Positions 1 through 64,000 of a stretch of DNA of 64,000 bases are shown piece by piece. Under the pieces are notes generated by a model that had not been told where the DNA came from, made no database searches, and saw only the letters and a program-made list of their open reading frames with translations. Positions within the stretch are counted from its first letter, which is position 1, and every line of letters begins with the position of its first letter. The DNA is from Paramoeba atlantica. Taxonomy: Eukaryota > Protista > Discosea. A program made the position numbers and the translations under genes. The DNA lies in the NCBI GenBank assembly GCA_977017575.1, contig CDRNVI010000060.1, forward strand, positions 62,001-126,000, read 5' to 3'.

Positions 1-2467
1 GCAGCTTCAGAAACGATCGACAAACCTGACGCTAATGAAGTACAGAATACAACTTACCCGACCTGCGACCGGAACACCATAGAGACATACTTCGAGTCAA
101 GCTTTAAACCCAGTGAAGAACTCTTCCAACTGCCTCCTCCAGATGTACTCGGACCAGGAGCCGCCCAACCCATGCATTGGGACCCAATCACGCGAGACGA
201 TGTCACAGCAGCCATCAATATGAAACGGAACTCCAGCTCACCCGGTGCAGACACGATCACCAATCTGATTCTTAAGAAATGTCCATTCATGCATGATCAA
301 TTTGCTAAGGTATTCAATAATCTGATGACTTTCTCGACCTGCCCTCCATCATGGAAAACTGCAATCACTAGGCTGATACATACAAGAACGGTGATACAAT
401 GTAAGAACGGAGCACCGGAAAACCCCAAAAATTGGCGCCCCATTTCACTGACGAGCGCCCTTGGTAAAGCGTTCCACACAATCATATCGCATCGCCTGAC
501 CCAACATCTTATTCGACACAATGTGATTGACCCGAAAATACAGAAAGGGTTTCTTCCCGAAATCAATGGGACATTGGAGCACACCCAAACTCTATGCACC
601 CTCCTCCAGCACTACCAGCGACATAAACGACAGTACTGTCTTGCCCAATTGGACCTCACTAACGCCTTTGGTTCGATCCCGCATAACATTATACTAGCTT
701 CCCTAGGTTGGGCAGGCATACCCTGCAACGTTGTCGACTACATCAAAGACAGCCTCACTGATGCACATATACGAGTTAAATGTTACGAAGGTCTAACGCG
801 TCCCATACATGTAAAGAAGGGAGTCTTACAAGGCGATACACTCTCCACCACTATATTCTTAGTAGTCATGGAAATCGTATTACGATACGTTCGGTTCTCG
901 TGTCCAACCTTTGGCATGCGCCTTCCCAACGGCGATAACAACTTCTTGAAAGCGTATGCCGATGATTTAACCATTCTGACCGAAAGTAACCGTGACATGC
1001 AAACTTCGCTGAACGCACTAACCACGGTGTTCTCCAAAATCGGATTAAAAATCAACGTCACAAAAAGTCGAGTCCAATGTATGAGCACGCGGAAAGGCGA
1101 AGAGCACCCGGGGTACATGACGAGAAGACCTACAGTAACCACATACGGAGAAAAAATTCCACATATTTGTGACGCCGGAAGCTCATTTCTTGGTATGACC
1201 CTCGCCCCTGGATCTCAGCAGCTAAACGAACTTTTCAAGAAATTAAACTCAAAGCTGAAGGGATGGCTCGAAAACACGAGTGCCAGCGCCTATAATCTCT
1301 CGGCTAAGCTGTGGATCTACAGACACGCTATAATTTCCCGACTTCGGTTTCAGTTTACCATCCACCCCTGCATCTCTTTCAGCTCAGTTCTGCGGCTTCA
1401 GAAGCGAGTCACAGCACACATTCGACGATGGATTAACATGGCTCGTGCCGGTAGCACAGAAGTACTATACTCCTGCCGCGGCTGGAATCTCAAAAGTCTG
1501 ACACAACTCTGGTACGAGTGCACCGGAACGTCACTTACCCAAATGCATCAATCACGAGACCCGAACGTGCTCAAGGCATTGCGCTTCCGCATCCAGGAAG
1601 AGCAAAGGAAGCGTGCGAAAGGTCAAATCCGCCTAGCTGCACAAATAACCGATCATCTTAACGACCCACAGCGCGCACGACAAATACTCCGTGATGCCCA
1701 CGAAGAACAAATGATTACACGTCTACGACAACGTGCTCCTGTTGCTGCCCTCTGGTGGCAGTTTCCGTCAGACCCAGAAATGGCACAAGAATTTGCATCT
1801 GCCATCCATGGGATCCGAAACGAGAAACTCTCGCGATTCATGTCCTCCGTCATGACTCTAACCCCCCTGCCCTCCCGAGTATCCCTTGTACAATGGGGTC
1901 GCAACTATCACTCTGATACAAACAACAAGACACGTCCTTTCATCATGCAACACATCCTTACAACAAGGGAGGTACACACTCAGACACGACATGGTTCTCC
2001 GCGAGTTCGCACGACACGTACGCCAATCCCCTGCCACCGAAGCTTGCTACTTTGACCTCACGGGTGAACGGAACCCACTCCCGTGGTACACCAGTAGCGA
2101 CAGTTTACTGCGCCCGTATGGCTGGATCAAACTACGGAACGGGACCGAGTTCATCATTGAGCTAACTGTCCCGTGGGAGGAGAACTGTGAAAACGCACAC
2201 CGGCGGAAGTCAGAGAAGTATAACTCACTTCTCCACGAGCGCAGAATCGAGAACCCGAACTGCTATGCCCTAGCGTTCGAGATCGGCGCACGGGGACTTC
2301 CTAGCGGATCCTGTCGCTATCTTGACGCCGTGTTCCATGGGGAACGAAAACGAGCCAGATCATGCAGAGAAAGCATGAGTTTAATGGCTGGTCGGGCCAG
2401 CTATATTATTTGGGCTCGGAGGAACGAAGCTGAATGGACGGACGAGGAAAACCGCTCTGCTTGCTAA
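1..2467 (+). mobile_element. RLE-type non-LTR retrotransposon (HERO/NeSL/R2-like), inactive copy, cut by the window start
   Basis: Frame open from base 1 through RT motifs (NWRPISL, QKGF..GTLEH, GVLQGDTLS, KAYADD). Frameshift near 1915 into the RLE frame (LQQGRYTLRHD, IELTVPWEE, RKSEKY, FEIGARG). The first Cys pair of the CCHC knuckle is deleted and the catalytic PD reads PY. Confidence 0.93.
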
Positions 2468-3238
2468 ATAAAAAGGGTTATCCCGTTGTATGAGGGCCTT
2501 ACCCTGAAAACTCTCTGCTATTATGCAATAGTATGAACAAACAATTCGAGAGGCGGGATTGGATATCGAAGTACGCATGCATCGGAAGGCGATGGAAATC
2601 TCGCTTTTTCCCGGGAGCCCCATCTTACTAGAGAGCGGTAGATTTCTGAGTGCCTTATTTGATGACCCACAAGGCGCGCTCGATTAATACGATGTATTGT
2701 ATTGTAATGTAGCGCATTATGGTACAGAAGCCGATATCACCATGGATTACGTACATCACCATGGACGACGGCCACTGGCAAGCCAGACCAAAATCCTGAG
2801 AATCCAAGTCATTCGGGACTGCTGCGCATCGCCGATGGCAAGCCAGACCCTTCAGAGACAGATTTATAGGTTCCGAGGCATGACAGGTGACTAAAAAAGT
2901 GGAGATGGCGTTTTTCTTGTGGGAAACTGCCGCACCTACACTATTGGTATCTCCCTCGTCCACTTTATCCTGGGTTGTTGTATCACCGCAAATCAGGGAA
3001 ATGGATCTTGAATGATTGAGGCGCTCGGCACTGACAAGCACCAAGCCAGGCACCAAGTAAACCTCGATCTTGGCTGTCACGAAACGTCACGAAGCGTCAC
3101 GAAACGTCACGCGCTGACTGCACAGACTCCATTTATGAAATGAATGCGTACAGGAATTGTATTCACTAATCAATCGTAGAAAAGTACTTTGAATTTCTCA
3201 AAAACAAATTGGTTGGTGTATGATGATGGGCGGGTGCA

Positions 3239-3847
3239 CTAATGCTTGACTGTCCAAGGTAAATCTGCATACCCCTCGATCTTTGTACCCCCTGCGACCA
3301 AAGTTCTACGACCTCGGAGTGCAAAGGGTAAATAGCATACCTCCAAATCCCCCGTGAGATGCTCATTCTCGTCGAGGTGCAGCCATTGCATATTCGCTGG
3401 TAGCGTGTTTAACTTCACTGAACCGTGGAATTTATTGTTATTGAGAAACATGTCTCTTAAAGAAGAAGGCAGATTGGTGAAATCGGGAGTCCCTGAGAAA
3501 ACGTTCCGCCCGAGATTAAAATATCGAAGTCCGCCAGGGAGAAACTGCCAGCCCACCTCCCCAGTAAGCTTATTGTCCTCCACGCTGAATTCCACAAGTG
3601 ATTGAGGAAGGAACTCCCAGCGCAAAGTGCCCTGTAACTCACGATGTCCCCAATAAATACTACGGACCACGCTTTCGGGACCATCCGCTCTCCACGGACA
3701 CTTTACGCCATCCCATTTACAGACTTCCGTCTCCGAATTCCAACTGGGATGTGGATGGTGCACATGTTGAATGAATTGGGTCAGTTGGTATTCTTGGGGA
3801 AGCGCGACACCTCTGACCTTAGCGGGACGGGTCGTCGGGGTGTCCAT
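3239..3847 (-). CDS. Short leucine-rich repeat protein (202 aa)
   Basis: Family N-terminal motif RPAKVRGVALPQEY, cap W..C.W.GV.C, repeats N.(F/L)(S/T)G.(L/V)....LP..L. Confidence 0.88.
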   Translation of the reverse strand: MDTPTTRPAKVRGVALPQEYQLTQFIQHVHHPHPSWNSETEVCKWDGVKCPWRADGPESVVRSIYWGHRELQGTLRWEFLPQSLVEFSVEDNKLTGEVGWQFLPGGLRYFNLGRNVFSGTPDFTNLPSSLRDMFLNNNKFHGSVKLNTLPANMQWLHLDENEHLTGDLEVCYLPFALRGRRTLVAGGTKIEGYADLPWTVKH

Positions 3848-4399
3848 TTAGGAAAACGTAAAATTTCGTATACGAGTAATAATTTACAAATACGCGCTGT
3901 AGTTCAAAAGAAAAACAGTTCACATTGTTTTTCACTTGCACATGATCATACTTTATGGTAAAGCCGATTGAGCGGGAAGCTCTATGACGGAGATCTATGA
4001 CCGATTGAAAGACGTTAATTTTTGAAAGACGTGAATGTCTCAAAGAATGCATTGAATATGTAGATTGTAGTACTAAAAAACCGCAAAAAGGGGCCAAAAA
4101 GACTGAAAACGTGTGAAACAGGTGTGAAGAGCTTGCGAAGGCTGAAAGTTGAAATACAAAAAATATAAAATTTATTGTAGTGCTAATTAAATAGATGTAG
4201 TACTAATTAGTTTTACAATTTCTCAGTCTACTAATACGTGTAGTTTATCAATATGTGGTTTGTACAATACAAGGTAGACGTTAAAATGAATTTATCCAGC
4301 ACTCATTATTGCTGTATTTCTATTTTATTTGATGAGTTGCTGGACGACAAACACTTGAGCATGTCCTTGAAAGATTTTAGCGGGGTTTCGCGAGGTTTC

Positions 4400-4413
4400 A
4401 CCCGCAGCCCCTC
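4400..4413 (+). repeat. Right end ACCCGCAGCCCCTC of an unassigned TE family, with short subterminal repeats
   Basis: The same 14-mer is at 14567, 17563 and 23381, inverted at 23327 and (1 mismatch) 5638, and degenerate at 11530. Confidence 0.75.
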
Positions 4414-5815
4414 ATGTATACTGTAGTACCCATACATATTTTACTATGTCCATACATATTGTATTTATGTATACCAAAACTGTTGCTTAAGGATGTTCAT
4501 AAACTGATTGCTTAAGTACAACACTATACGTCTGCAACTACTGTATCCCCGCTGTTTATAATAGCCTCGACCCCCCCTTTTTTTTCTTTTTTGGCAAACC
4601 GAGGAAGATTTCTTTTAATTTTCTTGCACCGTCTTAAATATTATGATATTATTTTCACATTGTTCTTCGAGGGCTATCACACATTCTTCGAGGGGTCGCG
4701 CTGGAGATTTTACTTTGGCAGAGCGCCGGTGCCCACTTAGCGATTGGATATTCCTGGTTCCTCTCTCCCAAATGTAGATCGATTTCTGTGCCAACTTTTA
4801 ATCGCCCTCCCCCATTTATAGGTTCATTTGGGCAAAAGCGAGGCTATTGTAAACGGGGGGTACAGTAAGCATACTATGATATAACTACTCGGATATACTA
4901 CACTGTACTTCAATGCGTACGGTATCTGACCACATGGAAGCAAACAACAAAAGTGTGTCAAACATGTGAACAGTTTTTCGCCTATTGTACAATATACGGA
5001 AAAATGTAAATTGTTCGCACGCACAAGTGTTTAAACAATTACAAAGTTTACCATTTTAAAAGGGACAAGAAAGTACACGTTGTTTCCTTGAAATCAGTTA
5101 TTGGTAGCCGATGGACTCAATGATACGTCATATGTGTAATACATTAGACTCGTCTTCTTAGTTTGTCCAATTCATCATAAAGATTGACGTTTCATAACTG
5201 TATGCCATAAAGGTTTTATTGTTACCCCTCACTTTATACAACTTCGGCCTTATAGAATATAATACAAGTGCGGCCTTATACATGTACGTCCTTCCGCTGG
5301 TTTCAGGAGTTTTGGAAGTAAAGGGTTATAAAGGAGGTAAGCTGACATTTCAAAAAATACAATAAGATGTTTCGGAGGAAGTATACCTAAATTGAGCAAT
5401 AGAATAACAAATTTCTTTTTTAATTCCAAAAAATATTCCGAAGCATATTTTCTTATGTCCCTAGATATGAAATTCCTGAACATTCGAAAGATTATCCTGA
5501 ATGGCACCCACCCTAGTTCTTTTAATATTCACTGGCCAGCTAGGCATCAACACTCGAGTTGTACTGACGTACCGCGCCACGTTTATCGCTTTCCAATGTC
5601 ACCTTACGGTAAAATAGCGATCCAAGTTTTATTTCCAGTGGGGCTGCGGGTATGATTTCGCGTGATCTCGCTTTGACGTCATCCAACCACCCTCCCGAGC
5701 CGGATCCGCTCCAGACAGAGATCTCGCGTGATCACGCATGATCTCGTCCTGGGCCTCGCCCGCATCCCCTCTCCAGTGGAAATTCTAACCGCTTCTTCCC
5801 TGGTGGCAATTCGCG

Positions 5816-6046
5816 CTAAGTATCATCCTTGTAGAACTTAGAAAAATCACACAAATGGTTAAAAACGTGTTCGTCGCCCGCAATAGCACCCCAGATCATT
5901 ACTTTCGTTGGGTGATGCGTCCTTGATTTACAAACAATGTCAGTCCCTCTTATCACACATTTACAGCGTTTCATAACTGCCCTGTAGAAAACGCAGTCGT
6001 TCGATAAGCCTTCGTAGAGTACGTTCAACATTTCTAGTCTTCGCAC
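5816..6046 (-). pseudogene. Tc1/mariner transposase fragment
   Basis: HHPTKVMIWGAIAG matches the K.P..VMVWG.I motif of Tc1-type DDE transposases. Confidence 0.65.
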
Positions 6047-6245
6047 GTCATTCGCGGTTCCCTCCGGTTGAATTTGTTCTTCATTGTGGTTTGGTTGTAC
6101 AACTTGAGTGCTCGGATCGATCTAGTGTGGAATTTCTGCTTGTCGATTTTTCAATCAATTCTTCAACCTATACAGATCGTAATTTTGTTGGCGCGAATTT
6201 TTCTCATAGGGGATAGAGCTTTCGTCTTCCCTATTGTACTGTTAC

Positions 6246-6310
6246 AGTTTGGGACCTATACTAGCTTTCTAAGTCGTTGTTTTCACAAGATAGTCCTTCT
6301 TGTAGCCGTA
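6246..6310 (+). repeat. Dispersed non-coding repeat (about 65 bp core, at least 4 copies)
   Basis: AGTTTGGGACCTATACTAGCTTTCTA..GTTGTTTTCACAAGATA recurs near 23447 and 52617 and partly at 17680. Confidence 0.75.
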
Positions 6311-6798
6311 GTAAACCTCCTAAAAAGACCCATCTTTGGCCTCAAAAAAGTAAGTTTCGGACCCAAATGAGTGTTTTTATGTCGGAAGAACGGTGTGGTT
6401 GGAGTCGCATTCTCTATCCATGTAGAGAAGCTGTACATTCTGTAGGCTTTCATTCCTGCCTACTCGTGCTTTTAAATGCGCAAACGTCGGATTCTGTTCT
6501 CTGAGAGCAAACTCTCCTTCATTTTTATCTAAAAATCGGATATTTTTCGCACAAATACTTCCGGGTTCTTTCTTTTTCCTAGCCAAATGTCTCGCGTTTA
6601 GTCTCTTCGTTAAATGCAGAAATAGGTTTCAACGCGAGGAGCGCAAAAGTCTTAAGCGACTTTTAAGTTTAAAACAACCGCACGTATAAAGGGCTTAAGT
6701 CACTGAAGTCAAGTAACATAAATTGATCCCATATGATATTTGTACATTCGGGGTAAAGCACATGACAGTACTTGCCTGAAAACAGAAAGCCAAAAAAA

Positions 6799-7536
6799 TT
6801 ACTCTACAACAATTTTCGTATTCTGAATCTTTGCGAACTGTGTCATACTGATGTTTATTGTACCACAAAGTTCCTTATTGCTATTTAACCATAGTTCACG
6901 TAGGCTCTGCGGCAATGAATCCAAAATTACCGCTCCGCGAAACCGATTTTGCTCAAGAAACAAAGATTCCATCTTAAACGGAAGATGTTCCAAATCCAAC
7001 GTTCCTTCAAATTGGTTTCCGTTTAAGGCCATCGATCGTAAATTCCTCGGGAGTTGAGTGAGGCAAATATTACCCGAAAACTGATTCTGTATCAAGTACA
7101 ATTCTTCCATTTCATTCGGCAGCTTCATCAGATCTGCCTCACCTAAAAAGCGGTTCCGCGAAAGATTTAGTCGACGAATCGCTTCCGGCAAATGAGTAAG
7201 ATCTACGGTTTCTGTGAGTTTGTTATCTGCAATGTCAACGCTTCTGGTCGAGAGCGGCAGATAAGACAGCTGAAGTTGACCACACAACTTTAAAGACGAC
7301 CAGTACATTTTTTCGACTTCTTTCTCTCCATTGCATCTCACCTGACGCCACTTGCAAGCGGGTTGCGCCGTACTCCAGGTGGGGTCTTGATTTTCTACAT
7401 ATTGTATAAGTCGCGCAAGTTCATATTCTTGTGGCAAGGAAACCCCTCGTACTTTGGAAGGTCGCGTACTCACAGAATTCGTTCGTTGTGTATCGGAAAA
7501 CTCCGCGATGAACATAAGATTGGTGTATTCAATCAA
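6799..7536 (-). CDS. Short LRR protein (245 aa)
   Basis: RPSKVRGVSLPQEY motif, LRRNT-like cap, about 6 LRRs. Confidence 0.9.
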   Translation of the reverse strand: MIEYTNLMFIAEFSDTQRTNSVSTRPSKVRGVSLPQEYELARLIQYVENQDPTWSTAQPACKWRQVRCNGEKEVEKMYWSSLKLCGQLQLSYLPLSTRSVDIADNKLTETVDLTHLPEAIRRLNLSRNRFLGEADLMKLPNEMEELYLIQNQFSGNICLTQLPRNLRSMALNGNQFEGTLDLEHLPFKMESLFLEQNRFRGAVILDSLPQSLRELWLNSNKELCGTINISMTQFAKIQNTKIVVE

Positions 7537-7679
7537 CTACAAAATTCGAATAAATCTTGTTTAGGTTAAAAAGGGGGGTACATTTTTTTACAGCATGCTG
7601 TGTGTGTATACTGTGTGTGTGTGGGAAGTACGGGCAAATATGGGCGATTCCCATGTCATAAAAATTCCTTTTCCACTAC

Positions 7680-8531
7680 CTACATTCTCACATACTTTGG
7701 AACAATCGAAGACTTCCCTTCCAAAACGCATGCATTTCCACTGAAGTACAAGGCCATTAGTGTGGGAGGTAATGTATCAAACGAGACTTTGCCCGTAAAG
7801 GCGTTATGCGCCAGATCGAGTGTATGCAATGAAGGTGGAAGACTGCGGAAATCCAACGCACCATTGAGTTTATTGTTAGACAAGCGCAACTTTTGAAGTC
7901 TCTTCGGGAGGTAGGCCAAGTCAACATGACCAGAAAAATGATTTGCATCAAGAAAAAGCAGGACGAGTGTCTCGGGCAACTTCGTCAAGTCCAGATTCCC
8001 TGAGAAATCATTGTACGACAAAGAAAGCATTTTTAGTAACGGAGGAAGCAACGTCAAATCAAGCACCCCGGAAAACTTCGTGCCCGATGACCAAATCTCC
8101 ACTAATGCATGAGGCAGAGATATGGTGTCAAATGGTCCGAAGAATATGTTATTTTGAATATATAAGTGAGATAATTTGGGAGGAAATAAATGAACGGGAA
8201 CAGTACCACCAAGGCCATTCTGAGAGACACAAAGAGTACACACGGTGTGCGGCAGACTGCCCCAAGTGAGGTTTCCTTTCAATCCTCTAGATTTCCAACT
8301 GATGCTTGTGACTTCATCGGCGGAATTACAAGTGACACCGGCCCACGTACATGCCTGCGTTTCATTCTTCATATTGATCATCGATTGTGGCTCGAGTCTT
8401 GCGATCAATTGCGCCATTTGGATATCTTGTGAGAGTACGGCCCCTCGCACCTTGCCGAGCCGTGTTCGCGTGTGGGTTGAATCCGCCGTTGCAAGTCTCA
8501 AACAGATGAGGCATTTTAGATAGAAAGTCAT
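7680..8531 (-). CDS. LRR protein (283 aa), copy A of a recent duplication
   Basis: RLGKVRGAVLSQD motif plus LRRs; near-identical to 11782-12633. Confidence 0.92.
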   Translation of the reverse strand: MTFYLKCLICLRLATADSTHTRTRLGKVRGAVLSQDIQMAQLIARLEPQSMINMKNETQACTWAGVTCNSADEVTSISWKSRGLKGNLTWGSLPHTVCTLCVSQNGLGGTVPVHLFPPKLSHLYIQNNIFFGPFDTISLPHALVEIWSSGTKFSGVLDLTLLPPLLKMLSLSYNDFSGNLDLTKLPETLVLLFLDANHFSGHVDLAYLPKRLQKLRLSNNKLNGALDFRSLPPSLHTLDLAHNAFTGKVSFDTLPPTLMALYFSGNACVLEGKSSIVPKYVRM

Positions 8532-8762
8532 GTAGAGGAATATACAAGAAAAATAATCATTTTACGTAAAGGAAGGTTTTGTTTATCGTTAACAATTGTT
8601 TCGAGCTATCAACAATTGTTTTGCTAAGAATAATCGAAGGTTAACAATAATCGAACTTTTACCCCGCAATAGCAACATTGTACGAGGTACAACGAAAGTT
8701 CGAATACTGTTAACAATGGGAGGTATGTGGGTATCATTTGGCGCAATCTTGGAACTGCCCCA

Positions 8763-8957
8763 TCCTATTCCAAGGCGCCGCTCTCCTTTAACCCTGCTGA
8801 ACGGGTCCAATGCCCCGGGCCACACTACGTGGAAATCGGGATGGAAGGAAATGGTTGTTCAGTTTCACATTTTTGTTTTCGCTTCAAAAACGTGGCGGGG
8901 GGGGTGTATGTCGCTTTGTACCAGAGGGTTAAAGGAGAGCGGCGCCTTGGAATAGGA
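8763..8957. repeat. Small foldback/MITE-like element with perfect 33-bp inverted repeats
   Basis: 8763-8795 TCCTATTCCAAGGCGCCGCTCTCCTTTAACCCT is the exact reverse complement of 8925-8957. Confidence 0.85.
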
Positions 8958-9273
8958 AGTATAGCTTGACCCAGTCCTGCCCGGACACTCACGCATACTT
9001 CCTGATACAGGCGAAGTTCGGACGATAACCAGCTTTGTGCAAATGTAAAAATATATAATCTTCATTCTATTTCCTTCTTTTCAAATTGGCCTCCCAGTCC
9101 GCTTGGGGAGCTAGCTCGTCTACAAGACATACAGTACGGTACATCTTACTACTTTAGGCTTCTGTTAAAAGTGAAAGTTAGTAAAGATTAAACTTACAGA
9201 AACCTTAACCAGATTGTTCAATACGAGTCAGAGTACTAGTATTGCTATTATTACTTAACACAGTTATTGCCTT

Positions 9274-10490
9274 ATGGTGGATGTATTTCCAGATCTCGTT
9301 CCAGGGAACGAAGCAGTCTCAACGCGAAAGGCCTCCTTTGAAGATCTATGCGCCATGAAACGGTTAGGTGTGACCTTACGTCGCGAACTACTCCAGGTAC
9401 TCCCCGGAGCCATCACGCACGTAAAAGCTTTTACCGCCATCAACCCTATCTTCGAGCGGGCTGCATCCCGCGCGGCCAGCGGGGATACGGTGCGTGGAGC
9501 ACAGACCGTACGGCGGGCCCTGTCGGCTGTAAAGCAAGGGGACCTTAGTTCTCGCGATGTCACCAGTCATGTGCTCACCGCACTAAATGATGAACTGTGC
9601 GGACATGGGGAATCTTTACTCACAGAGAATGATCCCCGCGAGAAGCATCCTGTGGAGACCGTCCCAAAAGATAGCAATTGCTCCCAGCATGTAAGCATGC
9701 AAGAAGCATTCAAGTCACTCGTGGGGACGAGAACAGATCCGCGTTGCGGCACAGAACGGTATCTTTGTCTCAACCCGTCTGAATTCAGTTCGGAACCGTG
9801 GCTAATCTAAGGCGTGAAAAACAAGGTTCGCACAGCAGCTGGAACAGACCCGTCGGCCGCGTATTACGCGAAGCTGAGGAAGGGCCCGGCCAAAAGATAC
9901 CCGAAACAGAGAGTGAAGGTATCCGCCATGGAGTCTGGACGTTGCTTTGCAAGCTCGGTGCCATCGTACTGACCCATCGTCTGCTTTGCGATGGGGCGAC
10001 GGTGTCCACAGAATCCTTGGAGCGCGTCATGATGGGTGACACAGGAGACCAGGCTAACAAATTGATTGTTAGCTATTTGGCTGGTCAATCCCGTGAAGTG
10101 CAACGCCTAAATGCGTTTCGGAAAGGGGCACAGCGGGGGAGTGTATTAATTGAGGAGCCCCCCAAGAAGCGCTATCATGGTCAAGCGTTCCCACGTGACG
10201 CGAGAGACGACCAAGTGGGGCGGCAGACAAAAACCTGGTTGTATCCTGATGCGCCAAGCGGGACGTGTCGTCATTGTGGGAAGCTTGGGCACAATGCACG
10301 AGATTGTAAATTCTCGGACGACGACGTCCGAAGGCAACAAAAAGGAAGTTCGCTGTGGAACGCGAAAACAGAGCACTCAACTCGTCATTTGAGGGGCTCC
10401 AGGTCGTGGCACACAAGACCGCGCGAGACCGCGCTGAGACCGCTCGAGACCGCGGTTTGCTTTAGGCTTGGAGAGACAAGAAAATGCTAG
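9274..10490 (+). pseudogene. Gag-like ORF(s) with a CCHC zinc knuckle, broken into two frames
   Basis: CRHCGKLGHNARDC = CX2CX4HX4C in ORF 9798-10490; upstream ORF 9274-9810 overlaps in another frame; no pol follows. Confidence 0.55.
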
Positions 10491-10639
10491 TTTTTGGATA
10501 GAGAGTAGAGCACAATTTGAACGATGTGTATGGAGTACTCATATTGTAGGCCTTGACGTAGATAGAAGTAAGACTATTTTTGAACATCTTTAGTTTGTTA
10601 TTTTGCATTCCGTATCCTTCTGTCTTGTCAATGACTGGA

Positions 10640-11543
10640 ATTGAGAGTAATGTTGACCTAAAAGCTCGAATTGCGTACCCCTCGGAGGTTGAAAGTGAAA
10701 AGGCGATTTATGAGATTGTTTTAGCTTCAACCAAGAGGGTTTTCACGAAATTGTTAACGTATTTACCCCTCCGAAGCTGATTATCACAGAAGAAGAGCTA
10801 GGAGCAAAAGTCGAAGGAATCCTGGAACGCATTCACGGCACCATGGATAGTTTTCCTCACGGGGGCCGTTCCGTTAGCGGCATAGACATTACGCTACAGA
10901 TGCTGGAGCGTGCCGTTCTTCACATCGTAGATCGCCGCGGGCATCTGCTTATGGATGTTCGGTCGCGCACCGTCTACTTTGTTGGATAAGCTGCCCAGGA
11001 TCTCCTAAGCTTCCTGGAATTCAGCCCAATGTATGCACCTGGATCGTCGCCGGCTCGAACGAGGTGCGGATGAAGCATCTCAGAAGCCAGCATCTCAGAC
11101 CCCAGAAGCTTGTCCGCGGCTGCAGATCAGGAGAAGAATGTCTCCACGCCGTCCTATTATACGGCGAAAGAAATTAGAACATCAGACCATATAGTCTCGT
11201 TCCCGCGGCTGAACGAATAAGGTCGCGTTGAGGAAAAGTTGAAGGAGAAAGAGAGAAGATAAGATTTTAAGTTCTGCTTATTATTCGTGATGATTTTAAG
11301 TCTGTCAAAGCGGATGTTTATTGTTGACCTAAAATACCATTTTACCTAATCTGCAAGTCGTGTTTTTACCCTCCGCAGGATATGAGGATAGCCCATCAAT
11401 ATGTAGAAATAAATTAATAATACAGACGTATACTATAAACGAAAAATATTTGACAATCTCTAAAATATCATTATACCCTTTTACAACTATGAGACCTGGC
11501 GAGAACGCGCCGAGACCGCGGTTAACGTCACCCACAGACCCTC
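10640..11543 (+). mobile_element. Unassigned TE copy carrying degraded 'ORF-X' and ending in a degenerate ACCCGCAGCCCCTC end
   Basis: Translation EKAIYEIVLASTKR..TEEELGAK..DSFPHGGR..LERAVLHIVDRRGHLLMDVRSR matches 13545-14241; GAGACCGC repeats and ACCCACAGACCCTC at 11494-11543. Confidence 0.65.
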
Positions 11544-11781
11544 ATTTATAACGCCCGTGTAATAGGAATATCATGTGAGCAATTCGTTCGTTGTGCATAG
11601 GAAAACTCCGCGATGAACATAAGATTGATGTATTCAATCAAATACAAAATTCGAATAAATCTTGTTTAGGTTAAAAAGGGGGGTACAATTTTTACAGCAT
11701 GGTGTGTGTGTATACTGTGTGTGTGGGAAGTACGGGCAAATATGGGCGATTCCCATGTCATAAAAATTCCTTTTCCACTAC

Positions 11782-12633
11782 CTACATTCTCACATACTTT
11801 GGAACAATCGAAGACTTCCCTTCTAAAACGCATGCATTTCCACTGAAGTACAAGGCCACTATTGTGGGAGGTAATGCATCAAACGAGACTTTGCCCGTAA
11901 AGGCGTTATGCGCCAGATCGAGTGTATGCAATGAAGGTGGAAGACTGCGGAAATCCAACGCACCATTGAGTTTATTGTTAGACAAGCGCAACTTTTGAAG
12001 TCTCTTCGGGAGGTAGGCCAAGTCAACATGACCAGAAAAATGATTTGCATCAAGAAAAAGCAGGACGAGTGTCTCGGGCAACTTCGTCAAGTCCAGATTC
12101 CCTGAGAAACCGTTGTACGACAAAGAAAGCATTTTTAGTAACGGAGGAAGCAACGTCAAATCAAGCACCCCGGAAAACTTCGTGCCCGATGACCAAATCT
12201 CCACTAATGCATGAGGCAGAGATGTGGTGTCAAATGGTCCGAAGAATATGTTATTTTGAATATATAAGTGAGATAATTTGGGAGGAAATAAATGAACGGG
12301 AACAGTACCACCAAGGCCATTCTGAGAGACACAAAGAGTACACACGGTGTGCGGCAGACTGCCCCAAGTGAGGTTTCCTTTCAATCCTTTATATTTCCAA
12401 TTGATGCTTGTGACTTCATCGGCGGAATTACAAGTGACACCGGCCCACGTACATGCCTGCGTTTCATTCTTCATATTGATCATCGATTGTGGCTCGAGTC
12501 TTGCGACCAATTGCGCCATTTGGATATCTTGTGAGAGTACGGCCCCTCGCACCTTGCCGAGCCGTGTTCGCGTGTGGGTTGAATCCGCCGTTGCAAGTCT
12601 CAAACAGATGAGGAATTTTAGATAGAAAGTCAT
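11782..12633 (-). CDS. LRR protein (283 aa), copy B of a recent duplication
   Basis: Lies within segment 11581-12833, which duplicates 7476-8731; 10 aa differences from copy A. Confidence 0.92.
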   Translation of the reverse strand: MTFYLKFLICLRLATADSTHTRTRLGKVRGAVLSQDIQMAQLVARLEPQSMINMKNETQACTWAGVTCNSADEVTSINWKYKGLKGNLTWGSLPHTVCTLCVSQNGLGGTVPVHLFPPKLSHLYIQNNIFFGPFDTTSLPHALVEIWSSGTKFSGVLDLTLLPPLLKMLSLSYNGFSGNLDLTKLPETLVLLFLDANHFSGHVDLAYLPKRLQKLRLSNNKLNGALDFRSLPPSLHTLDLAHNAFTGKVSFDALPPTIVALYFSGNACVLEGKSSIVPKYVRM

Positions 12634-13529
12634 GTAAAGGAATATACAAGAAACATAAGCATTCTACGTAAAGGAAGGTTTTGTTTATCGTTAACAATTG
12701 TTTCGAGCTATCAACAATTGTTTTGCAAACAATAATCGAAGGCTAACAATAATCGAACTTTTACCCCGCAATAGCAACATTGTACGAGGTGCAACGAAAG
12801 TTCGAATACTGTTAACAATGGGGGGTATGTGGGCAGTCACTGAGTGTCGCTGAAAGTCACTGGCAAACCCTGCCAACCGCCGACGGTCACGAGCATTCGC
12901 TGGAGTGACTAATGACTCTCCAATGACACCTCTTTAGGGTACTACGTAGTTTTGAATTGCCAATCATTGCCATACAGTTTTGTCCAAAACTGAGTTATGG
13001 GAATTGAAGTACGATGTTGGGTGAAATACCATTTACGTGTCCTGTCGACGTTTTGAAAAACTTCTTTGTATTTAGTTTGTCTGGAAAGTACCACCATCCA
13101 GTGACTGAAAGTCTATTGCTTCAATGATATTGTTCCACATACGTATAGTTAAGTATAGTTTCCACATATGTATAGTTAAGCACATCATGTTCCTTTTTCG
13201 GGACGCTAAGAAACCTGACCACGGGGAACAAGCTAATTTAAATTTTACACGAAAAAGAAGAAATTCACTTATAGTTAACTATATTCGAATGTTAGCAATA
13301 ATTGAGCCCCCTTTGCTTCTAGTAATTCTGAAATCATTGTAAGCGGTACAATATTCTAAAATGAAGCCTAAAAAAAGACGTATATTATATTATATTTTCA
13401 CCCCCCGCTCCTACCCCAGTTAGCGCACCCCGCGACGGTACCAATCCTGTACCGCCGCTTAAACTATCTGGGCATTGCCCTTCCGGGTGGCTACTCCCAT
13501 AGGCAACATAAGGTGAGAGAGACATCGGG

Positions 13530-14580
13530 CCCTGTCGGAAGTGTGTGCTCTGGCCACCGGCGAGTGAAACAGAAGAAGCCATCTACAAGGCTATACTGGC
13601 TTCAACAAAGAGAAATTATACGAAACGAGTGTCTGTGTTCACACCTCCTGCGCTTACAATCACTGAGGAGGAGCTCGGTGCTAAGATCGAAGAAATCTTG
13701 GATCGTGTAACAACGAACTATGGATTCTTTTTTGCACGGAGGACGTACTGTGTGTGGAATCGAAGTCACGCCAAAGCTCCTAGAGCGCGCACTTCTCCAC
13801 ATCATTGATCGCCGTGGACATCTTTTGCAAGATGTTCGATCGCGCGCGATCTACTTTGTGGAAGAGGCAGGTCAAGATCTTGGGTCGTTCCTTGAACAAA
13901 ACCCTTTGTTTGCTCCGCGGCGTTCAAGCGAAGTTGCTGACTTTGTGGAAAGTCTTTGGCGTTCTGTTTCCGGAAAACGCTCGCGTTGTTGTGCAAACTG
14001 GCGTCTCCAGCGGAAAAACACTAACATCCGTTCACAGGAGGAGCGTTCTGTCGTAGAAGCGCCAGGACGTTCCGAGACTCCATCCGGCACATACTACCGG
14101 GCGGAAAGCATTCAAACCTCTGATCGAATTGTCTCATCACAAAAGCCCGCAGAGACTGGCTTAAGGAGCATATCCATAACGTGGCGTACGACCCTAAAAA
14201 ACCGGGTAAGTGCGCCAAGTCATAATGTTCACGTTTTCTAGATTACCGCACTACCGATATTTCATAAAAAAGGTATGAATCTTGGTTAGAACATAAAAAA
14301 TGTACACATATTTGCTTTTGATTATCCTTTGATCCAATACAATCTTAACTCAGATTTTTTCTACGCAATTGTTGAAATATGACGCAAGGAAGTTTGGCCG
14401 AGACCGCACTGAGGCCGCACCACACCAAACGAGACCGCACTGAGGCCGCACCGATACATCCCACCTTTATGTAGAGAAGGCGTTCGGATCTCTCCGAAAC
14501 CGCGCGAAACCGCGGCGAAACCGTGCGAAACTGTACCGAAACCGCGCGAAACCGTGCTGACACAGCACCCGCAGCCCCTC
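13530..14580 (+). mobile_element. Unassigned TE copy with frameshifted ORF-X, subterminal repeats and terminal ACCCGCAGCCCCTC
   Basis: ORFs 13545-13808 and 13720-14241 join by a frameshift; GAGACCGC/GAAACCGC repeats 14400-14560; terminal motif 14567-14580. Confidence 0.7.
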
Positions 14581-14709
14581 ACTTTTATAATAAAAGTCTC
14601 AGTCAAGAATACATTATTCCTGTGTTTAAGTGAAGGACACCATCGTACACACATTTGAAGTCTCCGTAAGCTTTCGACGAACCGATAGGTAATTCCTGGA
14701 TTTGCCGAG

Positions 14710-15546
14710 CTACATTTTAACACACTTTGACATGGTCAAAGGGCTGACTTCCAAATTGCCTCCATTTGCACTTAAGTCCATGACCGTCATTGTGGGAGGT
14801 AAGGCATCAAAACCCACTCTGCCCGTAAAAGCGTTGCGACTAAGATTGAGTTTATGCATGGAAGGTGGAAGATTGCGGAGATCTATCTCACCATCGAGTT
14901 TATTTCGAGACAAGTACAAACTTTCAAGTTTCATCGGAAGACATGACAAGTTTATATTCCCAACAAATTGATTTCTGTGAAGGAAGAGATTGACGAGTGT
15001 CTCGGGCAACTTCGTCAAATCCAGGTTTCCTGAGAAATTGTTATACGACAAAGAAAGCACTTTTAATAGAGGAGGAAGCGACGTCAAATCAAGCACCCCG
15101 GAAAACTTTGTGCTCGATGACCAAATCTCCTCCGATGCGTGAGGCAGAGATGTGGCGTCAAATGGTCCGAAGAATGGGTTACTTTGAATATTCAAGAAAC
15201 ATATTTTTGGAGGAAGTACTTGAACGGGAACCGCTCCACTAAGCTCATTGTCTCGGACACGAACTGTACACACGGTGTAAGGTAACCCGCCCCACGTGAG
15301 ATTTCCCGTTAATTGTCTAGCGGACCAATTGATGTTTGTGACTTCATCGTCGGAATTGCAAGTGACACCTGTCCACGTACATGCCTGTGTTTCATTCATG
15401 GTTATCGCTATCGTGGGGGTCATATGCTCAATAAATTGTGCCATCTGGATATCCTGTGAGAGCACGGCTTTTCTCACTTTACCCGGACGTGTGCGAGGAG
15501 GGGTTGAATCCGCAGGTGTAACGTTTCTAAGTTTTAGAGATGGCAT
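14710..15546 (-). CDS. LRR protein (278 aa)
   Basis: RPGKVRKAVLSQD motif plus LRRs; paralogue of the 283-aa genes. Confidence 0.92.
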   Translation of the reverse strand: MPSLKLRNVTPADSTPPRTRPGKVRKAVLSQDIQMAQFIEHMTPTIAITMNETQACTWTGVTCNSDDEVTNINWSARQLTGNLTWGGLPYTVCTVRVRDNELSGAVPVQVLPPKICFLNIQSNPFFGPFDATSLPHASEEIWSSSTKFSGVLDLTSLPPLLKVLSLSYNNFSGNLDLTKLPETLVNLFLHRNQFVGNINLSCLPMKLESLYLSRNKLDGEIDLRNLPPSMHKLNLSRNAFTGRVGFDALPPTMTVMDLSANGGNLEVSPLTMSKCVKM

Positions 15547-16068
15547 TATTACTCAATAAATAATAGTCTGTTACTGTTCTTTTTCAAGAAAAATATATTC
15601 AAAAAGTGACGAAAATGTTTTACTTGCGCATGAATCAAATATAACTCTTACCAGCATTCCATGCATTTCATCTGTTCTAACAAATTCTATACATTAAACT
15701 AACAAAGGCTGGTCATCTCCTTTATGAGCTATAAAATGATTTTATAAAAAATAAAATCCCAAGGGGCGTGCTTGTGAAAGTAATTCAACAAGTGTTTCTT
15801 TGGGTCACTAGTCCATACCTTAGTGAGTACGGAGTGTACGTACGATTTGCGGAGCAGATGCGAGTACGTACACGAGTACGTACTCGCATGCACTCGCTAA
15901 AAATAAATTTTGATGTTGATATTTTTTACAAAGGTCCCAAACATTTTTCATTATTTTAGGAATCTCCAAAGCGTTCGGATAATGTTGGCTTTACAGAAAC
16001 GGTATCTTTATCGTATGAGTAGTTTTTCTACCTTTCTCGTACTCGTAGTGTACTACTACTACTCGTAT

Positions 16069-16199
<131 letters not shown>

Positions 16200-16599
16200 A
16201 CTTTGAATTGCTTAATTTAGAAGTAATTAAACGTAGTAGTACGTATTGCCCAGTAACATTGATATAGCATCGCCTATTGATATATCCTATTGATATAGGA
16301 CTTGCCACTTTTCTTATCTCATAAGCTTCGGGGGGCACGTTGAGATGCTTGCTCATACGCTCTTTGAATTTTATGATGTTGTCATGATATGACTCAGATG
16401 CATATCCGACAAAACTATCGTACACGTACATCACGCACCCTTGGATGTAAACAAGAATGAAATGATATGCGTAGTAGAGGCATGCAAAAATGCCGGCGTT
16501 GGTAATACCTTCTCAGGATAATAACAACGCCACGTTTTTTCAGCCTCGGAAATGGAGCTTGCTTGCCTGAATTGATGCCAGTCTGACCTCTTTCTCTTT

Positions 16600-17325
16600 C
16601 TCTTTTTTTGTTATATTCATCATTTCGAGGCTGAGAAAACGTGGCGTTGCTATTATCCTGAGAAGGTACTACCAACGCCCATGTTGCTAAGACCAAGCCC
16701 ATGTTGCTAAGATTAACATGAAGGAGGCAGGCATTAAGTGCCCCTCTCCTCCTGACCAAAAAAGGGAAATTCTTACTTTTCCCAGTATTCCTGGGAAAAC
16801 AATTAACCCGAGGGATGACCCTCCCAGCACTCCTGAGGATGACCTGAGGGAATATTTCTTTTTGACCATCATGAAGATGAAATGTTTTTGGCGGAGCTAG
16901 GATACGTGAGTTGCAACCACTGTTTTGTTCCATTCAAGACACCACACAAAGGTTGCCTTGATGAACACCAGGATCGGTTCAACCGCATGCATTCTTGGAT
17001 TCGTTCAAGAATCGAGCGTTGTTTCGCTCGTTTCGAAAAATTTCGTTTTTTTCATGGAACGGACCACGATATTACGTGGGTAAAGGATGCCGTTCAGATT
17101 GTATCTGTTGCAGTGTATGGTTTGCTTGCATCAGAACCCCAATACGACTTTGATAGTGAAATAAATATACACTTGCAAAATATCGATGACTCATCTTTTT
17201 GTTGGTGTAGCAAAGGGTGTGGTTTAGTCAAACCGATTGATGAAAGGATGGATTGGCTCAAAGAACACATATACGATGTGGGATATGTTCCCAAGAAACC
17301 ACAGCATGGATCAAAAACTAAATAA
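16600..17325 (+). pseudogene. PIF/Harbinger-type DDE transposase remnant
   Basis: FLAELGY....VPFK......Q.RFNRMHSWIRSRIERCFARF resembles the D.GY/PF/FN..HS..R..IER.F motif of HARBI1-like nucleases; upstream part frameshifted. Confidence 0.7.
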
Positions 17326-17799
17326 AATTAAGTAGCTAGTCGTTTTCCATGAATTGCGAAATGTAAACTACGTAGTCATATCGTATACATGGCTTATAAA
17401 TTTTTGTTATTATCGTATATTATGTACACTATGTATGTCGCACATTATGATTTCTCCTTCGATCTAACTATTTTTCTCCTTCAATGTCTGCAGCTCCGAC
17501 TAATTTCGCATGCTTTCAGAGGATTTTTTTTCAACCCGCGCCGAACCCGCACCGAACCCGCGACCCGCAGCCCCTCACGTATTTAAGTTGGAAGCTAGAA
17601 GCCAAAAGTTGATTTTTCTATTTAAAACATTATAAAAATTGAAGGTTTTGAAAAATGCGAATTTTGCTTTAATTTAAACTTGTTTTCACAAGATACCCCT
17701 TCTTGGAGACGTGACACGCCTCCTAAAACATACGGGTCCTTAAATATACGGATATACTACTAGTATCAATCCTGAAATACACGGATACTGTACCATTGC

Positions 17800-18860
17800 C
17801 CATTGTACAATAACTTTACCTGTAGGGTTATACGAGCCCCTGACAAAATAATGGCTCGCCGTTACTCACTGTGATTCCTGTTCCCCTAACATCATAGAAC
17901 AAGTCACTTGGACCGCGATTCAAATCCAATGTGCCTTCAAGACCAGCGTTGAACTGCGCATGATGATGATATCATATCTTTTAAGATAGAGTTTTTTGAG
18001 GATGTAACTAACTTGCGCATATGACGCTGTTAGGTGCATCCCTTATGCGGACAGTGTCTCTGCATCGCTCCATTGCGGGGAATCACGCTTATGCCATAAT
18101 AAGAAGCTGGAACGGATAGCAGCTCGGGAGAGTGACGCCCGACATTTAGCCCCCAAATCTTCGTCCCCTCCAAACAACCGATTAATATCCGCTGAGGAGG
18201 CTACCAGACCACCTCGTGCTCCAATTTCGAATACGAGGAGGTACGTTTTCGGGTGCACTGTTCGTCGTTCGTGTAATAGGGCGTTATTTCTTTAATCACA
18301 CAGGTAAGAGATCAAAGTCCGCGTGTCCTGTAAACAAGTTATCGTTTATGGGAATGCCATAGAGTCTTGATAGAGTACAAAAATTAGGTGTTCCTGTTAA
18401 TTCATTCCGCCCAACACAGAAATTCCGCAACGTCGACGGAAGAACTTCGAATGGTAGATGACCGGAAAATTGATTACCCGGGCAAGAAAATCTTCAATGG
18501 TTGACGGGATATATTGCCAATTTAACACACCTTTAAATATCAATCTGTATAATGTTGGGAGGAAGAGACGAGAGGTCTACACGACCTTGTAGCTTATTCA
18601 TTGAAAAGTAGATATCAGTCATGGTCCTTGGGAGGTATCGCATTTCGCGTCCTCCATAAAACTCATTGTAGGAGGCAAAAACATTCGTCATATTCTCGGG
18701 GAGGTTTTCCAGTTCTACTTCACCTGATAACGCGTTAAACCCAACACTAAGACTTCAAATGGTACGGGGTAAACCGTTGAACGAGAAATTTCCCCGGAGG
18801 TTTAAAGAACTGCATGCGATCACATCAACATTTCCGGTCTGACTGCAGTTACTTTACTAA
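17800..18860 (-). pseudogene. Chimeric LRR pseudogene fusing copies of the 25901-26524 and 24923-25603 genes
   Basis: 17800-18520 matches about 24900-25330; 18525-18860 matches about 26005-26310; the junction is out of frame and the copy is interrupted by a LINE fragment. Confidence 0.85.
17961..18283 (-). mobile_element. 5'-truncated RLE LINE fragment inserted in the LRR pseudogene
   Basis: ALLHERR..HPKTYLLVFEIGARG...W matches the C-terminus of the other two LINEs; absent from the paralogue at about 25070; ends in (TCA)3. Confidence 0.85.
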
Positions 18861-18872
18861 AAATAAAGAGTA

Positions 18873-19196
18873 CTGTACCCCCCTAGTTATCTGTCGCTGG
18901 GGAACAAGGGGACAATGATGGGGATGTTGAAGGGAATGATGAAGGGGATGACGGAGGGGATAACGAGCTCCGACTTCTGTTTTCCAATTTTGGCCGTAGA
19001 ACTCAACGCAAAACCATTAGCCTATAAGCAGAACAGAAGAAAAATTGAAGTTTTCAAAATTTTATGAATTTTTCATTTTGTTTAGAAAGGCGACAGATAA
19101 GTGGGGGGGGGCGACGAAAAAAATATATTCGAAGGGCCGAAAAGCGATAGATAACTAGGGGGATGGGGGGGTGACAGATAACTAGGGGGGGTACAG
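18873..19196. mobile_element. MITE with about 24-bp TIRs and TA flanks (Tc1/mariner-type)
   Basis: TA|CTGTACCCCCCTAGTTATCTGTC ... GACAGATAACTAGGGGGGGTACAG|TA; another left end at 51123. Confidence 0.85.
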
Positions 19197-19380
19197 TAAT
19201 AAAAGAATGTATTCCTACCCCAATACCTGAATTCACATTCATTGACATCACTACACGCATTGCACCTGTTACAACACGCTCTATACACAATCTACATCTG
19301 TACCTCCTCCATTTTTACACCACACACCAACCCACCTATGCAGCACGCGTACAAAGGTCCGTGCCATCTCCTGTCCCCCC

Positions 19381-22300
19381 CTACACCCCCCCGTCCCCCC
19401 CTCCCCCACCCCCCCCACTCGCCACATACTCCCTCACATCACTCCTCACCCCCGTCACCCGTCCACTCTTCCGGTCCACCTCAAACGTCTTACTCGGCAA
19501 CTGCGCGAGCACGTTCCGGTGGGGCGCCAGCGCGGTGCCGTGGAACAGGGCCAGCGGGTGGTGCCGCCGCACCTCCCACAGCCGCTCCACCCTCTCCGCC
19601 TTCCCCCCCCACGGGACTTTCCCATCCACGGTGGTGACAAAATCCCGGATCTCCTCCGGGGCGTTTCGAATCACCCCGACGGGTCGCCGCTTGTGGGTCC
19701 AGAACCGGCCCCTCTCCGTGAACGCACTCGGGCCGAGACGGTCGCGGAGGTAATGCCCGTCCCGGGGGAACAGCAGGGGCTGGTCGTCCTCCTGGTGGCA
19801 CACAAAGTCCCACGGGGTGTACTTAGGGAAGTAATTCAGCAACAGGTAGTCCTTTCGGTCGTTCGCGGTGAGCCGACGGTAGTTGTCGGCCCGCAGGTTG
19901 TCCCAGCGGTACCAGCCGTCGAGCTCCGCGAGTTGCTTCAGACTCTGCAGGGGGTGACGGTGGGGTGGGGGGGCGAGAGGGTCGAGGGCGTGGGGCTTTG
20001 CGCGGAGGGAGGCTTTGGGGTCCCGCACGTCGAGGTAGCGCTTGAGACCCCCGGAGTGGCGAAGGGTCTCCTCGGGGACGACACGCTCGGGGAAGTCGGG
20101 GGTGAGTTGCCAGAGTTGGACGCGGTCGAGGGGGGGGGTGTCGGGGGCCCCGTCGCGGAGGTAGACCACGGAGAGGGTGGGGCAGGAGGGGGGGTTGAAA
20201 TAGGGTTCCTGAGGGAACTGGGTGACGACGGCGCGCTCGGGGGGACCGACACGGCCGTGGCCGAGGGAGCGGGGGACACAGACCACGTGCCCGCGGGTGA
20301 GGCCGTCGCGGGGGGTGGCGTAGCTCCAGCTCTCGACCCCGGCGTACACGCGCTGTTCCCAGAGGTAGTCCTGGGTCTCGACGTAGTTGAGAACGTTGCA
20401 GGGGAGGGTGTTGGTGCCCCAGTTGAGGTGGAGGTTGGGGTCTGGAGGGGTGTGTTCCAGTGGGGCGTGGTCCCATTCCGATGTCGGAAGGTGCGCTTTT
20501 TTACCGTTTTCTAAAATCACGTGGATATGTCCAGGATGCGTTGCCGCGGCGGCGCTCGTGCTCACCACGTCCGGGTCTTTTCGTGCGAAACAACGTAAGG
20601 AGGGGATGAACTTGCGTTGTTCGAGAATGGAGGTCCACTTCTTCTCGTGTTCCACTGTTTCCAGGGCAACGTACTCGTTGTATCGCTCTCGCTGCTCCGC
20701 ACTGAGGTGGCGTAGAAGCTCTGGAGGTTGTTCATAGCGTAACTGGCACGGTGGGGGCTTAAGAAAGGTCTGAGTCGCTTGACTGCCGTGGTCACCAGCC
20801 TGTACGATGCGGTTTTTCAGAAATGAAATCGACAGCAGTGGTTCTTTGACCGTAACCTCCCCAGAAGTTGATACCTCATCCGGCGGGAGCACTTCCCCAA
20901 ACCACGCACGGAGATGCTCCGCGGAAATCAGCTCGAGATCCGTACGCCTGGGGTCTACAAAACTAGTACGCTCGCACAACGCGTCGAGTTTCGCCCGCCG
21001 CGCATCACGTTCGGGGATGGTCTCGCTTCGCTTTGGCTCGAGGTTGTGAATCAGCGCAAGTCGACGGCGCTGGTAGCCATGCTCGCGGTACCGCACGAAC
21101 AATCCCCACTCCTCCCGGGAAGGTTTTCCACGTGTAAGTACGGGCATCCCAATAACGTCGCTCTTTAGATTAAAAAGTTGAAGATGTTGTCGTGCGGGAT
21201 GTGGCATAAAATATTCCATCGGACGTTCCCCACTTTGGTTCTTTTTTAACCTTACCCGGTCATCAATTTGGGTACGGATCGGGACCCCGAGCCAGGTATG
21301 CTGGGCGTCGGTGACATCACTCTTCCCTAGCGCAATATTTCGCGTGCGTCGATCGACGTCAAACGAGGTCGGGAGCAGAACTTCCATATTCTTCCGCCGA
21401 CCATAGGGGCTGGCATGGGCCGGGTCCCCACCAAACATCCCCCCACGGTAGGCATTCGCGTAGTAACTTGCCGCAGTAAGGTACCGCTCATCATTTTGCC
21501 CACGGCGAAAAGTCCGCTGATCCGGGCCTCCATCCCGCACCAGCGGTCCCTGCCGCCCCAGGCCAAACTCCGAGGCCTTTTGCTGTTCCTCCGCCCTTCG
21601 CTCCGCATCCGCGGCCACGGAACGCTGGCGCAACGTAAAATTTGTCCTGTCCTCCCCCAGCAGCGGGACCCCGGAATCTGGGGAAGACAACAAATTCTCT
21701 TGTGCCCCCCCTGCTCCTTTGATATTCTCCACGCTGGGGAGATAATAACTCCCGAGGTTGGCCTCGGCCTCCTTTCGAGGAGGCGCCGGGCTTAGGGGCC
21801 CGACCGCCGGGGAGCCGTAAAACGCTCTCCCGACCTCTGCCCTTTTTTTATCGTACCCCTGGAACGGGGGGTTCCGGTAGCGCTGGGCGTCGTGGTAGTC
21901 ATACTCCTCCTTGTCTCGGAACCCGTGCAGCTGGTACAGCGTGCGACGGTCCGAGGCCTCCTGGGCCTCCCGCGCGCTGCGGGTTTGGTACGCCGCAAGG
22001 CTTGGACCACTTTGGTGACGTAACACCCCAGGGTCCGTTCTGGAAACATCCCAGGAGGTCGGGGAAGTGGGTGAACCTCCAAATCTTGAGGAAGAGGATG
22101 CACTGGACAAATTTGAAGAAGGCAAACCTAAGGCTTCACCTCTTTGAGGAGATACCCCTCCTGTACTCCCAGGGGTTGCGGTTCCTGTTCTTTCTTTATT
22201 TGTACTTGCCATTGCGTCTCCCAAATTTATAGGGTTGTGGGGACCCCTAAAGGAATCCTGAGGTTGTCTATGACCACCACTACTACGGGGTAACCCCGCG

Positions 22301-22896
22301 TGGGTGAGTTGGTCGTGAAACCATTGAGAGAGATGGGCGGCTGGAGTTGCGGTAGGGGGAGAAGAATGGGAAGAGAAGGGAGAAGAGGGGGAAGAGCTTG
22401 AAAGAGAGGGGGACCCCAACGAGGCGCGTACGCCCTGGGAGGAGAATGGTAGCGGGGTTGTCCCCATTGCACGCCCGGGGGAGGAGGCGGTGTGATCCAT
22501 CGAGGGCCGGGCGGTAGAGATCGATCGTGAGAGCTCACGCTGCTGTGCGGCGAAGGCAGACTGGTGGGACAAATCTACCATGCGTGTGGGATGGGGGTGG
22601 AGACCGGATTCGGGGGGAGCGAGATGGTGGGGGGCACCGAGACGGCCGCCCTCGGTGACCAGCCGCGGGGCGAAGTGAGGGAGCCCGGTGGGGTCACGGA
22701 CGTAGTCCCGGTGCGCGGCGCCCCCTATGGGGTCGTAGGGGAGGAGGTGGGGAGCATCCGGCCGGGTGGGGAGGATGCCAGAGGACCCGGTATGGGGGGC
22801 AGTGGAAGAAGGAGTGTGCCGGATTGCATGCGAGAGCTGACTCGCGACCCCGCTGGTGAAGGTAGAGAAGGAGGCGAGGGGAGGGGTAGAGTGCAT
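19381..22896 (-). CDS. Large hypothetical protein (up to 1171 aa), low-complexity S/P/H-rich N-terminus and globular-looking C-terminal two-thirds
   Basis: 3.5-kb uninterrupted GC-rich ORF on the same strand as the other host genes; no domain recognised; start codon uncertain. Confidence 0.85.
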   Translation of the reverse strand: MHSTPPLASFSTFTSGVASQLSHAIRHTPSSTAPHTGSSGILPTRPDAPHLLPYDPIGGAAHRDYVRDPTGLPHFAPRLVTEGGRLGAPHHLAPPESGLHPHPTRMVDLSHQSAFAAQQRELSRSISTARPSMDHTASSPGRAMGTTPLPFSSQGVRASLGSPSLSSSSPSSPFSSHSSPPTATPAAHLSQWFHDQLTHAGLPRSSGGHRQPQDSFRGPHNPINLGDAMASTNKERTGTATPGSTGGVSPQRGEALGLPSSNLSSASSSSRFGGSPTSPTSWDVSRTDPGVLRHQSGPSLAAYQTRSAREAQEASDRRTLYQLHGFRDKEEYDYHDAQRYRNPPFQGYDKKRAEVGRAFYGSPAVGPLSPAPPRKEAEANLGSYYLPSVENIKGAGGAQENLLSSPDSGVPLLGEDRTNFTLRQRSVAADAERRAEEQQKASEFGLGRQGPLVRDGGPDQRTFRRGQNDERYLTAASYYANAYRGGMFGGDPAHASPYGRRKNMEVLLPTSFDVDRRTRNIALGKSDVTDAQHTWLGVPIRTQIDDRVRLKKNQSGERPMEYFMPHPARQHLQLFNLKSDVIGMPVLTRGKPSREEWGLFVRYREHGYQRRRLALIHNLEPKRSETIPERDARRAKLDALCERTSFVDPRRTDLELISAEHLRAWFGEVLPPDEVSTSGEVTVKEPLLSISFLKNRIVQAGDHGSQATQTFLKPPPCQLRYEQPPELLRHLSAEQRERYNEYVALETVEHEKKWTSILEQRKFIPSLRCFARKDPDVVSTSAAAATHPGHIHVILENGKKAHLPTSEWDHAPLEHTPPDPNLHLNWGTNTLPCNVLNYVETQDYLWEQRVYAGVESWSYATPRDGLTRGHVVCVPRSLGHGRVGPPERAVVTQFPQEPYFNPPSCPTLSVVYLRDGAPDTPPLDRVQLWQLTPDFPERVVPEETLRHSGGLKRYLDVRDPKASLRAKPHALDPLAPPPHRHPLQSLKQLAELDGWYRWDNLRADNYRRLTANDRKDYLLLNYFPKYTPWDFVCHQEDDQPLLFPRDGHYLRDRLGPSAFTERGRFWTHKRRPVGVIRNAPEEIRDFVTTVDGKVPWGGKAERVERLWEVRRHHPLALFHGTALAPHRNVLAQLPSKTFEVDRKSGRVTGVRSDVREYVASGGGGGGGDGGV

Positions 22897-23326
22897 GGGG
22901 GTGGGGTTTTAGTAACCGAAAAGTTTGAATGAATAGCTGTAGATGCGTAATGTTGCGTATTTTGCAGTTCTAAATTTATTTTACGGGTGAAATAATATAT
23001 AGAGGGTTGAAACCTATGAAAGGCAAAACCAGTCAAAACCAGCACAGTCCTCATTGTCATAGCGAAGAAAAGTACTTTGTCAAAAATAGTGAAGAGCATA
23101 CTTCGTCTCCATTGTGCGCTGAACATTTTTGCGCAGAATGTTTTTTTCGCTGAACATTTTTGCGCCCAAAAAATGAAAATTTTGTAAAAGGGTCCGAGGT
23201 CTTGGCGCGCATTTTCCACCCCCCTACCAAGGGGTGACCCCCCCTGGTATCCGCAGGATGGGTCCGCCAAGTTCGAATTTTTTCGGAAAACATTTTTCAA
23301 AGAAAAATCTACTTTGCAAAACAAAA

Positions 23327-23394
23327 GAGGGGCTGCGGGTGAGGCCCAATATGAGCTCACGCGAGATCACACGAGATCATACCCGCAGCCCCTC
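23327..23394. mobile_element. 68-bp minimal element with perfect 14-bp TIRs
   Basis: GAGGGGCTGCGGGT ... ACCCGCAGCCCCTC with internal GAGATCA repeats. Confidence 0.75.
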
Positions 23395-24189
23395 AAATGA
23401 TAAAGAACCTATTGCTTCGAAATCGTTTCGCCTATTGTAATTCAAGAGTTTGGGACCCATACTAGCTTTCTACGTCGTTGTTTTCACAAGATACCACTTC
23501 TTGGAGCCGTGACACACCTAAAATATACTGGTCCTGAAATATACGGATATACAGGGGGTGGCACTTGAACCTGGGGGGTCTAAAGTTTGTAAAATTTGCT
23601 CAAATTTGTAAAACAATAGCGCATTCGAGAGCTCTCTCAGAGTTGCATTCTTTGGCTTATTCGGACCGCGCAAATTAAACGATTTAATCCGGTGATAAAA
23701 AAGCATTATTTTTTTCATTTGAAAATTCGACAAATTTTCTTTTTTCCCTCTTTTTATGCCACAAGAGCAAGTTCGATCGAGGACATCGTGCGGTACTGTC
23801 TGCTCGATCCTATTCTTCCCCGCAATGCTCAAGGAGAGTCATAGAATGCTTTTAGTAACAGACTATGAGCAAACACAGTCTTTCTGTGCCATGCGCCATG
23901 CGGCGACTGGGGATGTCGAAAGTCCAATTCCTTTGCTTACATCTCTTGTTTCCACTCCCCTCCTCAGGGAAACAGCGCAAAAATTAATTGATGACGGTGT
24001 CGGAGAAATGACTTCTATGGCATTCCGTCCTGGCATTCCGTCTATGACTATGGCATTCCGTCCTGGAGAGAGCTATTAAGGGAACTGCATCGACGAGAAT
24101 TTTTGTGTTCTATGCGAACTTTGCGAAGACTACTAAAAAAGGAGATCATTTTACGTGTTGTAGAAAAAGTTCCTTTTTGAACAAAAGCT

Positions 24190-24830
24190 CACAAGATTTG
24201 AAGAGTGCAATTCGCGAACGACATGATGCAGCTCTCCGATAGAGCTCGCCAGAGCATTGTGCTTTGTGGCGAACGTTTTTTTGTTGCAAATCATCGGCGA
24301 AGCCAACTTACCTTTGCAGGAGATCTGATCCCCCCAAGGAACAAACTGGTGAGTTGGGGTCCCACCATGAGGGGGAGGGTATCATGGTTTGGGTGGGGGT
24401 AAGCCTGAAACATAGATTTTACATTCACGTTTTCCCTTCTCATCATCCAGATGGCCCGAAGTTCACTGTCAACGGTGATACCTTCCTTGATGTCATGCAA
24501 AAGAGGGGAGGGTTCTTTCAGTACTTGCGGAGGCACCGCGCGTATGTAGCGATGGACAACGCCCCTGTTCATAACAAGGCACGTGCCAAAGCCCAAGAGA
24601 AAGGGTATGGTTGCAATGTCCAGCGAAAGGGTATGGTTGCAATGGCCAGCGAAGTCCCCGGACCTAAATCCGATTGAGAACCTTTGGTCCATTATGGATG
24701 CGACAAAGGACAACATTCACCCCCGAAATCGAATTCAATTGCTCAATACGATCCACGTTACGTTTCGCAATTTGGATAACGAGCAAAACACTTATTGCCT
24801 CAACACGCTTCGTAGCTTTTGAAAGCGTTG
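24190..24830 (+). pseudogene. Tc1-type transposase remnant
   Basis: GIMVWVG, MDNAPVH, WPAKSPDLNPIENLW; frameshifts and an internal tandem duplication near 24600-24645. Confidence 0.85.
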
Positions 24831-24922
24831 TTCCATCGTTATCCAGAGAAATGGCAAGCACTGTGGGTATTAGTACAACCCAGACTAAAGTGGACGATAT
24901 TGACAATAATTGTACAATAACT

Positions 24923-25603
24923 TTAACTGTACCTTGTAGGGTTATACGAGCCCTGGAAAAAATATGGCTCACCGTTACTCACTGTGATTTCTGTTCCTCG
25001 AACATCATAGAACAAGGCACTTGGACCGCGATTCAAATCCAACGTGCCTTCAAGACCAGCGTTGAACTGCGCAAATAATTTCTTTAATGACACAGGCAAG
25101 AGATCAAAGTCGACGTGTCCTGTAAACAAGTTATCGTTTATGGTAATGCCATAGAGTCCTGATAGAGTACAAAAATTAGGCGTTCCTGTTAATTCATTCC
25201 GCCCAGCACAGAAATTCCGCAACGTCGAAGGAAGAACTTCGAATGGTAGATGACCGGAAAATTGATTACCCGCGGCAAAAAAATCTTCAATGGTTGACGG
25301 GATATATTGCCAATTTAACACACCTTTCAAATCCCTAGCTAGCCAGTAGATTCCCGTCACAGCCTTTTGTTCATCACATCTGATACCTGTCCAGTCACAG
25401 GCCGGGACATCCGAGTTCCAGGAGCCCAATGGATTCTCGATACCACCTATAAAACGGGATAAATCGTATTCTTGGGGTAATAAACTTCCTGTTACTTTTG
25501 AAGGAACTCTCCTGGATGATTGTGATTCATCAGCAGTCTTGATTGTCTTAACGAGGTTTGCAATAACGCAACAAAGCATGAATGTCGGATGTAAGTAATA
25601 CAA
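24923..25603 (-). CDS. LRR protein (226 aa)
   Basis: RVPSKVTGSLLPQEY motif, CDWTGIRC cap, LRRs. Confidence 0.88.
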   Translation of the reverse strand: MYYLHPTFMLCCVIANLVKTIKTADESQSSRRVPSKVTGSLLPQEYDLSRFIGGIENPLGSWNSDVPACDWTGIRCDEQKAVTGIYWLARDLKGVLNWQYIPSTIEDFFAAGNQFSGHLPFEVLPSTLRNFCAGRNELTGTPNFCTLSGLYGITINDNLFTGHVDFDLLPVSLKKLFAQFNAGLEGTLDLNRGPSALFYDVRGTEITVSNGEPYFFQGSYNPTRYS

Positions 25604-25900
25604 CGCTGGAATTTACATTTCTTTGGCGTATGAGTGCTACGTATGAGTTGTAGAATACAACCTCCAGTAGAAAAATGTTTTAGACATTGTAATAAATCAT
25701 TTTTGACTATTTCGTGATTGTCAGTGAAACAGTTATCAACCCCATATCAAGAAAACTAATGCATTTTAAACACCTACGTAGGTGGAAGGATGCTAATTTT
25801 ATGATCGAATCAAAACCTACACAAAATAATTGAATTCATTTTCGCAGCGGAAGTGAGTTACATCAATTGAAAAAAGCACTCTAACCAAGGTGTTGCATTT

Positions 25901-26524
25901 CTATTCTGCAAGTCGAGATATTTTGGTTTCCGAAATATCGAAGTTTACTAGCGAAACCGGTGTGTCACATTTTCTCAGAATCCCCACGAGATCTTTGTTC
26001 TTTGAAATATCAATCTGTATAATGTTGGGAGGAAGAGACGAGAGGTCTACACGACCTTGTAGCTTATTCATCGAAAAGTAGAAATCAGTCATGGTCCTTG
26101 GGAGGTATCGCATTTCGAGTCCTCCATAAAACTCATTGTAGGAGGCAAAAAGATACGCCATATTCTCGGGGAGGTTTTCCAGTTCTACTTCACCTGATAA
26201 CGCGTTAAACCCAACACTAAGACGTCGAAGGGTGCGGGGTAAACCGTTGAAGGAGAAATTTCCCCGGAGGCTTAAAAAACTCCATGCAATCACATCAACA
26301 TTTCCGGTCTCCGTACACGTTACCCCCATCCATTCATTGATCGGGCAGCTCGTATTCCAGCTGACATGACGGTCCACCACTTGTGATACAACCTGTGCAA
26401 GAGTGTACTCAGGCGGCACTAAAATGTTTCGCGGTCGACCTAGCCGAGAGGATGACGTCACGTCTCGGGCGATGTACAACGACAGGCGACCCAGGAATAC
26501 CTGACAGCCGTCAATATAGGCCAT
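25901..26524 (-). CDS. LRR protein (207 aa)
   Basis: RLGRPRNILVPPEY variant motif, EWMGVTC cap, LRRs. Confidence 0.87.
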   Translation of the reverse strand: MAYIDGCQVFLGRLSLYIARDVTSSSRLGRPRNILVPPEYTLAQVVSQVVDRHVSWNTSCPINEWMGVTCTETGNVDVIAWSFLSLRGNFSFNGLPRTLRRLSVGFNALSGEVELENLPENMAYLFASYNEFYGGLEMRYLPRTMTDFYFSMNKLQGRVDLSSLPPNIIQIDISKNKDLVGILRKCDTPVSLVNFDISETKISRLAE

Positions 26525-27099
26525 GTAAATATTTATAAAGAAAATGCTACGAGTAAAATGTTATAAGTAAAACACAAACTAAATAAAAAAACAGTGTTGC
26601 TTCAGTTCAACGGTACGCTTCAATAAACTACTATCCCCCCTATTTAATAGGGGTACGTGTGACCCCCACCCTTTAATAGAGCCATTTTGTCTGGAAGGTC
26701 AAAAAAAATTTCAGGGAAGGTGCAAAGAATTTGTCTAATCCGTATCTACCCCGTTTTTTGGGGGTAGTTAAAATTTTGGACTGGGTACTTTTGTATGTAT
26801 GAGTGATTTAATTTTTTTTGTATTTGCTTATTATTCGTGATAGTTTGTCGATTTCTATTGTTTATACAGGGATACTTTTTTCCTGCTACTACTATTTATT
26901 GCAATTGGGCCACTGATATGTCAATTGGACCCTGATAGAATGGATTAGGTCTCGAGAACTAGCCCCCCGAGTTGGACCCCTCGCCAACCCCTTAACATCT
27001 ACCCCCACCCCATCATTCGCCACAGAACCCCCTTATCATACGAAAAAGAGCCTTTCGATCGAGGACAAGCTGTCGATCAGCAAATCGAGTGAGTCCATA

Positions 27100-28138
27100 A
27101 AATCGCTTTCCAAAAAGCACGACGTTTCCGAGCAATGTGTTTATCAAGTAAAACAAGAAGAATCTGAGGTATCAAGAACGTATCAATCGTGGGGAGAGAA
27201 ATCGTAAAAGAGAACGGGGTCCGAATTCTGCATGCAGAGCTCCTGAAGAAAAAGTACACGCGGAACTTGAGCATACATGCATGTTGGCTGAACACATTTC
27301 TATCAACAAATCTGTTGTTTTCGAACTCATGCAACGTCACGGAGTATTCGAAAGCAGATCGGATGACTCTTTATCCGAGAAATCGAAAGAACTGATTAAA
27401 AAAATCTTGATTATGCTTTTGGTTGGTCTTGGAAGCGTTTTAGGAGAAAACGTGTTATTGCACCTGCAGGTCTTGAGGCTAGAATCGTCTTTTGGTCGAG
27501 GTAGCTGTGCACGCAGCATTGCATTCGCCTATATAACTCCGTTTTTCTATTTTATTTAATAAAAATATATTTGTCTATTTGGGGAAGAAACTTCAGTTTT
27601 TCCTGATGGGGATCCGCATGGCATGATCCTTGCAATCAAAAAAGATTTCTCAAACAAATGAAGAGGAGGCGGTGACGGTTTTTCTCGCCGGAATAGTGAA
27701 CATACAGGCAGGTGCGGTTTATCCTTCACCTCCCACTATAATATTTCGGTCACAAGCGAAAACTTCGGAACCTCAAGAATTTTGAGGCAGGTAAAGGTAC
27801 TTTCTACATCTCTTTCCAGCAAAGTGTATGCTGACGCTACGGAGACAAGATGGATGCGCCAGCCCGTATTTGAAAAAATGCTTACCCGATATACGGATTC
27901 AATAAATGACTCGAAACTCCCTACCGCCCTAATTACGGATGACCATACGACCCATCACACCAACTCTGTTCCTGTCAACTGTGACATACATCGCATTCCA
28001 GGTGATTGCACCTCGCTCATTCAGGGACGTGACCGATTTTTTAATTTTCACTATAAACGTTTCTATGACGAGGAGCTGAAGATTTGGCGTGCTTTTTCAA
28101 AGTCGCGAGAAACAATTGATCGAAAAAGGGCATTGTAA
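27100..28138 (+). pseudogene. pogo/Tigger-like transposase remnant
   Basis: WLNTF..RHG (CENP-B-type HTH end) and LITDDHTTH...IPGDCTSLIQGRD..FN (DDE_1-like). Confidence 0.65.
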
Positions 28139-28149
28139 TTTATTTTGTT

Positions 28150-28330
28150 AAAATTTCGGAAACCTCAAGAATTTTAAGGCAGGTAAAGGTACTCTCTCGC
28201 AACGTGTGATACAACCTGTGCAAGAGTGTACTCAGGTAGCACTAAAATGTTTCGCGGTCGACCTCGCCGAGAGGATGGCGTCACGTCCCGGGTGATGTAC
28301 AATGACAGGCGGCCCAGGAATACCTGACGA
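28150..28330 (-). pseudogene. N-terminal fragment of a paralogue of the 25901-26524 LRR gene
   Basis: QVFLGRLSLYITRDVTPSSRRGRPRNILVLPEYTLAQVVSHV is nearly identical to that gene's start. Confidence 0.85.
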
Positions 28331-28339
28331 GGAAGCGCC

Positions 28340-28837
28340 GAATGCTGAAGACACGAAAGATACACGAAACCACTGAATTGACACTTTGCCACATCCATTC
28401 CTTTCACTTTCATACCGGGCGAGCCGGCAGAGCATCTTCCTGTCGTACGACGACCGTTATCAACGACCATTACAGCGCATTCAACGCCGGTCGTACGCAG
28501 GGATTCGACCACGCCGCGTGGTCAAGGGAGGTCCTGCAGCGCCTGGGGGGGTGAAGGGGGCACTGAACTTCCACTGCGGGGGGGCGTCGTTGAGAGGCTG
28601 CAAGAAGCCTTTCGGCTACACAGCGTCGTTGAGAGGCTCTCCCCGGCGTCCATCCAGCGGGGGCACTCGGCGCGTCTGACGCGCTGCGCGTGGGTGCGAA
28701 GCGGCGGCCCCTCTTCAACGGAAAGATGAGTTTCCGGCCCTAGTGCCGGCCGGAAACGGACATACATAAAAGGCTAAGAGTATGCCTGTTTCTGGGAAAA
28801 GAAAGGATGAGCAACAAGGTACAGGAATTGTATCTTT
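28340..28837 (-). other. SL-headed GC-rich non-coding unit, copy 2 (3' boundary approximate)
   Basis: Begins AAAGATACAATTCCTGTACCTTGTTG (28837-28812); about the first 150 nt align with the unit starting at 29486, including the CC(G/A)GAAAC.GGCA..TG.CCGTTTCCGG hairpin. Confidence 0.55.
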
Positions 28838-28839
28838 TA

Positions 28840-28945
28840 GTATAGTGACCCCAGTTGGAAGATGCTCGAAATGTACTTGTAATTCCCCGCTAAACACATT
28901 TGATGGCATCTTGTTGATGTTCATGCGCTCATTGACGCAGAGATA
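28840..28945 (-). pseudogene. Internal LRR fragment between the two SL-headed units
   Basis: Translates LYLCVN..SNVFSGELQVHFEHLPTGVTIL. Confidence 0.5.
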
Positions 28946-28949
28946 CAGC

Positions 28950-29486
28950 CCTTGATGCGACGGCCGATATCATCGGCACATGACCCGCTCACAACAGACG
29001 TCGCACGAAGGAGAATTCGGCACGGACTCTGTCGGTAGAGGGGGTCCGGGTAACTCGCCCTCTTTTTACGCAGCCGGAGGGGCGTACTGCAACCGACTCG
29101 GCCCCAGTCGGTAGAGGTGGTCCAGGCAACTCACCACCTCTTTACGCAGCCGGTGGGGCGCACTGCAACCGACCGCTGCCTCGCGATAAGACGAGGCAGA
29201 GCCACGCCCAGTGGTCCTCAAGGGAGGCCACCATGGCGCATGGCTCCCCGGGAAGGAAAGGCGTGAAAGGAAGAAAGGCCCGGGAGGGAAGAAAACTCAC
29301 TGAAGGAGTGAGCCGGGGAGGGGTGAAAAGTCGAAAGTACGTCCCCTACTTCCACGACAAAGAGGGACAGTCCCTGCTAGCCGTCAGCCGGAAACGGGCA
29401 TTTAAAGAGAAAATGTGTGCCCGTTTCCGGGAAAAGAAAGGAAGGACTAGCAAAATGTACCAACATGGTGCAGAAACTGTATCTTT
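28950..29486 (-). ncRNA. SL RNA gene-like or SL-headed unit, copy 1: 3' SL exon followed by a GT donor
   Basis: AAAGATACAGTTTCTGCACCATGTTG|GTAC resembles the kinetoplastid SL exon end (..GATACAGTTTCTGTACTATATTG|GTAT). The 5' AACTAAC part of the exon and a canonical Sm site/T-tract are not seen. Confidence 0.45.
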
Positions 29487-32400
29487 TTGATTCATGCAGT
29501 TTACCTGCAGAGATTGATACCTAGAAGATGCATGACTAGCACGCAATCCTTGCACAAAACGAGTTTCTCCTAGGTTTTTAAAACTCTTCACCAGCACGTG
29601 CCCTCACTCCACTGCTCAATGCCGCGATTATTAAAAATTTTGAAACTGCCACTAAGGGCTCTTGTTACCATATGCTGACGACATCGCGAGGCGGTGGTCT
29701 TGTTTCCACCAAAAAGGGAGTTCAGTGCTCGAGTTGAGCTGTTGAGCTTTCCTCTGGCACCTACTTCAATGGCCAGGAGAAAAGTGGCTGGGTTCGACAT
29801 TTTCCGTTGTAGATACATATGTCCATACTTCTGCATCTTCCGTTCGTGTGAGGAGATAAAGTTTTCCTCCCACGGAGATGTCAGTTCTAGTATGAACTCA
29901 GAACCGTTCTTAAGTTGGACCCATCCATCAGGTCGGAGGGACGTTTCTTGCCCGCTCAGCCAGGTTGGCGGATTCTGATGGTGAGCGAGGTCAAAGTGAT
30001 ACTGTGCGGTTTCGGGGGATTGTCGAATAGCATCTGCAAGGGCGTGTAGAATGAGGTTGTGACGGAAGGTATACCGCCCCTGTTGCAGGGCGGCCTTGCA
30101 GCCTGTTAGAACGTGGCGCACAGTTTGTACGTCTTCTGAGCAAATGGGGCATTTACGGTTCGTGTGGTAACTGAGGCCCCAGCGGTGTAAGGCGGATCGG
30201 GTCGGAAGCGGTGTCTGTGTCAGAACAGATGAAGCAAGTCTGGAGAGCGACGTACTTTTAATATTGCACAGAGCAGCAGCGAAGTCTTTCGCGAGGTCGT
30301 CTTCTGTAGCCATGCGAAACCACTGCCCCGCGATTGGTGCTCGACGCTGCACAGCTTCTGAGAGATGTCTTTCGTATTCATGTTCAATGTACTGCCGTGT
30401 CGATGCGTGATTTCCACTGCGGTCGTACAACTCGACGACTGGTCGCACTTGTCCGGAAGAACGTTTGTCGTGTTCACGACGGATGCGATATCTCAGCGCT
30501 TGTTGCACTGCTGGATCACGAGATTTTTTCATCTGTTCAACTGCTGTGCCTGTGCAGAGTAACCAAAGCTTAGACAGGCTGGTGAGAGCCCAGCCGCGTT
30601 CAGAGTACAGAACTTCGCTCGTAGCTGTTTTGGCCATGTTTATCCATTTTCGAATGTGTCTCGTCGCATATTTTTGTAGTCGAAGGATAAAGTTTAGTGT
30701 CATTCCTGGATTGACCGTGAGCACATATCGCAGGCGAGATATGATTACGTTATTATAGGCCCAGAGACGAGCGGGGGTATCTAGGGCACTATTGGATACA
30801 TTGTTCAACCAAAATCGTAGCTGCTTTAGGAGACTTTTGAACAGTACTTTCCCTTGTTGGGTCCCCGGCGCGAGTGTCATACCTAGGAACTGACTTCCTT
30901 TGTCGCAAACGTTGGGAATACTCTCACCGTATGCCAAGATACGGGGTCTGTGGGTCTTATATCCGCCTTCTGCTACAGACATGTGTTGGAGACGACATTT
31001 CGGTACGTTAAGGCGCATGCCTAACCTGGAAAGCATGTTCATCAGGGCGTTCGTCACGTGTTGCATTTTTTCAGCCGAGTTCGTGATGATAGCCAGATCG
31101 TCTGCAAAGGCTTTTAAGAACGACTCTTGGTTGCCCCATTTAATACCATAGCTAGGGAAGCTCGATCGGAGATGTCGTAGAACCACTTCTATGGCGAGAT
31201 TGAATAGTACGGGGGATAGTGTGTCGCCCTGGAGAACACCTCGTTTGACGGGGATGTGTTGGGTCAGCCCTTCCGAACATTTGATCCGGATAGTCGCATC
31301 ATGGTATAGGGAGCGGATGTACGCGATGATTTGAGGTGATACATTTGCCCACGTTAGGACTTGAAAGAGAATGGAGTGTGGGAGAGAACCAAACGCGTTC
31401 TTTAAGTCAAATTGACCAAGGCAGTATTGTCGTTTATGCTGTCGTTGAAAGTCCAATAGTTCACAGAGTGACTGGGTATGCTCGATAGTTCCATTTACGT
31501 TTGGCAAAAATCCTTTTTGTATGGTTGTGTCAATTATTCCTGTCGTCACAGCATGGCTCAAGATTCTGTGGCCAATAATGGAGTGGAGTAACTTACCAAG
31601 GCAGCTCGTAAGACTGATGGGTCTCCAGTTGGACAATTGGTTGGGAGCTCCGCCTTTGTGAATGAGTCGGGTGACGGCCTGTTTCCAATAGGGAGGGCTG
31701 ACCGAATGCTTCAGTACGTCATTGAAGACTTGCGCGATGAACGGGTAGAGCTCTTCGCAGCGTCGAAGAAATGCGTTTCCCACGGTATCGGAGCCTGGGG
31801 CAGCCGAGGGGCGTTTCGAGGAGATTGCCACTGCTATGGTTGGTACGTCGATTGCTTCCCATTCCATTGCATTCTCTAGATCCAGGCCAAGGAGGTTTGT
31901 TGGAGGTAGACTATGATCTTCCGTGTCTGTGCTTAACAATTCTTGGAAAAATGTTTCGATAGCTGCTTGCGAGCAGTCTGGAAAGGTTGCCGGCTGATTT
32001 ACCAGTTGCTCGTTCTTGTCAAGACACTCTCCGGCTGCTGTCCAAGGGTTTCTTTGGAACCTGTCCATCATCCAGCGTTTCTCTCGTTCTTGTTTGACTA
32101 GTTTCGCTTCTTCCGTGTACAGCTTATGCGCTTTGGTCGCTTCTTTTATGTTGCCGATCAAGCGGTCCCTTTCTGAGCGTCCGTGGGTAAAGGAAAGAGT
32201 ACGTTTCAGTTGACGGATGTGTCCTGCTAGTTGCTTCGCAGAGCGGTCATAGCTAAGGGGTCGTGTGGGGCGTTTCGCATGGCCAATTTTGGAGCGCAAT
32301 TTGAACCCTTTGGTGGGGTCGAGTTCCCGTACAACTTCATAAACCGAGACCGCCATGCAAGCTGTCAGTAATTCCGTATGTAGTAGGGCTTCGCTCGGGG

Positions 32401-34373
32401 TTGATGCAGGCTTTAAGTACTTTTTACATCTATCCATGGCCTTCTTTATTGCCAGCTGCCATTGGTCCTGTGAGAGGCTTATCATGACCCGCCCTCCTTC
32501 GATCGTACGCATGGTGCTTAACAAGTATTCAGCCGTCTCGGTGTCTAATATGTTTTCATTTCGAGATCTATTCCTCTGTGAGTTCAGGATCGTGCTGTCA
32601 TTCGGCCCGTGGGTCTGCCGTGGTCCGCCCCGCGGTGGGAGAGTCTGGGTAAGCGTCTGTGTGTTACTTTCAGTTCCGAAGGTTGGCGCTGGTTCCGAGG
32701 TTACGTTGTTCACCGGTGGATGTGCTGGTTGTCGTGGAGACTGATTGATGCGGGTTTCTTCGGAGGCATTTGTGAAGCGTCTTTCGTGGCGCTGATCTCG
32801 TGGTGAACTCCGTGCGGCGCCTATTTTGGTTTCTACCTGTCTTTGGGGCTCAGAAGATGCGGATCTTTCGCTGTGACCAGCAGGTGCTTGTCCGTTTGTC
32901 TCGTTGTTAGACAGATTCCACGAGAAGAGGTTGCGTAGGCTCCAGCGGGTGGGTTCCTGCCGAGCGTCCTGAGGGGGGCTGAGTACTCCCTCCTTACAAC
33001 ATTGGTGTTTGCATTCGGCCTTGTTGCGGCATACGTGCTTGCAGGGCCTGCGCGAGAGTTCTTGTTCTTCCGACGTTGTTATGTGATGCAGATTTCTGTC
33101 TGGCGGTGTCTGAGTGCGTGGGGCGGGTGAGGGAGGGGTGGCAATTACTGTTGTTTCTTCGTTTAGGGATTCAAGTCTTCTAGGGTCGATCTTTACCCCA
33201 ATCTTGCAACACATGTGCTTACATTGTTGCTTGTTTTGGCAAATGTGTTTACATGATCGTCGAGGTGTCGCGCATGTGCTAGACGTTTGTTCATCTCGAA
33301 GCCATGGTGTAGCATCAGGCCTGGCATCAGACTTTTGGATTGCACTATCTGCTCTCTGCATATCTGGGTGAGGTGAGGGGTGGTCCATAGGTTCGGGGTC
33401 AATACTGATCTTGCAACATTGGTGGAGGCATATGCGCTTGTTCAAACATCGATGAGCACACGGTTGAGTACGGCTGGGTCGAGCTTCGTGGTTGGGGGTT
33501 GGTTCGTCCGTTGTACGAGGCAGCGGATGACTTCTGTTTGGTGCGTGGCCACCCGGTTCCTCTGGACGATTGTTGGTGAGCTCGGGTTCCATCCCAACTT
33601 TGCAACACGGGTGGAGACAGGTGCGTTTATTCAAGCAGCGGTGGGCACAAGGTTGTTGCCGCACTGTCCGCGTTCCTTGTCCCGCCGCCTGGTTGGGCTT
33701 CCCGATCAGGAAAGGTTCGCCGTACTCAATCCTAGTTCTCCCAAGAGCCTTTTCCCAAGAGCCTTCATCGTGTACTTCCTTAGTGTGGACGTGGGTTAGG
33801 TCGAACGCCGCAAGTCCCGAGATGTTGTTCCCAGCCAGTTTCTTCTTGATGGTGCGTCCAAGGGTTCCAGGACAAGAGTACTGTTTATCTAGCTGTAGAG
33901 ATGCGTCTGCGTGTGCTGTCGCCCAGCTAGTGTGCCGGAATATCCTGTGTGGCGGTGCAATTTCGCGGAATACGAAATGTTCGCATGCTTCCTCGTTCAT
34001 TACGTCTTGTAAAGTGCATTTTTCTACTAATATACCATCAGACCGCTTTGCTCCTGTTTCAAGGGTTCGTGCTAAGGAAAGTTCCGCTGAAATTTCGGCA
34101 TTGAAGTGCCTCTTCTTGGTTAGAAAACAAGCCGCCGCGTGGATGTCAGGGAAATAGAGCCATGATGTGGAAGTTGAGTGTCTTATTTTTACAGAAATCG
34201 CACTTTTTTGTGTGAAGTTGAAGGTATGCTTGCGTGAAGGTTTTGCGCCAGCAGATCCTCGAGGGAGGTCGCCTTGCGCCTGGGGGGCAGAGGTAGTGGT
34301 GTGGAGTGACATGCCCCTGTAGGGGTGATAACAGTTAGTACAAAAGACAACAAGGTACAGAAACTGTATCTTT
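29461..34373 (-). mobile_element. Full-length RLE non-LTR retrotransposon flanked by 26-nt SL-like direct repeats
   Basis: Repeats at 34348-34373 and 29461-29486 are 24/26 identical; intact ORF between them. Confidence 0.85.
29588..34312 (-). CDS. Single-ORF RLE LINE polyprotein (about 1574 aa from MSLHTTT): 4 Cys/His fingers, RT, CCHC knuckle, restriction-like endonuclease
   Basis: Uninterrupted ORF with NWRPISL, GFLPNVNGTIEH, GVLQGDTLSP, KAFADD, CPIC..RHVLTGC, RYTFRHN, RPDG, LELTSPWEE, RKMQKY. Confidence 0.95.
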   Translation of the reverse strand: MSLHTTTSAPQAQGDLPRGSAGAKPSRKHTFNFTQKSAISVKIRHSTSTSWLYFPDIHAAACFLTKKRHFNAEISAELSLARTLETGAKRSDGILVEKCTLQDVMNEEACEHFVFREIAPPHRIFRHTSWATAHADASLQLDKQYSCPGTLGRTIKKKLAGNNISGLAAFDLTHVHTKEVHDEGSWEKALGRTRIEYGEPFLIGKPNQAAGQGTRTVRQQPCAHRCLNKRTCLHPCCKVGMEPELTNNRPEEPGGHAPNRSHPLPRTTDEPTPNHEARPSRTQPCAHRCLNKRICLHQCCKISIDPEPMDHPSPHPDMQRADSAIQKSDARPDATPWLRDEQTSSTCATPRRSCKHICQNKQQCKHMCCKIGVKIDPRRLESLNEETTVIATPPSPAPRTQTPPDRNLHHITTSEEQELSRRPCKHVCRNKAECKHQCCKEGVLSPPQDARQEPTRWSLRNLFSWNLSNNETNGQAPAGHSERSASSEPQRQVETKIGAARSSPRDQRHERRFTNASEETRINQSPRQPAHPPVNNVTSEPAPTFGTESNTQTLTQTLPPRGGPRQTHGPNDSTILNSQRNRSRNENILDTETAEYLLSTMRTIEGGRVMISLSQDQWQLAIKKAMDRCKKYLKPASTPSEALLHTELLTACMAVSVYEVVRELDPTKGFKLRSKIGHAKRPTRPLSYDRSAKQLAGHIRQLKRTLSFTHGRSERDRLIGNIKEATKAHKLYTEEAKLVKQEREKRWMMDRFQRNPWTAAGECLDKNEQLVNQPATFPDCSQAAIETFFQELLSTDTEDHSLPPTNLLGLDLENAMEWEAIDVPTIAVAISSKRPSAAPGSDTVGNAFLRRCEELYPFIAQVFNDVLKHSVSPPYWKQAVTRLIHKGGAPNQLSNWRPISLTSCLGKLLHSIIGHRILSHAVTTGIIDTTIQKGFLPNVNGTIEHTQSLCELLDFQRQHKRQYCLGQFDLKNAFGSLPHSILFQVLTWANVSPQIIAYIRSLYHDATIRIKCSEGLTQHIPVKRGVLQGDTLSPVLFNLAIEVVLRHLRSSFPSYGIKWGNQESFLKAFADDLAIITNSAEKMQHVTNALMNMLSRLGMRLNVPKCRLQHMSVAEGGYKTHRPRILAYGESIPNVCDKGSQFLGMTLAPGTQQGKVLFKSLLKQLRFWLNNVSNSALDTPARLWAYNNVIISRLRYVLTVNPGMTLNFILRLQKYATRHIRKWINMAKTATSEVLYSERGWALTSLSKLWLLCTGTAVEQMKKSRDPAVQQALRYRIRREHDKRSSGQVRPVVELYDRSGNHASTRQYIEHEYERHLSEAVQRRAPIAGQWFRMATEDDLAKDFAAALCNIKSTSLSRLASSVLTQTPLPTRSALHRWGLSYHTNRKCPICSEDVQTVRHVLTGCKAALQQGRYTFRHNLILHALADAIRQSPETAQYHFDLAHHQNPPTWLSGQETSLRPDGWVQLKNGSEFILELTSPWEENFISSHERKMQKYGHMYLQRKMSNPATFLLAIEVGARGKLNSSTRALNSLFGGNKTTASRCRQHMVTRALSGSFKIFNNRGIEQWSEGTCW

Positions 34374-34445
34374 ATGATCTTTATAATCTTTATAAGTATG
34401 ATTATAAGTATAATCATTATAAATCTTTATAATCTTTATGATCTT

Positions 34446-34819
34446 TATAATCTCTCCAAACTTCGAGGCAATAAAGAAAAATCGACAGTGCCACTCAACG
34501 CATTGTTGGAAACATCCAAACGTTTTACAGATCGTGTATGTTCCCAATGCAATGTCCCACACAATTTTCGACCATACCAAGCAATGACAATAACTTCCCC
34601 CTCGTCATTGCCTACCACTCCATCCCACGCATATGCAGGTGTGGCAGTGCTCGACGACTCATGTGGGCTTTCGACATCGCTAATAAACTTTTCAAGTTCG
34701 TATTCCTGTGGAAGAAATGCGCCCCTTACCTTTGCCGCACGTGACGTTGAGCTCCCGGAAGTGTTTGTGAAATGAGGATGACGGCCAAAAAATGCATAGG
34801 GCAAATTGTACTTATACAA
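34446..34819 (-). pseudogene. 5' half of an LRR gene truncated by the LINE composite
   Basis: RAAKVRGAFLPQEY motif and first LRRs, ending at LPRSLERL where the 9-mer repeats begin. Confidence 0.85.
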
Positions 34820-34870
34820 AATACTTATACGAAGTGAAACATAAAATCTGATGTATTGCTTAAGAATTTG

Positions 34871-35778
34871 GGTGAAATTAAAGCAAAATTCGCCTTTTTT
34901 GAAAAAAAAAGTAAAGTCGTCCCCACTAAAAATAATTGTATCTTTTTTTGTATCGTATCACGTATTTCCACTTTTTCCTTTATTTTTCAGATTCAGACTC
35001 CTCAACTCCAACACATGCCCTGTAAAGGATGCAACGGTTTCGCTTGCCGAGGAAATCTCACTTTGAGCAAAGTTTCTGTGTGGAGCGAATCGAAATGCAG
35101 GGAGTGGTTAAGAACCCATAAGTTGGTGGCTCAGAAGGTTGTATGTTATAAAAGACTACACAAGGCGCCCTATACTATGCACGTCACTGACGGGAAATGG
35201 AGGTGTACTAAAAAATGCAAAGGAATGTACGCCACCTTAGGACCTCTCGTACCTGGAAGGGCACAAAGAAGTGCAAAGCAAACATTAAAGTACATAATTT
35301 TGTACGCTCGTGGTGGACGACATGCGGATTCGGCAGCGGAGACAGAACTTAGTCAGCAGACCATTGTGTCTCTAAGGCAATGGATGGATGGGATGATGAA
35401 TAGCGTGAACCACCGCCGAGAATGGATAACAGAAGAGGGTGTCCACACGAACACTGTGGAGTGCGCGAATTCGGTGGCGAAGAAGAGACTTAATCGAGAA
35501 GGAAACGTATTAGGAAGGAAAAAGGATAAACGGGCAGATCGTGTGCAAGCCAATGCTGAAAAATGCAACGGCAGCCTACGGTACAATGGCGGCGATGTAA
35601 TGCTGCGCATCCTACAGAATCTACAAGATCATTGTCATTGTATTCATTTATAAGTCTTGTCCAAGTATTTAAGTAGAAAACTAGAAGCGGAAAGTGTTGA
35701 TTTCATTGCACAAAATTTTTGAAAACCGCAAAAAAAAAACTTTTTTTAAAAAAAGGCGAATTTTGCTTTAATTTAACC
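34871..35778 (+). mobile_element. Merlin (IS1595/ISXO2-related) DNA transposon, internally deleted, with TIRs and 8-bp TSD
   Basis: TIRs GGT(G/T)AAATTAAAGCAAAATTCGCCTTTTTT; TSD AGAATTTG at 34863-34870 and 35779-35786; ORF has N-terminal Cys motifs and VNH..W..EGVHTNTVE but lacks the middle DDE part. Confidence 0.92.
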
Positions 35779-36779
35779 AGAATTTGAGTAATAAAGAAGT
35801 AAAGGACTTGAATAACTGAACAAATCCTTCCCCAAAGATAGGCTCAAAGTGGCCTATGTTCTTTCGTTATGGGAACACCATTCTGATGGCGACGAACTCA
35901 TGAACTTCCTCAAGCGAATGTTCAATGTTTAATGAGCTCTCGAATCCGGTGCTATTTTCCAAAACTCGATAAGTTTTACAAATTTTAGACCCCCTAGATT
36001 TTCGTGCATCCTCCTGTGTGGGGGAAAACACATTCAAATTCACTGGTTCGCTTCGAATATGGTGCTAGTAGCGCCGAAATAATGTTGAAACTGTCATGCT
36101 AAGTTCTACGAGAAAACTGCCCTGACGCTTGGCTCCGGAATCTAGAGTCGCAGCTACTGTGCTGCTTGGACAAACTAAAAAAGTGGTTCCTGACGAGATT
36201 GAAGAATTGTGTATTAAGCTTGACCAGGTCCGTTCGTCTACCGAAAAGCACCGATTCTTTGCAAAGTACACTCCTTTCATATTGAAGGCTGTTGAAACGG
36301 TGAGAAGAACTCGTGTTGTGGTGATTCCGAAACTCGGAGGCATAGCAAGATGGTGCGTGGACAGGTTTACTGTTATTTATGAGCATGTTATCTTCGCCTT
36401 TTGCGGTATGTTTTTAGTGGGCCTTTTTTGGTTTTGAATGCACCTACTTTTTAATGCAGTGACACTATTGTCAATGTAAATACTAAGTGTAAAATACACG
36501 TAGTATTTACGAACACAGTTATTATTTACATATTCGTATTATTTACATGTAAATAATAACTGTGGGGGTTGATGCTTCCCTTGCGCAAAGACGATCAACG
36601 TCCGTGCATGCTCCATCCTTACAAATGCTTGATTACAAGGATTGTTGAGGAGCTCCTTTTTTATGGAATACCGGTTGAGAAATGTCTACTTTGGTCTTCA
36701 CTTCGCGAAACCGTGACGGGTTTGATTATTAATGATGCAAATACAAAATATCTTGTAGATCAAGTAAAAGATAAAGCTA

Positions 36780-37147
36780 ATCAGCAACGGTCTCGCCGAG
36801 CGTGAGGAATCTTTTGCGGGAGAACAAGTAATTCGAAAGATGAAAAGCGTAGCGCAACTCCAGTAGTTGCAATTTCCTTGGACGGGGGTCTTTTGCCGCC
36901 ATTTGTCGTATGGAGCGGTAAAGAAGGCTACGCAGGGGTCACGTGCAAACTTTTTCACAAGATATTCCGTACCAAACCCAAAATCATTATAAAGATTGAT
37001 ACGGAAGCTTACATGAATATCTGCAATCCGCGCTTAATCCTTACTACGAAACAACAAAAGAACTTAACGAATAAGGATTTTCTTTTGGGGGAAAAAGAGG
37101 GTGATTCCACCAAAAATAATGGATTATCTACTTTTCATGAATGGTAA
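36780..37147 (+). pseudogene. pogo-like DDE transposase fragment
   Basis: VVAISLDGGLLPPFVVWSGK resembles the T.....ADG..LPP.VI..G motif. Confidence 0.55.
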
Positions 37148-37746
37148 ATTACGAAAATTTCCCATTATATTTTTCACATTCCTCATTTTTATCTGACTTC
37201 TACCCCTTTGCCTGAATTCGTTCGTTTTTTTATACTCCGGCAAAAAGCGAGAGTCATTGGATCTTTTCCCGGCTCTCATTCGGGAGTGTGAATTAATCGG
37301 CTGGAACCAAACGACGGAGATTCAAAGCCAAACATTTGAGCCTCTACTTCGGGGACGAGATCTTATTGGTGATGGACGGGGAAGGCATGGTCAAACGGGG
37401 GTTACGGTTTTGCAATCACCCAGCACATTTTGGGGGTGAGATAAAAGGGTGTGCGCTTGTTCTTGTCCCGACGCGAGAGCTCGCAGACCCGGTGGGGGTA
37501 ATTTTGCCGGAACAAATCTAACATTTTAACTTTTCCGTGGAAACTACTAAAAAATATTTCTTTTTTTTGCATTGTATGCGGTTAAACAGACAATACGATA
37601 TGTTTTTGTATTTCTTTTTTTTTAAAAACGCGTTTAACAATCTTTCCTCCTAGGTTCCGTGTTTTGGAAAACCCATTCTTTTAAAAAATCCCGGACACCA
37701 TTTTGAAGCATTTTTTAAAGTAACGCGGTAGTAACTAGAATAGATT

Positions 37747-38589
37747 TCACAATTTGACACAATTTGGAATCGACGCGGACTGAACGTGCAAATTATGTTT
37801 ATTTCCACTTAAATCCAGATTACGCATGGCTGAAGGCAATGTATCAAACCATACTTTCCCAGTAAATGCGTTGTCCCTAAGAGTTAGCATACGTAATGCG
37901 TGCGGAAGATTTCGAAACTCCAACTCACCATCAAGCCTATTCTGTGACAGGAATAAAATTTCCAGTTGCTTCGGAAGATTTGTTAAGTCCACGCTCCCAA
38001 CGAATCTATTTCCTTGAAGATAGAGTTTGAGTAGCGCTGCGGGCAACAAAGTTAAATTTATGCTTCCCGAAAAACAGTTCTGAGGCAAAGAAAACACTTT
38101 TAAAGAAGGGTGAAGTGCCGTCAGGTCAAGCTCACCGGAAAACTTTGTTCCAGATGACCAAAGTTCTTCGAACTCTTCGGGGAGGGATCCGGCATCAAAG
38201 GCTCCATGAAAGGGGTTATATTGAAGGTTTAAATAAGTGAGTTTAGGGGGAAGTGCAGCAACCGGAACAGTTCCACTAAGCCTATTACCTCCCACACGAA
38301 TATTGCTCACAGTGTGGGGTAGGCTGCTCCAGGTAAGATTACCCCTTACTACCATGGACGACCAAATGATGGATACGACTTCATCATCGGAATTACAAGC
38401 GACACCGACCCATAAACATGCCCGTGTTATATTCTTGGTAATTCCTGGCTTTGGCTCAAGATTCTCAATAAATTGTGCCATTTGTATGTCTTGTGAGAGG
38501 ATGGCTCCTCGCACTTTACCCAGACGTGTTCTCGTGCAGGTTGAATCTGCAAGTGCAGCTTTTCTGAGGATTTGAAATGACATAGACAT
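37747..38589 (-). CDS. LRR protein (280 aa)
   Basis: RLGKVRGAILSQD motif plus LRRs. Confidence 0.92.
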   Translation of the reverse strand: MSMSFQILRKAALADSTCTRTRLGKVRGAILSQDIQMAQFIENLEPKPGITKNITRACLWVGVACNSDDEVVSIIWSSMVVRGNLTWSSLPHTVSNIRVGGNRLSGTVPVAALPPKLTYLNLQYNPFHGAFDAGSLPEEFEELWSSGTKFSGELDLTALHPSLKVFSLPQNCFSGSINLTLLPAALLKLYLQGNRFVGSVDLTNLPKQLEILFLSQNRLDGELEFRNLPHALRMLTLRDNAFTGKVWFDTLPSAMRNLDLSGNKHNLHVQSASIPNCVKL

Positions 38590-39562
38590 GTAATAACTAC
38601 AATGTATGAGTCATATATGAATGTGTGGTACCCACTACACCATTCACATATAGACTACTGTTAGACCCCCGACATACATGTTTTCTCCTCCCTGACTATC
38701 TTATATTTTTGTTTCCTACCGTATACCCCCCCCCCCGAGTAATAGAACCGATTTTGGGCCAAAATGACCAAATCCTTGTTACTGGGGGGGGGGTATGTTT
38801 TATTGGTGGGGAAAGACCTTTTTTGTTCATGAGTGCGTTGATTTTCTGTCCAGCCAGCCCGACAACCACGCCATTTGCTCCCGCCCAGCTACCCCCACCT
38901 GCCCAGCCACCCCCACCCCCCTTCCAACCACCCTCCCGAGCCACCTTATAGCTATGCTTAAGATCACCGATAAGCTGTATGCTTTGGACTCCTCTTTTCT
39001 CGGCGGCATTTCACCCTTTGTTCCGTGCACCACGCATCATAGCTTTTATCGTGCTTTCGAAGATGCCTTTCTGCCGATATGTAATCGGTCTGTAGACCTC
39101 TTGCCGTCAAAAAACGTTTTTTGCTATTTTCAAGACACAATTTGCATTACACCATCTGCTTGTCGCCCTCTGCACGAGGTACTTGAGCAAAGAATTCTTT
39201 ACAAAAACCCGGGTGCGCTTTTCCATCAGAAAAAAGAATATCGTGTATTGTATAGAGGCCTACTAACAAACTGTAATGAATACAGGCGAATCAAAATCAT
39301 GATGAAAGAAAATTCTGCGATTCTAAAGTATACGATGAAAAAAAGTTTTTGAAAGTTTTTAGAAAAAAAATAAAGTAACTTTAAAGTACTTTCTTGAAAG
39401 TTTTAAAATCCGCGAACCCCGGATAAAACCGAAAGAATTTCGTAACAAACTTGTTTTAGAACAGAGTAATTGTTTTGAGAAAAAGAACCAAAATACAGAC
39501 TGAATTAGAATACTGACTTTGAAGCTGAACGGTTGCATTCCCGTATTACGTTGGTCTGAGAT

Positions 39563-40594
39563 CTATTTTTGATTTGTAGTAATTTGAACGCAGGCAGGTA
39601 AGGGTAAGGAAGGTTTCAGTTCATATTTGTTGTTTAGAATTGCCAAATCGATCAGCGAACCAGGAAGAGAACTAAAATCTATCGGTCCTGTAAATGCGTT
39701 CCCGTTGAGTTCGAGCACTGTCAACGTGGATGGCAAGGAACTTAGTACGATTTCTCCCGTGAAACAGTTAAAGCTTAAAAGAAGCGAGTTTAATCTAGAT
39801 GGAAGACTTCGTAAGTCTAGTTCACCATCCAGTGCATTTTCCGATAAGTGCAAAGAGTAAAGTCTGTTAGGAAGTCGGGTCAGATCCACGCGCCCAGTAA
39901 AAGTGTTATTCTGCAAGTACAGGTAGCAGAGATTCGATGGGAGCATTGTTAAGTCTAACGCTCCCATGAATCGGTTATTTCGCGCGGAAAATGTTTCCAA
40001 GAGGGGGGGGAGTGATGTCAAGTCGAGAATGCCAGAAAAATGTGTTTTGGCTGACCAGAACTGAGCCATGCAATTTGGAAGAGAGCCTACGTCAAGATCA
40101 CCGAAAAAATCATTCGACTGAATGTTTATATTCGTAAGATTACGTGGAAGATTCATCGTTGGAAGAAGTCCTGTAAGCGCATTATTTCCTAAACGCAGTA
40201 GTGCGACAGTAGAGGGAAGATATTCCCAGGACACATTGCCTGCTAGATGTTTGCTCATCCACTCCACCCTGACAACCTCTTTACTCAAATTACAGTGCAC
40301 GCCGCTCCACGAACAAGGTGAACTTTGGTCAAAGTTCATAATCATAGAGGTTTTCATTTTTGAGATGAACTGAGCCATTAGTATTTCTTGAGAGAGCATA
40401 GCACCCCGTACTTTGCCACGTCGTGGATAGTGACTTGATTCCTCTTTATACGTATCCGCCGTTAACACACGCCATGTGAGCCGGTTCATAATGTTACTTC
40501 TTACAGAGCTACAAAGTTCAATAGAGAGGTAAAGGTACATTGTCCCCCTAAGTTGTTGTAAGTAAACACGAAGACGTAAATGCCGTGACAACAC
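39563..40594 (-). CDS. LRR protein (up to 343 aa; real start probably MNRLTW)
   Basis: RRGKVRGAMLSQE motif, CSWSGVHC cap, about 9 LRRs. Confidence 0.92.
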   Translation of the reverse strand: MLSRHLRLRVYLQQLRGTMYLYLSIELCSSVRSNIMNRLTWRVLTADTYKEESSHYPRRGKVRGAMLSQEILMAQFISKMKTSMIMNFDQSSPCSWSGVHCNLSKEVVRVEWMSKHLAGNVSWEYLPSTVALLRLGNNALTGLLPTMNLPRNLTNINIQSNDFFGDLDVGSLPNCMAQFWSAKTHFSGILDLTSLPPLLETFSARNNRFMGALDLTMLPSNLCYLYLQNNTFTGRVDLTRLPNRLYSLHLSENALDGELDLRSLPSRLNSLLLSFNCFTGEIVLSSLPSTLTVLELNGNAFTGPIDFSSLPGSLIDLAILNNKYELKPSLPLPACVQITTNQK

Positions 40595-41105
40595 TTGGTG
40601 TACTCAAATAGCATAAATTGAGTTAACGGCTTATGACCGTAACATACCATTATGACCGTAATTATCGTAAATGGGGGAGTACCGTATTTTATTCATCTAG
40701 ATAAAGGATTCCCGAATGAACCCTTCTCACACAGAGGTTCTTGCAGCCCCGGGTTACACGCATTTTATGCGGAGGTCTGTTTGGAGGGGTTGTGAAATAA
40801 TAAAAAGATTTGGAAGACTTCCAATTAATGGCGCTTTAAGCGAAAATCACCCTAGAGCAGCACCACCTGACACATCATACTAGATTACCCCATCAAGCAA
40901 CATGCCAAAACGTGTTTCTCCATGTTCCTTCTTTCACAAGACGGGAATTTTTGCTTTGTGTGTTGTAAGTGCGCTGTAGGCCTGCGCAGAGGCGTTGAGC
41001 CCGACGAAAACATGGATTACACCTTTTCGTACTCTGCAACACCACTTTCGACGCCTCGTCGGACCACATCCTTATCTAAGTGTATGGCCCTTTTGCTACG
41101 TCGCC

Positions 41106-42437
41106 TTACCTTCCTTTCCACATACGTTGCACCTCTCGCAACAAATCCTCATGCCGAATCGTGTACGCTAAATTCTTAGAGAGACTCCCTCTTTTTCTTT
41201 GCTGCTGTCTGTTGGCCCTGTCATTTACTGGTTCCTGTACACCCTCCGCTGTGGCGCTCGAGGTGGACACTACACCCACCTGCGCGACTGGCTGTCCCAG
41301 CAAATACGCCAAACCGACTGAACCTGGATTATTATCCTGTGCGCTATTTCCCTCTCCCTCAATGGGAATCGTCGAACTACCGGAGGCATTAACGGAACCT
41401 TCCCTTGGCTGAGGACCATAGCGCCGTAAGCTCTGCGCCTCCGTATCCGCGGAACCCGGCAGATACGAATATTCGCACACCCCTCGCAAGTCCTCCCGCG
41501 GGATATATTCCTCACAGCTAAAACAAAACCTGTGCGCGAACGCAATAAACAGCATTTCGATACAAATACAGAAATCCTGCAGCCCCATCGCGACCTCAGA
41601 ATCCGTCCAGTACCCGAACGACGGCAACAGCCCGAGCGCGTGTAACAGCTCAAAAAACACCCCTTGCCAGAAGGAGAGAAAAATCACACTCTTAATGCAC
41701 AAAAACTTCCCCAGGGGGCGTTGCCCCGCGAGCCAGTCCCGTGTGGCGCGGTAGAAATACACCAACGCGGTGAAGGCCACCGTGACGCTGCCATTCACCA
41801 CAAGGCTAATCCAGAAATAGCCTTTGGTAACCTCCATCGTCGGGCGGTACACCCTCCCGGCCTCCAGCACCAGCACCGCTGCCGTACACAGCGGTTTCAG
41901 CACCATAAACTGAAACACCGCGAAATGGCAGACCCGTAGAAACGACGGGGTGAGCCTTAAAGGGTTAAAAAAGTAGTGAAAAGGAAAATAATGCCGCAGC
42001 GGGGGCCTCTTGGTGGTTTGCAGACACCCCAGCAAGGTCTCCGCGCCCCCCAGGAGCTCCACCATGAGCGTAAAGAAGTTATACAGCGCGTAGCTCTCGT
42101 AGGCGTCACGGATTAAATCGAGGACCCGCGCGGCGGCGGGGAGCCCGAGACTCGCGAAACTGATCACCGCGTAGACGGGGACCATGAAGAGTACTCGGAG
42201 GATTTTACTTTGTTTGTTCGGCGCGTGGAAGGCCTCGAGATGCTGCAGCATTTGGAACAGGGAGAGTAGGGAGGCCCAGAGGGCGGCGTACCCGGCCAGG
42301 AGGAGAGGGAGGGGGGGAAGGCTTGGAGAGGGGAAGAGAAAAAAAAGAAAAAGCAGGAGAAGGAGAGGGGGGAGGATGCAGAGCGCGAGCCCGGCGGAGT
42401 GGTAGAGGGGGGGCCGGGGGGAGGAGGGGGGGATCAT
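41106..42437 (-). CDS. TMEM184: TMEM184 / organic solute transporter alpha family membrane protein
   Basis: QHL..F..P..Q..ILRVLFMVPVYA, RDAYESYALYNF, QFMVLKP, KFLCIKSVIFLSFWQG, QDFCICIEM..A.AH.F.F. Confidence 0.92.
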   Translation of the reverse strand: MIPPSSPRPPLYHSAGLALCILPPLLLLLFLFFLFPSPSLPPLPLLLAGYAALWASLLSLFQMLQHLEAFHAPNKQSKILRVLFMVPVYAVISFASLGLPAAARVLDLIRDAYESYALYNFFTLMVELLGGAETLLGCLQTTKRPPLRHYFPFHYFFNPLRLTPSFLRVCHFAVFQFMVLKPLCTAAVLVLEAGRVYRPTMEVTKGYFWISLVVNGSVTVAFTALVYFYRATRDWLAGQRPLGKFLCIKSVIFLSFWQGVFFELLHALGLLPSFGYWTDSEVAMGLQDFCICIEMLFIAFAHRFCFSCEEYIPREDLRGVCEYSYLPGSADTEAQSLRRYGPQPREGSVNASGSSTIPIEGEGNSAQDNNPGSVGLAYLLGQPVAQVGVVSTSSATAEGVQEPVNDRANRQQQRKRGSLSKNLAYTIRHEDLLREVQRMWKGR

Positions 42438-42685
42438 GGGGGAGGCACGAGGGGGAGGGGAAGGGGGGGCATGGGGTGGAGGGGAGGGGGCGTTTTTTTA
42501 GAGTGAAGAGTTGCGGAAAAGAGGAGAAAAGGAAGGTAAAAGAGAGGAGGGTTGAGTACTACCAATGCTGGGAGAGAGGGGGGGGTAAAATAATTGCCGC
42601 TTCAGGGTAAGAACCGTTTCGATCATGTATTGCCCCTTTTAACCTCTTTCGTTAAGGTTTTGCCGCAAAAAAACATTGGAGTTAC

Positions 42686-43507
42686 TTGAAACTTCTCATT
42701 GTATGCGGTGACGAAAAGAACGCTGGCACTGTAAGCCGGAGACTCCGAGAAGAGCGTATCACTAATTTAACTCCCCAGTCAGTTCGCAATGCTCTGCGTT
42801 CAAATGGGCTACAAGCCGGTAAACGTATAAAAAAGCCGAAGCTTACTCGACGTCAAAAGAAACTGTGACTAAAGTTTGCTTTCCGACACCAGCATTGGAC
42901 CTTCGCAGATTGGTGAAAGGTGTTATGGTCGGACGAGACAAAGCTTTGTCGCTTCGAGAATGTGGGGGACAATTGGGTCTACAAGTCTCCAGGGAAAGGT
43001 TTGAGTGACAGGACCACCCGTGGGACAGTCAAGTACGGAGGGGGGTCCATCATGCTATGGGGCTGCATGGCACCTACTGGTGTAGGGAAGATCGTTCTTG
43101 CTGATGGTAACATGAATGCAGAACAATACGTTCGCATTCTTCGCGACAATCTTGAAATTTCTCTAGAAGACCTTGGCCTGAAGAAAGATCTTATGATTTT
43201 TCAACAGGACAACGATCCGAAGCATACGAGCAAATCGGCAAAGAACTTCTTTGCTGATGAGTCGTAAACGCTTCTGGAGTGGCCTCCGCTGTCCCCCGAT
43301 CTCAATCGCATTGAGAACATTTGGAATCACCTCAAAAGGGCGATTGCAGGTCGTTGCAACGCACCAACAGGAATTTTGGAACTCTGGAAGTGGGCCCAAG
43401 AAGAATGGGCTAAAATTCCAGAAAGTCTGTGTTGCTCTGTGGTAGAAAGCATGCCTCGACGAATGAAGGCTGTAATCAAGGCGAAAGGGGGCGTCACGAA
43501 GTACTAA
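42686..43507 (+). pseudogene. Tc1 DD34E transposase pseudogene
   Basis: KKPKLT, VLWSDETK, VKYGGGSIMLWGCM, FQQDNDPKHTSK, WPPLSPDLNRIENIW; in-frame stops. Confidence 0.92.
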
Positions 43508-43606
43508 GGGATAAGTCTAAAATTGAGTTTTAAGTGAAAGTATATTGTATTCTCCGTCAAAAATATTTTTTTTCAAAATTGCAAAAAAAAATCCTCGGAC
43601 GATCCC

Positions 43607-45701
43607 GTGTGCGCTCGGTGGAGACGAAAGCACGAAGGAAATGACTCCTGCATGAAGGATAGCATGGGTCACTATCTTCATCTGAAGTGTCGTCGCTGTG
43701 GTCATATCACTCACTCAATACCACAATCCGCTCTTTGTGCTCATGCACGTGTGTGTGAACACCGTGCATTGTCACAGAAAGATCGATCCATCGAATCAAC
43801 TACGTCGGGTCGATTATGCCACGAGATAGTTCCCCAACTCCTTTGCACGACGTCTGGATCACTATCTTCGACACTGGCCTTGCTACAAAAATATGAATCA
43901 TTCAGAGCTCAGGTGCCATCGGAGGATGTTGGTAATGTACTTCCGAAGAATGTCCGTACTCTCTATTGCGACATGCACAGATTGGAAGAGCATGTTTCGG
44001 GTGATATACGTAGTTCTGTAGATGAATACGATCTTTTCGGTATGGCCATTGATGCGGGAATCATTCGATTACATCATGAACATGTTCTTATTGCAGTATT
44101 ATACGTAGGCCCCTATAGATGGCTGATGCCACCAATGTACCACCCAAAGTTCGGAGCTTTCAGCGGTAAAGATACTGCTGAAATTGTGGTCAGAGAACTA
44201 AAGAGGTGACTTCAAGGAGCACGTTTTTCCAAGCTAGCGTATCTGGTGGTAGATGGGTGCGCAGTGAATCACGTAGCACGTTCTGAGGCGTACAGTGCAC
44301 TGGGTGAACTATATTCGCAAATTGACCCTATAGGCGAATCCGACTGGAGAGACTTCCATCAAAATTTCACCGCTGCTGAACCACATTTAGTACTCATACC
44401 ATGCATTGGACACTTCCTTAACAACGTCGCAAAAGACGCTTTGAAGGAATACGAAGAAACTGATCTCTTTAAGCTAAGGAAAGCCTTCGCCCAATCATTC
44501 TACGGTTCTACTCGAAATTCTGGGCGAGGAGGTGAGTATGCAGGTGTCGCACTTGAGGTTCACCTTGCGGACTTCGATGATAAGCTCCAAAGCGCCATCG
44601 GAAAGCTGCGTCAAAGGCATGGAATGCTAGACGCACAATAGCTAGACTGCCAGGCTAAGGTTGGAGTCCTAAAAATGTTATTAGAAGCTGTACAGGTGTT
44701 AATGCTAGTTGTTCTTTCCGCTCAGGACCTCCATGAAAAATTGTCTTCGCCAGATCTCACATTGAAAGAGAAGCATGAGACCCTACGCGTTGCATTTTCT
44801 TCCCTTGATACTGATATTGAGACAGCTAAGCGTGCCCCTGTGTGCAAGACTCCGAAGTTGGGTGGAGTTACGCGTTAGAGTTCAGATAAATTTTTATCAA
44901 TTCAGTACCTTGCACAGGTGCTCCCAACTGTTGCTCGGTTCATACAGCGTCTTGCTACCCGACCGACGAAGGTGCCGTCCGCCTCAGTAATAAAATGCTA
45001 CAAAATTTTGTCTCAACCAGATGCTATTTAAAACGTGATAGATACAGCGCATGCCTTTCTCAAACGGCTACATCCTTCGCAAAACGCACTCAAACTTTTT
45101 TCGGATGACAAACGAAAACCTATGGCAACTTCGGTGATACCTGTCTTGCAAAAATGAAAGAACGATGCGATTCACAATGACAGTTTGCAAAGCGCACTAA
45201 ATTATCATTCACAGCGTTTAGAAAAGCATCATTCTATGAAATTTGGGAGCAAGGTTTTGTGGTTGAGTCCTCCATATACGTATAACATTCCGCGACAAAA
45301 CTATTTCTCCACCTTCCGTCGACGTTATTAACGACATGCTCGGTAACAACATCCCGATGTTTCAGTGTTCTGTTGAAGCGTGGGAGTTCGTTTTCTGCCA
45401 GGATTTCAATTGGCCGGGAGGGAACTGCACCGAAACTGAGTGGTGGGAAGGCGTTGGAAAGTTTGAATTTCCCGATGTGTATCATATTGCGAAGTGCTAT
45501 CTCTGGGTTCCTCCTGTACTTACCCAATGTGACTCAATAATCTCAATAATGGGTGACAAATTCAACTCTCGACAAACATCGCTATCTCCAGAACACGTTT
45601 GTACCCAGATGTTTTTGCACGCCAACTTGGAGCATGTTAACAAATTATGCGGCGTTCAAATTTTTGAAGCTGAAGAAAAGTTATCCGACGATCAAAACTG
45701 A
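43607..45701 (+). pseudogene. hAT-family transposase pseudogene
   Basis: N-terminal BED-like Cys/His residues, internal (V/I)DG and CIGHFLN, C-terminal dimerisation-like WW..FPDVYHIAKCYLWVP..S.MG..R.SL; several stops and frameshifts. Confidence 0.75.
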
Positions 45702-46100
45702 GCTGAAGAAGTGTTGTATTCATATTAGATTTAAATAAAGGAGTGTTAAAGTTTTATCCATGTTAATATTCATACGTCCAGAGCTCCGTTTCGTTGTATT
45801 TCTTCCTCGCATCTGAGATATTTTTCTCTGGTTTTTCTCTGTGTTGAACAATAGAAATACATTGTTTCGTTTTACATTTATTATGACTAGTGTTATTTTG
45901 AAGCTATTATGACTAGTGTTATTTTTGAACCTGAAGAAAAGTTATCAGACGATCAAAACTGAGCTGAAGAAGTGTTGTATTCATATTAAATTTAAATAAA
46001 GAAGTGTTAAAGTTTTATCCATGTTAATATTCATACGTCCAGAGCTCAGTTTCGCTGTATTTCTTCCTCGTATCTGAGATATTCTTCTCTGGTTTTTCTC
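45661..46100. repeat. About 180-bp direct repeat (45661-45840 and 45925-46100) at the hAT 3' end
   Basis: Two near-identical copies of GAAGAAAAGTTATC.GACGATCAAAACTGAGC... Confidence 0.85.
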
Positions 46101-46831
46101 TCAGTGTTGTTATTGTTATTGTCGGAACTACGTTTTACGTGGCTTTTCTCAGTATCGTGCTAGTGCTTGGAGTATTTCTTCGCGTATCTCTATTAATAAC
46201 AAACACTCCTGAAGGTAAGTCATGCTCAGTACACTATCTTACGAATCGATTATATTACATTCGTGTATTTAGGTATAAATGTATTTATGATCGAACCTAT
46301 CTTTCTCACCATATCATACATTGTAGGACAATGAAAATGCGAGATCTCACCCCTTTCCACCCCTCCAAGTCCCCGCCTATTCACCCCTTCACTCCACCTC
46401 TCGCTGAGTACACAGAACGTGCATATTCTTCCACCTTGCTGTGCGCGCATCCGCGAAACCGCTTTGTGGTCAACCAAATTAACTACTCGTTAATTAGTGG
46501 TTAATTAACACGGTTAATTGGTTAATTGGTAAATTAACTGTTGGGGTATGTAGTACCCACGCGTACACTACTCTGATATACTACTTCAATGCACACGACA
46601 CCTGGCCACAGGGAAACTCCAGCAATAAAAAAGTGTTAAACATGTGAACAGTTTTTTTTGCATACTGTATGTTTGAAATACGTTTCCGTATATTTTCGGT
46701 CAAAAGGTTATCAAATATTATGAATATGTCCGGTGCCCACGGACTATAAATTGATCACTGCAATGAAGACACTACTTGATTCAACGCAATGAATTTTCCG
46801 AACCAAGAACCACTATGGTGGATGCATGGAT

Positions 46832-47713
46832 TCAAACCCATTGTTCGAGTGATGAGTCAAAGAGGTTGTCACTCAGGTGTATTTGTTTCAGCTTGTCCTT
46901 GTCTAGGCCTTCTGCGGTTACTCCGGTGAGCTGGTTCTTCGAGAGATCAAGATGCCATAGTGAAGACGGAAGAGACGAAAGATTAGTAGTCCCCTCGAAA
47001 CGATTACTTTCCAGAGCAAGTAAGCCCATGGATTTCGGGAGATGATCAAGATCTAGCGTCCCGGTCAGCATATTGTCATTCAAGGCAAGGACGCTTATCC
47101 CAGGAGGTAATGCGTGAAGCTCAATCGGTCCTTCAAAACGATTATCCCCAGAGTATATTTTCCTTATTTTTGGGGGTAACTGAGTGAGATCGACAGGGCC
47201 TTCTAGCTTATTACCCTTTATGTATAGCTCTTGAAGCTGTACAGGTAGTGTCGTGAAATCAAACACACCTCGATGTGTGTGTTCTGCAGCATTAAAGGAT
47301 TCTAGTGGGGTGACCAAATCGGAGGAATGTAAGATTCCCGTTAAAGCTCTTCCGATGATACTATGTTCGGTATTAACGTAGGTGACGTGTGGGGGCAAGT
47401 AACTCCATGTAAGGTTACCGGAGAGCGGGAAATACCTCCATTGTAGGCGTGAAACTTGGGATTCAGCGTTACACTTTACGCCTTTCCAAGAACAAGCGGA
47501 GGGTCGCTTCTTCCACGAAGGAGGGGTGTCATGAAGATTTAATACGAGACGGCGCATCATGTCGATCTCAGAGAGGGTTACTGAGCTGACCTTGCTTCCA
47601 AATTTTCGTCTCTTCCGCGGAGGTTGTTGCGGCACGTCGTCCAGAGTGACACAACAATGAGAATGGAAAACAAACACGCGTAGGAGTAGCAGGTAAAGCC
47701 AGCCACTTGTCAT
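46832..47713 (-). CDS. Divergent LRR protein (293 aa) with possible signal peptide
   Basis: Hydrophobic N-terminus WLYLLLLRVFVF, ACSWKGVKC cap, LRRs. Confidence 0.88.
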   Translation of the reverse strand: MTSGWLYLLLLRVFVFHSHCCVTLDDVPQQPPRKRRKFGSKVSSVTLSEIDMMRRLVLNLHDTPPSWKKRPSACSWKGVKCNAESQVSRLQWRYFPLSGNLTWSYLPPHVTYVNTEHSIIGRALTGILHSSDLVTPLESFNAAEHTHRGVFDFTTLPVQLQELYIKGNKLEGPVDLTQLPPKIRKIYSGDNRFEGPIELHALPPGISVLALNDNMLTGTLDLDHLPKSMGLLALESNRFEGTTNLSSLPSSLWHLDLSKNQLTGVTAEGLDKDKLKQIHLSDNLFDSSLEQWV

Positions 47714-48329
47714 AAAGTACTAAGAATCAAGAAAGTTCTTCAAAAAGTTAAACCTGATACTACCATGATCCGTCAAGGGATCAAGGGTCCCGGAGTGTAG
47801 AAATATATTGTATACATGCAAATACCTGCGATTTGCAACAAATCAATAGCTGTATTTTCATACAGCGTTTATATCAACGTTGCGTTTCGCAAATTGAAGA
47901 ACGAACAAGACACAGATTGCGTAAACACGCTTCGTAGCTTTCGAAAGCGTTGTTCCATCGTTGTTCAGCGGCAATCACTGTGGGTGTTAGTGGGCTTTTT
48001 TAAGGTAAATTGAATACTATCCCTCCCTATTTAATAGGGCTACGTGCCCCCCCTTTAATAGGGCCATTTTGTCTGGAAGGCCCAAATAGATTTCAGGGAA
48101 GATCAAAAAAAAATCGATTTTTTTTTCAGCTCTACCCCAACAACAAAAAGTTTATCGAAAGGGAGCAGAACCTTGTTTAACAACGAAAAAAAAGGCGCCG
48201 CGACCGGTTTGTGCAGGGTGTGCAGATATTTCGTGTGCTAAAATTATGGTCATGAGCAAGGTTGGGTCATGGGATGCAGGGGACGGCGTTTCATGGCTCA
48301 GAGAGCACAAACTCATTACCTAAACCGTA

Positions 48330-48840
48330 AAATGTGAACGTGGACATCCGCAAACCACGTGCGTTGGGGCGATGGGCATGTCCCGTGCGCACTTGTCGAG
48401 CCCGATACGCGCTGGAGTCTCCACTTCTGCTCTCGAAATGTCAACTCACTTCTACCCAAGTAATCCTAGGCCTCATTGTGTATTCACGCTCAATGAAAGG
48501 AAAGGATGTAGCCGAAGAGTGGAATTTCTGAGCAGGCGATATGCAAGTTATGCCAGACGTTGGATCATATCATGGCATGGGCTCATCAGTATCGAAGACA
48601 AGAGGCGGAAGGAACACTTGCCTTTATACAAGTGGATGAAACCTTTTTTTCTAAAATCATCAGAATCGAAGAGTCCGCCAGGCGGGAAGCGACATTGCGC
48701 AAACTCTATGTGAAACCTGCAGAGCGGGAAAACTTGAAGAAATTTTCATTACGCCAGTCTCTGATAAAAGAGGCTGATAAAAGAGATTTTCGTGTTTTTT
48801 GTAAAATTGTTAGAAAAAAACAAGAACGCTCTAAGCCTTC
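48330..48840 (+). pseudogene. Merlin-like transposase fragment
   Basis: WACPVRTC and FIQVDETFFSK, compare LQVDETFIGK at about 53650. Confidence 0.6.
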
Positions 48841-49154
48841 CCTTCTAGAAATGGAAGGTGGTATAAAAGGAAAGACAGGAAAACTGGATGAGCCGCGCCG
48901 CTTCGCGGCGCGGCCTTTTTTACAGCGGGGAAAAGATTCAGACCCCCCTTTATACTTCGTTACCGCTCAAAATGGGCGAAGTATAAAGGGAGGGGTCACA
49001 ATAATTTTATGTTAGTTGATTTTATGTGCTTCTGAAATAGAAATAGTTCATTTTCATTTTTTTTCGGAAACTGTGCAATATTGCCTCAATCTGACCCGAG
49101 TGCCACCCCCTATATTCCAATGTACAAAATCAGTCTCCATTATTAACTTAAAGC

Positions 49155-49850
49155 CTATCCTTCATATTTCCCTAAGGCGACGACGTGCCACCCATCCTGG
49201 TCAAGTGCATTCCACCATGTAGAATCCACAAACTGTTCCGTCGATTCTTCGATCTTTTCGATGCTCTCCTGAAGACCCTCAGGAACAGATCCGTTATAAG
49301 CAAACCATTCACCTGACATTGCATCATATTTCGCAAACCGAGTTGGAATAGTACTCAAATCAGTTTTCATCCGAGGAGGGTTTGAAACACAAAGTGTGGA
49401 TAACTTATGGGGTTTTCGATACATATCTATGTACACGGTAAGGTCGTTCTTAAAAAAAGAGACAAATTTCAAGCGATTGGGAAGGACCGAAATGTCCACT
49501 TCGCCAACAAATTTATTGTCAGCCAGTGCAAGCCCTTTCAGGGAACGCGACAGTCTTGAAAAATCGAGCGATCCCGTGAAAGAGTTGTTATACAAGGAGA
49601 GCGATATTAGCGACGATGGGAGGTGACTCACATCGACCGATCCTTCCAAACGGCTGCAGTCAAGGGCCAATTCTACAATGGATGCAGGCAGCGATGTAAA
49701 GCACACAGGACCCGAAAAAGCGTTTTCATACAAATATATAATCCGGATCTGCGGGGGCAATGTGGTGAAATCCAGTCCTCCCGTAAAATGGTTACTATGG
49801 CCCCAAAGTCGTGTAAATACTCGAGGAAGATCATTAAGAGGGAAGGGGCC
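49155..49850 (-). pseudogene. LRR gene whose 5' end is replaced by IS30-like sequence
   Basis: LRRs start at PLNDLP; the called N-terminus is antisense IS30 sequence and the family N-terminal motif is absent. Confidence 0.7.
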
Positions 49851-50400
49851 GGGAGGAAATGTACACAAGGCTCTTCGTATTAGAGGGAGACGACCATAGA
49901 AGCGTCGCACGAACGGCCGGAGCACGATATGAAACTGCGCCCCTATTAGTAAGCGTCCGAAAATCGTCGACAGACGGCGCCACTCTGGTGACTGGGAAGC
50001 TGATCTTGCGGAAGGAAGTAAAAAAAGTGGATATATTTTAACATTGTGTCAGCGCAAGAGTAGATTCGTTGTTCTTCGCACTCTCAAAACCAAGCAGGCA
50101 AAGCAAGTTGAAAGGGAGGTACTGAAAGGGTTAAAGAAATTTAAAGTTCTTACTATTATTTATGACAATGGGACAGAATTTTGGAATCATGAGAAGGTAA
50201 ATCAAAAGTTAAATTGCAGGTCGTAGTTCTGTCAGCCTATCACTCATGGGAAAAAGGGGCCGTTGAAAATATGAATGGCTTGGTTCGTCAACATCATTCA
50301 AAGTCTGATGCTTTCGACATTTTGACGCAGGCTGAAGTTAGTAAGACGGCACGAAAGTTGAACTATCGACCACGGAAATGTCTCAATTGGGGGATGAAAC
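49850..50400 (+). mobile_element. IS30-family transposase remnant
   Basis: One frame reads ISKRPKIVDRRRHSGDWEADL..G.KKSGYILTLCQRKSRF..IIYDNGTEF..; SWEKGAVENMNGLVRQ..LNYRPRKCL; in-frame stops at about 49899, 49932 and 50226. Confidence 0.88.
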
Positions 50401-50639
50401 TGATCCTCTTTGTCGCAAGGTAGGAGTAGCCTCCCTTCTCTCATCCACCATCACCCCGCCCGGGCCAACTTTTCCAGCCTCTGCGCGCTCCAGGACCTTA
50501 CAAAAGCACGATTAGACACCGCACACTGGAAGTCTCCCTCACCGCGAGCAAACATGTCTGCTACGACAAGATGAAATTTTCTGGGATGAAATTGCGTCAA
50601 ATCGATCAAGCATAAAAAAAAATATCCATTGCCACTGGT

Positions 50640-50990
50640 CCTCCTCTCTTAAATGAAATTCATACGCTATATTCCATCAGACGCAGTAGCTATCTGCTTT
50701 TGAGCGTCCGACCCCGGAGCGTGTATTTCATTGAATAGGCCACTGCTCATCTTGAAGCGTACCTTCAAGAAGGCCATCTCTATGCTCCCGGGGTCCAAGG
50801 TGAAGTGGGCGACTTTGTCGAATGTATGTGGCGCTCTGTTTCGGGGAAGCGGTCTTGCGTTTACCAGAAGTGGCGTCAGCGGACCGCTTCTCGTCAAAGT
50901 GAAGCAAATAACGGGGCTGGGTCCTCGCCACTACCCCCAGAATACAATCCCCGTTGTATTGGGTGGCTACCACCATCGCTTCTTCATATC
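50640..50990 (+). pseudogene. Third degraded ORF-X copy
   Basis: VRPRSVYFIE..LYAPG..EVGDFVECMWRSVSGKRS matches 13720-14241. Confidence 0.65.
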
Positions 50991-51949
50991 CTTCGATTCG
51001 TTTCCAGGCCTTGTAGGTGTGTTATGAGACTGTAAAAGGTATGAAGGTAAGACGGTAGAAGGTAAGGTAACATAGGGTAAGGCAATGTCTTCCCCGCTAC
51101 TGTTGTGTTCTAATCCTAATTACTGTACCCCTCTAGTTATCTGTCACTACTTTTCGTGAAAAAGTGACAGACACACTACAAGTACTACTTGTACAGTACA
51201 AGTAGTACCGCGGAACACGGTAGTTGTACCCTGTTCTTAGTCCTGGAGGTTGTAAGGTGGGGAAATGCTTGAAAACCAAATTAACATGACAGACGAAATA
51301 GGAATACTCACTTGTGAGTTGTCAATATAAAAGTTGTCAATATAAAGCAGAACGTCGGAAAATTGTTTTAAATTCGTGATTCTAAGCTTTATGAGCGTAG
51401 TTTCAAATTTTACCTCACATGATCAAGTTTTTTTGAACTCTTTTTTGAACTCGTGTTTTCTTTATTTTTTTAACGTGTCACTGGGTCACATAATCCTTGT
51501 GACACCTGGAGTTCTTGATTTTGAATCGGAACAGTCTTTCTGCCTTTTCCGACACATCCGCTGTGACGTCTAGTGACTTGAACACCAGCTCTGCCCTCTC
51601 CGCAAGTGACGATCCCGACTGGGCCAAGCGATGAGTCAGGTTGATCCTGTGAGGATGAGTGGAATGGGGAAGAGAGTATAGCGATATAGCCTGTAGGCTT
51701 CCCTGAAAGACACTGAGTGTCACGAAGATGAAATCCATGAGGACTTAGCAAAGCGTTTTTTCACGCACACAGAATTGTTATCAGTTACAGACCCATGGAT
51801 GAACACTTGCTTGGATGCTCAACTTTTAGACGATGCATTAGCAGTTAAAAATAGTGTGCAGTCTAAATTCGATGAATAGTGCGGCTCCCCAGAGGTCAGC
51901 AACTCGCTAGTTGCGGAGCCCACAACTTCCCAACGCTCCTGCTCAGTGT

Positions 51950-52200
51950 TGGATTGAATCCAACGTTGAATCCGCCGAGGTGTCGAACACGCTTGTTTTT
52001 GGAGAAACAAGTTTTTCCAAGTTAACGATACGTTGCGTTAAGTTGGCAGTTCGTCTGTAACAGAATAAGACGCAAAGTGCTTGGAAGAAATTCCCATGAA
52101 AGGGTTCCTTGAAGTCCCATACGCTGCCAGTCAATGCGAATAGCCTTCCATCAGAATTTAGTCTAACGTTTCTCCATTCTTGAATGGGTTTGCTTGGGTC
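51950..52200 (-). pseudogene. LRR gene fragment
   Basis: IDWQRMGLQGTLSWEFLPSTLR. Confidence 0.6.
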
Positions 52201-52803
52201 CCATGAAGGATCAGGGTTCTTAATATTATTGCGGTGGTTATATAACTACCGCTCTACCCTCGATTATTGAAAAAAAAGTGAACAAAAACAGTGAAAATAT
52301 AAAGAAGAACACAGTAATATAATAGAAGAAAAAAATATAAAAGGGGGCTCCGGTGGTCCAAAAATGAAAAAAAAAATTGAAAAAAATGGGGGGTCTAGGG
52401 GGGGTCTAGGGGGGGTCCATGGGGGGGGTCATGGTTGAGCAAATTTTTTTTGAAAAAATTATTTTTCAAAACAAAAGACCCCCCCGCGTATCCGCAGGAC
52501 CGGTCCGCCAAGTTCGGATTTTTTCGGAAAAAAAAATTTGAAAAAAATTTCAACTTGGCGAAAAAAATGGAAAAAAAAAATTTTTTACACAATCGTTTCC
52601 CATATTGTATTTTGATAGTTTGAGACCTATACTAGCTTTCTACGCAGTTGTTTTCGCAAGATATCCCTTCTTCGAGCCATGCTTTTTAATTTTTTTTCGA
52701 GCGAGCGTTCGATTTTTTTAACATTTTAAATTGTCTCAACGGAGCAACAAAGGTAGCGCGCGGTACTAGATTTTTTTCATCGATATTTTCAAGGATTCTG
52801 CCA

Positions 52804-52915
52804 GCGAAGCCCACTTCTGGAGGCAAAAGCCCCCGTCTGCGAGCAAGGCCCAACTGTGAGCGAAGCCCACTTCTGGAGGCAAAAGCCCCCGTCTGCGAGC
52901 AAGGCCCAACTGTGA
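52804..52915. repeat. Exact 56-bp tandem duplication
   Basis: GCGAAGCCCACTTCTGGAGGCAAAAGCCCCCGTCTGCGAGCAAGGCCCAACTGTGA x2. Confidence 0.9.
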
Positions 52916-53050
52916 GCGTAGCCCTGGGACATAATTATATTTTTTGGCGCACTGAGAACCTATGTCTGCCACTTCCGCAGGATTCTGGACTATTCTTTAA
53001 TATTGATGTATAGAAAACACGGCATTTTTCTTTTGCGGATCCTGTTTTGA

Positions 53051-54030
53051 ATGAACAACAACAGTGATACTGGAAATACTTCGGAAGCATTTTTGCGCTG
53101 CTTCATGGCTTTCTTGGAAACACAAGTTTCTCACACCAATAGTAGCGTTGAAAATCGCGAAGATGACCCATCTTGGACTGAGGGTACAATTCCTCCCTTC
53201 GAAGCACACAGAGTGTGTCGGGGGTGCGAGGGCTTCGCGTGCGTTCGGGTATGGCCAAACATGCGATACATTCCTCAGGGGGAAGCGGCCGAGGTGTGGA
53301 TGAAGAATCATGGACTCTTGTCGGAACCGCAATGTAAACGTCACGGGGGGGAGTTCATGGTGGGGATCAAGGGGAGCCTTCAGTTTTTTGAGTGCACTCA
53401 TCGGGGGGAGGGTGACACCAGTGCGTGTAGGGCAAGGGTTTTTCGGTATGCACCTTACTTGCGCAGCCGATCTAGCGTCGCTCTTACCACCCTTCTTCTA
53501 ATCTGGGCGGACATAGCAAATAATTTGACGACTGGACAAATCGCCCGTAACCGTGGAGTGCGTCAGAGGGCAGTAACTAATCTCCTGCACATGGTTTCGA
53601 GCGCCGCTTATTTTCGCCAGGAGAATGTCGACTTTAATTTTTCGAAGTTGCAAGTCGATGAAACTTTCATTGGGAAAAGAAAGTGTCACCGCGGAAAGCG
53701 GGTTAGAAAAGTTGGGTGGTGGTTTGTCACCGTCACGGAGATTGATGACCGGAAAATGGGGAGAACGCACTGGAAGCTGGTCAAGTGAAGGGACCAGAAT
53801 ACGCTTCTCAGTTTTATCACTCCCCATTTAACGAGTGCACGTTCAGTGGTGGTGGCTGACGAGTGGCGGGGGTATATTACCTTTGGGGAGTACTGCCGCC
53901 ATTTTACTGTAAATCACAGTAAAGAATTCAACGTTCAACGAATCGCAGGCGGTTCGTTGAATATTCAACGAAGTAGAGACGTACCCGAAAAATATTGCCC
54001 CTCTCTATCTCGCCGGTGTGCCAAAAATTA
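53051..54030 (+). pseudogene. Merlin (ISXO2-like) transposase with one in-frame stop and a 3' deletion
   Basis: LQVDETFIGKRKCHRGKR..GWW, VVVADEWRGY, HFTVNHSKEF. Confidence 0.9.
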
Positions 54031-54079
54031 ACTCGGGTAGGCGAATAAAGGCTAAATTAAGTGGGGGAGGTACTAAAGT

Positions 54080-54756
54080 GTCGTAAAGCACGGTGCTTCA
54101 TGATCTTTCAATCATGGGATATGACTATAATGTTAGGCCCGTGTGCCAAGGACTCACAAAGGTACAAAAAAGAAAAAGAGTAGCTTTTCTAAAGAAATAC
54201 AATACATGTATGGATACATCCCGCGTCGTCTTTACAGACGAAAAAATCTTTGATACTAATGATGGCCGAAAGAATATGTGGGTAGCACCCGGTGAAAAAG
54301 CCGCTCCACGTCAAAAAGTACGCTGGGCGCCTAGATGTCAAGTTTAGGGTGCTATAGGAGTAGGGTGGAGCTACTTAGTTGTTCTGGACTCTGACTCGTC
54401 TATCACGAGCATGTCCTACATTAAGACATTTCCCACGGAAGTGTATTTTTCAGCAAGACGGGGCCACGGCGCACACCGCGCGCGCCTCTAAGGGGTGTTA
54501 CGAATAGAATGAAAGATCTATTGAAAAATTGCTCCCCCCCAATTCACCAGACCTTTCCCCCATAGAAAACGTCTGGTCTATGGTCCAAGAGGTAGTGGAC
54601 GAGCAGACCCCATCAGACAAATCTTCACTCATCCGATGCATACGCAATGCGTGGTCCCGTTTGTCACAAAAAATGATTGATAAAACTGTTTTGAGTTTCG
54701 ATGCTCGCCTCAAAGCGTGTATAAGATTGAAAGGCGAAAAAGTGAAAAAATGGTAA
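54080..54756 (+). pseudogene. Tc1-type transposase remnant
   Basis: VVFTDEKIF, FQQDGATAH, PPNSPDLSPIENVW. Confidence 0.88.
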
Positions 54757-55619
54757 ATGTTAAATATAAACTATCATGAAAGATATTTTTGATTCCGGTT
54801 TTTAGCGCGCAAAGACATTGCGTTGAGATCTGCAAAATGCAACAAAAATCAGCTCAAACGGACACTTGGATGAAAAGTTTGGGGGGGGGGTTGGCTGTGG
54901 GGGGTTTATTTTTATATTTTTGAATTTAAACGCATTCTTTAGAACGTTTTTCGTTCCAAAATCAGGCGAAAAAGGGGGAAAATTTTTGAAGTCCCTTTTA
55001 AAACGGGTTCCGGGTTATTGTGTCCCCCTTGCACAATAACTGGCTCTAGGCACAATAACTAAATATTGGAAAGAACCAAAATAGGGTAAACAAAAATTGG
55101 CCTCGCTTCGCGGCGCCTTTTTTACGGACAAACATGTTCATATGCAGAATTACTTCTATTTAAGAGGTGCTTTGTTAAATGAAGTCAATTACGAGAAAAT
55201 GGGAATAAAACACCCATTTTCGTGCCGCCAACATTTTGGAGGGGGGCACAAGAATAATGGTCGTTTCCACTTATTGTGCCCCCCTGCACAATAACTGGGT
55301 CTAGGCACATTAACCCGGAACAAGGTTTAATATAGAGTAGCGAGGGAGTAGTATCCCCCTCAATATAAGTTAATGACTGTAACAATATTCACAGCCCTAT
55401 CTTCAGTCCGTGATGCTCAAGAGATTTGTTATCATAGCGTTTCAAGTGTTTGACAGTGAATCGTCATCATGTGAAATTTGCTGAATACGTACCATGAACG
55501 TTCTCCGTGTGTACATGCTATAATTAAATATACTACAAAATCGAGAAATTGAGTGCACACTTCTTTGTATAGAATCTGGTCGCTCACATACGTGTATCAC
55601 CACTGAGGGTGTATAACCA

Positions 55620-56585
55620 CAGTGGTTTCAGTTGATCTTGCCCCTCCTCGGAAAATTGATTTTTTTTATCCGTTTTTGCTCATCTTTGCAGCATTAGAGA
55701 GATCTCGTTCTCGTAGCGAAGAGCTTTGCCGCCCTTTCTTCATAGAGACCCCCTGGTGCCCCCTGGGTCCAAAAAACACTGTTTTTTGGACGTTTTCTGT
55801 GTACACAACCATTTTTTGCCACATTTTCCCGATTTCTGTACATTTTACACATGTAAGTACGAGTAATAGTGTTCTAGATTGATAATTTGAAAGCTCTATG
55901 TCTAGTACCATCCCTATCGCTTAATTTAATATAGTCAACACCTCTACATTATGAAGATCAGACCCTCATACCCCAAACAGGGGGAGTGCGTCGAACAATG
56001 TAATGACAAAAGAGAAGACAACCCCACAATGTGTGCAACACAATTGATTCAATCCCAAATAGACTTCGAAGCGTGTTGCAAAACAATGGAAGCCATTCCG
56101 GATACTAGTTCTTTCTCTATTGCCTAGTTCAATTTAGTCAACACCTTTACATTATGCAGACCAGACCCGCTAACCCCAAACAGGGGGAGTACGTACAAGG
56201 GTGGAATGACAATATCCCCCCAATATCCCACAAAGTCCTCAAGAAAAATGTAAAGTGTGCAACACAATTGATTCAGTCCCAAATAGACTTCAAAAAGTGT
56301 TGCAAAACAATGGAGGCCATTCCGGATACTAGTTCTTTTCCTTTAGAGTTAACTTTTGGACACAAATTCCCTTTTTTGTTCCATTTTTGATGGTAAAAAA
56401 GTGTCATTTTTTAATTTTTGTCGACTTTCGGGTCACCCAGGGGGCACCAGACGGTCTCTATGAAAAAAAGGCGGCAAACCTCTTCGCTAGGGGAACGAGA
56501 TCTCTCCAATGCTGCAAAGATGAGCAAAAACGGATTAAAAAAATCAAAATTCCGATGGGGGGGGCAAGATCTACTGAAACCACTG
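55620..56585. mobile_element. Non-autonomous element with about 160-bp imperfect TIRs beginning CAGTGG and an internal tandem duplication of about 200 bp
   Basis: 55620-55780 is the reverse complement of about 56425-56585; right end CACTG|TA; internal repeats start at about 55932 and 56135. Confidence 0.85.
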
Positions 56586-57151
56586 TATGAGGGTAATTCG
56601 GTATGAATAGTAATGTACTGTGTGTGTATATTCGGACGTGTGGTAAGTATTAATAGAATATTGCGTTTGAAAAGAAAGTTAAACACAATCAAAAAAGGAT
56701 TTAGTCACAACCATTCAGAACTGCTGAAGAGAACCAGGGGGAACTGCTAAAAACAAGGGGGAGTATGCTATAGTTCCTGCGTACGATACCATACACCCTC
56801 CGGTATGGTACGAGCTCACAGATATGCTAAACACGACCCTCGTTTAGTTTAAAAAACAGTTTAAATTTTAGGATTTGAGCAAAGAAAAATAAAATAAAAT
56901 CTATATATTTGAAAAAGTTGCACAAGAAATTCACAAATTTTTGTTTTCCTGTTTTTTGTTACACAAATAATTTTGTTGGGTATAATTTGCTTAGCATGAT
57001 TTCACGTGAGAAAAGACAATTTCGCTATTTCGTAAATACCAATTTTTATTTCATAGAAAAGTATCACGCACGCCTGCATTAATTAGATTCAAAAAAGACG
57101 GTTCTGTAACGGGGGAATTCATAGAATAATTGGGAGAGCATCGACCCAAAT

Positions 57152-57976
57152 TTACTGAACAACAACATTAGTGTGCTCACGGTTAAACCAGTATCCACGA
57201 AGTCCAACGGGAAGGTGATCACGCTTAATGGAGCCAGACAACAGGGAATTATCCTGTAGACACAAACAACGCATTGTTTGAGGGAGGGATTCCAATTCGA
57301 TTCGCCCCTCAAATAAATTCTCATGAAGATATAGTCTTTGCAAGGTACTGGGCAAAAATCTCAGTTCCGGTGTTCCGATAAACGTGTTCTTATCCAGCCC
57401 TACGAATAGGATTCCTTCGGGGAAACGTGTTAGGTCTATCAGACCTGACAAAGCGTTGCCACCGAGGTCCAAATATTGTAGATTCTTAGGAAGACAACTT
57501 AAATCAACGTCACCGTCAAAACGATTTTTGACCAAATCCAGTCTTTCCAAATCGGAAGGCAGAAAATGTAAGTGCAAATTTCCATAAAGTTGATTTTTGT
57601 GGGCATGTAGAAGTAGCAGTCCAGAGGGGAATTTGCTAAAGTCAAGCTCACCAGCCAATTTGTTACGACCAACGGCCATATACCCAATAGTATCTGGAAG
57701 TGAGGGCCAGTGCGGATAGCCTTCCAGGCCCAATTGTCCCCAGGAAAGCTCCTTCACGACATGCATCTCCCCGCAAACAACATGAGCCCACTCACACGCC
57801 GGAGTTTGTGAGCTCCAAGTGTGGTCGTACCTCGTGACATTGCGAACAAAATTTTCCAGTGCATATTCCTGAGGGAGTGACGCACCGCGTATCTTACCCC
57901 TTCGAGTATTCGATAAAATATCAGCCAAATGAGTAGATACAATCATGCGCAAGGAAAAATGAAGTAGGGGCTGCAA
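57152..57976 (-). CDS. LRR protein (274 aa)
   Basis: TRRGKIRGASLPQEY motif, ACEWAHVVC cap, LRRs. Confidence 0.92.
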   Translation of the reverse strand: MQPLLHFSLRMIVSTHLADILSNTRRGKIRGASLPQEYALENFVRNVTRYDHTWSSQTPACEWAHVVCGEMHVVKELSWGQLGLEGYPHWPSLPDTIGYMAVGRNKLAGELDFSKFPSGLLLLHAHKNQLYGNLHLHFLPSDLERLDLVKNRFDGDVDLSCLPKNLQYLDLGGNALSGLIDLTRFPEGILFVGLDKNTFIGTPELRFLPSTLQRLYLHENLFEGRIELESLPQTMRCLCLQDNSLLSGSIKRDHLPVGLRGYWFNREHTNVVVQ

Positions 57977-58247
57977 ATAAATGATTTCTAGTCGTTGTAA
58001 TTCAATTCCTGCATATTCTATTTTCTAGGATTATTCTAACAATTTTGAATCGAAATTGTTTTGAATCAATTTTGAATCGCTATCCACTCTTTCCTTTTCA
58101 AACTTTACCAAAACTCCTCTACTTCTCCCCATCATAGATGACCTCCTTTCCTCCCTTTTCTCTCCCCACCACAACCTAAATCCGGGTTGGGGAAAGGTTT
58201 CGGGAAAGCTTTTCCTCCCCCCCAAACCCGCTTTCCCCCATTTTCCC

Positions 58248-60701
58248 TCACCCCTCGTCGGAATCTTCCGAATCCCCCTCCCCGTTCTCTCCCACCCCCT
58301 TTCCCAAAAACTCCCGTTGGAGCTTCAGAAACACGTGCTGGGTGTACCCCTCGGGCATCTCCCCCGGGTCAAAGTACCCCGGGGAGGCGCCGACGACCCA
58401 GCGCCCCTTGACCGCGCTCACGGTGCGGATGTAGTGCCGCGAGGTGAACACGTACTCGTGGTAGAGCACGAACTCGGGCAGCGGCCCCCCCCGGGCCAGC
58501 AGCCCGCTCCCGGGGTGGATCTCCACCGCCGTCTGGCCCCGGACGAGCCGGTAGGTGCGCTTCCCCACGCTGTGGGCCACATTCATAAAGTGGCCACAGA
58601 GGAGGGATTGCAGCACCCGTTCGCGGGTGTCCCCGGGGAGAGGGGATAATGATCCGTTTTTTGCTAATACATCTTTTGTATTTTTGTCGTAATCCCCTCG
58701 TAGATCTCCAGAACGGGATCGCGGGGATCCCGAAAAGGTTTCTGGAGCAGCGTTACTTTGTTTTGTGTTTAGAGTTGGACGACTCTCGAGTAGAGTTTTG
58801 TCCAGAAAACTGGATCGAGACTGTTGAGCGAGTCGAGCCGGTTTGTGGGCCAACACGCGACGAGCGGTGTTCTCGAGCTGTTGGGTGATGTGGAGGGCGG
58901 TACGCAGACCGCGTAGGTTTAAGAAGTGCGCCTTGGCCCAGTCGGCGCTTTGGTTGGCCTCCACGAACCCGCGGAGGGCGTTCATGAGCAGGAGATGGTC
59001 CCCCGAGGGGTCCGCGAAGGTTTGGTGGGCCTGAGCCGCGACGGCTTTGCGATCCCGGGGGGCTAGCAGTACCCTTGGGGCGTTCAGCATGGCGGCAATG
59101 GCGCACATCTCCGGTCCGACGCCTCGGGAATAGCCTGCGAGAATGCTGCGTGCGAGCTGGGGGTCCAGAGGGAACTCCGCCATACGGTTTCCCGTAGCCG
59201 TGAGGGCTCCGTGCTCGTCCATGGCCCCAATAAAGTGTAGCACCTCCAGCGCGTGCATCAGCGTTTCGGGCGCCGGAGCATCGAGAAAATCAAATTGGAT
59301 TAAATTTGAGATGCCCAGACGCAGCATGGTGAGGACAACCGAGCTTAGATTCACCCGAAGAAGTTCCGGGTAGGTTTGTGGGACCAATTCCTCGAATGCG
59401 GAAAGGGGAAACAGCCGATAACATTTTCCCGGACACGTTCGCCCGGCTCGTCCTTTTCGTTGATCACACGCGGCCTGGCTGATTGGAGTCACGAGCAAGG
59501 ACTCGACCCTTGTACGGGGGTTGAATACTTTCTGTTTGCTAAAGCCGGGGTCTACAACGTAGACGACCCCGTCAATGGTCAGGGAGGTCTCGGCAATATT
59601 GGTGGCAATCACAACTTTACGTCCCCCAGGGGGTGCAGGGTCGAAAATACGTTGTAGAACATGGGGAGGAAGTGCGGCATAGGCAGGAATGCACCGTAGA
59701 GGGGGAATGGGAGATTTCGGGGCTTCCGACTTTACGGATTCAATACCAACATCGTTTCTTTCAAATGTTGACGCCTCCAATGTAGCCCCATTGCCTTGAT
59801 TTCTGCGAAGCGATGCGATCCTTTCCTCAATCCGCAAACACGCATCCTCGATTTCTTCTTCCCCCGGAAGAAACAGCAGAATGTCTCCCGGAGGTTCACT
59901 TCGGTGAATTTTTACAACCGTATGAATCGCACTTTCGAGGTAATCCGGTACCGTCTGTTTTGTATACACAACCTCGACAGGATACACCCGTCCGGGGATG
60001 CGCAACACCGGAGCTTGCGGAAAAAACGCTTGAAATTTTTCACTCTCCAACGTGGCAGACATAATCACCACCTTCAGCTCCGGTCGTTCCGGCAACAACC
60101 TTTTTAAAAACCCCAACAACAGATCGGTTTGCACCGTTCGCTCATGGGCCTCATCCAGCACAATGGCGTCGTATTTTTCCAGTCTCGGGTCGCCCATAGC
60201 CTCCCGAAGCAGCATACCATCGGTTAAATAGGTTAACCGCGTACAGCTGGAGGTTTTATCCTCGAACCGGATCGAATACCCCACCTGCTGCCCGAGCCTC
60301 ACATCACACTCCTGCGCGACACGTTCCGCAATCGACATCGCGGCCACACGTCGGGGTTGGGTACACGCGACTTTCATTTTTGTACTATGATTCCTTAAAT
60401 CTTTATTTATTGTATTCTTCCCCTTCTCGCTCTCCAGCTCCAGTAACATCGCGGGGACTTGCGTGGTCTTGCCACTTCCGGTTTCCCCGAGTAGAATCAG
60501 AACCGAATGGTTTTGGATTAACTCTAAGAAATCGGATTTATGGCCATAGACCGGGAGAGCGCGTCGGGAGGGGAGAAGGGTGTGGTATCGTGGAGAGAAG
60601 GGGAGCCCGGTGAGGGGGTTGTAAGAAGGGGGAGGGGGGGATGGGTCCTGGGGGGAGGGACGTTTTCGGGAGTGGGAGGTGGGGGGAAGTGGGGCGGCCA
60701 T
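58248..60701 (-). CDS. PRP43: DEAH-box RNA helicase Prp43/DHX15
   Basis: NPLTGLPFSPRY N-terminus, GETGSGKTTQ, TQPRRVAA, DEAHERT, MSAT, ATNIAETSLT, QRKGRAGRT, HA2 and OB-fold regions; no introns. Confidence 0.93.
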   Translation of the reverse strand: MAAPLPPTSHSRKRPSPQDPSPPPPSYNPLTGLPFSPRYHTLLPSRRALPVYGHKSDFLELIQNHSVLILLGETGSGKTTQVPAMLLELESEKGKNTINKDLRNHSTKMKVACTQPRRVAAMSIAERVAQECDVRLGQQVGYSIRFEDKTSSCTRLTYLTDGMLLREAMGDPRLEKYDAIVLDEAHERTVQTDLLLGFLKRLLPERPELKVVIMSATLESEKFQAFFPQAPVLRIPGRVYPVEVVYTKQTVPDYLESAIHTVVKIHRSEPPGDILLFLPGEEEIEDACLRIEERIASLRRNQGNGATLEASTFERNDVGIESVKSEAPKSPIPPLRCIPAYAALPPHVLQRIFDPAPPGGRKVVIATNIAETSLTIDGVVYVVDPGFSKQKVFNPRTRVESLLVTPISQAACDQRKGRAGRTCPGKCYRLFPLSAFEELVPQTYPELLRVNLSSVVLTMLRLGISNLIQFDFLDAPAPETLMHALEVLHFIGAMDEHGALTATGNRMAEFPLDPQLARSILAGYSRGVGPEMCAIAAMLNAPRVLLAPRDRKAVAAQAHQTFADPSGDHLLLMNALRGFVEANQSADWAKAHFLNLRGLRTALHITQQLENTARRVLAHKPARLAQQSRSSFLDKTLLESRPTLNTKQSNAAPETFSGSPRSRSGDLRGDYDKNTKDVLAKNGSLSPLPGDTRERVLQSLLCGHFMNVAHSVGKRTYRLVRGQTAVEIHPGSGLLARGGPLPEFVLYHEYVFTSRHYIRTVSAVKGRWVVGASPGYFDPGEMPEGYTQHVFLKLQREFLGKGVGENGEGDSEDSDEG

Positions 60702-60729
60702 GAGGAGGGGGTGGGAAATCTATTCCAGA

Positions 60730-60755
60730 GGTCTGCAAAGCTAGAAAAAAGTTTG
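60730..60755 (-). promoter_or_regulatory. Candidate polypyrimidine tract and AG trans-splice acceptor upstream of PRP43
   Basis: Minus strand CTTTTTCTAGCTTTGCAG about 30 nt before the ATG. Confidence 0.35.
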
Positions 60756-62940
60756 ATTCCGTTTATCCCGTAGTGGATACTTGTACGACGAAGGGTGTAC
60801 ACAGTTAACCTAAGATAGTGTAAAAACGAGCTTGCGAAATGATGCTGCTTTTTTCAAAGCAGGATCATTTCGCAAGCTTTGTGGTGCTTTGCAAAAGCTT
60901 GGAAAAGCTCACACGAAATGGTTTTTTTTATTATTTTGTTCACTACACTCTTAAATAGTGAAAAAAAACTACTTTCGATCTCCAAGCAATAGAATCGGCC
61001 AGAACGCTCTTGAGAATCGGGGAAAGCTGGTCGTAGCTACTGATCGCATCATCAGTTCCGCGAAGAAGAGGGAGCATGCATGCACCCATGTCGAACACAG
61101 CCGTCCTAGCATGTGCTAAAGGCTTTCTCGGAGGCATGAGCCTCTTGGACAAATGTGTTGAACACTGTTCTCAAATTATCTTTTCACGGGAGAATCTCCT
61201 GGGGATCACCCCATTCGAGAACAAGGCCGAGGACATGCATGTAAAGACGAAGAACGCCTGCAAGGCGTACCCCTAGTTATTGCAGCCAAGGAGCTGCGAC
61301 ACATCCAGTGCGACCCTGCTTTGGGTCCCAAGCGATGGTATCCGGTATTTCTTCAGAGCACCGGCAGGGAGCTATGATAATTGCGGAACATCAATGGGCC
61401 TCCGCCGCCGACCTTTACGGCCATCTCCATCAAGAACTCCAGGACCTAAACGCACTTCCCCTGGCCCCTCTCCAGGCCCCACGGAAACGCGAAATTTGGA
61501 GATGGACGAGCCTCCCCTTCTCCCTTCCTGTGCCGACGAACCTCCTGCCCTCACAAACACCCTAACAGACGCCACTAGAGGACCTTACTCATCCCAGTAC
61601 TAAGGACCCACTTCAAGCAAGGCGGACCCTCCCCACCAGCAAGGCGGACACCAACCCCCATCTTCGATGCAACTCCCCGAAGACAATTGGACTAGGGTCA
61701 ACTTACTTCTCGGACCCCAGTTAGCCGGACTCATCTAGGTCCCCATCCCTGCACCCTTTACAACCCCTTACAAGGGCTCGTACAAGCATTAGGTTTCACT
61801 TTGGGGTTCCCTCCCAACGGCAGAAGCCTGACCCACGAACTGGAAGGCCGTACCCGGAGACCGATGAGGACCTGGTAAAGGCAGGGTGCATTTGGTCCTC
61901 TCTCCTAACCCGAAACCACGGCCCCTCCCATGGACCCCACGGCAACGTATTCGTCGGATCGGAAGCAGGGGCCAGTATAGAGACGCCATCCGATCTCCCA
62001 GATGAACACATCCCCTTCTTCCTTTGTAACGCCCTGGGTATAGCTCAGTGCTTCGCAGGAGCCTGGACCCCGTCCGTGTGGGAGGACGGAATGGCATGCT
62101 GGAGCTTCACAACGACGGAGGGTCTGATAGCCGACTCGGAATGGTCGGCCGAGTGCGTGCGGTGTAAGCTCCACAGAGGGTGCATCGAGGCCAACCCGGG
62201 ACCAGGTCGCGGAAAACGTAAGTATACCCCATCCAAATCCTCCTGTCCCGATGATAATAACCTCGTGAACACAACGGGACAGACGAGCCAGACGAGCATA
62301 CACTTCGAGGATACCCCCACCCCGCTACCCTACGAATATTACACTCCGAACCCTAATCGCACATCCCCTTCCCATGGGGGAGTCATGCTTGATGCCAGCG
62401 AGGATTACGCTGGATACAATCTGCATACATCATGTACACACATCATACCATCATGTGACGATCTCCATCCAAGAAACGGTCCCGAGAGTACGTCCATTTC
62501 GCGTTAAAAGTGATCTGCGGATTTGCAACTCCAGGACGCTCGACGTGACGGGCCTGCATCACCCAGATGGCGAAGAGAACGAGAAATATCAGATGGGAGA
62601 CATGCATCAAAAAGAAAGGAGAAATAGCAGAAAATACTCTGTTTTGACCTATGTTGTGCTTGTATACTTTACATATACGTATGTATGATTACCATTAGCA
62701 TCTTTACCACTTGCATCTTTGATCGACCCCAGAGAAATTTGGGAGCAGATAACTATATGTAAGTACATACATGTGTATGTATACATACATGTATATTGTA
62801 CCCGCTTTCAAACTTATTTTCTTTGTGTACGAAGAAAAAAATTATCCTACAATTCGCGAATTATTTATATTGCAGTTATATTTACATGTGTATAATCATA
62901 CATTACTAACACAAGCTTACATAACTTATGCGTAAGTAGC

Positions 62941-63795
62941 CTACACGAATTCTATCAATGTATCTATTGTGTTAAAGCATCTTTTTTCAAGACCAACTTG
63001 CATCACGCGACCACGCAAATTAGGATTGTTATCTAAGCGACAGTACGCCGCATTTTTTACCCAGCACTCCGCGTTAACCAAAAGTTCGAAATTATTGTCT
63101 TGTGCATAGAGTTCAACAAAAAAGTCCGGAAGATTACGAAAATCAAGTTTCCCACTAAAATGGTTGTTCGAAACGTCCAAGACTCGTAAATTCAATGGTA
63201 GATGGCACAAATCTATTGTCCCATCAAACTTATTATGTTCCAACCACATGTCGGTTAAATTAGGAGGCAACTTTGTGAGGTTGATCTGCCCGGTAAAATC
63301 GTTTTGGTTTAAGTAAAGCTTCTCAATGAGAGGAGGCAAAAATTGTGGATCAAACCTGCCAAAAAAACGATTAGAACTAAGATTGCATAACTTTAAAGAT
63401 TGCGGAAGACAACGAAATTCAACCTCGCCTGTCAAGTCATCATTATCCAGATGCAGGTCGATGAGAGTCAATGGAAGATACTTCCAAACAACCAAGCCGC
63501 GTGTTGGATACACTTTTGGAACATAATCTGAATTGGTCCAGTCTAATGCTGTGACTTCATCCATCTCATTGCACGTCACACCCGACCACTTGCATGCTGT
63601 TACGTTTGTACACCATGTGGGATGCAGACCTTCCAGATTTTTAACAAAACGAGCTAAATCGTATTCTTGTGGTAATGCGGCACCGCGAATTCTACCCGGC
63701 GCTCGTGATGTAGATTGTGATGACACGGAACCTGGCAGTGATACCGTTGCCCCATTTCGAGTAGGTGCGTCGTCAGCTGACGTTACTGAATACAT
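62941..63795 (-). CDS. LRR protein (284 aa)
   Basis: RAPGRIRGAALPQEY motif, ACKWSGVTC cap, LRRs. Confidence 0.92.
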   Translation of the reverse strand: MYSVTSADDAPTRNGATVSLPGSVSSQSTSRAPGRIRGAALPQEYDLARFVKNLEGLHPTWCTNVTACKWSGVTCNEMDEVTALDWTNSDYVPKVYPTRGLVVWKYLPLTLIDLHLDNDDLTGEVEFRCLPQSLKLCNLSSNRFFGRFDPQFLPPLIEKLYLNQNDFTGQINLTKLPPNLTDMWLEHNKFDGTIDLCHLPLNLRVLDVSNNHFSGKLDFRNLPDFFVELYAQDNNFELLVNAECWVKNAAYCRLDNNPNLRGRVMQVGLEKRCFNTIDTLIEFV

Positions 63796-64000
63796 GGAGT
63801 AAACATTTACAAGAGTCCTGCATTTTTGATATATGCATTTGTATATAGTACATTGAGACTGTATACTACCCCTCTTATTATCATTTTGTTGAAAAGGCCA
63901 TGGACTCGATTAATCCCAAAATCTCCCAAAAATGTTTTAAAGACTATCTAAAGTGAGGGGATCCATGGGGCAGCATGCCCAAACTCTTCTACCAGTGCTA

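Follow-up and report, generated by a model that had tools for sequence, protein, structure and literature searches.

Our work identifies, in the window (the whole stretch of 64,000 nucleotides that was analysed), an intact LINE of the RLE type (R2 supergroup) that is R2-like in its layout and resides in a kinetoplastid genome. The element is headed by the final 28 nt of the host spliced leader (SL), probably because it was copied from a leader-carrying RNA; it does not seem to aim at SL genes. Trans-splicing is the most likely source of this head, as far as can be judged from comparing sequences. A sequence-only reading of the same DNA had proposed a new SL-targeting LINE of independent origin and had named a retro-copied trans-spliced leader as the alternative. 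It is this alternative that is favoured by the joint of a SINE exactly after an AG, by longer leaders on some copies, and by the many dispersed leader-headed copies. All features described below lie on the minus strand.

The host SL exon has 38 nt (AACTTTAACGATAAAGATACAGTTTCTGTACCTTGTTG) and is followed by an intron that begins with GTATGAGAAGCTTCG... (also given as GTATGAGAAGC...). The SL genes are located in 2.56-kb tandem repeats together with the 5S rRNA. These arrays were found on C97, C107, C74, C11, C24 and C3, that is, on contigs other than that of the window, and their exons are intact in the arrays examined; the sole insertion examined within them is an APE-type LINE in the spacer. 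A motif scan of the window recovered the two leader-like repeats noted earlier, at 34348-34373 (AAAGATACAGTTTCTGTACCTTGTTG, no mismatch) and at 29461-29486 (AAAGATACAGTTTCTGCACCATGTTG, two mismatches), which are identical at 24 of 26 positions, and added a third one at 28812-28837 (two mismatches); no such repeat is expected by chance (0 of 100 shuffles). The suspicion that the motif is the host spliced leader was correct: the repeats correspond to bases 13-38 of the exon, and the motif is identical to the exon of the true SL genes in the tandem arrays. The described positions hold as well, since the upstream copy ends 35 nt before the ATG at 34312, the downstream copy starts about 100 nt past the stop codon (29588-29590), and the continuation with GTAC is seen at the 29461 copy only. 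In the assembly, the leader core occurs about 884 times as compared to zero for the reversed control, mostly at the head of dispersed retrocopies. Among 30 sampled sites, a wide variety of sequences follow it, in many cases with a poly(A) run immediately in front of the leader. Matches in the one possible RNA run were confined to the leader itself. A literature search found no paper with the exact leader sequence, and topic searches likewise yielded none on SL-headed LINEs of kinetoplastids.

The LINE starts with SL bases 11-38 (ATAAAGATACAGTTTCTGTACCTTGTTG; 34348..34375), and these bases agree fully with the exon of the SL genes in the arrays. The leader tail is followed by a 5' UTR of 35 nt (TCTTTTGTACTAACTGTTATCACCCCTACAGGGGC; 34313..34347) with the arrangement TACTAAC-N15-CAG, i.e. 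a branch-point-like box, a pyrimidine run and an AG, just before the ATG; the GTACTAACTGT box of this UTR is common to at least five related LINE families. The reading frame (29588..34312) is open over 1574 amino acids plus the stop codon, or over 1609 amino acids if an upstream ATG is used, and is 96-99% identical to the other copies. In the N-terminal part, the translation contains four Cys/His knuckle repeats (C-x-H-x-C-x5-C-x-H-x-CC; 32990..33655) which match no Pfam family and presumably form a DNA- or RNA-binding module. The reverse transcriptase domain (30878..31660, with GVLQGDTLSP and FADD) was identified as Pfam RVT_1 (E 2.8e-31), and the structures of R2 and of L1 ORF2p match it with E about 1e-30. 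It is followed by a CCHC knuckle and a restriction-like endonuclease found by motif scan (CPICSEDVQTVRHVLTGC...QGRYTFRHN...RPD...ELTSPWEE; 29840..30151); zf-RVT scores in this region with E 1.6e-5 and 25.9 bits, under the Pfam cut-off of 27.5 bits. The alignment to the zebra-finch R2 (R2Tg, 9dou; query 2-722) runs from the reverse transcriptase through the endonuclease. The 3' UTR (29487..29587), where the other copies stop aligning, ends with AATCTC-TGCAG-loop-CTGCA-TGA-ATC-(A)5 and places a stem-loop at about 29492-29516; the 3' end of the LINE reads ...CTGCAGTTAAACTGCATGAATATC(A)n. A self-cleaving ribozyme or known RNA at the 5' end was rejected, since the region 34100-34500 has no Rfam match at E up to 10. 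At the same limit, 28700-29650 gave just weak chance matches, and nothing in the whole window reached the Rfam gathering thresholds.

The open reading frame, the RVT_1 match, the CCHC knuckle with the RHN...RPD...ELT motif and the alignment to R2 bear out the earlier description of an intact RLE-type, R2-like LINE: a reverse transcriptase is followed by a CCHC knuckle and a PD-(D/E)xK-type endonuclease motif (CCHC...RHN...RPD...E), as in the RLE-type layout. With Pfam, the LINE protein matched neither the APE domain (Exo_endo_phos) nor a C2H2 or Myb domain nor Peptidase_C48 (Ulp1). The nearest named cluster in the ESM Atlas is R2-type, and a bona fide R2 but no named CRE-clade protein was among the 120 best matches. 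In a quick tree of reverse transcriptases, built without a CRE reference, the LINE falls into a 26-member clade (SH-aLRT 96) together with unnamed sequences from protists and metagenomes, with the R2 of Kalotermes outside this clade and the Ulp1-bearing relative P0017 grouping elsewhere. Thus, the element resembles R2 in its single reading frame, in the order of presumed nucleic-acid-binding N-terminal knuckles, reverse transcriptase, CCHC and RLE, and in its messy 5' junctions. It differs from R2, however, in having no Myb or C2H2 domain detected by Pfam, in its location outside the rDNA, and in its position in a separate supported clade of the quick tree, and it was therefore not assigned to the R2 clade proper. 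An assignment to NeSL was rejected given the lack of a Peptidase_C48 match, the separate grouping of P0017, and the fact that the element is not targeted to SL genes.

Copies of the LINE are present at five independent loci. Four of the five flank types were read on two contigs each, the fifth on one contig, with the second contig represented by a search match only. At four of the five loci the 3' flank is unrelated to the SL, and the leader follows the LINE 3' end only in the pair formed by the window and C51; most copy junctions thus contradict an insertion into SL sequence. The other copies, whose 5' flanks were covered by pattern counts, start aligning to the window copy at leader base 11-15, a reach that is limited by the flank included in the query. 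In nine of the ten copies of the 5' UTR in the assembly, no fewer than the final 10 leader bases immediately precede it; for the tenth, on C23, the strand in question gave no leader match. The joint between leader and UTR occurs in three forms within this young family, of which the two shorter ones are not preceded by an AG.

The window copy resides in a leucine-rich-repeat (LRR) gene. The 5' flank (34449..34830) contains the start of this gene (...WDGVVGNDEGEV...LDVSNNALSGTVDFSLLPRSLERL, frame read by eye), which is broken after LP-x-x-L-x-x-L and to which LRR paralogues align with 70-81% identity. On the opposite side, a further LRR fragment (...MPSNVFSGELQVHFEHLPTGVTIL; 28838..28920) continues the same reading frame (INKMPSNVFSGELQVHFEHLPTGV). 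The frame runs on across the LINE and the adjoining SINE, indicating one insertion site, and the pair thus appears as one composite block inserted in the LRR gene. Between the flank and the LINE, at 34376..34448, the junction is messy, with at least five stuttered copies, as well as variants, of ATAAAGAT(C/T), the 8 bases with which the element opens; SL bases 1-10 are absent, and LRR coding sequence and the stutter are found instead. Such local duplications are also present upstream of SINE copies and of other SL-headed copies, and we infer that the stutter units may be template jumps at the RNA 5' end. Of the SINE insertions read, roughly one in four (5-6 of 19 rows, haplotig duplicates included) has LRR flanks, as compared to 1.25% of random positions.

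The downstream leader repeat belongs to a different element. It heads a SINE-A copy of about 565 bp (28921..29486) that is fused head-to-tail to the LINE and has more than 30 dispersed copies at 87-92% identity. The head of the window SINE-A is a leader tail with two mutations and the first two bases missing, and it continues in the long-form joint TTG|GTACATTTTGCTAG, which is carried by at least 63 SINE copies and differs from the SL intron. The GTAC after this repeat had been taken for the SL donor; the sequence past the TTG is not the real SL intron and belongs to the SINE. For the same repeat, an SL RNA gene was rejected as it lacks exon bases 1-12, continues with GTACATTTTGCTAG... and is part of the dispersed 565-bp repeat. 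Moreover, the upstream leader copy equals the consensus, whereas the two changes of the downstream copy are shared with C51 and are fixed within a SINE copy that is 8-10% diverged. The two repeats had been interpreted as an SL target duplication; as heads of two different elements they do not represent a simple 26-bp duplication. Nine copies of the same SINE have the joint TTG|CCCTTCC, placed exactly behind the AG of the long-form GCTAG, where a 3' splice site would be expected. In some SINE copies, the tail is preceded by ACG or the leader is present from base 3 onwards, which suggests that the template can hold the full leader. Finally, a second leader-tailed non-coding unit at 28600..28837 (TTG|CTCATCCTTTC...), a short-form relative of the SINE aligned to family-B units and with a provisional 3' end, occupies the corresponding phase in the LRR repeat that follows.

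LINE and SINE share not only the head but also the 3' end. The 3' module of the window SINE-A reads ATCTC-TGCG-loop-GCGCA-TGA, and the module ATCTC-stem-loop-TGA-tail is present in three LINE families and two SINE families. In the stem, 92.5% of the cells are paired and two of the five pairs change on both sides, a result reached by 0-1 of 500 shuffles. The SINE 3' end thus mimics the LINE 3' end with compensatory changes at paired positions, as in a LINE/SINE partnership. To judge from the 28-nt head and the conserved 3' module with its A-rich tail that they have in common, the SINE is moved by this LINE group. The eel elements UnaL2 and UnaSINE1 are a stringent LINE/SINE pair sharing a 3' stem-loop. 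As in that pair, the short stem-loop and tail of the LINE recur at the end of the SINE, and the stem covaries here; in contrast to the eel pair, the partners in the window also share a 28-nt 5' head that is host spliced-leader sequence.

We combine these observations in one probable mechanism. The template RNAs would carry the host leader, most likely gained by trans-splicing; the existence of alternative leader joints, one of which directly follows an AG, argues for trans-splicing with subsequent reverse transcription. The reverse transcriptase of the element would usually halt at leader base 11 at a putative strong stop, or the template would end there, and each unit would therefore begin with the last 28 bases of the host SL. 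The fusion of LINE and SINE may have resulted from a template switch in a single event. The repeats bracketing the LINE are two element heads. In the copies read, the family lands at varied sites, among which one phase of the LRR coding repeat is overrepresented. The second SINE-like unit is located one LRR repeat further on. A related situation is known from dinoflagellates, in which retrogenes retain relic spliced leaders at their 5' end (PMC5585692). In both cases, DNA copies of trans-spliced RNAs would keep the 5' leader, with about 880 such heads here; in contrast to the dinoflagellate relics, those described here sit on autonomous LINEs and SINEs of a kinetoplastid and are typically cut to the last 28 bases.

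The fusion could also have occurred in two steps, the SINE inserting in the LRR gene first and the LINE later landing exactly at its 5' edge, as the LRR half-site upstream of it had been left intact. The preference of the family for this LRR repeat phase and the divergence of the SINE part from its family (8-10%, as compared to 1-4% for the LINE) are in agreement with such an order of events, which we regard as a possible though less likely course. The divergence may, however, reflect different source copies rather than age, and precise head-to-tail joints between unrelated units recur at other places (L069/L070; poly(A)-SL joints), as would be expected for template switching.

The origin of the head itself may be seen differently as well: the 28-nt tail could be an inherited functional 5' module, an internal start or a protein-binding site, whose capture from a trans-spliced RNA happened just once. 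The first leader base is the same in every copy of several LINE families (43-65% amino-acid identity) and of the SINEs, regardless of the flank, and the stutter units upstream of the window copy begin at base 11 as well. This constant start would also suit an inherited module. The assembly contains no leader-less master copy; this and the shorter LINE joints without a preceding AG count against ordinary trans-splicing, by which leader-tailed copies might not readily regain the same head. Moreover, trypanosomatid L1Tc/ingi elements are reported to possess an internal 5' promoter to which transcription factors of SL genes bind (PMC8190864). On the other hand, some SINE copies have a longer or full leader, the 5' region matches no known ribozyme or RNA family, and the joints between leader and body vary exactly at the leader end in both LINE and SINE, which would require repeated precise deletions. 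Taken together, we consider a single capture unlikely, and copying from leader-carrying RNAs remains the preferred explanation. More speculatively, the leader tail and the 3' stem-loop might constitute a two-ended mark, a binding or start signal for the R2-like machinery, and in a stronger version the long-form SINE might even donate the 28 nt as a mini-exon to element transcripts. We give this idea little credence; if true, it would in either version account for the exact truncation of the head common to LINEs and SINEs. In the long-form SINE, a TGTACC-TTGTT-GGTACA hairpin and the G|GUA junction mimic the SL RNA 5' splice site.

CRE, SLACS and CZAR are SL-gene-specific RLE LINEs of trypanosomatids that insert near exon base 11 and duplicate their target. 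The window LINE resembles CRE1/CRE2, SLACS and CZAR in its kinetoplastid host, in the RLE located C-terminal to the reverse transcriptase with a CCHC knuckle, and in the association with the SL; however, those elements sit in the exons of SL arrays and are flanked by the split exon, whereas the window LINE is found in an LRR gene and at dispersed sites and has the leader as its own 5' head. One SINE, L054, interrupts the leader at the head of a different LINE, near base 11 and with a 12-bp duplication, and thus landing in leader sequence occasionally happens. A LINE with SL genes or SL sequence as its specific target, which would cut close to exon base 11 and be bracketed by the duplicated 3' part of the exon, is highly improbable here: this insertion mode of CRE, SLACS and CZAR, the L054 case and the LINE 3' end abutting leader base 13 of the next unit would fit, but the 3' flanks are non-SL at four of five loci, LRR coding sequence and stutter replace SL bases 1-10 upstream, the downstream unit is a SINE rather than an SL gene, the true arrays have intact exons with the one insertion examined in a spacer, and two of the 26 bases differ between the repeats, as against only 1-4% between LINE copies.

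Thus, a false lead has been removed, as there is no second, independent origin of SL-gene targeting here. What emerges instead are whole families of retroelements that are headed by host spliced-leader sequence and recognised via a shared 3' stem-loop. The composite in the window also illustrates how retroelements erode an LRR gene family. Our findings suggest a little-described route by which LINEs and SINEs may acquire their 5' ends in organisms where every mRNA is trans-spliced, and this system would provide a natural record of trans-splice sites, reverse transcriptase stops and template jumps.

In a pattern search of the window, the 26-mer that had been taken for a spliced-leader (SL) motif was found on the minus strand as an exact copy at 34348-34373 and with two mismatches at 29461-29486. 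A third minus-strand copy at 28812-28837, again with two mismatches, had been missed by the sequence-only reading; by chance, no copy would be expected in the window. Behind the upstream copy come a 35-nt UTR and the ATG at 34312, the stop codon is at 29588-29590, and the downstream copy, the only one that continues with GTAC, begins about 100 nt past this stop. Search and ORF reading thus confirm that leader-like repeats bracket an open LINE ORF. Its product matches Pfam RVT_1 (E 2.8e-31), has a weaker match of the whole protein to zf-RVT under the Pfam cut-off (E 3.8e-4), and contains the motif CPIC...H....C...QGRYTFRHN...RPD...ELTSPWEE. The N-terminal region (32990-33655, minus strand) holds four spaced C-x-H-x-C-x5-C-x-H-x-CC repeats, and these four Cys/His knuckles matched no Pfam family. 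In the 5' UTR (34313-34347, minus strand), a TACTAAC branch-point-like box (GTACTAACTGT) that at least five LINE families have in their 5' UTRs precedes a pyrimidine run and a CAG right before the ATG, with the spacing TACTAAC-N15-CAG. This would be a likely trans-splice acceptor for the translated LINE mRNA. No known ribozyme or RNA family was matched by the LINE 5' region.

The interpretation of the motif as the spliced leader was borne out, as it corresponds to bases 13-38 of a real exon found in tandem arrays. In the whole-genome pattern search, ACAGTTTCTGTACNNTGTTG occurs 884 times in the 45.7-Mb assembly, and its reversed control not once. Genuine SL genes come in tandem units, in which a constant upstream stretch precedes the exon AACTTTAACGATAAAGATACAGTTTCTGTACCTTGTTG and an intron starting with GTATGAGAAGCTTCGAAC; they repeat every 2.56 kb on C97 and C107, and further SL genes are present on C74, C11, C24 and C3. 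Every tandem unit includes a 5S rRNA gene, an arrangement that is usual for bodonid-type kinetoplastids, and the intron start GUAUGAGAAGCU is identical to that of trypanosomatid SL RNAs. Therefore, the host is a kinetoplastid. In each 2.56-kb repeat of the arrays on C97 (L071, G000:C97:1-10000) and C107 (L072), the 5S rRNA gene is opposite in strand to the SL gene, and each repeat contains a conserved ORF of 158 aa that lacks a match in Pfam.

The downstream repeat that brackets the LINE is the head of a SINE. The sequence from 29486 to 28921 is 87-92% identical to over 30 copies, at dispersed sites, of a non-coding repeat of about 565 bp. The joint of TTG to GTACATTTTGCTAG is found in 63 SINE copies, none of them within the C97 or C107 arrays, and what follows the TTG has only GTA in common with the true SL intron. 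Among about 22 copies read, 17 start at ATAAAGAT, i. e. at leader base 11, irrespective of the upstream sequence, three start at ACGATAAAGAT, and one pair has the leader from base 3 onward. The long form of the SINE also contains a hairpin, TGTACC-TTGTT-GGTACA, that mimics the 5' splice-site stem of the SL RNA. The SINE ends with ATCTC-TGCGC-CAAAGA-GCGCA-TGA-TAAAC-AA(A) and the LINE with the module ATCTC-TGCAG(T)-TAA-(A)CTGCA-TGA-ATATC-AAA; the module recurs with different but complementary stems in a second SINE family and in two more LINE families (types P0001 and P0003, on ENA contigs L074 and L075, both of which contain the same leader). On an 8-row alignment, 92.5% of the cells pair and two of the five pairs change on both sides, which was equalled by 0-1 of 500 shuffles. 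LINE and SINE are thus classic partners linked by a 3' end that both possess, and in addition they have a 28-nt 5' head in common.

As to the source of this head, the alternative offered by the sequence-only reading, a retro-copied trans-spliced leader, is supported by the SINEs. In nine copies of the family (short form), the leader is fused straight to CCCTTCCTTTC, at the very base that in the long form comes behind the AG of ...GCTAG, and the third unit of the window (28600-28837) is the short form of a related SINE family. A joint that shifts in this way, to directly behind an AG, would be expected from a 3' splice site, and the copies whose leader is longer or complete show that the template was able to hold all of it. 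For the LINE's own head, trans-splicing as the source would give a less clean picture, judging from the joints: TTG is joined to AATTAATTTTCATCTTTTGTAC in six copies, to ATCTTTTGTAC in two, and to TCTTTTGTAC in the window and on C51, and the two shorter joints are not preceded by an AG. The last 10 leader bases lie just upstream in nine of ten copies of the LINE 5' UTR, and alignment of every copy with the LINE of the window starts at leader base 11-15, a reach that is limited by the query's own upstream flank. No leader-less master copy of the LINE was found in the assembly.

Read along the minus strand, an LRR gene (...LDVSNNALSGTVDFSLLPRSLERL) is followed by a stutter of ATAAAGAT units and then by the LINE. 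Next come the SINE, short of its first two bases and abutting the A-run of the LINE, the resumed LRR frame (..MPSNVFSGELQVHFEHLPTGVTIL), and a second leader-tailed unit. Since the LRR frame is unbroken across the LINE-SINE block, the block fills one insertion site. Both the block and the second leader-tailed unit are placed after the LP-x-x-L-x-x-L of successive LRR repeats, and LRR flanks were seen in 5-6 of 19 rows of SINE insertions, or about one quarter (haplotig duplicates being among these rows), as compared to 1.25% of random positions; their signature is mostly an N-x-(F/L)-x-G motif at most 16 codons downstream of the insertion. Precise tail-to-head joints of differing units occur also at the loci L069/L070 and as poly(A)-leader joints, which makes a template switch the simplest origin of the fusion: on reaching the 5' end of one RNA, synthesis would have gone on at the 3' end of another. 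An origin in two steps would be a less likely alternative.

The proposal that the LINE targets SL genes is largely refuted, among other things by its 3' flanks. Other LINE copies stop aligning at 29484-29490, and the 3' end is ...CTGCAGTTAAACTGCATGAATATC(A)3-9. Ten such ends represent five flank types in the contig pairs C60/C51, C3/C1, C85/C3, C14/C23 and C16/C29; four pairs were read on both contigs, with 98-99% identity and identical flanks, and for C3/C1, paired by search coordinates alone, the second contig was matched in the search only and the flank comes from one contig. The identical flanks suggest haplotigs or recent duplications, and the assembly seems to contain both haplotypes or recent large duplications. 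A leader follows the LINE only in the window/C51 pair; the other four flank types show no relationship with the SL or with one another. Nor are the two repeats an SL target duplication, but the heads of two elements: the upstream repeat is consensus, and the downstream repeat has two changes that are present on C51 as well, within a SINE copy that is 8-10% diverged, which argues against duplication upon insertion. The single insertion examined in the C74 SL array, an APE-type LINE, lies in the spacer and does not hit the exon. This element (L073:4880-9400, G000:C74; Exo_endo_phos and RVT_1) swells one array unit to 7.3 kb, about 330 bp past the SL exon; a leader relic of 8 bases, CCTTGTTG, is located about 25 bp ahead of its ATG. 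The lone insertion into leader sequence seen is a SINE copy at about base 11 of another LINE's leader head (L054, G000:C23:199178-202736), with a 12-bp duplication, GAGAACTTTGAA.

The RT-to-RLE part of the LINE aligns throughout to zebra-finch R2 (9dou, E 8.9e-30, query 2-722), and in the ESM Atlas an R2-type cluster ranks second in proximity (score 0.96) and is the closest one to have a specific name. R2 and R2-like proteins of arthropods occur by name in the profile searches, and no named CRE, SLACS or CZAR protein of a trypanosomatid is among the best 120 hits. In a quick ML tree of the RT, the LINE falls, with relatives from its own or a related organism, into a supported clade of 26 unnamed sequences (SH-aLRT 96), separate from Kalotermes R2, the arthropod R2-like group, the Ulp1-bearing group and the APE LINEs. 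By these comparisons, it is an RLE-type LINE of the R2 supergroup. A related RLE LINE, P0003 (43% identical; L075:2800-7900, ENA ERZ24900291 ctg3877l, the sequence of G000:C2:374596), starts at leader base 12-13 between long (TG)n tracts on both sides and is possibly a microsatellite-specific family. Since a transcript of the prokinetoplastid PhF-6 (P0124, EukProt PhF_6), likewise a hit of the profile searches, encodes an RT that is 53% identical to that of the window LINE over the RT, the LINE family reaches other early-branching kinetoplastids.

Leaders are found far beyond the LINE-SINE partnership, and most of their copies sit at the head of retrocopies. In an unselected sample of 30 leader sites, they join a wide variety of short 5' UTRs that are rich in T and precede an ATG, and they mostly reach back to base 2-3, often directly behind a poly(A) run; upstream, the first bases of the leader are commonly duplicated in part. 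One tandem array (L001-L004, G000:C1:8252-26549) has a 5093-bp period with a full leader starting each unit, and this leader stands between two copies of the same 35 bases. RLE-made copies begin at leader base 11, and poly(A)-type copies extend to base 2-3. The rewriting of leader-carrying RNAs into DNA is a genome-wide habit of this organism.
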